This document shows positions 1-27,731 of a DNA stretch of 27,731 bases, one piece after another. The stretch comes from a virus (lineage: Duplodnaviria > Caudoviricetes): positions 1 through 27,731 of the IMG/VR virus record IMGVR_UViG_3300037462_000123; one strand, written 5' to 3'. The notes below the pieces were generated by a model. The model saw only the letters and a program-made list of their open reading frames with translations, did not search any database and had not been told where the DNA came from. The translations under genes were made by a program, and so were the position numbers. The number at the start of each line of letters is the position of its first letter. Within the stretch, counting starts at the first letter, position 1.

Positions 1-2
1 TG

Positions 3-452
3 GTGCTGCGCCGTGGCGTGCGGGGCTTGGTGTTCGACCCGTGGAATGAGATCGAGCACAGCCGGCCGCGCGACCAGACCGAGACCGAGTACGTAGGCGA
101 GAGCCTGCGGGAGGTCCGCCAGTTCGCCAAAGCGCATCAGGTGCACGTGTGGATCGTGGCGCATCCGGCCAAGCTGCTGAAGGACCCGAAGAGCGGCCAG
201 TACCCGGTGGCCGGTCCCTACGACATCAGCGGCTCGGCGAACTGGCACAACAAGCCCGACGCGATCGTCAGCGTGTGGCGGGAGCGCCGCCCGGACGTGC
301 CGACCACGATGGTCGACATCCACGTCCAGAAGGTGCGCAGCAAGTACGTCGGGAAGCTCGGTCAAGTGAAGCTGCAGTGGAACCGCGTGACCGGCCGATA
401 CACCGAGCCGGGTGCGGCGGAGCATCACAAGAGGATCAAGGACGGCGAGTGA
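3..452 (+). CDS. SF4 (T7 gp4/Twinkle-like) primase-helicase, C-terminal part, truncated by the window edge
   Basis: Motifs LVFDPWNE (Walker B region), VWIVAHPAK, YDISGSANWHNKPD and VQKVR are typical of Twinkle/gp4-like helicases. Confidence 0.8.
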   Translation: MLRRGVRGLVFDPWNEIEHSRPRDQTETEYVGESLREVRQFAKAHQVHVWIVAHPAKLLKDPKSGQYPVAGPYDISGSANWHNKPDAIVSVWRERRPDVPTTMVDIHVQKVRSKYVGKLGQVKLQWNRVTGRYTEPGAAEHHKRIKDGE

Positions 453-1273
453 TGGCTGGCGACTGGATGAAGATGCGGACGAACCTGTGGGACGACCCAC
501 GGGTTTGTCGCCTGTGCGATCTGACCTCCAAGACGGAGGCGACGGTGATCGGCGCCCTGTACTGGCTGTGGGCTACCGCTGACGAGCACAGCGAAGACGG
601 CAGCCTGCCCGGCTACACGATCGCGCAGATCGACCGCAAGACGGCCGTCAAGGGCTTGGGCAAAGCTTTGGCGTCCATCGGATGGCTGATCGAGGAAGAG
701 GGCGGCGTGTCGATCGCCCGGTTCGCCGAACACAACGGAGCCAGCGCCAAGGCGCGCGCCTTGACCGCCAAACGTGTCGCCGACCACAAGCAGAAGGGTG
801 AGGCGCGAGTAACGCATGAACCTCAAAACGCTAACGCAGAGTTAACGCTTGAGTGCGAATCGGGTAACGACGCAAACGTTAGCGGTGCGTTACCTAGAGA
901 AGAGAAGAGAAGAAAAGAAAAGAACAACCCCCCTACCCCCCGCAAGCGGGGGGCGGTTGGATCCGAGGTTGAGCCGGCCGGGTTCACGGCCTTTTGGGCG
1001 GCGTGGCCCGCCCACAAGCGCAAGGCCGACCGAACGCGATGCTTGGCGCGATGGATCGCGGACGACTGCGAGCCGCTTGCGTCCGAGATCGTCGACAAGC
1101 TGGCTGCATGGGTCGCGTCTGACGACTGGACGAAGGACGGCGGCAACTTCATCCCGGCGCCGCTGGTGTGGCTGAACCAGCGCCGGTACGACGCAGCGGC
1201 GCCCGAGTCGGCTCTGCCGCCGGGCGTGGTCATGCGGTACGGGCAGGCAACGATCGGCGGGTTCGTGCCGTGA
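452..1273 (+). CDS. Phage replication initiator / replisome organizer (lambda O-like architecture)
   Basis: ATG at 452 overlaps the helicase stop (TGATG). N-terminus MAGDWMKMRTNLWDDPRV..LYWLW, central REEKRR linker, C-terminal FTAFWAAWP..DWTKDGGNFIPAPLVWLNQRRY domain; internal iteron-like repeats. Confidence 0.75.
   Translation: MAGDWMKMRTNLWDDPRVCRLCDLTSKTEATVIGALYWLWATADEHSEDGSLPGYTIAQIDRKTAVKGLGKALASIGWLIEEEGGVSIARFAEHNGASAKARALTAKRVADHKQKGEARVTHEPQNANAELTLECESGNDANVSGALPREEKRRKEKNNPPTPRKRGAVGSEVEPAGFTAFWAAWPAHKRKADRTRCLARWIADDCEPLASEIVDKLAAWVASDDWTKDGGNFIPAPLVWLNQRRYDAAAPESALPPGVVMRYGQATIGGFVP
809..952. promoter_or_regulatory. Putative phage replication origin inside the initiator gene
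   Basis: TAACG(C) repeats at 810, 832, 843 and 865; inverted copies at 877 and 887; purine-rich tract 896-924; GC hairpin CCCCCG-CAAG-CGGGGG at 937-952. This is the lambdoid ori layout. Confidence 0.6.
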
Positions 1274-1334
1274 CGCGCGCGCGCGTTTGCACCGCAACGA
1301 CGATTGACCGAAGCAGACTGACCGAGGGGAAACG

Positions 1335-1577
1335 ATGGACTATCCGACCGCACCGCTGCTGACCCGCCTGCAGGCGATCGACGCCTCGGGCTTCGGGCCG
1401 ATCGAGACGCCGACCGAGCCCGAGCCGGGCGACGAGCTGCAGCGCATGACCGCGCGTGCGCTGCGTGCCGAGGGGATCATCGCGGCCGTGTGGCGGCGGC
1501 TGGACGACTACCGCGAGCGCGGGCAGGCGCTGCCCAGCTACGGGGACTTGATCGCGATCCTGCAGGGGGTCGAATGA
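1335..1577 (+). CDS. Hypothetical phage protein (80 aa)
   Basis: RBS GAGGGA before the ATG; ATGA overlap with the next gene. Confidence 0.65.
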   Translation: MDYPTAPLLTRLQAIDASGFGPIETPTEPEPGDELQRMTARALRAEGIIAAVWRRLDDYRERGQALPSYGDLIAILQGVE

Positions 1578-2080
1578 AGCGCGTGCGGCATATCGACGGC
1601 GACGTGTCGGCTATTCGCGGTTGCCTGGCATACGACGCTACCAGCGGCTTGTTGCGATGGACGGTCCGCAAATCGCAGCGCGTAGGCGTTGGGCAGGTAG
1701 CCGGATATCGAGCGGCGGGCGGTTATGTGCGGGTCGAGGTCGATGGGAAAAGCTATGCCGCGCACCATATCGCGTGGCTGCTATCGACCGGCAATTGGCC
1801 GAAGCAGGAGATTGACCACATCAACGGCCGTCGAGATGACAACCGGTTCGCGAACCTCCGCGACGTGTCTCGCGCTGAGAACGTCCAGAACATCGACGCG
1901 CTTGGTGTGACGCGGACACGCTCAGGCAAGTGGAAGGCCCAGATCAGCGTCGGCAATCGGAAGCGGACGATTGGAACCTTCGCCGAACATGCCGCCGCGG
2001 TTGGCGCGTATCGGTTGGCCAAGGCGGAACTTCATCCGACGTGGCGTGGCGCCGAGCTGGTCCGGCTGCTGCAGGGGTGA
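1574..2080 (+). CDS. HNH homing endonuclease with AP2-like C-terminal domain
   Basis: YAAHHIAW..EIDHINGRRDDNRFANLRDVSRAENVQN (HNH), then GV...KWKAQI....TIGTF (AP2-like); ATG at 1574. Confidence 0.9.
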   Translation: MKRVRHIDGDVSAIRGCLAYDATSGLLRWTVRKSQRVGVGQVAGYRAAGGYVRVEVDGKSYAAHHIAWLLSTGNWPKQEIDHINGRRDDNRFANLRDVSRAENVQNIDALGVTRTRSGKWKAQISVGNRKRTIGTFAEHAAAVGAYRLAKAELHPTWRGAELVRLLQG

Positions 2081-2295
2081 GCGAGCCATGCGACCTGTGC
2101 TCGACTCGCTCCGGCCTGTACCTGCTCAGCCGGACTTGCTGCTGTCTGCGGTTGCTCGACAGTGCGCCGCGGACGCATCAGCCGGCGATGGCGGCGGCGA
2201 TCGAGCGGCAGATGGGAGCGGATCACCTGCAGGACGTTCGCTCCGCCTGGCGCTGCCGTGGCCGCCCTCCGTCAACCGAATCTGGCGCAGCGTGA
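2077..2295 (+). CDS. Small Cys-rich hypothetical protein
   Basis: GTG start overlapping the HNH stop (GTGA); CxxC...CCC; overlaps the 5' part of the RusA frame. Confidence 0.45.
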   Translation: MSEPCDLCSTRSGLYLLSRTCCCLRLLDSAPRTHQPAMAAAIERQMGADHLQDVRSAWRCRGRPPSTESGAA

Positions 2296-2600
2296 CGATC
2301 AAGGGGCGCCAGCGCGTTTTGTTGAGCCGGGAAGGGCGGGAGTACCGGCAGACGGCGATCGACGCGCTACGGGCTCGCTCGCAAGCCGTGGAGGCATTTG
2401 CGGGCCCGGTGGCGGTGAGCATCGATGCGTTGCCGCCCGACAACCGGCGGCGCGATCTCGACAACACGCTGAAAGCGGCGCTCGATGCGCTGACCGCGGC
2501 GGGCGTGTGGGCGGACGACAGCCAGATCGTGGACCTGCGGATCGTGCGCGGCGCCGTGGTAGCTGGCGGGCGGTTGCGCGTGACGGTGGAGGCGCTGTGA
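2088..2600 (+). CDS. rusA: RusA-family Holliday junction resolvase (start uncertain; the domain begins near 2240)
   Basis: LPWPPSVN, PPDNRRRDLDNTLKAALDAL and DDSQIVDL are RusA signature motifs. Confidence 0.9.
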   Translation: MRPVLDSLRPVPAQPDLLLSAVARQCAADASAGDGGGDRAADGSGSPAGRSLRLALPWPPSVNRIWRSVTIKGRQRVLLSREGREYRQTAIDALRARSQAVEAFAGPVAVSIDALPPDNRRRDLDNTLKAALDALTAAGVWADDSQIVDLRIVRGAVVAGGRLRVTVEAL

Positions 2601-2905
2601 TGCCCGCCCTGAAGATGGCCGATCTGCCGTCGACCGTCGTGCACCGGCTGCGCGATGACCACGAGCCGGCGCACCGCGCGCGCAGCCTGCCGGTGCGGTC
2701 GCCGAACGTGCAACGGCTACTTGACCTGCTTGACGAGGTCGAGACAGCCACGGCGCCGAACCTCGCGCTCTGGGCCGGCCTCGACGCGCAGTACGTGCAG
2801 GCGGCGCTGTTCAGCCTCGCCGAGCGCGGGCTCGTGCGGCGCGTCGACCGTGAGGGCGCCGGCGTCAAGCGGCGCGCCCTGCTGCGATGGGAGCGCGTGC
2901 GATGA
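2600..2905 (+). CDS. Winged helix-turn-helix-like protein
   Basis: TGATG coupling to rusA; LLDLL...TAPNLA.WAGL....VQAALFSLAERGLVRRV fits a wHTH pattern. Confidence 0.55.
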   Translation: MPALKMADLPSTVVHRLRDDHEPAHRARSLPVRSPNVQRLLDLLDEVETATAPNLALWAGLDAQYVQAALFSLAERGLVRRVDREGAGVKRRALLRWERVR

Positions 2906-3129
2906 CCGCGCAGCGAGCGGCCGCGGCGTGCTCCGGCAAGGTCGCATTCGACTCGTGGGCGCTGGCCGAAGCCGCATCCAAGCGGCGCCGGAAGAACGCC
3001 GGCATCAGCGTGCGTCCGTACCGCTGCAAGGTGTGCGGGAAGGTGCACCTAGGCGGCGGCGAACCTGTCCGCGACGTGCGAAAGGCGCAGCGGGTGTTTG
3101 CGAAGTACGAAGTCAAGGCGAAGGAGTGA
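2902..3129 (+). CDS. Small zinc-ribbon-like phage protein
   Basis: CSGKVAF...PYRCKVCGKVHL motif; ATGA coupling. Confidence 0.65.
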   Translation: MTAQRAAAACSGKVAFDSWALAEAASKRRRKNAGISVRPYRCKVCGKVHLGGGEPVRDVRKAQRVFAKYEVKAKE

Positions 3130-3132
3130 TCG

Positions 3133-3390
3133 ATGGCAGCGAACCGCTACAAGGTGCAGGCGAAGGTCTGGGCGAAGTGGAGCAAGGCCGCGCGCGCCGT
3201 GTTCAACGAGGTGTATCGCAGCATGCGCAGCTCGCAGTGGGCGTACCTGCATCCGCAGGACGAGCCGAAGAAGCGCAGCTTCTGGCGGACGACCGCCTGG
3301 AACGCGGCGTGGGTTGCCGCGTGCGCGGTCGATGGCGTGACCGTCGACGTCGGCCCGGAACCTCGCACGGCGCCTGCGCGCCGCCGCTGA
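3133..3390 (+). CDS. Hypothetical basic phage protein (85 aa)
   Basis: RBS AAGGAG upstream; fills the operon gap. Confidence 0.6.
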   Translation: MAANRYKVQAKVWAKWSKAARAVFNEVYRSMRSSQWAYLHPQDEPKKRSFWRTTAWNAAWVAACAVDGVTVDVGPEPRTAPARRR

Positions 3391-3408
3391 TCGCAGGACA
3401 ATCTCGGC

Positions 3409-3960
3409 ATGCCGAAGAAGCACAAGCCCAGCAGCAGCCGCCAGCTGACCCCGCGCCAGCAGGCGTTCGTGCGCGAGTACCTGATCGACCTTGTCGCATC
3501 GGACGCGGCGATCCGCGCCGGCTTCTCGGCGAAGAGCGCGAAGGCGATCGCGTTCAACCTGATGCAGCGTCCTGCCATTGCGGCGGCCATCAAGGCCGGG
3601 ATGGAAGCGCGCGAGCGGCGGACCTACATCACGCAGGATCGCGTGCTGCAGGAAATCGCGCGCATCGCGTTCGCCGACGTGCGCAGCCTGTACGACGCAT
3701 CAGGCGCGCTGAAGGCGCCCAAGGATCTGACGCCCGAGGCTGCGGCCGCACTGGCTGCGGTCGACGTGTCCGAGGTTGGCGGCGGCGACGCACCGGTGAT
3801 CATCACGAAGAAGGCGAAGCTGCACGACAAGGTCGCCGCGCTGACACTGGCTGCGCGCCACTTGGGCATGTTGAACGACAAGCTGAAGCTTGACGTCGAG
3901 ACGACGGTGATCGTGAAGGACTACACGGGCCGCAAAGCCGTGGCCGATCCGAGCGCCTGA
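3409..3960 (+). CDS. terS: Terminase small subunit
   Basis: LTPRQQAFVREYLID..ASDAAIRAGFS HTH, ITQDRVLQEIARIAFAD, KLHDKVAAL..LARHLGM; directly precedes the large terminase. Confidence 0.92.
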   Translation: MPKKHKPSSSRQLTPRQQAFVREYLIDLVASDAAIRAGFSAKSAKAIAFNLMQRPAIAAAIKAGMEARERRTYITQDRVLQEIARIAFADVRSLYDASGALKAPKDLTPEAAAALAAVDVSEVGGGDAPVIITKKAKLHDKVAALTLAARHLGMLNDKLKLDVETTVIVKDYTGRKAVADPSA

Positions 3961-5432
3961 TGCCTCGCGTCGAGTTCGCCTACCGGCCGGCCGGCCCGAC
4001 GCTCGAGCGGTACATCCTCGCCGACGAGTCGCGCGCGTTCATCCGCGGCCCGCTCGGCAGCGGCAAGACGAACGCCAGTTGCTGGCGCCTGTTCCGCCGC
4101 ATGTGCGCGCAGGCGCCGAATGCGCAGGGTGTGCGCCGGTCGCGCTGGGCTGCTGTGCGCAACACGTACCCGGACCTGCTGAGCACGACCGTCAAGGACT
4201 GGCTCGAGATGTTCGAAGACCTCGGCGACAAGCGCCGCGGCACGAACGGCATGGTCAAGGGGGGCCTGGAGCCGCCGACGCACTTCCTGTCGTTCCACCT
4301 GCCGGACGGCACGCGCGTCGAGACTGAACTCATCTTCCTCGCGCTCGACAAGGAAGAGCACGTTAAGAAGCTGCGCGGCCTGCAGCTCACCGGCGGCTGG
4401 CTGAACGAGGTCAAGGAGCTGCCGTTTGCCGTTGTGCAGATGCTCGACCTGCGCGTCGGCCGCTTTCCGCAGGATGTCGCGCCGACGTGGTTCGGCATCT
4501 TTGGCGACACCAACGCCTGCGACACCGATCACTGGTACTACCGGCTCGCCGAAGAGGACCAGCCGCCTGGCTGGCTGTTCCTGACGCAGCCCGGCGGCCT
4601 GATGCGCGCCGACAAGGACGCGCCGTGGGTCGAGAACCCGGCGGCGGAGAACGTCGAGAACCTGCCGAAGGCGTACTACCTGCGCGGCGCCGAGGGCAAG
4701 GATGAAGACTGGATCAAGGTCAACTTGGCCAACGAATACGGCTTCGTGCGCGACGGCATGCCGGTGTACCCGGATTACCGCGACAGCACGCACTGCCGCA
4801 CGTTCGAACTGCTGCCAACACTGCCGATCGACATCGGCCTCGACTTCGGCCTGACGCCGGCCGCGGTGGTCGGGCAGGAAATGCCGAACGGCCAGTGGCG
4901 CTGGCGCCGCGAGCTGGTGACCGAAGACACCGGCGTGATCCGTTTCGCGGGCGAACTGAAGCGCTTCCTCGGGCAGCACTTCCCCGGCTATACGATCCGC
5001 AACATCACCGGCGATCCGGCCGGCGATCAGCGTCAGCCCGGCGACAGCGAAGAACGCACCGTGTTCCAGCTGCTCGCCGCGCAGGGCATCGAGGCCAAGC
5101 CGGCGCCGACGAACGACTTCGCCAAGCGCACAGAGGCCGTGTCCGCCGCGCTGCGCCGCCTGATCGACGGCGACCCGGGCTTCCTGATCCATCCCGATTG
5201 CAAGGTCACGCGCAAGGGCATGCAGGGCGCGTATGCGTTCGCGCGTGTGAAGGTGGCCGGCGACGAGCGCTACCAGAACACGCCGGTGAAGAACGCCTAC
5301 AGCCACCCATGCGAGGCCGGCCAGTACCTGATGCTCGGCGGCGGCGCCCACACGCTGCTGATGCCGGCGGCGAAGAAGATCGCGCCGGTCGTTCCTCGCC
5401 CGGCCTACTCGCCTTTCTCTGCCCGGCGATAG
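3960..5432 (+). CDS. terL: Terminase large subunit
   Basis: Walker A GPLGSGKT, Walker B GGWLNE, DTN coupling motif, nuclease GLDFG...GDPAG...SHPCEA. Confidence 0.95.
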   Translation: MPRVEFAYRPAGPTLERYILADESRAFIRGPLGSGKTNASCWRLFRRMCAQAPNAQGVRRSRWAAVRNTYPDLLSTTVKDWLEMFEDLGDKRRGTNGMVKGGLEPPTHFLSFHLPDGTRVETELIFLALDKEEHVKKLRGLQLTGGWLNEVKELPFAVVQMLDLRVGRFPQDVAPTWFGIFGDTNACDTDHWYYRLAEEDQPPGWLFLTQPGGLMRADKDAPWVENPAAENVENLPKAYYLRGAEGKDEDWIKVNLANEYGFVRDGMPVYPDYRDSTHCRTFELLPTLPIDIGLDFGLTPAAVVGQEMPNGQWRWRRELVTEDTGVIRFAGELKRFLGQHFPGYTIRNITGDPAGDQRQPGDSEERTVFQLLAAQGIEAKPAPTNDFAKRTEAVSAALRRLIDGDPGFLIHPDCKVTRKGMQGAYAFARVKVAGDERYQNTPVKNAYSHPCEAGQYLMLGGGAHTLLMPAAKKIAPVVPRPAYSPFSARR

Positions 5433-5473
5433 ACTTCGCCCGCGTTCCTCCGGGAACTCGATAGGGGCAGGCT

Positions 5474-7525
5474 ATGGCGATGACGAAGGAAGAGCGGTTT
5501 CGCAAGGTGCACGCCGAGGCAATGGCGGAGTGGAACCGTATCCAGAGCGCGCTGCGCGACGAGCGCATGCAGTGCCTGCAGGATCGCCGGTTCTATTCGA
5601 TCAGCGGCGCGCAGTGGGAGGGTCCGCTCGCCGAGCAGTTCGACACCAAGCCGCGCTTCGAGATCAACAAGACGCACTTGGCGGTCATCCGGATCTTCAA
5701 CGAGTACCGCAACAACCGGATCACCGTGGACTTCCAGCCGAAGGACGGCGAGGACGCCGACGAGCTCGCCGACACCTGCGACGCGCTGTTCCGCGCTGAC
5801 CTCGCGGACAGTTGCGGAGAGGAAGCGCTCGACAACGCGTTCGAAGAGGCGGTCGGCGGCGGCTTCGGTGCGCTGCGCCTGCGCGCTTGCTACGAAGACG
5901 AGGAAGACGACGAGAACGAGCGCCAGCGCATCGCGATCGAGCCGATCTTCGATGCCGACTCGTGCGTGTTCTTCAACCTGGACGCCAAGCGGCAGGACAA
6001 GAGCGACGCCACCAAGTGCTTCGTCCTGCACTCGCGCGACCGCGCGGCCTACGTGGCCGAGTACGGCGACGATCCGGGCAGCTGGCCGAAGGAAGTGCAG
6101 CAGCAGGTGTTCGATTGGTCGACGCCTGACCTGGTGTACTTCTGCGAGTATTACGTTGTCGAGGAAACGAGCGAACTGATGCGCGTGTTCCGCGGCCTGG
6201 ACGACGAGGACATGACCGTCCCGCAGTCGGAGATCGATGACGACGAGGAAAAGCTCGACACGCTGCTGGCGACCGGCTTCCGCGAGGTCCGGCAGAAGCG
6301 CGTGAAGCGCAAGCGCGTGCACAAGTACATCCTCGGCGCGAGCCGCGTGCTCGAAGACGAGGGCTACATCGCCGGCACGTGCATTCCGGTGATCCCGGTG
6401 TTCGGAAAGCGCTGGTTTGTCGACGGCGTCGAGCGGTGCATGGGCCACGTCAGGCTGGCGAAAGACACGCAGCGCCTCGTGAACATGCAGCGCAGCAAGC
6501 TCGGCGAGATCAGCGCGCTGTCCTCGATCGAGAAGCCGATCGTCACGCCCGAGCAGATCAGCGGGCACGCCTTGATGTGGGAGGAAGACCCCGTCAAAAA
6601 CTTCCCGTACATGCTGCTCAATCCGGTCACCGACGTCGAGGGCAATCCGATGCCGGCCGGCCCGATCGGCTACACCCGTTCGCCGCAGATCCCGCCCGCG
6701 ATGGCCGCCCTGCTGCAGATCACGGAACAGGACTTGCGCGATCTGCTCGGCGACCAGCAGGCCGGCGAAAAGATGGTCAGCAACATCGCCGAGAAGACCG
6801 TCGAGCTGATCCAGCAGCGCCTGGACATGCAGACCTACATCTACATCTCGAACATGGCGAAGGCGCTGCGCCGCGCTGGCGAGGTGTGGCTGTCGATGGC
6901 GAAAGAGCTGTACGTCGAGGACAACCGCCGCATGCGTGCGATGGAACTTGACGGCACCGTGAAGAGCATCGAGCTGCGCCGGCCGGTGATCGATGACGAC
7001 ACCGGCGAACAGCGCTACGAGAACGACCTGTCGCGCGCGAAGTACGCCACGACGGTCGAGGTCGGGCCGAGCAGCAGCTCGCGCCGCAGCGCGCTGGTGC
7101 GTTCGTTGACCGGCCTGCTCAACATCACCACCGACCCGCAAGAGCGGCAAGTGCTCATGTCCATGGTGATGTCGAACCTCGAAGGCGAGGGCATGGGCGA
7201 CATGCGCAAGTGGTTCCGCGCGCGGCTCGTTCGCATGGGCGTCATCCCGCCGACGCCGGAAGAAGCCGAGCAGATGGCGGCCGAGGCGCAGAACGCGGCG
7301 CCCGATCCGCAGACGCAGTACCTGCAGGCCGCCGCCGAGGAAGCCGCTGCCAAAGCCGCCGACGCGCGCGCTGGCACGCTGGTCAAGGTCACGCAGGCCG
7401 ACAAGAACCGCGCCGAGACGACCGAGATCCTGGCTGGCATCGACAGCGAAGAGCAGCGCCGCGCGATCGAGGCGGCCGAGGCGCTGTCGCGGCTGGCGTC
7501 AGCGCCGCCCGGCGTCATCCGCTAA
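5474..7525 (+). CDS. P22-type portal protein
   Basis: 683 aa directly after terL; DRRFY...QW...PRFEINK and GHVRLAKDTQRLVN motifs; helical C-terminal barrel. Confidence 0.92.
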   Translation: MAMTKEERFRKVHAEAMAEWNRIQSALRDERMQCLQDRRFYSISGAQWEGPLAEQFDTKPRFEINKTHLAVIRIFNEYRNNRITVDFQPKDGEDADELADTCDALFRADLADSCGEEALDNAFEEAVGGGFGALRLRACYEDEEDDENERQRIAIEPIFDADSCVFFNLDAKRQDKSDATKCFVLHSRDRAAYVAEYGDDPGSWPKEVQQQVFDWSTPDLVYFCEYYVVEETSELMRVFRGLDDEDMTVPQSEIDDDEEKLDTLLATGFREVRQKRVKRKRVHKYILGASRVLEDEGYIAGTCIPVIPVFGKRWFVDGVERCMGHVRLAKDTQRLVNMQRSKLGEISALSSIEKPIVTPEQISGHALMWEEDPVKNFPYMLLNPVTDVEGNPMPAGPIGYTRSPQIPPAMAALLQITEQDLRDLLGDQQAGEKMVSNIAEKTVELIQQRLDMQTYIYISNMAKALRRAGEVWLSMAKELYVEDNRRMRAMELDGTVKSIELRRPVIDDDTGEQRYENDLSRAKYATTVEVGPSSSSRRSALVRSLTGLLNITTDPQERQVLMSMVMSNLEGEGMGDMRKWFRARLVRMGVIPPTPEEAEQMAAEAQNAAPDPQTQYLQAAAEEAAAKAADARAGTLVKVTQADKNRAETTEILAGIDSEEQRRAIEAAEALSRLASAPPGVIR

Positions 7526-7545
7526 TAGCCGTTCTCTAACGTAAT

Positions 7546-7574
7546 TTGCGCATCGAATAGTCAACGCCTATCGT
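7546..7574 (+). promoter_or_regulatory. Candidate sigma70 promoter upstream of the scaffold gene
   Basis: TTGCGC-17 bp-TATCGT in an AT-richer intergenic gap. Confidence 0.35.
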
Positions 7575-7630
7575 CCGCCCCGCATGGTTTCCGCCGAACC
7601 TGAATCGGCGAGGTCGAGACGGGTCGATTG

Positions 7631-8551
7631 ATGAAGACAAAGGCAGTTGTCGAGGTGTTGCAGGACGACGACGTCGCCGAGGACGCGACGGACGCCACAA
7701 CCGAGGACGCGGCGCAGGACGGCGGCACGGACGAGCAGGGCGAACAGCCCGAGACGCCGGCCGACGATCAGGCCGAGCCCACGAGCGAGGCGACCGACGA
7801 GGCACCGGCTGACGACACCGCACTGCAGGTCACCTTCGGGGAGGCGGCGCCAGCCTCCGAGGACGACGAGAACCGCGCGCCCGAGTGGGTTCGCGAGCTG
7901 CGGAAGCAGAACCGGGAACTGATTCGCGAGAACCGCGAGCTGCGAGCGAAGCACACCGACGCGGCGCCAAGCGCGACCGTGGTCGGCAAGAAGCCGACGC
8001 TCGAAGCCTGCGACTACGACGAATCGAAGTTCGAGACTGAGCTCGAAGCCTGGCACGCGCGCAAGCGCAAGGCCGAGGGCGAAGACGAGGCGCGGCGCAA
8101 GGCCGAAGAGGCCGAAGCTGCCGCGTGGCAAGCCAAGCTGGACGCCTACGGCAAGCGCAAAAGCGAGCTGAAGGTGCGTGACTTCGATGACGCCGAAGAG
8201 CAGGTGAAGGCGTCGTTCAACGTCACACAGCAAGGCGTGCTGCTCCAAGGCTCGGACAACCCCGCGTTGCTGGTCTACGCGCTCGGCAAGAACCCCAACA
8301 AGGCCAAGGAACTCGCGGCCATCACAGACCCGGTGAAGTTCGCTTTCGCGGTTGCGAAGCTGGAGACCCAGTTGAAGGTGACGCCCAAGAAAGCCACGCC
8401 CCTGCCCGAGAAGCCCATCCGCGGAAGTGCGGCGGTGACCGGCGCAGTGGATTCGAACCTGGAGCGCCTGCGCGCCGAGGCTGAACGTACCGGGGACTTC
8501 ACGAAGGTCTTCGCCTACAAGCAGCAGCAGCGAGCGAAGCGGGCGGCCTGA
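7631..8551 (+). CDS. Scaffolding protein
   Basis: Acidic disordered N-terminus, coiled coil, basic C-terminal helix (AERTGDFTKVFAYKQ); located between portal and coat. Confidence 0.85.
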   Translation: MKTKAVVEVLQDDDVAEDATDATTEDAAQDGGTDEQGEQPETPADDQAEPTSEATDEAPADDTALQVTFGEAAPASEDDENRAPEWVRELRKQNRELIRENRELRAKHTDAAPSATVVGKKPTLEACDYDESKFETELEAWHARKRKAEGEDEARRKAEEAEAAAWQAKLDAYGKRKSELKVRDFDDAEEQVKASFNVTQQGVLLQGSDNPALLVYALGKNPNKAKELAAITDPVKFAFAVAKLETQLKVTPKKATPLPEKPIRGSAAVTGAVDSNLERLRAEAERTGDFTKVFAYKQQQRAKRAA

Positions 8552-8572
8552 ACCTGACCGAGGCCTACTGCC

Positions 8573-9859
8573 ATGCCCAACGCATTTTCCCGACAAGAAC
8601 GCGTCGCGTTCGAAAACCTGCTCGAAGGCTTCCATGACGCGCTCGTCCTGTCGAACATCGTGGACCGCTACCGCGTGCCCGATGTCGAGATGGCGCGTGC
8701 CGGGGACACCATCTGGCGTCCGATGCCCTACATCATCCAGTCGTTCGACGGCCTGAACCAGACCGCGAACTTCCAGGACAAGACCCAGCTGTCGGTGCCC
8801 GCCACGATCGGCTTCCACAAGTCGGTGCCGTGGCAGATGGACGCGATCGAACTGCGCGACGCGCTGCAGGAAGGCCGCCTTGGCGACGCCGCGCGTCAGC
8901 GGATCGCCTCCGACATCAACGTCGCCATCACGAACGTTGCCGCGCTGCAGGGCACGCTCGTCGTGAAGCGCACCGCCGCGGCCTCTGGCTTCGATGACGT
9001 CGCGCAGTGCGAGGCGATCATGAACGAGCAGGGTGTGCAGCAGGGCGACCGCCACATCGCCGTGAGCACGCGCGACTACAACGGCATGGCGAGCAACCTC
9101 GCCGGCCGCGGCACGATGGACGGACGCCCCGAAAACGCCTACGGCCGCGCGCTGATCGGCAACAACATCGCCGGCTTCTCGGCCTACAAGCTCGACTACT
9201 GCCCGCGTCTCGCGGTGGCTGTGCCGGGTGCGTCGGTCGTGATCAACGGCGCGAATCAGCGCTACGTCCCGCGTGCCACGAGCACCGCCGGCACCGGCGA
9301 GGTGAGCAACGTCGACAACCGCTACCAGAACCTCGCGGTCACTGTCGGCGCGGGTGGCGCGATCAAGGCCGGCGACAGCTTCGTCATTGCCAACGTGGGC
9401 GCGGTGCACCAGATCACCAAGCAGGACACCGGCCAGCTCAAGACCTTCCGCATCATCGCGATCGTCTCGGGCGGCGGTACGGCCGGCGCGAACGTGATCA
9501 CGATCAGCCCGCCGATCATCGCCGCGGACAGCGCGCCGACCCAGGCCGAGCAGCAGTACAAGAACGTCACCGTCACGCCAGCCAACGGCGCAGCGCTGAC
9601 GTTCCTGAACACCGCCGCCGGCTCCCTCAATCCGTTCTTCCACAAGAGCGCGCTTGAGATCCTGCCGTCGCGCATCGCGGTGCCGACCGATGCGGGTGCT
9701 GCAGTGATGCGCGGCACGACGGATCAGGGCTTCGAGATGGTGATGACCAAGCAAATGGACATCAACCTGCTCAACACGAAGTACCGCCTTGACTGCCGCT
9801 ACGGCGTGGTGAACAAGCAGCCGGAGATGAGCGGCATCGTGATGTTCTCGCAGCCGTAA
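8573..9859 (+). CDS. Major capsid protein (P22 gp5-like coat)
   Basis: 428 aa; MPNAFS..ERVAFE, DTIWRP, ELRDALQ, KAGDSFVIANV and YRLD..YGV...PEM motifs. Confidence 0.92.
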   Translation: MPNAFSRQERVAFENLLEGFHDALVLSNIVDRYRVPDVEMARAGDTIWRPMPYIIQSFDGLNQTANFQDKTQLSVPATIGFHKSVPWQMDAIELRDALQEGRLGDAARQRIASDINVAITNVAALQGTLVVKRTAAASGFDDVAQCEAIMNEQGVQQGDRHIAVSTRDYNGMASNLAGRGTMDGRPENAYGRALIGNNIAGFSAYKLDYCPRLAVAVPGASVVINGANQRYVPRATSTAGTGEVSNVDNRYQNLAVTVGAGGAIKAGDSFVIANVGAVHQITKQDTGQLKTFRIIAIVSGGGTAGANVITISPPIIAADSAPTQAEQQYKNVTVTPANGAALTFLNTAAGSLNPFFHKSALEILPSRIAVPTDAGAAVMRGTTDQGFEMVMTKQMDINLLNTKYRLDCRYGVVNKQPEMSGIVMFSQP

Positions 9860-9886
9860 GCGAGCGCAACCCCTGGCAGTGACCAT

Positions 9887-9911
9887 GCGGCCGCCTCGTG
9901 CGGCCGCTTTT
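9887..9911 (+). terminator. Rho-independent terminator after the coat gene
   Basis: GCGGCCGC-CTCGT-GCGGCCGC followed by TTTT. Confidence 0.7.
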
Positions 9912-9930
9912 CCATCCGAGGCACCATCCC

Positions 9931-10212
9931 ATGCACCTGTTGCGTCGCACGTTCAAGAAGCTCGCCCGCGTCCTGCGCCTGAAGCGCGCCGGCGCCGTGC
10001 AAACCCTGCCGGGCGGCCGTCGCGTGTACCACGAGTATTTCGTGCCGGCAGAGGTCGAGCCCGGCGCGCAGTGGCCGTGGACCGCGCGCGCGTACCTGGC
10101 AGACGGCTCGATGCGCGAACGCAGCGGCTTCGAGTCCACCCGCGGCAAGGCGTGCCGCGCGGCGCTGGCGTGGGCTGAGGCGACCAAGAAAGAGGCCCTG
10201 ACATGGCACTAG
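9931..10212 (+). CDS. Hypothetical basic protein (93 aa)
   Basis: GAGG upstream of ATG 9931; overlaps the start of the next gene. Confidence 0.5.
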   Translation: MHLLRRTFKKLARVLRLKRAGAVQTLPGGRRVYHEYFVPAEVEPGAQWPWTARAYLADGSMRERSGFESTRGKACRAALAWAEATKKEALTWH

Positions 10213-10604
10213 GACTTGCCACCGCGCTGCGCAATTCGCGCCTGAACCTGATCCGCGACGCGATCGACGCAGGCGCCGGCGCGGGCTTCCTGCGCATCTA
10301 TGACGGCACGCGCCCCGCCACCGGCGGCGCTGCCACCACGCTGCTGGCCGAGCTGACTTTCAGCGACCCGAGCGCGCCGGCCGCATCGGGCGGCGTGGCA
10401 ACCTACAGCGCGATCAACGCCGACACCAGCGCCAATGCCACCGGCACCGCAACTTGGTTCCGCTGCGTCGACTCGACCGGCGCGTTCGTGACCGACGGTA
10501 GCGTCGGCACCAGCGGCCAAGACCTGAACCTGAACACGGTCAGCATCACGACCGGCGTGCAGGTGAGCGTGACGTCGATGGTGCTGACCGAAGGCAACGC
10601 ATGA
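10203..10604 (+). CDS. Putative virion structural protein (133 aa)
   Basis: RIYDGTRPA...LLAEL...TGTATWFR...DGSVG motif, recalled from phage fibre/decoration-associated proteins. Confidence 0.6.
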   Translation: MALGLATALRNSRLNLIRDAIDAGAGAGFLRIYDGTRPATGGAATTLLAELTFSDPSAPAASGGVATYSAINADTSANATGTATWFRCVDSTGAFVTDGSVGTSGQDLNLNTVSITTGVQVSVTSMVLTEGNA

Positions 10605-11443
10605 CGATCGAAACGCTCGACCAAGTCCTGAACGCGCTGGCGAACAACTCGTCGCGCCTGGTCGTCGACAAGAGCAGCATCGGCAACGCTGCGGCGGGGC
10701 AGCTGCTCAGCTTCTGGCGCGCCACCGGCCAGCCGGCGCAGGCCGCCATTCCCGGCACGACCCCGGTGGTTCCGACCAAGGCCACGCTCGGCGCGCCCAA
10801 CTTCAACAACCAGACGGCGCCGGCCACCAGCTACCTCGCGTGGATGGCGCTGCAATCGGCCAACAACGCGCAGACCATCGAGGTGCACGACCGCATCGCG
10901 CAGATGGGCGGCCTGGTCCTGAACGTCACCACGGCGCAGAACATCACCGGGCTCGATCTTGATCCGAGCGCCCTGAACCCGCCCGCCGCGCGGCTCGGCG
11001 CCAGCGACTACAGCGATGTGCAGTGGTTCCTCGAGGTCTACACCGACGGCGGCGCCACCGCATCGAACGCCACCATCAACGTCACGTATGGCGACGGCAC
11101 CAGCAACAACCTGACCGCCGTGGCGGTCGGCGGCACGCTGCGCGCTGGCCGCATGATTCCGCTGACGCCGCTCATCCCGACCGCCGATCAGGGCAAGCGA
11201 ATCCGGCGCATCAACAGCGTCACCCTGAGCGCTTCAACCACGGTCGCTGGAAACTTCGGTTTCACGTGCACCCGGCAGCGCACGTCGCTGCCGCTGCTGC
11301 TGGCCAACAAGACCGAGTCGGGCGACTGGGCCGCGCTCGGGCTGCCCGAAGTGCCGAACGATTCGTGCCTGTGCTACGTGTGCCTGACGTCGACCACGAC
11401 GAGCGGCACGTTGCGCGGTCAGGGCAAGATCGCGCACGGGTAG
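10601..11443 (+). CDS. Putative beta-rich virion protein (280 aa)
   Basis: Thr/Ala/Asn-rich and beta-strand-like; ATGA coupling to the upstream gene. Confidence 0.6.
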   Translation: MTIETLDQVLNALANNSSRLVVDKSSIGNAAAGQLLSFWRATGQPAQAAIPGTTPVVPTKATLGAPNFNNQTAPATSYLAWMALQSANNAQTIEVHDRIAQMGGLVLNVTTAQNITGLDLDPSALNPPAARLGASDYSDVQWFLEVYTDGGATASNATINVTYGDGTSNNLTAVAVGGTLRAGRMIPLTPLIPTADQGKRIRRINSVTLSASTTVAGNFGFTCTRQRTSLPLLLANKTESGDWAALGLPEVPNDSCLCYVCLTSTTTSGTLRGQGKIAHG

Positions 11444-11446
11444 CCG

Positions 11447-12040
11447 ATGTCGCGGGAGTGGCGCGGTACGAACGTCACGCCGCGGCTGCGCGGTGGCAAC
11501 CCGGTATGGGGCGAGAACAGCCCTGCCGGCGCGGTTGCGCGCGATGCCTTCTTCGGATCGGCACCGGCGGGCGTCTCCGGCACCGTCGCGACCACGCTTG
11601 CGGGCGTCACGGCCGCGCTGTCGGGCGTCATCGCGGTGCGCGGGCCGCTCGCCTCGACCCTTGATGGCGTGTCCTGTGCCGCGGCTGGCACCGTGGCGGC
11701 CGCCGGGGTCAGCGGCACCCTGGCCAGCACGTTGGCCGGCGTCACGATGGTCGCGAGCGGCCGCGCGGACGTCCTCGGCAGCGTTGCAAGCACGCTGACC
11801 GGCACGACGATGGTGGCCGCCGGCGCCGTCAACAACCGCGGAACGCTGGCGACCACGCTGGCTGGCGTCTCGGCGGCGATCTCCGGCGCCGTCACCGCGC
11901 CGGCCGTCACCGGCACGATTGGCAGCACCCTGGACGGCGTCGGCTGCTCGGCAGCTGGCTTCGTCGGCGACCCGCCCGCTGGCGGCGTCAACGTCCTGCG
12001 GCGTCCTCTCACGCCGCGCAAGGTCATTCGGCGAATTTGA
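11447..12040 (+). CDS. Repeat-rich fibre-like protein (197 aa)
   Basis: Six imperfect repeats of consensus GxLA(S/T)TLxGVxxxAxG. Confidence 0.6.
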   Translation: MSREWRGTNVTPRLRGGNPVWGENSPAGAVARDAFFGSAPAGVSGTVATTLAGVTAALSGVIAVRGPLASTLDGVSCAAAGTVAAAGVSGTLASTLAGVTMVASGRADVLGSVASTLTGTTMVAAGAVNNRGTLATTLAGVSAAISGAVTAPAVTGTIGSTLDGVGCSAAGFVGDPPAGGVNVLRRPLTPRKVIRRI

Positions 12041-12087
12041 TGCATCATCCCGGCGCGATAGCGCGCGCCTATCACGCGAGGAAGCCC

Positions 12088-12294
12088 ATGTCGACCACGA
12101 TGCTCTACAAGTACCCCGGCCCGCACAAGCTGCAAGACGGCGACTATGACCACGTCACGGTGCCCGACGAGCAGATCGAGGACAAGCTGCGCGAGGGCTG
12201 GCATCTGACGTTCCCCGACGCGCGCAAGGCGCACGAGGACGAGCAGGCCGCCAAGGCCGCCAAGGCCGCGAAGAAGGCGAAGGCCGAGGACTGA
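12088..12294 (+). CDS. Small conserved protein of the P22-like head region (68 aa)
   Basis: RBS GAGGA; TMLYK.PG......DY..V.D....D.L.EGW motif, recalled from genes found between coat and gp4. Confidence 0.65.
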   Translation: MSTTMLYKYPGPHKLQDGDYDHVTVPDEQIEDKLREGWHLTFPDARKAHEDEQAAKAAKAAKKAKAED

Positions 12295-12298
12295 CCGC

Positions 12299-12787
12299 GT
12301 GAGCTGGACGAAGCGGCAGCTCGTCGCCGCGGCCTTCGAAGAAATCGGCGTGGCGAACTACGTGTTCGACCTCGACGCCGAGCAGATCGAGGGTGCGCTG
12401 CGGCGGCTCGATTCGATGCTCGCGACCTGGAACGGCCGCGGCGTGCGAATCGGCTACGCGCTGGCGACCGATCCCGCGCAGAGCGACCTCGACCAGCCTG
12501 CCGGCGTGCCCGACTATGCGACCGAGGCGATCTACACGAACCTCGCGGTCCGCCTGGCGCCGACGATCGGCAAGGTCGTGAGCCCGGACACCAAGGCCAC
12601 CGCGAAGGCTGCCTACAACGCGCTGCTGTCGCGCGTCGTGGCCGAGAACGTGCGCGAGCAGCAGTTTCCGAACACGCTGCCCGCGGGGCAGGGCAACAAG
12701 CCGTGGCGCACCGATGAGGTGTACCTGCCGGGCCCGGTGGCGCCGCTCACGACCGGACCCGACTCGACCCTGGACTTCGTCCCATGA
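12299..12787 (+). CDS. P22 gp4-like head-tail adaptor (packaged DNA stabilization)
   Basis: TKRQLV.AA.EEIG, ALRRLDSMLATW, NLAVRLAP..GK and P.TLPAGQGNK motifs. Confidence 0.85.
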   Translation: MSWTKRQLVAAAFEEIGVANYVFDLDAEQIEGALRRLDSMLATWNGRGVRIGYALATDPAQSDLDQPAGVPDYATEAIYTNLAVRLAPTIGKVVSPDTKATAKAAYNALLSRVVAENVREQQFPNTLPAGQGNKPWRTDEVYLPGPVAPLTTGPDSTLDFVP

Positions 12788-13245
12788 CAACGATCAACTT
12801 CCTGTCCACCGCTGCGCCACTGAGCCCGGCTGATCAGGTGCCGGTGTACTCGTCGGCCAACGGTGACGCGCGCAAGACCTCGCTCACGGCGCTGGCGGCG
12901 CTGCTGCAAACGCTGATCGCCCCCGGTGACGACCGCGCGACGCAGTACGCCAGCCCGAACGCCACCGCCTTCAACGTGCAGATCGCGCCGCCGCTCGACG
13001 GCGGTAGCGTCTGGCTGCTACTGACGCCGACCGGCGCCTTCGCGGCCGGCACGATCACGCTGCCGGCGCAGGCGCTGTGCGCCGACCGGCAAGAACTGCT
13101 CGTGTCATGCACGCAGGCCGTGACCACGCTCACGGTCGCCGGCAACGGCTCGACCGTCAACGGCGCGCCGACCACGCTTGCCGCCAATGCCTTCTTCCGC
13201 TTGCGATTCGACGGCGTCAACCGCGCCTGGTATCGCGTCGGCTGA
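12784..13245 (+). CDS. Putative tail accessory protein (153 aa)
   Basis: Position between gp4 and gp10; TITLP...FFRLRFD...WYRV C-terminal domain. Confidence 0.6.
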   Translation: MTTINFLSTAAPLSPADQVPVYSSANGDARKTSLTALAALLQTLIAPGDDRATQYASPNATAFNVQIAPPLDGGSVWLLLTPTGAFAAGTITLPAQALCADRQELLVSCTQAVTTLTVAGNGSTVNGAPTTLAANAFFRLRFDGVNRAWYRVG

Positions 13246-13263
13246 CCCTGAAAGGACTCGACC

Positions 13264-13563
13264 ATGGCCGTTCGCGCGCCCATTCAACCGACCTACGGCC
13301 GCGGGCAGATCGTGTCCGCCGGCGCCGCCAGCGCGAACGTTGCGATCGACGCGCAGGCCAAGCAGGTGATCCTCACGAACCAGAGCGTGAATCCGATCTA
13401 TGTGCGCGTCGGCGCCGGCACACAGACCGCGACCACGGCCGACTATCCGGTGCCGCCGAACTCGCAGGTGGTGATCAGCAAGGGCGACGGCGACAACAAC
13501 CTGGCCCACATCGCTCCCGCCGGCGCGAGCACGCTGCATCTGATGACCGGCGAAGGCTTCTGA
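13264..13563 (+). CDS. Small virion protein (99 aa)
   Basis: RBS AAGGA; beta-rich; ends TGEGF. Confidence 0.6.
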   Translation: MAVRAPIQPTYGRGQIVSAGAASANVAIDAQAKQVILTNQSVNPIYVRVGAGTQTATTADYPVPPNSQVVISKGDGDNNLAHIAPAGASTLHLMTGEGF

Positions 13564-13572
13564 CGGTGCCGC

Positions 13573-15024
13573 GTGGCGCAGCTGCCGATCTTGTCGGGCA
13601 TCTACACCGATGCCGCCGCTGACTTCCGGACCGCGTATCCGACCAACCTGATCCCGGTCCCGAAGCCGACTGGCATCGCGGACGGCTACCTGCGCACGGC
13701 CGAGGGCATCCGGACCTACGCGCCGACGACGTTCAACACCAGCTTCGGCATCGACCGCGGCGGCTACAACTACAAAGGCCGCTGCTTCCGCGTGCTCGGC
13801 AACAGCCTGTATCGCGTGGACGACAACGGCGACGGCACCGGCACGGCGACCGTGCTGCGGACCTTCGGCTTCGGCGATCAGGTGACGTTCGATCAGAGCT
13901 TCGACCGGCTGATCCTCGTGATCAATGGCCAGCTCTGGTACTACGACGATGTCGCCAATGCGTTCACCCAGGTCACCGATCCCGACCTCGGCGTGATCAT
14001 CGACGGCCTGTTCCTTGACGGCTACACCGTCTTCACCGATGGCGAGTTCATCGGCGTTACCGAACTGAACGATCCGTTCGCGGTCGACCCGCTCAAGTAC
14101 GGCAGCAGCGAGATCGAGCCCGACCCGATCGTCGCGCTGCTGAAGATCCGCAACGAACTGCACGCGCTCAACCGCTACACGATCGAGGCGTTCGACAACG
14201 TCGGCGGCACCGGCTTCCCGTTCCAGCGGATCGAGGCAGCGATGATCCCGAAGGGCTGCGTCGGCACGCACGCCTGCGCCATCTTCATGGATGCGATCGC
14301 ATTCGTCGGCGGCGGCCGCAACGAGCAGCCGAGTGTGTACATCGGCGGCGGCGGGCAGGCGCGCAAGATCGCCACGCGCGAGATCGACAAGCTGCTGGCC
14401 CGGTACAGCGAAGAGACACTGTCGCAAGCGATCGTGGAGACGCGCGCCTTCGATGGGCACGAGCTGCTGTACATCCACCTGCCTGACATCTGCGCGGTCT
14501 ACGACGGCCCCGGCTCGGCGGCGGCCGGTCAGCCGGTGTGGTTCTACCTGTCGTCAGCGGCCGATGGCACCGGCCTGTACCGCGGCCGGAACTTCGTCTG
14601 GTGCTACGACAAGTGGATCTGCGGCGACGTGTTCAACGGCCAGCAGATCGGGTTCCTTGACGAGTCGATCGCCAGCCACTTCGGCGAGCCGGTGGCCTAC
14701 GAGTTCGCGACGCAACTGCTCTACAACGAGAGCAAGGGCGCGCAGATGCATCAGATCGAGCTCGTGTGCCTGCCGGGTCGCGCAATCGGCACCGCGAGCG
14801 ACTTCGTTGACGAGACGATCCGCCACAGCTACACGCGCGACGGCCTGACCTGGAGCATGGAGCGGCAGAAGTCGCTCGGTCGCGCCGGCGAGACCGCCAA
14901 GCGGCCGACGTGGTTCAACTGCGGCACGTTTCGCAACTGGCGCGCCGACCGCTGGCGCGGCCTGACCGCGATCCCCAAGGCCTTCGCCCGCGTCGAGGCG
15001 CAGATCGAACCGCTGGCGTACTGA
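13573..15024 (+). CDS. P22 gp10-like tail hub / packaged DNA stabilization protein
   Basis: 483 aa beta-propeller-like; YGSSE.EPDPI and TIE.FDNVGG.GFPFQRI motifs; expected position. Confidence 0.88.
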   Translation: MAQLPILSGIYTDAAADFRTAYPTNLIPVPKPTGIADGYLRTAEGIRTYAPTTFNTSFGIDRGGYNYKGRCFRVLGNSLYRVDDNGDGTGTATVLRTFGFGDQVTFDQSFDRLILVINGQLWYYDDVANAFTQVTDPDLGVIIDGLFLDGYTVFTDGEFIGVTELNDPFAVDPLKYGSSEIEPDPIVALLKIRNELHALNRYTIEAFDNVGGTGFPFQRIEAAMIPKGCVGTHACAIFMDAIAFVGGGRNEQPSVYIGGGGQARKIATREIDKLLARYSEETLSQAIVETRAFDGHELLYIHLPDICAVYDGPGSAAAGQPVWFYLSSAADGTGLYRGRNFVWCYDKWICGDVFNGQQIGFLDESIASHFGEPVAYEFATQLLYNESKGAQMHQIELVCLPGRAIGTASDFVDETIRHSYTRDGLTWSMERQKSLGRAGETAKRPTWFNCGTFRNWRADRWRGLTAIPKAFARVEAQIEPLAY

Positions 15025-15025
15025 C

Positions 15026-16336
15026 GTGGCCGGCTTTCCCCTCACGCGGCTGCTCAACCGCGCGCAGATCACGCAGTGGCTGCGTGAGCACGAGGCGGTC
15101 AAGGCATTCGAGAACGCGCAGCGCGACATCCTCGAACTGTTCAAGCGCATCTTCCCCGACGCCCCCAGCGACGGCACGACCTACGGCCGCAGAAATGGCG
15201 CGTGGACCGCTGTCAATGGCGGAGCGCCCGTGAATGCGGCTTACGTGCTGACCGAGCCGAGTGCGGCGCTGCCCGCCGCTCGACTTCTGCAGGCCGGCGC
15301 GAATGTCACGATCACCGATAGCGGTCCGGGCCAGCCGGTAACGATCGCCGCAGCGGCGGGCGGCACCACATCGCCGGGCGCGCCATTGACCTCCGTCCAG
15401 TACAACAGCGCGGGGGAATTCGCAGGCGATGCAAATGTCTTGATGGATGTCGCGACCGCGACGTTCCGCGTTGGATCAACCGCGGATTGGCGGATTCAGC
15501 CGGTTGCTCAGACGGGGGCCGGAGGCCGGAATCTGACAATCGCGTCCGGCAACGGCAGCGGAGTCAATGCCGGGTGTCAGCTGCAACTCGTCACCGGCAC
15601 ATCCGGCGGCATCTCGGGTGATCTGCGACTCGAGTCGGGTGCCGTCGCATCGCCGAATAGCTCAGGGCCGATCACGATCGCAACCGGCGTCAATACCGGC
15701 AGCGGAGACACCGGCGTCATAACGATGCGGACCGGCGCCGCAAGCGCCGGAAGCTCGGGGATCTGGCAGGCGGGGTCGGGAACAGGATCGGGCACCGGCA
15801 CCGTCACGCTTCGTAGCGGCAACGGCCTGAACTTCGGATCCGGCGCTGCCTCGTTCGGCTCGGGCACATCAACGACCGGGCAATCGGGCGCAGTTACGGT
15901 ATCAAGCGGGAACGCCTCCGGATCATTCGGTTCGACGGGCGACGTCACGATCGCAAGCGGCAACGCGTCGGGCGCCTTTGGCAACTCCGGAAATATCAAT
16001 ATCACGCCCGGAACGGCGACGGGTACACGCGGCCGCGTCAACATCACCAGCCTAGCCGCGGCGGGGCCGTTCGCGCTCGACAAGACCAATACCGCGACCG
16101 TCGGCAACGTCACGATTAACAATCCAAGCGGACGCGTCAACATCGCTGCGGGCGGCACGTCAATGGTGCTGACGAACAACCTAATCACGACCGCGAGTAC
16201 GCTCATTTTGACGTTAGCCACGAATGACGCGACCGCGAAAAGCGCCTGCGCTGTGGCGGCGGCGGGCAGCGCGACGCTCACACTGAATGCGGCGTCCACT
16301 GGCGCAGTGGCGATCAACTTCTTGGTGGTCAACTGA
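15026..16336 (+). CDS. Tail needle/fibre-like receptor-binding protein
   Basis: Short helical N-terminus, DAPSDGTTYGRRNGAW fibre motif, Gly/Ser/Thr-rich repeats (GxVTIxSG); occupies the gp26 position. Confidence 0.7.
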   Translation: MAGFPLTRLLNRAQITQWLREHEAVKAFENAQRDILELFKRIFPDAPSDGTTYGRRNGAWTAVNGGAPVNAAYVLTEPSAALPAARLLQAGANVTITDSGPGQPVTIAAAAGGTTSPGAPLTSVQYNSAGEFAGDANVLMDVATATFRVGSTADWRIQPVAQTGAGGRNLTIASGNGSGVNAGCQLQLVTGTSGGISGDLRLESGAVASPNSSGPITIATGVNTGSGDTGVITMRTGAASAGSSGIWQAGSGTGSGTGTVTLRSGNGLNFGSGAASFGSGTSTTGQSGAVTVSSGNASGSFGSTGDVTIASGNASGAFGNSGNINITPGTATGTRGRVNITSLAAAGPFALDKTNTATVGNVTINNPSGRVNIAAGGTSMVLTNNLITTASTLILTLATNDATAKSACAVAAAGSATLTLNAASTGAVAINFLVVN

Positions 16337-16386
16337 GCGAAGCCGCCCGCCAGCGCCGCCCCCGCGCGGGAGATGTTCTCTATCGT

Positions 16387-16415
16387 TCGACGGGGATCGA
16401 TAGTCTGCCTACAAT
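16387..16415 (+). promoter_or_regulatory. Candidate sigma70 promoter for the SET/ejection gene block
   Basis: TCGACG-17 bp-TACAAT in a 150-bp intergenic gap; RBS AGGAGA downstream. Confidence 0.45.
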
Positions 16416-16488
16416 CTGCGCACCCGCCTTCGTGGCGGCTAGCTGAGTGCCCGGAGCTGCCAGCGGCTCGTGCTTGTAGGAGAGCGCG

Positions 16489-17346
16489 ATGCCGTCCGTC
16501 GCAGAGCCCGAGGTTCAGATTTCGCGCGCGCCCTTGACGGCGCCCGACGCGGCGACGCCAGCCGAGGCGCTGCAGTCGCAGATCGACACGATCGAACGCG
16601 TCTTCCGCGATCTGCCGCAAGCCGAGATCAGCACCGAACACTGGATCGCCGGCGGCCTGTACTGCCGGCGCATCACCATCCCGCGCGGCGTGTTTGCGGT
16701 CGGCGCGTTGCACCTGAAGGACCACGTCTCCGTGATGGTGTCGGGCCGCATGCGCGTCCTGACTGAGGCCGGGATGGAAGAGCTGGCCGGGCATCACGTC
16801 TGGACGCCCAAGCCCGGCCTTCGGCGGGTCGGCTTCGCCTACGAGGACACCGTGTGGCTGACGGTGCATCGCACCGATGCCGCCACGGTCGAGGCTGCCG
16901 AGGACGAGCTGTTCGCGAACCCGGACGGCCTGTTGTCGCGCCGCACGCAGCGGATCGAGCGTGACCGCACCGACTACCTGCAGATGCTGGCCGACGTCGG
17001 CATCGATCACGACACCGCGCGATCGCAGACCGAGAACACCGACGATCAGCGCGACTTCCCGCCCGGCTACGCGTGGCTGCAGGTGCGCGGCTCGGATCTC
17101 GACGGCTGCGGCCTGTTCACCGCCCGCGACCTGGCGGCCGGAACGACGATCCCGGCGCGCATCGACGGCCAGCGCACGCCGGCCGGACGCTTCACCAATC
17201 ACTCGGCCACGCCGAACGTCGCGCCGATGCTGCGCGCGGACGGCATCGACTTCATCACGCTGCGGCCGATCGCGGCCGGCGAAGAGATCACGGTCGACTA
17301 CCGCGCCGCCGTGCAGTGCGCGCGCATCGCCGGAGGGGCGCAATGA
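16489..17346 (+). CDS. Cupin-like domain fused to a SET-domain methyltransferase
   Basis: N-terminal H...GLY.R...IP.G...VG..H...H cupin pattern; C-terminal GCGLFTARDL, RFTNHSATPN and RPIAAGEEITVDY SET motifs. Confidence 0.85.
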   Translation: MPSVAEPEVQISRAPLTAPDAATPAEALQSQIDTIERVFRDLPQAEISTEHWIAGGLYCRRITIPRGVFAVGALHLKDHVSVMVSGRMRVLTEAGMEELAGHHVWTPKPGLRRVGFAYEDTVWLTVHRTDAATVEAAEDELFANPDGLLSRRTQRIERDRTDYLQMLADVGIDHDTARSQTENTDDQRDFPPGYAWLQVRGSDLDGCGLFTARDLAAGTTIPARIDGQRTPAGRFTNHSATPNVAPMLRADGIDFITLRPIAAGEEITVDYRAAVQCARIAGGAQ

Positions 17347-18035
17347 GTGGCGTCGCAACCGCAATCGCCGGCAGCGCGCTGCTCGGCGCCTATGGCAGTC
17401 ATCAGGCCGGCAAGGCCGGGCGTGCGGCGGGGGATGCGCAGACGGCCGCGGCGATGGCCGGCATCGAGGAACAGCGCCGGCAGTTCGATGCCATCCAACA
17501 GCTGCTGTCGCCCTTCGTGCGCGGCGGCACGTCGGCGTTCGGTCAGCAACTCGACCTGATGGGAATCAACGGCGCGGACCCGCAGCGCGCGGCGCTCGAA
17601 GCCCTGCAGCAGTCGCCGCAGTTCACGGAATCGCTGCGGCTCGGCGAGTCGGCCATCCTGCAGAACGCCAGCGCCACCGGCGGCCTGCGCGGCGGCAACA
17701 CGCAAGGCGCGCTGATGACCTTCCGGCCGTCGCTGCTCGCCTCGACCATCAATGACCAGATGACGCGGCTCGGCGGACTCGCCGCCGTGGGCCAGAACGC
17801 GGCCGCGGGCGTCGGCAATGCGGGCATGCAGACCGGCAACGCCGTGTCCGGCTTGCTGCAGCAGGCAGGCGCGGCGCAGGCGGGCAGCATCCTCGCGCGC
17901 GGCAACGCGCAGGCCGGCGCAGTGAACAGCCTCGCAGGCGGCCTCGGCATGTTCGCCGGGCTCGGCGGCTTCGCCGGGATGAGCAACCCGCAGCAGCTCA
18001 TCCGGGCCGGCGGCGTCACTCAGCCGGTGTTCTGA
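17343..18035 (+). CDS. DNA ejection (transfer) protein, P22 gp7-like
   Basis: Gly/Ala-rich; EQRRQFD....LSPF and NASATGGLRGGN motifs; ATGA coupling. Confidence 0.8.
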   Translation: MSGVATAIAGSALLGAYGSHQAGKAGRAAGDAQTAAAMAGIEEQRRQFDAIQQLLSPFVRGGTSAFGQQLDLMGINGADPQRAALEALQQSPQFTESLRLGESAILQNASATGGLRGGNTQGALMTFRPSLLASTINDQMTRLGGLAAVGQNAAAGVGNAGMQTGNAVSGLLQQAGAAQAGSILARGNAQAGAVNSLAGGLGMFAGLGGFAGMSNPQQLIRAGGVTQPVF

Positions 18036-19438
18036 TGGGTCCGATCCGCTACGACGTGCAGGTTGCGAACCCGTTTCTAGCCGGGCTGCAGGGCCTGCAG
18101 ATGGGGCAGGGCATCGCTGCCCAGCAGCAGGCGCGCCAGCTCGCGCAGCGGCAGGCCGAGGCGCAGGCGATGGCGCAAGCGCAGCGGCAGCAGGCGCTCG
18201 GCGCGTACTTCGACAACCCGAGCCCCGGCGCGCGCGACTACGCGCAGCTGCTCGCCGCAGCGCCCGACTTGAAGGAACAGCTCAAGCAGGGCTTCGATGC
18301 GCTGACCGCCGAGCGTCAGCGCGCGGAGACGTCGCAGGCGTCGCAGGTGTACGCCGCGGTCCAGGCCGGCCGCCCGGAGCTGGCAGCGCAGATGATGCGC
18401 GACCGTGCCGCCGCCCTGCGCAACAGCCGCGCAGCCGAGCCCGAGATACAGGCGGCCGAGACCTTCGCCAAGCTGATCGAGGCCGACCCGCAGTTCGCGT
18501 CGCGCACGGTAGCGCTGCGCCTGGCGGCCACGATGGACCCCGACAAGTTCGGCGCGCTGCTGTCGACCCTCGGCACCGAACGTCGCGCCGACGAGAAGCA
18601 GCCGGCCGACGTCGCGCGCGGAATGGCCGACGCCGAGAAGGCGGTCTCCGACGCCGCGATCCGCCGCATCGACGCCGCGGCCGCGCCGGAGCGCACCGCG
18701 ACCGAGATCGCGAACATCCGCAGCCAGATCACCGAGCGCGCGGGGCGCCTGGCGCTCGATCAGGACAAGTTGACGAGCGACATTCAGCAGAAGCTGATGG
18801 AGTTCAACCGTCAGGCCAACAGCCTGGATGGGGACGCGAAGAAGATCGTCAACGACTCGATCAGCGCGGCGGCCGTGGCGAACACGTCGGCGGCGCAGAT
18901 GTCCGATCTCGCGCGCCAGCTCGAAGAGGCCGGCGGCGGGTACGGCGGCCTCGCTACCGCGGCCGAGTTCTTCAAGCGCGCGACCGGCAATCAGGACCAC
19001 ATGAGCGCGCTGCGGCAGGAGTACGTCCGGCTGCGCAACTCCCAGGCGGTGAAGAGCCTGCCGCCCGGTCCCGCGACCGACAAGGACATCGAGCTGGCGC
19101 TGAAGGGCTTTCCGAGCGAGACGGCCGACGCGCGGGCGCTGGCCTCGTTCCTGCGCGGACAGGCCAAGATGGCGCAGTTCGATGCCGCGCTAAACGACGC
19201 GAAAGCTGAGTGGGTCAATCAGGTCGGCTTCCTCGGCAACGCGAAGCGTGACATCGAGGTCGCGGGTGTCACGGTGCCGGCCGGCACGAACTTCTCGCGC
19301 TTCGCGGGCCAGTTCATGCAGCAGCTGACCGAACAGAAGCGCGCGGAGCAGAGCGCGCAGGCGGTGGCCGGGCGCAGCTACATGCGCTTCGCCGCGCCGC
19401 CGGCAAGCCCGCCCCCGATGACGGCGGCGATGCCGTGA
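18035..19438 (+). CDS. DNA ejection protein, gp20-like
   Basis: Helical, Ala/Gln-rich; LPPGPATDKDI motif; position between gp7-like and gp16-like genes. Confidence 0.7.
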   Translation: MGPIRYDVQVANPFLAGLQGLQMGQGIAAQQQARQLAQRQAEAQAMAQAQRQQALGAYFDNPSPGARDYAQLLAAAPDLKEQLKQGFDALTAERQRAETSQASQVYAAVQAGRPELAAQMMRDRAAALRNSRAAEPEIQAAETFAKLIEADPQFASRTVALRLAATMDPDKFGALLSTLGTERRADEKQPADVARGMADAEKAVSDAAIRRIDAAAAPERTATEIANIRSQITERAGRLALDQDKLTSDIQQKLMEFNRQANSLDGDAKKIVNDSISAAAVANTSAAQMSDLARQLEEAGGGYGGLATAAEFFKRATGNQDHMSALRQEYVRLRNSQAVKSLPPGPATDKDIELALKGFPSETADARALASFLRGQAKMAQFDAALNDAKAEWVNQVGFLGNAKRDIEVAGVTVPAGTNFSRFAGQFMQQLTEQKRAEQSAQAVAGRSYMRFAAPPASPPPMTAAMP

Positions 19439-22400
19439 AAGGCTTTCCGACCAGCTTCCGCGATCCGGTGTACGCGGAGCTCGACGCGAAGAACGAGCAA
19501 CGCTTCGGCCTGCCGCCGGGCCTGCTGCGCTCGATCCGCGAGAACGGGGAGCGCAGCAACGCGGATCAGGTCAGCAGCGCGAACGCCCGCACGCCCTATC
19601 AGGTCATTCCGGAGACGCGGCAGGCGCTGATCGACAAGCACGGCATCGATCCGTGGCTGTCGCCGGCCACCGCCAGCGAGGCCGCGGCGGTGCTGCTGAA
19701 GGAATCGCTCGACCGCAACCGCGGCGACGTGACCGCTGCGATCGGCGAGTACATCGGCGGCACCGACCGCAACAACTGGGGTCGCACGACCCGCGCGTAC
19801 ATCCAGCGGGTGAGCGCGGGGCTTCCGAGTGCCCCGCCGGCTGACGTACAGCCCGCAGGCGCGTCGCAACCGCGCGGGACGACCTCGAGCACCTTCGACC
19901 GCGTGTTCGCTGCGCAGCAGGCCGCGCAACCGCAGCCGACGCAGCAGATCGCCGCGGTGTACGAGGCGTATCGCGGCGGTCAGATGACGCCGGCCGAGCA
20001 GGCCGAGTTCGAGCAGGACGTGAAGGCCGGCCGGCTGATGTTGCCGCGCGGCGCCACGCTGCTCGACCAGCCGCAGCGGGTGAACGCGAGCACTGGCGCG
20101 CCGGCCGCAGCGAACGAACTGCCGGCCGCGGTGGTCGCGGCATACAACGCCGGCCAGATGACGCCGGACGAGGCGCGTCAGCTCGAGCAAGACCTCGCGC
20201 AAGGCACCGTCGCGCTGCCGCCTGGCCAGCAGATCAATCGAGCCCTCGAGCGCGGTTTCTTCGGGCGCGTGGCCGAGGCAGTCACCGGCGCCGATCGGCG
20301 CACGGCCGAGACCGAGGCGGCGCCCGACTGGGCAACAATGCCCGAGCTCAACAGCTTCTCGATGTCGAGCCTGAAAGCCGGCCTCGGCACGCTGATGAGC
20401 AACCCGGCCGAGACGGTCGACGTAATCCGCGCAAACTTCCCCGGCGTACAGGTGCGGCAGGACCAGTCCGGCAACTACTTCCTGCGCTCGTCCATCGACG
20501 GGCAGGAGTACGCGATCAAGCCGGGGTTCCGCGTCTCCGACATTCCGCGCGCCGCCGGCGCCGTTGCCGCATTCACGCCGGCCGGGCGCGCGACCACCAT
20601 CGCCGGGGCTGGCGTCGCTGCGGCCGGCACGCAAGCCGCGATCGAGGCGACGCAGGCGGCCACCGGCGGCAGTTTCGACCCGAAGGAAGTGCTGATCGCG
20701 GGCGCGACCGGCGCTGCGGTGCCGGCGCTGGTTCAGGGGGCGCGTGCCGCGCGCGACGGCGTGGCCGATGTCCTGGCGCGCGGCCGCGGCGCGGTGCCGG
20801 AGATGGCGCCTGCCGGCGCTGCTGCGGGGGCAGCGCCCGATCCGACCTTCGTGCCCCCAGGTCCCGCGCAACCGCAGCCCGCCATGCGCGCCGCCACCGT
20901 CGCGCCCGAGCCGGTGCCGACCACGCAACCGATGCCGACGGCGACCGCGGTGCCGGCCGGCGCCGACGAGGTCGCTTCGACCGCCCGCAGCGCCTCGATG
21001 GGTGGCTTCGGCAGCCGCGGCGCGACCGAGCGCCTGGCCGCGCAGGCCGCGCCGGATGCGGAGACGGTGGCTGCTGCCGATCGGCTCGGCATCCTCGACA
21101 ACCTGCAGCCCGACCACTACTCGACCAATGTCGCGTATCGGCAACTCGCGCAGCTGGTCAAGTCGCAGACCGGCTCGCCCGCCTACGTGGCGCAGAAGGA
21201 GGGCCTCGATCGTGTCGCCGCGCGTGCCGACGAACTCATCACGCAGATGGGTGGCACGGCCGACCTGAGCCAGTTGAACGCCACGATCCGAGGCCAGCTG
21301 GAGGCGACGCAGAAGCAACTCGCCGACAAGGCCGACCAGCTCTACGCGCAGGTGCGGCGCGGTGTCGACGCGCAGCAGGAAGTGCCGGCCGAGTTCGTGC
21401 TCTCGTTCATCCGTCGGCGTGCGGACGACCTCGGCGGCGAGGCCAACCTGTCGAGCATGGAGCGCACGATCCTGCGCAAGCTCGATCCGAAGCCCGCGCG
21501 CCGCGAGGTTGACGGGCTGGTCATCGAAGAGTCGCGGGCGCCGACATACGCGCTACTCGATGACGTGCGGCGCGACGTCGGTTCGGTGGCCGGGCGCGCG
21601 GGGCCGTTCAAGGATGCCGACACCGGGCTGGCGAAGAAGCTCTACGCGCTCATCTCCGACGATCAGGCCGCGGTAGTCTCTCGGCTCGGCCTGTCCGACG
21701 TCTACGACGCCGCGCGTGCCGCTGTATCCACCCGCAAGGGCATCGAGGACGATCTCAGTGCGCTTTTTGGCAAGGCTCTCGATCGGTCTCTTGTCAGCGA
21801 TCTCAACCGCGCTGTTCGCGCGCTGGGTAGCGGAGACGCTGCGCAGCTTGTTGGGTTCCTGAAGTCAGTCCCGCAGGATCTGCGGCGGCAGACAGTCGCT
21901 TCCGGCCTCTCGACGTTTTTCCAGCGCACCGCGCGCGGCGGCGAGATGGACTTCGCCGGCTACGCGCGCTGGTTCGAGGGTCTTGAACGCAACCGGCAGG
22001 CCTACGCCGCGATCATGTCCAACCTGGAGCCGGCGCAGGTGCGCCAGCTCACGGATCTGGCCCGCGTGGCGCGCGGCGTGTCCATGTCGAAAGGCGAGTT
22101 CATCGCCACCGGCAAGGCGATCAACCCGAAGGCGCTGGAACAGGCCGACAGCCTGATCGGCCGCGTGTACGACGAGGTCAAGCGCCGCGGCGTGACCGGA
22201 GTCGCGGCCGAGGCCGTTGGCACCTCTGCCGGGATGCCCGGCTTCGCATCGGCGCTGCAGACCGCGCTGAACCAGAACCGCCCGACCATCGCGCAGGCCG
22301 CTGACCGGCTGATCACGTCGCCGGAGTTCATCGCGCTCGTGCGCGCACAGGCGCGCGACGGCGCCACGGCCGGCGAGCGCCAAGCGGCTGCGCGCCGATT

Positions 22401-22524
22401 CGCCTACTCCCGCCCCTTCGCGCGCTTCGCCCGCGCGCTCGGCAACCCGCGCGCCATGTCCAACCGTGAGCGCTGGGTGCTGCAGGCGCTGCAGGCGCGC
22501 AACCAGCAGACGCAAGAGAGGTAG
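19435..22524 (+). CDS. Large DNA ejection protein (gp16-like) with N-terminal lytic transglycosylase-like domain
   Basis: 1029 aa; N-terminal GLPPGLL..I...GERS....VSSANA..PYQVIP.T...GDV.AAIGEY.GG resembles an SLT fold. Confidence 0.75.
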   Translation: MKGFPTSFRDPVYAELDAKNEQRFGLPPGLLRSIRENGERSNADQVSSANARTPYQVIPETRQALIDKHGIDPWLSPATASEAAAVLLKESLDRNRGDVTAAIGEYIGGTDRNNWGRTTRAYIQRVSAGLPSAPPADVQPAGASQPRGTTSSTFDRVFAAQQAAQPQPTQQIAAVYEAYRGGQMTPAEQAEFEQDVKAGRLMLPRGATLLDQPQRVNASTGAPAAANELPAAVVAAYNAGQMTPDEARQLEQDLAQGTVALPPGQQINRALERGFFGRVAEAVTGADRRTAETEAAPDWATMPELNSFSMSSLKAGLGTLMSNPAETVDVIRANFPGVQVRQDQSGNYFLRSSIDGQEYAIKPGFRVSDIPRAAGAVAAFTPAGRATTIAGAGVAAAGTQAAIEATQAATGGSFDPKEVLIAGATGAAVPALVQGARAARDGVADVLARGRGAVPEMAPAGAAAGAAPDPTFVPPGPAQPQPAMRAATVAPEPVPTTQPMPTATAVPAGADEVASTARSASMGGFGSRGATERLAAQAAPDAETVAAADRLGILDNLQPDHYSTNVAYRQLAQLVKSQTGSPAYVAQKEGLDRVAARADELITQMGGTADLSQLNATIRGQLEATQKQLADKADQLYAQVRRGVDAQQEVPAEFVLSFIRRRADDLGGEANLSSMERTILRKLDPKPARREVDGLVIEESRAPTYALLDDVRRDVGSVAGRAGPFKDADTGLAKKLYALISDDQAAVVSRLGLSDVYDAARAAVSTRKGIEDDLSALFGKALDRSLVSDLNRAVRALGSGDAAQLVGFLKSVPQDLRRQTVASGLSTFFQRTARGGEMDFAGYARWFEGLERNRQAYAAIMSNLEPAQVRQLTDLARVARGVSMSKGEFIATGKAINPKALEQADSLIGRVYDEVKRRGVTGVAAEAVGTSAGMPGFASALQTALNQNRPTIAQAADRLITSPEFIALVRAQARDGATAGERQAAARRFAYSRPFARFARALGNPRAMSNRERWVLQALQARNQQTQER

Positions 22525-22529
22525 CGGCC

Positions 22530-23690
22530 ATGCCTGCCATTCTCAATCCGATCGCCAGCTACTTCGACAACGACGGCTCGCCGCTCGATGGCGGCTACAT
22601 TTTCTTCGGCTCGCCGAACGGCAACCCCGAGGCCTCCCCGCAGACGGTGTACTGGGACGAGGCGCAGACCGTCCCGGCCGCGCAGCCGATCCGAACGATC
22701 AACGGCTTCCCCTCGCGCAACGGCACGCCCGCGATCATTTTCACCGACGCTGACTTCGCGCAGACGGTGCGCAACCGGCGGCGCGAACTCGTCTTCTACC
22801 TGCCGTCGTCCGCGATCCTGTCTGCGCTGGCGCCGCTAGCCGATGGCAGCGCCGCCGCGCCGTCGCTGCGGTTCCTGACGTCGCCTACGACTGGCATGTT
22901 CTCGCCGGCCGTCAATCAGGGCGCGATGGCAGCCAACGGCGTGGAGGTGTTCCGCTGGACGCCGGTCGGCCTCGGCATCGGGGGCACGCCTGCCGAGCGC
23001 CTGGACGTGTTCGGCACGACGCGCCTGCGCGGCACGATGACCGTGACGACCGGCGGCGTGGTCGTGCAACTCGGCGGCGTGACCATCGCCGCCGGCGGCC
23101 TGACGGTGTCGGCCGGCGGCGCCGCGATCACCGGCAACAGCTCGGTCACCGGAACCTTCGCGGTCGCAGGCGCTGTCACCATCACCGCCGGCACCTTCAC
23201 CAGCCGCGGCTTCGAGGACTTGGCGACGACGCTGTCCTGGCGCGTCGACGCGAGCGGCCGTCTGCGCAACCCGGCGAACACGCAGCTCAGCTTCTCGGCG
23301 CGGCGCGTCTCATCGAACCAGACGACTGCCGGCAACGTCGTTTTCCAGGACACAGCGTTCGCCGGCGGCCACAACGATGGCGGCGCCTACGACATCGCGA
23401 CCGGCGTGTTCACCGTGCCGGCCGCGATGGGCGGCACCTATCACGTCTGCGCGACCGTGCCGGTCGACAACACCAGCGGCGGCGACGCGAATCCGGGCGT
23501 CGGTCTACGCATCAACGGCTCCGATGTGATCAAGCCGTCGTATGCGATTCGCACCGGAACCGGCTCGCTGTACGTGTTCTCGGTGTACCTGCGGCTCGCG
23601 GCGGCTGACACGGTGGCCGTGCGATACGACGCGGCCATCGCGTCAGCCGTGCTCATCGGCGCGGTCTTCTCGATGCGGCAGGTGGGCTGA
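22530..23690 (+). CDS. Tailspike/fibre with P22-like head-binding N-terminus and C1q-like C-terminal domain
   Basis: N-terminal P...YFD.DG.PL.GG.IFFG..N..P...PQTVYWD....PAAQPIRT; C-terminal FSA..., N.GGAYD..TGVFTVP...GTY, L.AADTV.V (C1q/TNF pattern). Confidence 0.78.
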   Translation: MPAILNPIASYFDNDGSPLDGGYIFFGSPNGNPEASPQTVYWDEAQTVPAAQPIRTINGFPSRNGTPAIIFTDADFAQTVRNRRRELVFYLPSSAILSALAPLADGSAAAPSLRFLTSPTTGMFSPAVNQGAMAANGVEVFRWTPVGLGIGGTPAERLDVFGTTRLRGTMTVTTGGVVVQLGGVTIAAGGLTVSAGGAAITGNSSVTGTFAVAGAVTITAGTFTSRGFEDLATTLSWRVDASGRLRNPANTQLSFSARRVSSNQTTAGNVVFQDTAFAGGHNDGGAYDIATGVFTVPAAMGGTYHVCATVPVDNTSGGDANPGVGLRINGSDVIKPSYAIRTGTGSLYVFSVYLRLAAADTVAVRYDAAIASAVLIGAVFSMRQVG

Positions 23691-23691
23691 C

Positions 23692-24030
23692 ATGGCCGAA
23701 ATCTCAGTCGCCGACGCCCTGCGCAAGTACGGCGAGGTATTCGGCCTTCTCGGCGCGTTGATCGGCCTGTCGTTCATCGAGCGGCTGACCGTGCTTGCGG
23801 CGTGCCTTGCGCTGCTCGCCGGGTTTGCGTTCGCGCTCGTCGGCGCGCCGATCGTCACGCACTACGCGGCGCCGCCGCCTGCGATCCGGGATCACGTCAC
23901 GGCCGGCGTCGCGCTGTTGTTTGGGATCACGGGGTTCGTTCTGGCTGGCGCCATCCATGCGAGCGCGCGCCAGCTGCGCGAGTGGCTTCCCGAGTTCATT
24001 CGCAAAGCGATCGAGCGGAGGGCCGGTTGA
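23692..24030 (+). CDS. Holin-like membrane protein (112 aa, ~3 TM)
   Basis: Three hydrophobic segments and a charged C-terminal tail; first gene of the lysis region. Confidence 0.65.
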
Positions 24031-24344
24031 TGCAAACGATCCTGATGCTGATCTACGGCGCGGCGTGCACGCTCGTCGGCTGGTGTGGACTGCGCGCGCT
24101 GTACCGGATGAGTCCGCGCACGCCGCACCTGCGCCGCTCCGCGTTCATCTTGCTGACGCTCGGCGCGGCCTGCGCGTACATCGAGGCGATCCGGGCGCTG
24201 CCCCCGATGGCGTCGGCGCTGTGCATCGCGGTCGGCGCCTGTCTGCTTCTGCTCTGCGGCGCGCGCTCCGGCGGCTCGCGCCAGCGCGTCGACCGCGCGC
24301 CCTTGCCTCCGCCGACCCTGCGCGACTCTGCCTTCCACCGATAG
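24030..24344 (+). CDS. Holin/antiholin-like membrane protein (104 aa, ~3 TM)
   Basis: TGATG coupling; three hydrophobic segments and a basic tail. Confidence 0.6.
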
Positions 24345-24355
24345 GACGCCCGACC

Positions 24356-24772
24356 ATGCGAGCACTCTCCCGCGGCTTCACCCTGATCGAGCTGATGATC
24401 GTCGTAGCGATCATCGCCATCCTGGCCGCCATCGCGATCCCGCAGTACCAGAACTACACCGTCCGCGCGCGCGTGTCGGAGGGGCTGAGCCTGGCCGGCT
24501 CGGCAAAGGTCGCGGTCGCCGAGGCGTTTCAAGCGCTGAACGCGTTCCCGACGTCCAACGCCGAGGCCGGGCTGCCGGCGCTCGTAACCGGGCCGGACGT
24601 CACAAGCGTGGCGGTCGGGGCTGATGGCGTCATCACGATCACGTACAACGCCGCGCGCATCCCTGGCGCCGGGACGCTGCTTCTGACGCCGGTCAGCACG
24701 GAAAGCGCGGTCACCTGGACGTGCGGCGGCGGCACGCTGCGCAATCAGTTCCGGCCGGCAACGTGTCGCTGA
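24356..24772 (+). CDS. pilA: Type IVa major pilin (138 aa prepilin)
   Basis: MRALSRG|[36 protein letters not shown] class III signal peptide with Glu5; C-terminal disulfide loop WTC...RPATCR; RBS AGGA. Confidence 0.93.
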
Positions 24773-24912
24773 TCCGCTTTCTCGCCGCGGCCGCGCTGTG
24801 CGGCGCGTACATGCTGGCCGCGCAGGACGCGCAGCCGTGGTTCGTCTCGATCGGCGCGGCGGTGTTGCTGGGGTCGCTGCTGCTGCCGGCGGATGGTGAA
24901 GGGGACTGGTGA
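24763..24912 (+). CDS. Small two-TM membrane protein (49 aa)
   Basis: GTG start overlapping the pilin 3' end; two hydrophobic segments; stop overlaps the next start. Confidence 0.5.
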
Positions 24913-25391
24913 TGATCCTCGAAACAGCCCTCGGCTCCCTGTTCGGCGGCGCGCTGCGACTGGCGCCGGAAGTGCTCAAGTGGCTCGACCGCAAGAGCGA
25001 GCGCGAGCACGAGATCAAGCTGCAAGACCTGTCGCTGCAGGCGTCGCGCGAGAAGGCTGAGCAGCAACTGCGTGCGGCCGAGCAGCAGCGCGGCGCGGTG
25101 CTCGACGCGGGCGCCATGACGGCGCTGGTCGAGTCGATCAAAGCGCAGGCGCAGCCGACCGGCATCCGCTGGGTCGATGCGTTGAACGCGCTGGTCCGTC
25201 CGGGCGTGACGTACTGCTATTTCGGCCTGTACGTGGCCGCGCGGGTGGCGGCGTTCGTGCTCGCGGTACAGGCGGGCGCGGCGCCGCTCGACGTGCTCGC
25301 GAAAACGTGGACCGCCGAGGATCAAGCGATGCTGTCGTCCATCCTCAGCTTCTGGTTCCTCAACCGCACGCTTGAGAAGGCCGGGCGGTAG
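24909..25391 (+). CDS. Holin (3TM / GTA-holin-like family)
   Basis: LGSLFGG..RLAPEVLK.LDRK.ER.HE, VDALNALVRP.VTY and FWFLNRTLEK motifs; precedes the lysozyme. Confidence 0.7.
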   Translation: MMILETALGSLFGGALRLAPEVLKWLDRKSEREHEIKLQDLSLQASREKAEQQLRAAEQQRGAVLDAGAMTALVESIKAQAQPTGIRWVDALNALVRPGVTYCYFGLYVAARVAAFVLAVQAGAAPLDVLAKTWTAEDQAMLSSILSFWFLNRTLEKAGR

Positions 25392-25392
25392 T

Positions 25393-25857
25393 GTGCAGCT
25401 CGGCCCGGTTGTTGAGATCGCGGAACCGTTCATCGCGCGCTGGGAAGGCCTCGCGCGCGTGCGTAACGACGGCCTGATCGTCCCCTACCTGTGCCCGGCC
25501 GGCTTCTGGACGCAGGGCTATGGGCGCCTCGTCAGCGGCCGGGATGCGCCGCCCATCAACCGCGACACCGCGCGCTTCTGGCTGTTCCAAGACATCCTGA
25601 GCCATGCGGCACAGGCGATCGTCGCGTCGCCGTCGCTGGCAATGGAGCCTCCGGCGCGCGTGGCGGTCATCACGTCGTTCGTGTTCAACCTCGGCATCGG
25701 GCGGTATCGATCAAGCACGCTCAAGCGCCGCGTCGACGCCGGGCGCTGGGATGACGTGCCCGCGCAGTTGCGGCGATGGGTGTTTGCGGGGGGCGAAAAG
25801 CTGCCGGGCCTGATCGCACGCCGCGAAGCCGAGGCGGCGATGCTGGCGGACGTCTAG
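25393..25857 (+). CDS. GH24 phage lysozyme (endolysin)
   Basis: WEG...YLCPAG.WT.GYG, SFVFNLG.G....STL.R and RWV.AGG..LPGL..RR.AE motifs; GTG start at 25393. Confidence 0.93.
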   Translation: MQLGPVVEIAEPFIARWEGLARVRNDGLIVPYLCPAGFWTQGYGRLVSGRDAPPINRDTARFWLFQDILSHAAQAIVASPSLAMEPPARVAVITSFVFNLGIGRYRSSTLKRRVDAGRWDDVPAQLRRWVFAGGEKLPGLIARREAEAAMLADV

Positions 25858-26070
25858 ATGGCGAAGATGCTCACGCCCGGCGACGAGGCGGACATGATGC
25901 GGCTCGGCGACCTGTGCACCGCGGCGGCCGAGCAACTGGCCGGCGCTGATCCGGACCCGCGCAAGCACCGGATCGACCTGTACCGGCCGGTGGTGATCGA
26001 CGGGCGGACGCTGTTCGTCAGGGTGAAGTTGACGGTGGCGTTTGTGGGCGGGGCCGCTTCGCAGATCTGA
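25858..26070 (+). CDS. Hypothetical protein (70 aa)
   Basis: Abuts the lysozyme stop; phage-like codon usage; no TM segment or lipobox. Confidence 0.55.
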   Translation: MAKMLTPGDEADMMRLGDLCTAAAEQLAGADPDPRKHRIDLYRPVVIDGRTLFVRVKLTVAFVGGAASQI

Positions 26071-26361
26071 CCCAGGCGCGCGGCTGTGGAGCGCGCGAGC
26101 ACGGCAGCGCGCTGACCTACCGTTCGTCGGCTGGCGTTCGATTCCTGCTGCGCACCTTACAGCACCCTTCACACCGTCTGATCGCACGGCGTGGACGGGA
26201 AACTGCCTAAGGCGTGTGCGATGGCGCAGCGATTTCTGCGCCGCCCCCGCGCCGCCCCAGTCGCGTGTAGACGCAGGCGTGGCGCGGTGTCGGATTCCTC
26301 CCGGCGGGCGGCTTCCCATTCGCTGCTGGCTCGGTCACTTGGCGGCAAGGCTGAGGCAGCG

Positions 26362-26396
26362 GTTATTCCGGCGGCGCGGCATAAATCAAGTTGGGC
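26362..26396 (+). other. attI-like primary cassette integration site
   Basis: GCATAAATCAA-G|TTGGGC: a GTTRRRY core at 26390 with a degenerate inverted L-box upstream and no R''/attC arm; a second GTTATTC at 26362; first junction of the array. Confidence 0.6.
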
Positions 26397-26399
26397 GTC

Positions 26400-26594
26400 T
26401 TACTGCGGGTCATAGTTCACCCGCACCACGGCCATGCAGCCCTGCGACGGGAAACTCTCCGGCACGCACTCCAGCGTGTAGAGAAAGTCCTCGTCAGCGC
26501 CGCCGCCGCTGCCATCGGCGCGCACGGCCACATGCACCGGCCAGTGGCCCGGCATCTTCTCCAGCGCCTCGCGCAGGTCATTCACCGTCATCAT
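26400..26594 (-). CDS. Cassette 1 ORF B, small phage-like protein (64 aa)
   Basis: MTVNDLREALEKMP..WPV.V N-terminus is common in small phage proteins; stop lies just inside the cassette core end. Confidence 0.7.
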   Translation of the reverse strand: MMTVNDLREALEKMPGHWPVHVAVRADGSGGGADEDFLYTLECVPESFPSQGCMAVVRVNYDPQ

Positions 26595-26817
26595 CGGTCC
26601 AGTAGCTCAGGTTCTCGGCCGCCGCGCTTTCCGGCGTCACCGTCAACCAGTCGTCGTCAGCTTCGGGCCAGCTCTCAAGCTCGGCCGCCGCCACCTCGTC
26701 GCCTGCTTCGGTCGCCCGCTTCACCTCGTCGCAAAACCTACGCTCCCATTCGTGGCGTGGGATGCCATGCTCTGGCAGTGTCAGCATCTGTCGCTCCTTG
26801 TCCCAAACCGCTTGCAT
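26578..26817 (-). CDS. Cassette 1 ORF A, small acidic protein (79 aa)
   Basis: Strong RBS AGAAGGAG before ATG 26817; ends PESAAAENLSYWTDD; overlaps ORF B. Confidence 0.75.
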   Translation of the reverse strand: MQAVWDKERQMLTLPEHGIPRHEWERRFCDEVKRATEAGDEVAAAELESWPEADDDWLTVTPESAAAENLSYWTDDDGE

Positions 26818-26846
26818 GCTCACTCCTTCTCGCTTCGGACGCAGCC

Positions 26847-26948
26847 GCCCAACAGTGCGCTCAAGCGGACCCAGGCCGGCGGGCAACGCTCAAGCTTTCC
26901 TTGACAGTTCATCTGCGCCGGCCCGGTCCGCTTAGCTCCGCGTTATGC
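26847..26948 (+). repeat. attC site 1 (102 bp)
   Basis: R'' GCCCAAC-5 nt-L'' GCTCAAGC ... L' GCTTAGC-5 nt-R' GTTATGC; extra C in L''; stem GGACC.AGGCCGGCG / CGCCGGCC.GGTCC. Confidence 0.92.
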
Positions 26949-27259
26949 CGCAGTTGTGCGTTCTCGGCGCGGAGGCGTTCCAGTTCTTCCGCTGTCATTG
27001 GAAACCACACTTCCAAATCGCTGTTCTCGCGCCAGTGCCGCCCAGTCTTTCGGTCAATCTCATCGTGCGCCCAGCCTTCCAGCAACAATCGCTCGCACTC
27101 GGCCCAATGGTCTTCGTCCAGCAGTTCGCCAAGCCGTGCGCCAAGTTTCTGCAACGGGTGGCCCATCGGTGGCAATTCCGGCAATCCTTCATCGGCTCCC
27201 ATTTCGTTCATCCAGTCCTCGTAGCTGTATCGGTCGTTAGGGTCTGCAAACGGTCGCAT
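26909..27259 (-). CDS. Cassette 2 ORF, phage-like hypothetical protein (116 aa)
   Basis: RBS GAGG before ATG 27259; coiled-coil end EELERLRAENAQLR; reads through into attC1 (HNAELSGPGRRR*). Confidence 0.75.
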   Translation of the reverse strand: MRPFADPNDRYSYEDWMNEMGADEGLPELPPMGHPLQKLGARLGELLDEDHWAECERLLLEGWAHDEIDRKTGRHWRENSDLEVWFPMTAEELERLRAENAQLRHNAELSGPGRRR

Positions 27260-27279
27260 GTCATTTCCTCGTGTCAGCG

Positions 27280-27339
27280 GCATAACAATTCATTCAAGCC
27301 GACGCCGCTTCGCGGCGCGGCTTAACTCAGGCGTTAGAT
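27280..27339 (+). repeat. attC site 2 (60 bp, aadA-family-like)
   Basis: GCATAAC AATTC ATTCAAGC CGACGCCGCTTCGCGGCGCG GCTTAAC TCAGGC GTTAGAT. Confidence 0.97.
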
Positions 27340-27526
27340 TGCAGAGAAGAACGCGCGCACGAGGCCGGCTTCCTGCCTGCTTCCCGTCCCCGCGTGGGCT
27401 CCAGTAGCGCTGTAGGAGTCGAGTGCTGCAAGGCCCGCTCTCGCGCGCGGTCCCCGTCTATCCGTGAGTGTTCGCATCGGGAGTCTCACCCTAGCGGCCG
27501 GTTCTGCGCACGCGCTCATCGCTGCA

Positions 27527-27613
27527 ATCTAACCCTGCGTTGGAGCGGACGGCCCACGGCCGTCCTTGGTTGTTGAAGTGTTGAGCGGGCCGCCGCTCAA
27601 CTCCACGTTAGGC
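27527..27613 (+). repeat. attC site 3 (87 bp)
   Basis: R'' ATCTAAC-5 nt-L'' GTTGGAGC ... L' GCTCAAC-5 nt-R' GTTAGGC; one extra base in L''; stem GG.CGGCCC / GGGCCGCC. Confidence 0.9.
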
Positions 27614-27617
27614 CCCA

Positions 27618-27731
27618 TCAATCCCAACCGCGCTCAGGCAGCGGGCCTCTGGCATAGGCGGCTTCGTTCTGCCGTATCTCTTCCAAGTGCTTGAGCCAAT
27701 CCGTGTCGCTCCAACCGACCGGTGTCGGTGG
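27618..27731 (-). CDS. Cassette 4 ORF, 3' end only
   Basis: Manual translation PPTPVGWSDTDWLKHLEEIRQNEAAYARGPLPERGWD*; stop lies just inside the GTTAGGC core. Confidence 0.6.
   Translation of the reverse strand, partial: PPTPVGWSDTDWLKHLEEIRQNEAAYARGPLPERGWD

Follow-up and report, generated by a model that had tools for sequence, protein, structure and literature searches.

Does a phage genome that carries integron-type attC sites exchange its genes as cassettes, and which recombinase would serve it? We address this question for the right-hand end of a 27,731-bp stretch of DNA (the window), which is a whole IMG/VR record, linear and ~76% complete. A first-pass annotation, made from the letters alone, placed here a phage-borne cassette array loaded with phage-like genes. 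We conclude, with a probability of roughly 0.7, that the array consists of integron-type attC cassettes with inverted genes, that it is very likely a phage array, that its cassettes are likely exchanged via a host integron integrase (IntI), and that the genes would be read from a leftward early operon.

attC sites and cassettes of the window

We identified attC sites with our own scanner for the R''-L''-L'-R' arrangement rather than with IntegronFinder or HattCI. In the 27,731-bp window it matched only three sites, all on the + strand: attC1 (102 bp, 26847-26948) and attC2 (60 bp, 27280-27339), supported by L-box pairing, and attC3 (87 bp, 27527-27613), for which the fold includes a competing internal hairpin. 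These are exactly the three sites that had been annotated, with the correct spacing (R''-5-L''(8)...L'(7)-5/6-R'), and they stand far above shuffled controls (0.14 matches per window in 100 shuffles, maximum 2; 0.004 sites per shuffle of the array region in 2000 shuffles, never more than one). Read on the + strand, the L boxes form 7/7, 6/7 and 7/7 pairs in attC1, attC2 and attC3, with an extra base at position 4 of L''; read in reverse they form at best 4, 4 and 5 pairs. Because the L boxes and the extra base fit the + reading only, the + strand is the canonical top strand. The left end of each cassette matches the flank of its own R'' over 8, 10 and 12 bases and that of the other sites over 3-5, R'' and R' are mismatched within every assembled site, and the longest run common to the sites is 6-7 bases; the earlier description was right in each of these respects, including the mutual dissimilarity of the sites. 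With three attC sites within 770 bp, the array is a cluster of the CALIN kind (two or more sites).

In the folds of attC1 and attC2 the L boxes are paired, as are the R boxes once the site is closed on its own left end. In the minimum-energy fold of attC3, L' pairs with an internal copy of the L'' box and not with L'' itself; thus, attC3 may recombine poorly. Compared by eye, attC2 is identical at 56/60 positions to attC-aadA7 (Table S3 of PMC9892861), the standard positive control in that study, and it shares 53-58 of 60 positions with eight attC sites of the Aquilutibacter rugosus integron. Among GenBank phages the array has only two matches, both to class 1 integron attC.

Cassette 1 (552 bp, 26391..26942), delimited by attC anatomy, begins at 26390 behind other DNA in record 18 of run X3 and carries two inverted ORFs. 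ORF B (64 aa, 26400..26594, - strand) has a weak DUF6225 match under the cut-off (E 7.6e-5) and 80 relatives, with no matches in GenBank phages. ORF A (79 aa, 26578..26817, - strand) has a weak phrog_4659 match (E 2.6e-4) and 11 relatives. Cassette 2 (391 bp, 26943..27333) recurs in phage contig L128, and relatives of it are found in prophage L125 and host integron L126. Its ORF (26909..27259, - strand) is of no known family and has 88 relatives. In place it encodes 116 aa, reading through the crossover to a stop within attC1; were the cassette closed on its own attC, it would encode 107 aa. The ESM Atlas returned one cluster at 0.76 for this protein, which was uninformative. Cassette 3 (274 bp, 27334..27607) has no convincing ORF and a long terminal inverted repeat, and a variant with the same attC is present in phage L058. 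The left end of cassette 4 (27608..27731, - strand) contains 37 codons from the 3' end of an inverted ORF (stop at 27618-27620), and an identical 127 bp end L058, where another cassette precedes them.

The stretch 27334-27533 of cassette 3 has a fold z of -3.1 on the - strand, and 48 bp of it are unchanged in L058, with a diverged middle. Cassette 3 may carry a structured RNA or regulatory element with no Rfam match; Rfam gave no matches in the window up to E 1.

In the window's cassettes the ORFs begin 27-36 bases inside R'' and are preceded by a ribosome-site motif; they end near or through the left crossover. Relatives of the cassette 2 protein share a common core and diverge right after the residues encoded backwards by the crossover box: L(R/Q)[HP]N, the box read in reverse, occurs in 39 of 88 relatives, which continue from there into 31 different tails. 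Such a pattern is what read-through into various left neighbours would produce. The description of the cargo as phage-like is only partly borne out. It is weak within the window (one weak PHROG match, one DUF6225 match below cut-off, one ORF of no family and one cassette lacking an ORF), but other cassettes of the same pool carry phage families, including DNA methyltransferases and a DHH phosphoesterase.

Phage neighbourhood and entry site

The window phage is P22-like. All on the + strand are genes for a replication initiator, terminase, P22-type portal, scaffold, coat, head-tail and ejection proteins, as are a pilin gene, a holin and a lysozyme. The type IV pilin gene (24356-24772, +; PF00114 E 1e-19, N-methyl motif) lies between holin and lysozyme, is also present in L058 and one X3 contig at ~80% DNA identity, and is possibly a superinfection-exclusion or receptor-masking gene. 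Among the virion genes, an ORF at 16489-17346 (+) combines a C-terminal SET-domain match (PF00856 E 5e-10) with N-terminal tail-fibre-like PHROG matches. The lysis module has been swapped between the window (24909-25857) and L058 (9029-10000), with the pilin gene and a 70-aa ORF common to both, and in X2 and X3 contigs 1018 other letters likewise stand in its place.

The endolysin, a phage lysozyme (25393..25857, +; PF00959 E 5e-23, phrog_7 E 3e-32), lies near the end of the rightward late operon. The array was said to come right after the lysis genes. The lysozyme does precede it, but the 70-aa ORF (25858..26070, +) and ~320 bp of non-coding DNA intervene. The 70-aa ORF is the last rightward gene, with relatives 80-89% identical in L058-L060; it was not found in 300 genomes of the Aquilutibacter family. 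In L059 and L060, a stretch resembling a tRNA 3' end (by eye) and a tyrosine integrase gene in leftward orientation (phrog_1) come after it, beyond which these two 38-kb relatives have leftward early genes. Since relatives carry attP-int-xis and leftward early genes where the window has the array, the array occupies the att/early-left position and its genes point in the early direction. Inside cassette 4, 118 bp past attC3, the contig stops, leaving the right flank unseen. The array is very likely phage-borne, as had been claimed. Two other genes were tried as locus finders and set aside: the relatives found with the 160-aa gene before the lysozyme were all distant (26 viral and 31 genome loci, each with at most one scanner match), and a 386-aa gene found five distant viral loci, all without an array.

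The non-coding platform upstream of the array (26071..26389) has no sigma-70 promoter match, no tRNA and an unremarkable fold (z -0.45); sigma-70 promoters gave no matches anywhere in 25850-27731. Its first 76 bp are identical in L058. An X2 contig matches 25857-26395 and an X3 contig 25857-26392, both at 98-99%, and each then continues into other DNA; both have a different lysis region upstream. Thus, three different first cassettes (in X1, X2 and X3) follow the same G|TT at 26390|26391, within the attI-like entry site (26362..26396, +), and the first cassettes change within 0-3 bases after its GTT. The loose end of the X2 first cassette, read backwards, resembles the C-terminus of the ctTUS972 methyltransferase (Table S4 of PMC9892861; by eye over 30 bases).

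The entry site is not a full attC, as there is no AAC in the preceding 186 bp. Its end, TAAATCAAG|TT, resembles TAAATGTAG|TT at the Aquilutibacter host attI, a short likeness seen by eye, and the site also resembles the 3' half of the 60-bp attC. The attI-like junction of the first-pass annotation stands as a G|TT used by three first cassettes, with a likeness to host attI that is short. The site is reused, and it may represent an attI, a hot spot for attG insertion or what is left of an attC. The exact junction pattern had no matches in IMG/VR. A looser pattern gave 22 GTDB genome loci, none with IntI alongside, which we read as chance, and an 11-base attI motif was as frequent over 301 genomes as its reversed control and so uninformative. 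In other phage records, the array heads of G023 and G027 resemble the L126 host attI (by eye), and attI-like palindromic motifs are common to the array heads of G023 and G027 and to those of G009 and G026.

Gene orientation, cassette exchange and the source of the integrase

All cassette ORFs of the window are on the - strand and are thus inverted relative to their attC sites. In bacterial integrons the cassette gene runs the opposite way. This inversion, overlooked by the first-pass annotation, sets the array apart. We scanned IMG/VR with the core of the 60-bp attC and found 29 loci, many of them arrays of up to 9 sites among phage genes. Orientation was called with our own ORF rule; nine of the 36 records examined gave no countable cassette, and records G103, G200 and G277 support no claim. 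Within a sample that is non-random (chosen by one attC motif and by cassette 2 relatives) and in which cassettes of one array are not independent, 23 records without detected IntI hold 100 cassettes, 82 inverted, 9 forward, 2 tied and 7 uncalled, and four records with IntI hold 36 cassettes, 3 inverted and 27 forward. By record, cassettes are mostly inverted in 21/23 without IntI (mostly forward in 2/23) versus 0/4 with IntI; L126 is split 2:2. The inverted ORF starts 18-36 nt inside the R'' end in 68 of the 82 inverted cassettes. Phage genes lie on both sides of the array in G005, G016, G017, G018 (which has terminal repeats and is 100% complete) and L128, and such flanked arrays are usually at the far end of a recombination/replication operon, facing the late genes. 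In G021 (49048-49947) and G023 (10857-12072), attC sites are present on both strands and face each other within one array.

Related phages differ at this locus by whole cassettes, in line with the comparison that had been proposed: X2, X3 and L058 each have other content. In the array of L058, cassette 3 and the attC it has in the window are separated from the identical 127 bp of cassette 4 by another inverted cassette, which is frameshifted and matches phrog_24928. Cassette 2 with its right-hand attC is present in L128 behind a different left neighbour. A match to an X3 contig starts at 26390 behind other DNA, and one to an X2 contig starts at 27332. Relative to G|TT, the edges of shared blocks lie at -1 to +6 between the window and L058 and at -1 to +10 between G008 and G020, and blocks end at +2 between the window and L128 and at +5 between G014 and G017; other blocks shared between arrays end inside a gene or early in an attC. 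As several shared blocks start at G|TT and run through the right-hand attC, the moving unit is a standard cassette in which only the gene is reversed. Complementarity of left ends to their own sites averages 6.4 of 9 bases versus 4.2 for non-own pairs (100 and 468 pairs). Some arrays are frozen, as L058 has lost most of the platform by deletion and has a mutated cassette 3 left core, and the sites of L125 are eroded. These comparisons are bounded in that run X1 may be the window's own source and contains L058-like DNA, and X2 and X3 come from one study.

The run contigs showed no excised cassette circles. A joint in run X4 that leads back 391 bases, the length of cassette 2, was considered as a circle and rejected (138 other letters, four attC-side differences); it is read as another cassette ahead of cassette 2. 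In X1, the depth of the contig with cassette 4 is 75.7, close to the 53.7 of the window and the 21.9 of an L058-like contig added together, which suggests an assembly branch at cassette 4 (depth here is not copy number); the cassette 4 contig extends 500 bases beyond the window. Exact patterns for cassette 4 and the platform matched only the L058 record, and cassette 4 variants were missed because the pattern covered a position that varies in run X5. Run X5 gives cover for cassettes 1, 2 and 4, with several variants of cassette 4, but not for the phage platform (25800-26384 uncovered), a lack of cover that proves nothing.

IntI cuts the folded bottom strand at AAC, which yields G|TT joints and places all attC sites in one direction (PMC5027507). 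The earlier reading of the array as the footprint of circular cassettes integrated by IntI is sound insofar as the cassettes are of the integron type and break at G|TT; the enzyme itself would be IntI. We identified no tyrosine recombinase in the window or the L058 record (no IntI in 27.7 kb). Upstream of the entry site are the lysozyme, the 70-aa ORF and non-coding DNA, with no PF00589 or TIGR02249 match. IntI scored over the cut-off in 5 of 28 records, none of these five with an inverted array, and none was found in the 34,000 of 34,630 bp examined of the P22-like genome MW202573. With no IntI in the part of the genome available, the window phage has the sites and not the whole machinery. 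The claim that the phage uses integron machinery for shuffling is thus supported in part, by the whole-cassette differences at G|TT. The array is probably an intI-less CALIN in this 27.7 kb, in a contig ending shortly after attC3.

A host IntI acting in trans would be the simplest source of the enzyme. All three bacterial genomes with a cassette 2 match have IntI over the cut-off, one with an internal stop. L126, the integron of a Halothiobacillus MAG with an intact intI, has a forward first cassette, two inverted cassettes in positions 2-3 (2961-3778) and then forward cassettes again; one of the inverted pair is 94% like the cassette 2 protein and the other matches phrog_1273. Aquilutibacter rugosus has the cassette 2 gene in a prophage (L125) and, elsewhere, an integron with forward cassettes and an intI interrupted by one internal stop. 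In this prophage, at tRNA-Pro, the gene lies between two attC remnants (L125 7700-8400), each with a similar GT-rich stretch in place of its 3' half.

We propose that cassettes are gained, lost and reordered at the attI-like entry site and the attC sites by a host integron integrase, that a leftward early promoter would read the cassette genes, and that selection may keep cassettes with genes facing the leftward early direction. Should the array be transcribed leftward, the entry point for new cassettes would be its promoter-distal end, in the mirror image of a bacterial integron. We extend this only tentatively, as a view we hold somewhat short of even odds, to many unrelated phages, which may maintain a parasitic mirror-image integron with its own attI-type site and a pool of reversed-gene cassettes, use host IntI and trade with host integrons.

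The array could instead belong to an autonomous phage integron, with a phage gene for IntI or for a different site-specific recombinase in the part of the genome not covered by the contig. The contig lacks ~24% of the genome, at the end that in relatives houses int and early genes, yet we consider this unlikely: integrons keep IntI upstream of the entry site, where there is none, and IntI is absent from five IMG/VR records with arrays or inverted cassettes that are 94-100% complete (G018, G005, G021, G013 and G026), including G018, which has no tyrosine recombinase at all, and G005, which has a serine-type integrase. Quite improbable is an ancient capture of the array with exchange now by homologous recombination (Red/RecT-type) between hairpins kept as RNA signals, as in PeSL cassettes. 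In its favour, several phages have annealing/exonuclease genes immediately upstream of their arrays, attC sites of the 60-bp type are frequent enough to serve as repeats, and some sites are eroded. However, attC1-3 share at most seven consecutive bases, the entry site is no attC and first cassettes nevertheless change immediately after its GTT, complementarity of own ends has been kept, and inverted cassettes reach a host integron.

Finally, the array could belong to the host chromosome, as an integron next to which a prophage has integrated, or it could result from a chimeric join. It begins where relatives have an attachment site, its right flank is out of sight, attC2 is of a common bacterial type, and a prophage would likewise give even depth. 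We regard this as very improbable, given that no intI adjoins the entry site and that the genes are inverted, compared with 27/36 forward in IntI-bearing records. In addition, phages whose lysis module differs have this platform ahead of other cassettes, a single X1 contig spans 26117-26870, the GC content of the cassettes is 0.58-0.66 versus 0.685 for the phage, and the layout recurs in MW202573, which is a P22-like genome, complete and circular.

If exchange via host IntI is correct, site-specific cassette exchange joins the sources of phage mosaicism, in an early region with methyltransferases and other host-interaction genes. Integrons, reported as stores of anti-phage genes, would also be a two-way route between phage and host, with L126 showing phage-type inverted cassettes in a host integron. 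De novo cassette formation has been called largely unknown (PMC5371416), and a mirror-image pool constrains any model of it; if whole genes are placed neatly in one direction or the other according to whether the cassette serves a phage or a bacterium, this would give a handle on cassette making. attC polarity is a simple way to find such arrays and to list phage accessory genes.

Comparison with known systems

The array works like an integron cassette array and is not a complete integron in the part available. Like class 1 and sedentary chromosomal integrons of bacteria, it has attC anatomy, the G|TT crossover, cassettes composed of a body and a right-hand attC, shared attC types and an attI-like first junction. 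It differs from them in the lack of intI or Pc in the available part, in heterogeneous attC sites, in inverted genes with the ribosome site and start next to R'', and in cargo of the phage early-gene type. Where a complete integron has intI beside attI and a Pc ahead of forward genes, the window has no intI, no sigma-70 matches and ORFs on the - strand. Nor does it resemble a sedentary chromosomal integron of the host, as the sites are dissimilar, the genes inverted and the left-hand genes those of a phage; the right flank is unseen.

IntI inserts cassettes at double-stranded GWT sites away from the integron (attG, SALINs and small CALINs; bioRxiv 10.1101/2022.09.11.507474). By analogy, attG insertion could found such an array, and the site at 26390 may be an attG hot spot. 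The window differs from attG insertion as described there in that related phages have different cassettes at one and the same site, with a consistently inverted cargo. Top-strand recombination, with insertion in the opposite orientation (PMC5027507), also leaves a gene facing the other way; it inverts gene and attC together, whereas in the window the attC keeps the canonical direction and only the gene is reversed. The PeSL cassettes of T4-type phages (PMC2839356) are alike in that accessory genes bounded by stem-loops are shuffled in a variable genome region. PeSLs are similar promoter-terminator repeats that recombine together, whereas the window has dissimilar attC sites with a fixed crossover and no promoter matches, and not repeated, similar promoter-stem-loop units.

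The closest known system is that of the phage CALINs (Qi et al. 2023, PMC9892861), although the first-pass annotation knew of no well-characterised phage system of this kind: that study reported 17 CALINs in 10,705 phage genomes, and IntI1 recombined five of the six phage attC sites tested. They share with the window attC clusters without intI in phages and a cargo of small genes and DNA methyltransferases. The genes of the TJE1 array of that study are forward, unlike those of the window. In ctTUS972 (MW202573) the attC-like sites are opposite to the early genes and converge on the lysis genes; our strict scanner missed these sites, and a looser threshold, which also gives stray matches, found three clear ones. 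We infer that the inverted type is present in those data. The available text of PMC9892861 does not state gene inversion, for ctTUS972 included, nor does it describe cassette turnover between related phages or, in a virulent or uncultured phage lacking intI, an entry site of the attI kind, and it suggests off-target or illegitimate recombination as the entry route. Our literature search, in which subscription journals were thinly covered, found no published description of the inverted layout. Phage attC arrays themselves are already published; what sets this one apart is that its genes are inverted and its entry site is used repeatedly.

Follow-up and report, generated by a model that had tools for sequence, protein, structure and literature searches.

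In integrons, the polarity of gene cassettes is regarded as a fixed rule. The canonical cassette, described in the available text of Nivina 2016 (PMC5027507) and of Cury 2016, carries its gene on the top strand of attC, ending near R''. At the end of the virus record IMGVR_UViG_3300037462_000123 (Caudoviricetes) a short row of recombination sites appears to carry genes of the opposite polarity. The question raised by this locus is whether the genes are truly inverted relative to their attC sites and, if so, how such an array could be recombined and expressed, and whether its cassettes are shared with host integrons.

The window, that is, the whole stretch of DNA analysed here, is the entire 27,731-nt record. 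A PHROGs search of the window located, on the + strand, a replication initiator, terminase, portal, scaffold, capsid, ejection proteins, holin and endolysin. The late operon ends with the endolysin and a 70-aa ORF (25393-26070, + strand) and converges on the array, which lies between about 26070 and the contig end and is cut by the latter. A type IV pilin-like gene (24357-24772; phrog_3433) was seen amid the lysis genes.

Polarity of the attC sites and of the cassette genes

The attC sites were located with a top-strand detector of our own, which looks for AAC, a 5-nt spacer, an 8-nt L'' with an extra fourth base, a stem, L' and GTT. In the controls, two class 1 integrons, all seven sites were assigned to the strand of the resistance genes. 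The detector found three sites in the window, at 26847-26948 (102 nt), 27280-27339 (60 nt) and 27527-27613 (87 nt), all on the + strand, and none in 10 shuffled windows. Each site has R''/L''/L'/R' inverted repeats with AAC/GTT on a foldable strand and folds far better than its shuffles (z -3.2 to -4.1). In all three, two unpaired bases, one of them the extra base of L'', are on the left arm of the + strand, in agreement with the preliminary description, which had taken the extra base to define + as the top strand. To see whether the sites might instead lie on the - strand, we scored both strands with a covariance model trained on 40 host attC sites, picked where the ORF was canonical. The three sites scored 38.8, 78.9 and 43.3 bits, respectively, on the + strand, and the best match on the - strand was 14.9 bits, at the third site. 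The 60-nt site is of the aadA7/aadB/Xanthomonadales type. A comparison by eye against Table S3 of Qi 2023 (PMC9892861) shows 56 of 60 bases shared with the top strand of attC-aadA7, in keeping with the earlier designation of the site as aadA-like, and the site also agrees with that of aadB, on the strand on which aadB lies.

The leftmost site is not an attC, as it showed no hairpin (z about 0 against shuffles); the array consists of three attC sites and one attI-like core. This core (26390) reads GTTGGGC and is exactly complementary to the R'' at 26847, GCCCAAC. It belongs to an attI-like site (26362-26396, + strand) with a GTTA repeat at 26362, a GCATA box at 26379-26383, a 6-nt spacer and a G|TT crossover at 26390/26391. 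Contig pieces from two public runs begin at 26390, among the 32 of 848 pieces listed.

Four cassettes were delimited by these sites, and core and inverse core are complementary in cassettes A, B and C. Cassette A (26391-26942, + strand), with its GTTGGGC/GCCCAAC pair, contains two overlapping inverted ORFs; a contig of one public run (X9) spans 26390-26757 as a single piece. ORF A2 (79 aa, 26817 to 26578, - strand) is preceded by AGGAG 5 nt before its ATG and has 11 homologues (59-100% identity), together with a weak PHROG match (phrog_4659, E 5e-4). ORF A1 (64 aa, 26594 to 26400, - strand), the start of which overlaps the end of A2, has a single homologue in viral contigs (69%), a plain gene that a Mu-like phage carries in its early operon without an adjoining attC. 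Nine of ten differences, among those listed and counted by hand, fall on third codon positions.

Cassette B (26943-27333, + strand) is a mobile unit exchanged between G|TT boundaries. In eight of the nine relatives compared, sequence identity sets in precisely at the G|TT of the + strand at 26942; the left neighbour is another one in each, and the sequences past the next G|TT differ as well. Copies 99% and 97% identical are present in other arrays, and contig pieces of public runs start at 26940-26942, again among the 32 of 848 pieces listed. If + is the top strand, cassettes should be swapped at the + strand G|TT; the breakpoints of cassette B agree with this prediction and therefore support the polarity. 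The + strand is thus the attC top strand by four independent means: the unpaired bases, the covariance scores, the identity with aadA7 and aadB, and the position of the crossover. The G|TT breakpoints and the aadA7 identity are indirect indications that IntI may recombine these sites as folded bottom strands; in the available text of Qi 2023 (PMC9892861), phage attC sites recombine with IntI1, the bottom strand better than the top.

ORF B (116 aa, 27259 to 26909, - strand), preceded by a GAGG ribosome-binding site, has no stop of its own. It runs through G|TT into the adjoining attC, from which its C-terminal tail and stop are taken, and its relatives measure 107-123 aa depending on the neighbour. 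It has 216 relatives at E <= 0.001 among 50%-identity representatives; scores in the ESM Atlas were only below 0.8. When compared with 21 distinct homologous loci, the differences were distributed as 836/400/265 over codon positions 3/1/2 of the - frame, with 613 synonymous and 430 non-synonymous codons. The same loci served to check the ORF on the + strand at 26945-27325 (126 aa) as a possible conserved gene. Its frame is interrupted by stops in 13 of 21 homologues, and substitutions concentrate on its would-be first codon position; it is a shadow ORF, and the inversion stands.

No credible ORF was found in cassette C (27334-27607), which carries instead a 37-nt terminal inverted repeat (27333-27369/27497-27533). 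The resulting 201-nt structure (27333-27533), closed by a long stem, has a z of -3.6 against shuffles. The repeat extends the core and inverse core and might either compete with the folding of attC or give rise to a structured RNA. No homologue of cassette C was found in viral contigs (by its end pattern), plasmids, 401 genomes or the fetched loci. Cassette D begins at 27608 and is truncated by the contig end. It holds the 3' end of an ORF (27618-27731, - strand) with a stop 9 nt from the core and a start beyond the contig; the last residues of this ORF, GPLPERGWD, and 35 nt at its 3' end, the latter at 94% identity, are shared with a prophage cassette (locus L212).

All conserved ORFs of the array, judged by homologues and codon-position counts, thus lie on the bottom strand, opposite to their attC sites, and none is a top-strand ORF ending near R''. 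The preliminary description had put four credible ORFs on the - strand; cassette C, one of the four cassettes, has none. It had also placed ribosome-binding sites next to R'' and stops near the GTT core. The former is correct for A2 and B and fails for A1, which overlaps the end of A2, and for D, the start of which is outside the contig; the latter is correct for A1 and D (8-9 nt) and fails for B, which reads through G|TT.

Polarity in phage and bacterial arrays

A survey of ORF versus attC orientation was made with the same attC pattern in viral contigs and bacterial genomes, covering 56 of 64 viral parts and 3 of 64 genome parts. The ORF before each site was classified with a codon model and ribosome-binding sites, the coding model being trained partly on phage genes. 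On class 1 controls the classifier gave six of seven sites as canonical, one as without ORF and none as inverted. With the first viral pattern, 126 sites were inverted, 14 canonical, 26 without ORF and 6 ambiguous (69 scored of 131 loci, 51 of the 131 being shorter than 1 kb). A second pattern, for another attC family, gave 135, 5, 14 and 0, respectively (63 scored of 75 loci, four contigs being also in the first set). The viral sum is 261 inverted against 19 canonical, while bacterial genomes gave 34 inverted, 190 canonical, 97 without ORF and 16 ambiguous (84 scored of 159 loci). The loci are not mutually independent, so that a p-value carries no weight here, and both patterns represent mainly proteobacterial attC types; the contrast between phage and host persists at stricter score cut-offs. 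Inversion is the rule in viral contigs and is rare in bacterial genomes; a survey of this kind had been proposed with the first description of this locus.

The exceptions were inspected on both sides. Six loci with phage-like genes account for 15 of the 34 inverted bacterial calls; two of these loci (L164 and L212) are prophages by their flanks, and most of the other 19 calls are weak. Of the nine canonical viral loci, two encode IntI and may be host flanks. PHROGs gave matches for 23 of 75 inverted ORFs, the top-scoring family representatives of 109, and for 0 of 70 opposite-strand ORFs, the shorter length of the latter favouring this result. The named matches include four DNA methyltransferases, Mom-like and Lar-like proteins, PAPS reductase, dATP/dGTP pyrophosphohydrolase, HNH and nucleotide enzymes. 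In the viral loci, 51 of the 261 inverted ORFs start inside attC and 158 start at 5-35 nt from R''.

Arrays of attC sites in phages, mostly without intI as in the window, have been published. Qi 2023 (PMC9892861) reported 17 CALINs in 10,705 phage genomes, with methyltransferase cargo as in the inverted arrays surveyed here, and called those of TJE1 and PH101 typical. We re-examined phages of that dataset. TJE1 is canonical at three of three sites, so that inversion is not obligatory. MW202573 is inverted at four of four sites, and attC1 of P12002L is antisense to both flanking methyltransferases. Inverted examples are therefore present in the dataset of Qi 2023, uncommented in its accessible text; the main text and the available part of the supplement state neither a rule of ORF versus attC orientation nor an attI in CALINs.

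Recombination and expression of the array

The head site was compared with the first sites of 44 inverted arrays whose first core has no preceding hairpin, some of the 44 being missed attC sites. An A is found at -7 in 30 of the 44, and a GTTA-like repeat at -28 to -31 occurs 12 times. The pattern R-Y-M-K-A-N6-GTT, which is short and was defined post hoc after the sites had been seen, is present in 19 and misses 25. The head site of the window fits this pattern, with its repeat at -28. The sequence GYCTA-N6-GTT is seen where a host attI adjoins intI, in Sideroxydans, Methylobacillus, Curvibacter and a genome of the Rhodocyclaceae; the spacer of class 1 attI1 is 7 nt, as against 6 nt here. In Rhodanobacter caeni, CGCTTTT(T)GGGGTCTA-N6-GTTAG is common to the head site of the prophage array, which is inverted, and the chromosomal attI of the host array, which is canonical. 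The head site of the window (26362-26396) thus resembles a host attI, and we regard it as a putative attI. We discarded the idea that a TAAC stop codon, read in antisense, had served as the seed of the arrays: most stops miss the core by a few bases, and the head site is attI-like. In one phage locus (L004) the attI-like head site occurs twice, at about 1460 and 5170, one copy being within the array, as in the delta-attI cassettes of PMC12901181.

No intI was found in the window by PHROGs and IntI searches, the end of the array lying outside the contig as well, and IntI is absent from most viral loci. With three attC sites in the same orientation and no intI beside them, the array may be a CALIN, the contig stopping within it. 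Two unrelated phages have the arrangement of a complete integron, intI beside attI, which is missing from the window. In a Mu-like phage (L033/L342) an IntI gene of 435 bits (cut-off 265) lies at L342:8001-9038, and in the other phage (L343/L353) one of 353 bits (same cut-off) lies at L343:7977-8945. Both directly follow the array, immediately past the head site, in the early operon, and are encoded on the same strand as the cassette genes. After a third array, a partial IntI-like gene, 52% identical to IntI1, occupies the same place (L407:5434-6062). A tyrosine recombinase adjoining cassette B in another locus (L305) scored only 36.7 bits and was rejected as IntI. An IntI above the family cut-off was also encoded in four of four tested genomes with an inverted phage-type array, where IntI may be common anyway.

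As for the order of insertion, the newest cassette had been predicted to be the most promoter-distal. This gains support because the promoter-distal site resembles a host attI. It is also in line with a pair of loci (L304 and L306) that have the promoter side and cassette B in common and differ on the attI side (11 bases visible); against it, the related pair L028/L311 differs within the array. A search by way of the endolysin revealed no close relative of the phage, and the order of insertion at the attI-like site of the window could therefore not be traced. In a further inverted array (L310), one cassette is duplicated at 99.7%. The same array contains, between two attC sites (L310:6927-10372), a stretch of about 3.3 kb that carries a type IV CRISPR-like module, with matches to Csf2 and Csf3 that are weak and below cut-off, a cysH-like gene and one further gene; the next cassette is the 99.7% duplicate of the earlier one.

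A strict consensus scan found no sigma-70-type promoter in 25800-27731 that could act as the Pc of a complete integron, and a Pc on the attI side would read these genes antisense; two terminator-like matches in the window are at chance level. The window further gave zero Rfam matches above gathering scores and no tRNA or tRNA-like attP. In related, fuller loci the arrays are preceded by genes for recombination (ERF or exonuclease, ssb, gp157-like), which lie on the same strand, and continue in the direction of lysis genes or a phage integrase; the position downstream of recombination genes in a leftward early operon was seen in L026, L050, L164, L004 and L310. These neighbourhoods agree with the proposal that the array is expressed in the early direction and converges on the late operon. 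Judging from this gene order, the cassette genes of the window are likely to be expressed in the leftward early direction of the phage from a promoter outside the contig. All 24 RNA runs listed contain less than 10% of the words of the window and are stored as contigs, so that neither strand nor expression level can be read from them. Soil metatranscriptomes of two studies (X4 and X11) contain a 2696-nt contig with 26942-27312, i.e. cassette B, at 100% identity, which may be DNA and is not taken as a sign of expression.

On this evidence we consider it probable that this phage locus is an array of the integron type, in which the attI-like site and the three attC sites share one orientation and the genes have the other; it is likely served by an early promoter and a host integrase. 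Transcription would come from the phage early promoter at the far end of the array. Host IntI acting in trans, or in some phages their own IntI, would recombine bottom-strand attC with attI and attC with attC; the bottom strand on which IntI acts would be the coding strand in this array. New cassettes would enter at the promoter-distal attI and would be drawn from phage accessory genes, the identifiable ones being mostly for DNA modification and anti-restriction.

Other readings of the polarity and of the exchange can be weighed against this one. A mis-called polarity, real genes on the + strand, or whole cassettes flipped by top-strand recombination might be invoked because of the 126-aa open frame on + and because aadA7-type sites recombine by the top strand at low frequency (Nivina 2016, PMC5027507). 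Such an inverted insertion, as presented there in part, likewise yields a gene facing the promoter end of the array. It flips the gene and attC together, however, whereas in the window the gene alone runs counter to its attC, and the attC sites, crossovers and first site are all on +. Together with the broken + frame, the comparison of cassette B and the covariance scores refute this reading, which we regard as extremely improbable. It is also unlikely, though less remotely so, that the sites are merely integron-derived short homologies at which phage recombinases or RecA swap cassettes with no integrase. The missing IntI, the phage recombination genes just upstream of the arrays and the different attC loop beside cassette B in two relatives (L302 and L306) would be expected in that case. 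The breakpoints, however, coincide with the G|TT base, and the sequences on their left, some of them not attC, are unrelated; adjoining attC sites differ in sequence yet keep the unpaired bases relevant to IntI; and an attI-like site is retained at the head of the array.

The preliminary description had further reasoned that the cassettes would be silent if parked in a host integron, and had proposed a cryptic gene pool shared with host arrays. The silence would indeed follow from the known logic of Pc (Nivina 2016, PMC5027507, in its available part). A single phage-host pool, in which host integrons store inverted cassettes in a silent state and phages acquire them from there, is mechanistically possible given the host type of the recombination sites. 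None of 185 phage inverted-cassette proteins (141 families), however, matched anything in 153 host loci, and the host canonical-cassette proteins tested gave no match in 76 phage loci, a comparison of little power with host samples small relative to cassette diversity. Host integrons were also searched for the antisense cassettes of the window. ORF B had matches in 2 of 401 Burkholderiales-order genomes, one being the prophage L212 and one marginal; ORF A2 had none in the 401. Against 301 Xanthomonadales-order genomes the DNA of the window matched attC sites only, among the 150 of 182 matches listed. No cassette body of the window was thus found in the host integrons of these 401 and 301 genomes. 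Host arrays in genomes with inverted prophage arrays were canonical in six cases, inverted in one, ambiguous in one and without ORF in four; the single inverted call is an inserted transposase-like ORF. The only candidate for a parked inverted cassette is a short inverted ORF of phage-like appearance (L202:4190-4423) with no family match, which heads a canonical host array beside a chromosomal gene with no visible intI. A shared cryptic pool is accordingly doubtful, and separate phage and host pools fit the observations better.

Relation to known integrons

The array has much in common with the sedentary chromosomal integrons of Betaproteobacteria and Xanthomonadales: the attC structure and the G|TT crossover are the same, the putative attI resembles the host form GYCTA-N6-GTT, and L342, L343 and L407 have intI beside attI as in host chromosomes. 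It differs in that the phage cassette genes face attI and need no Pc, that the cargo consists of phage accessory genes, and that the contig of the window has no integrase. Cassettes can also enter non-integron DNA at GWT cores (attG; Loot et al., bioRxiv 10.1101/2022.09.11.507474), and this route could seed such phage arrays. In the part of that report available, attG insertion has no bias of strand or transcription direction, whereas the first sites of the phage arrays have a longer motif like host attI. Cultured phages in INPHARED had none of the cassettes of the window, their matches being class 1 attC only. A literature search, in which subscription journals were thinly covered, gave no paper that states a systematic inversion of cassettes in phages. 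Phage attC arrays are thus already published (Qi 2023), and the inversion of polarity is apparently a real, general and unpublished variant of them.

A wider reading is offered more tentatively, as a possibility that we hold with rather less than even confidence. Temperate phages of proteobacteria may carry a mirror-image integron, with a host-type attI, host or own IntI and genes on the opposite strand, so that two insulated pools are kept. A phage with a host-type attI would otherwise express canonical host cassettes that land there. Our preferred rationale is therefore that inversion would silence such cassettes and keep a pool private to phages. Alternatively, the exposure of one strand by replication or transcription may set the rate of recombination; effects of replication on cassette recombination are described in Loot 2017 (PMC5371416). 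Many host cassettes are anti-phage, according to bioRxiv 10.1101/2024.07.02.601686. If the mirror-image integron exists, phage cassettes would be silent in hosts, and host cassettes, including the anti-phage ones, silent in phages. One machine would then serve two pools, with genes for anti-restriction and DNA modification abundant in that of the phages, and ordinary genes would be turned into new cassettes in phages.

Whatever the rationale, a large class of phage arrays reverses the polarity rule while keeping host-type attI and attC, and such arrays are far commoner than the 17 CALINs reported. Phages would thereby use integron recombination for their own accessory genes, and the polarity of sites can separate gene pools that have a recombinase in common. 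Cassette genes are present as plain phage genes too, as seen for ORF A1, which makes the origin of cassettes testable, for example in the lysogen Rhodanobacter caeni JCM 16242.
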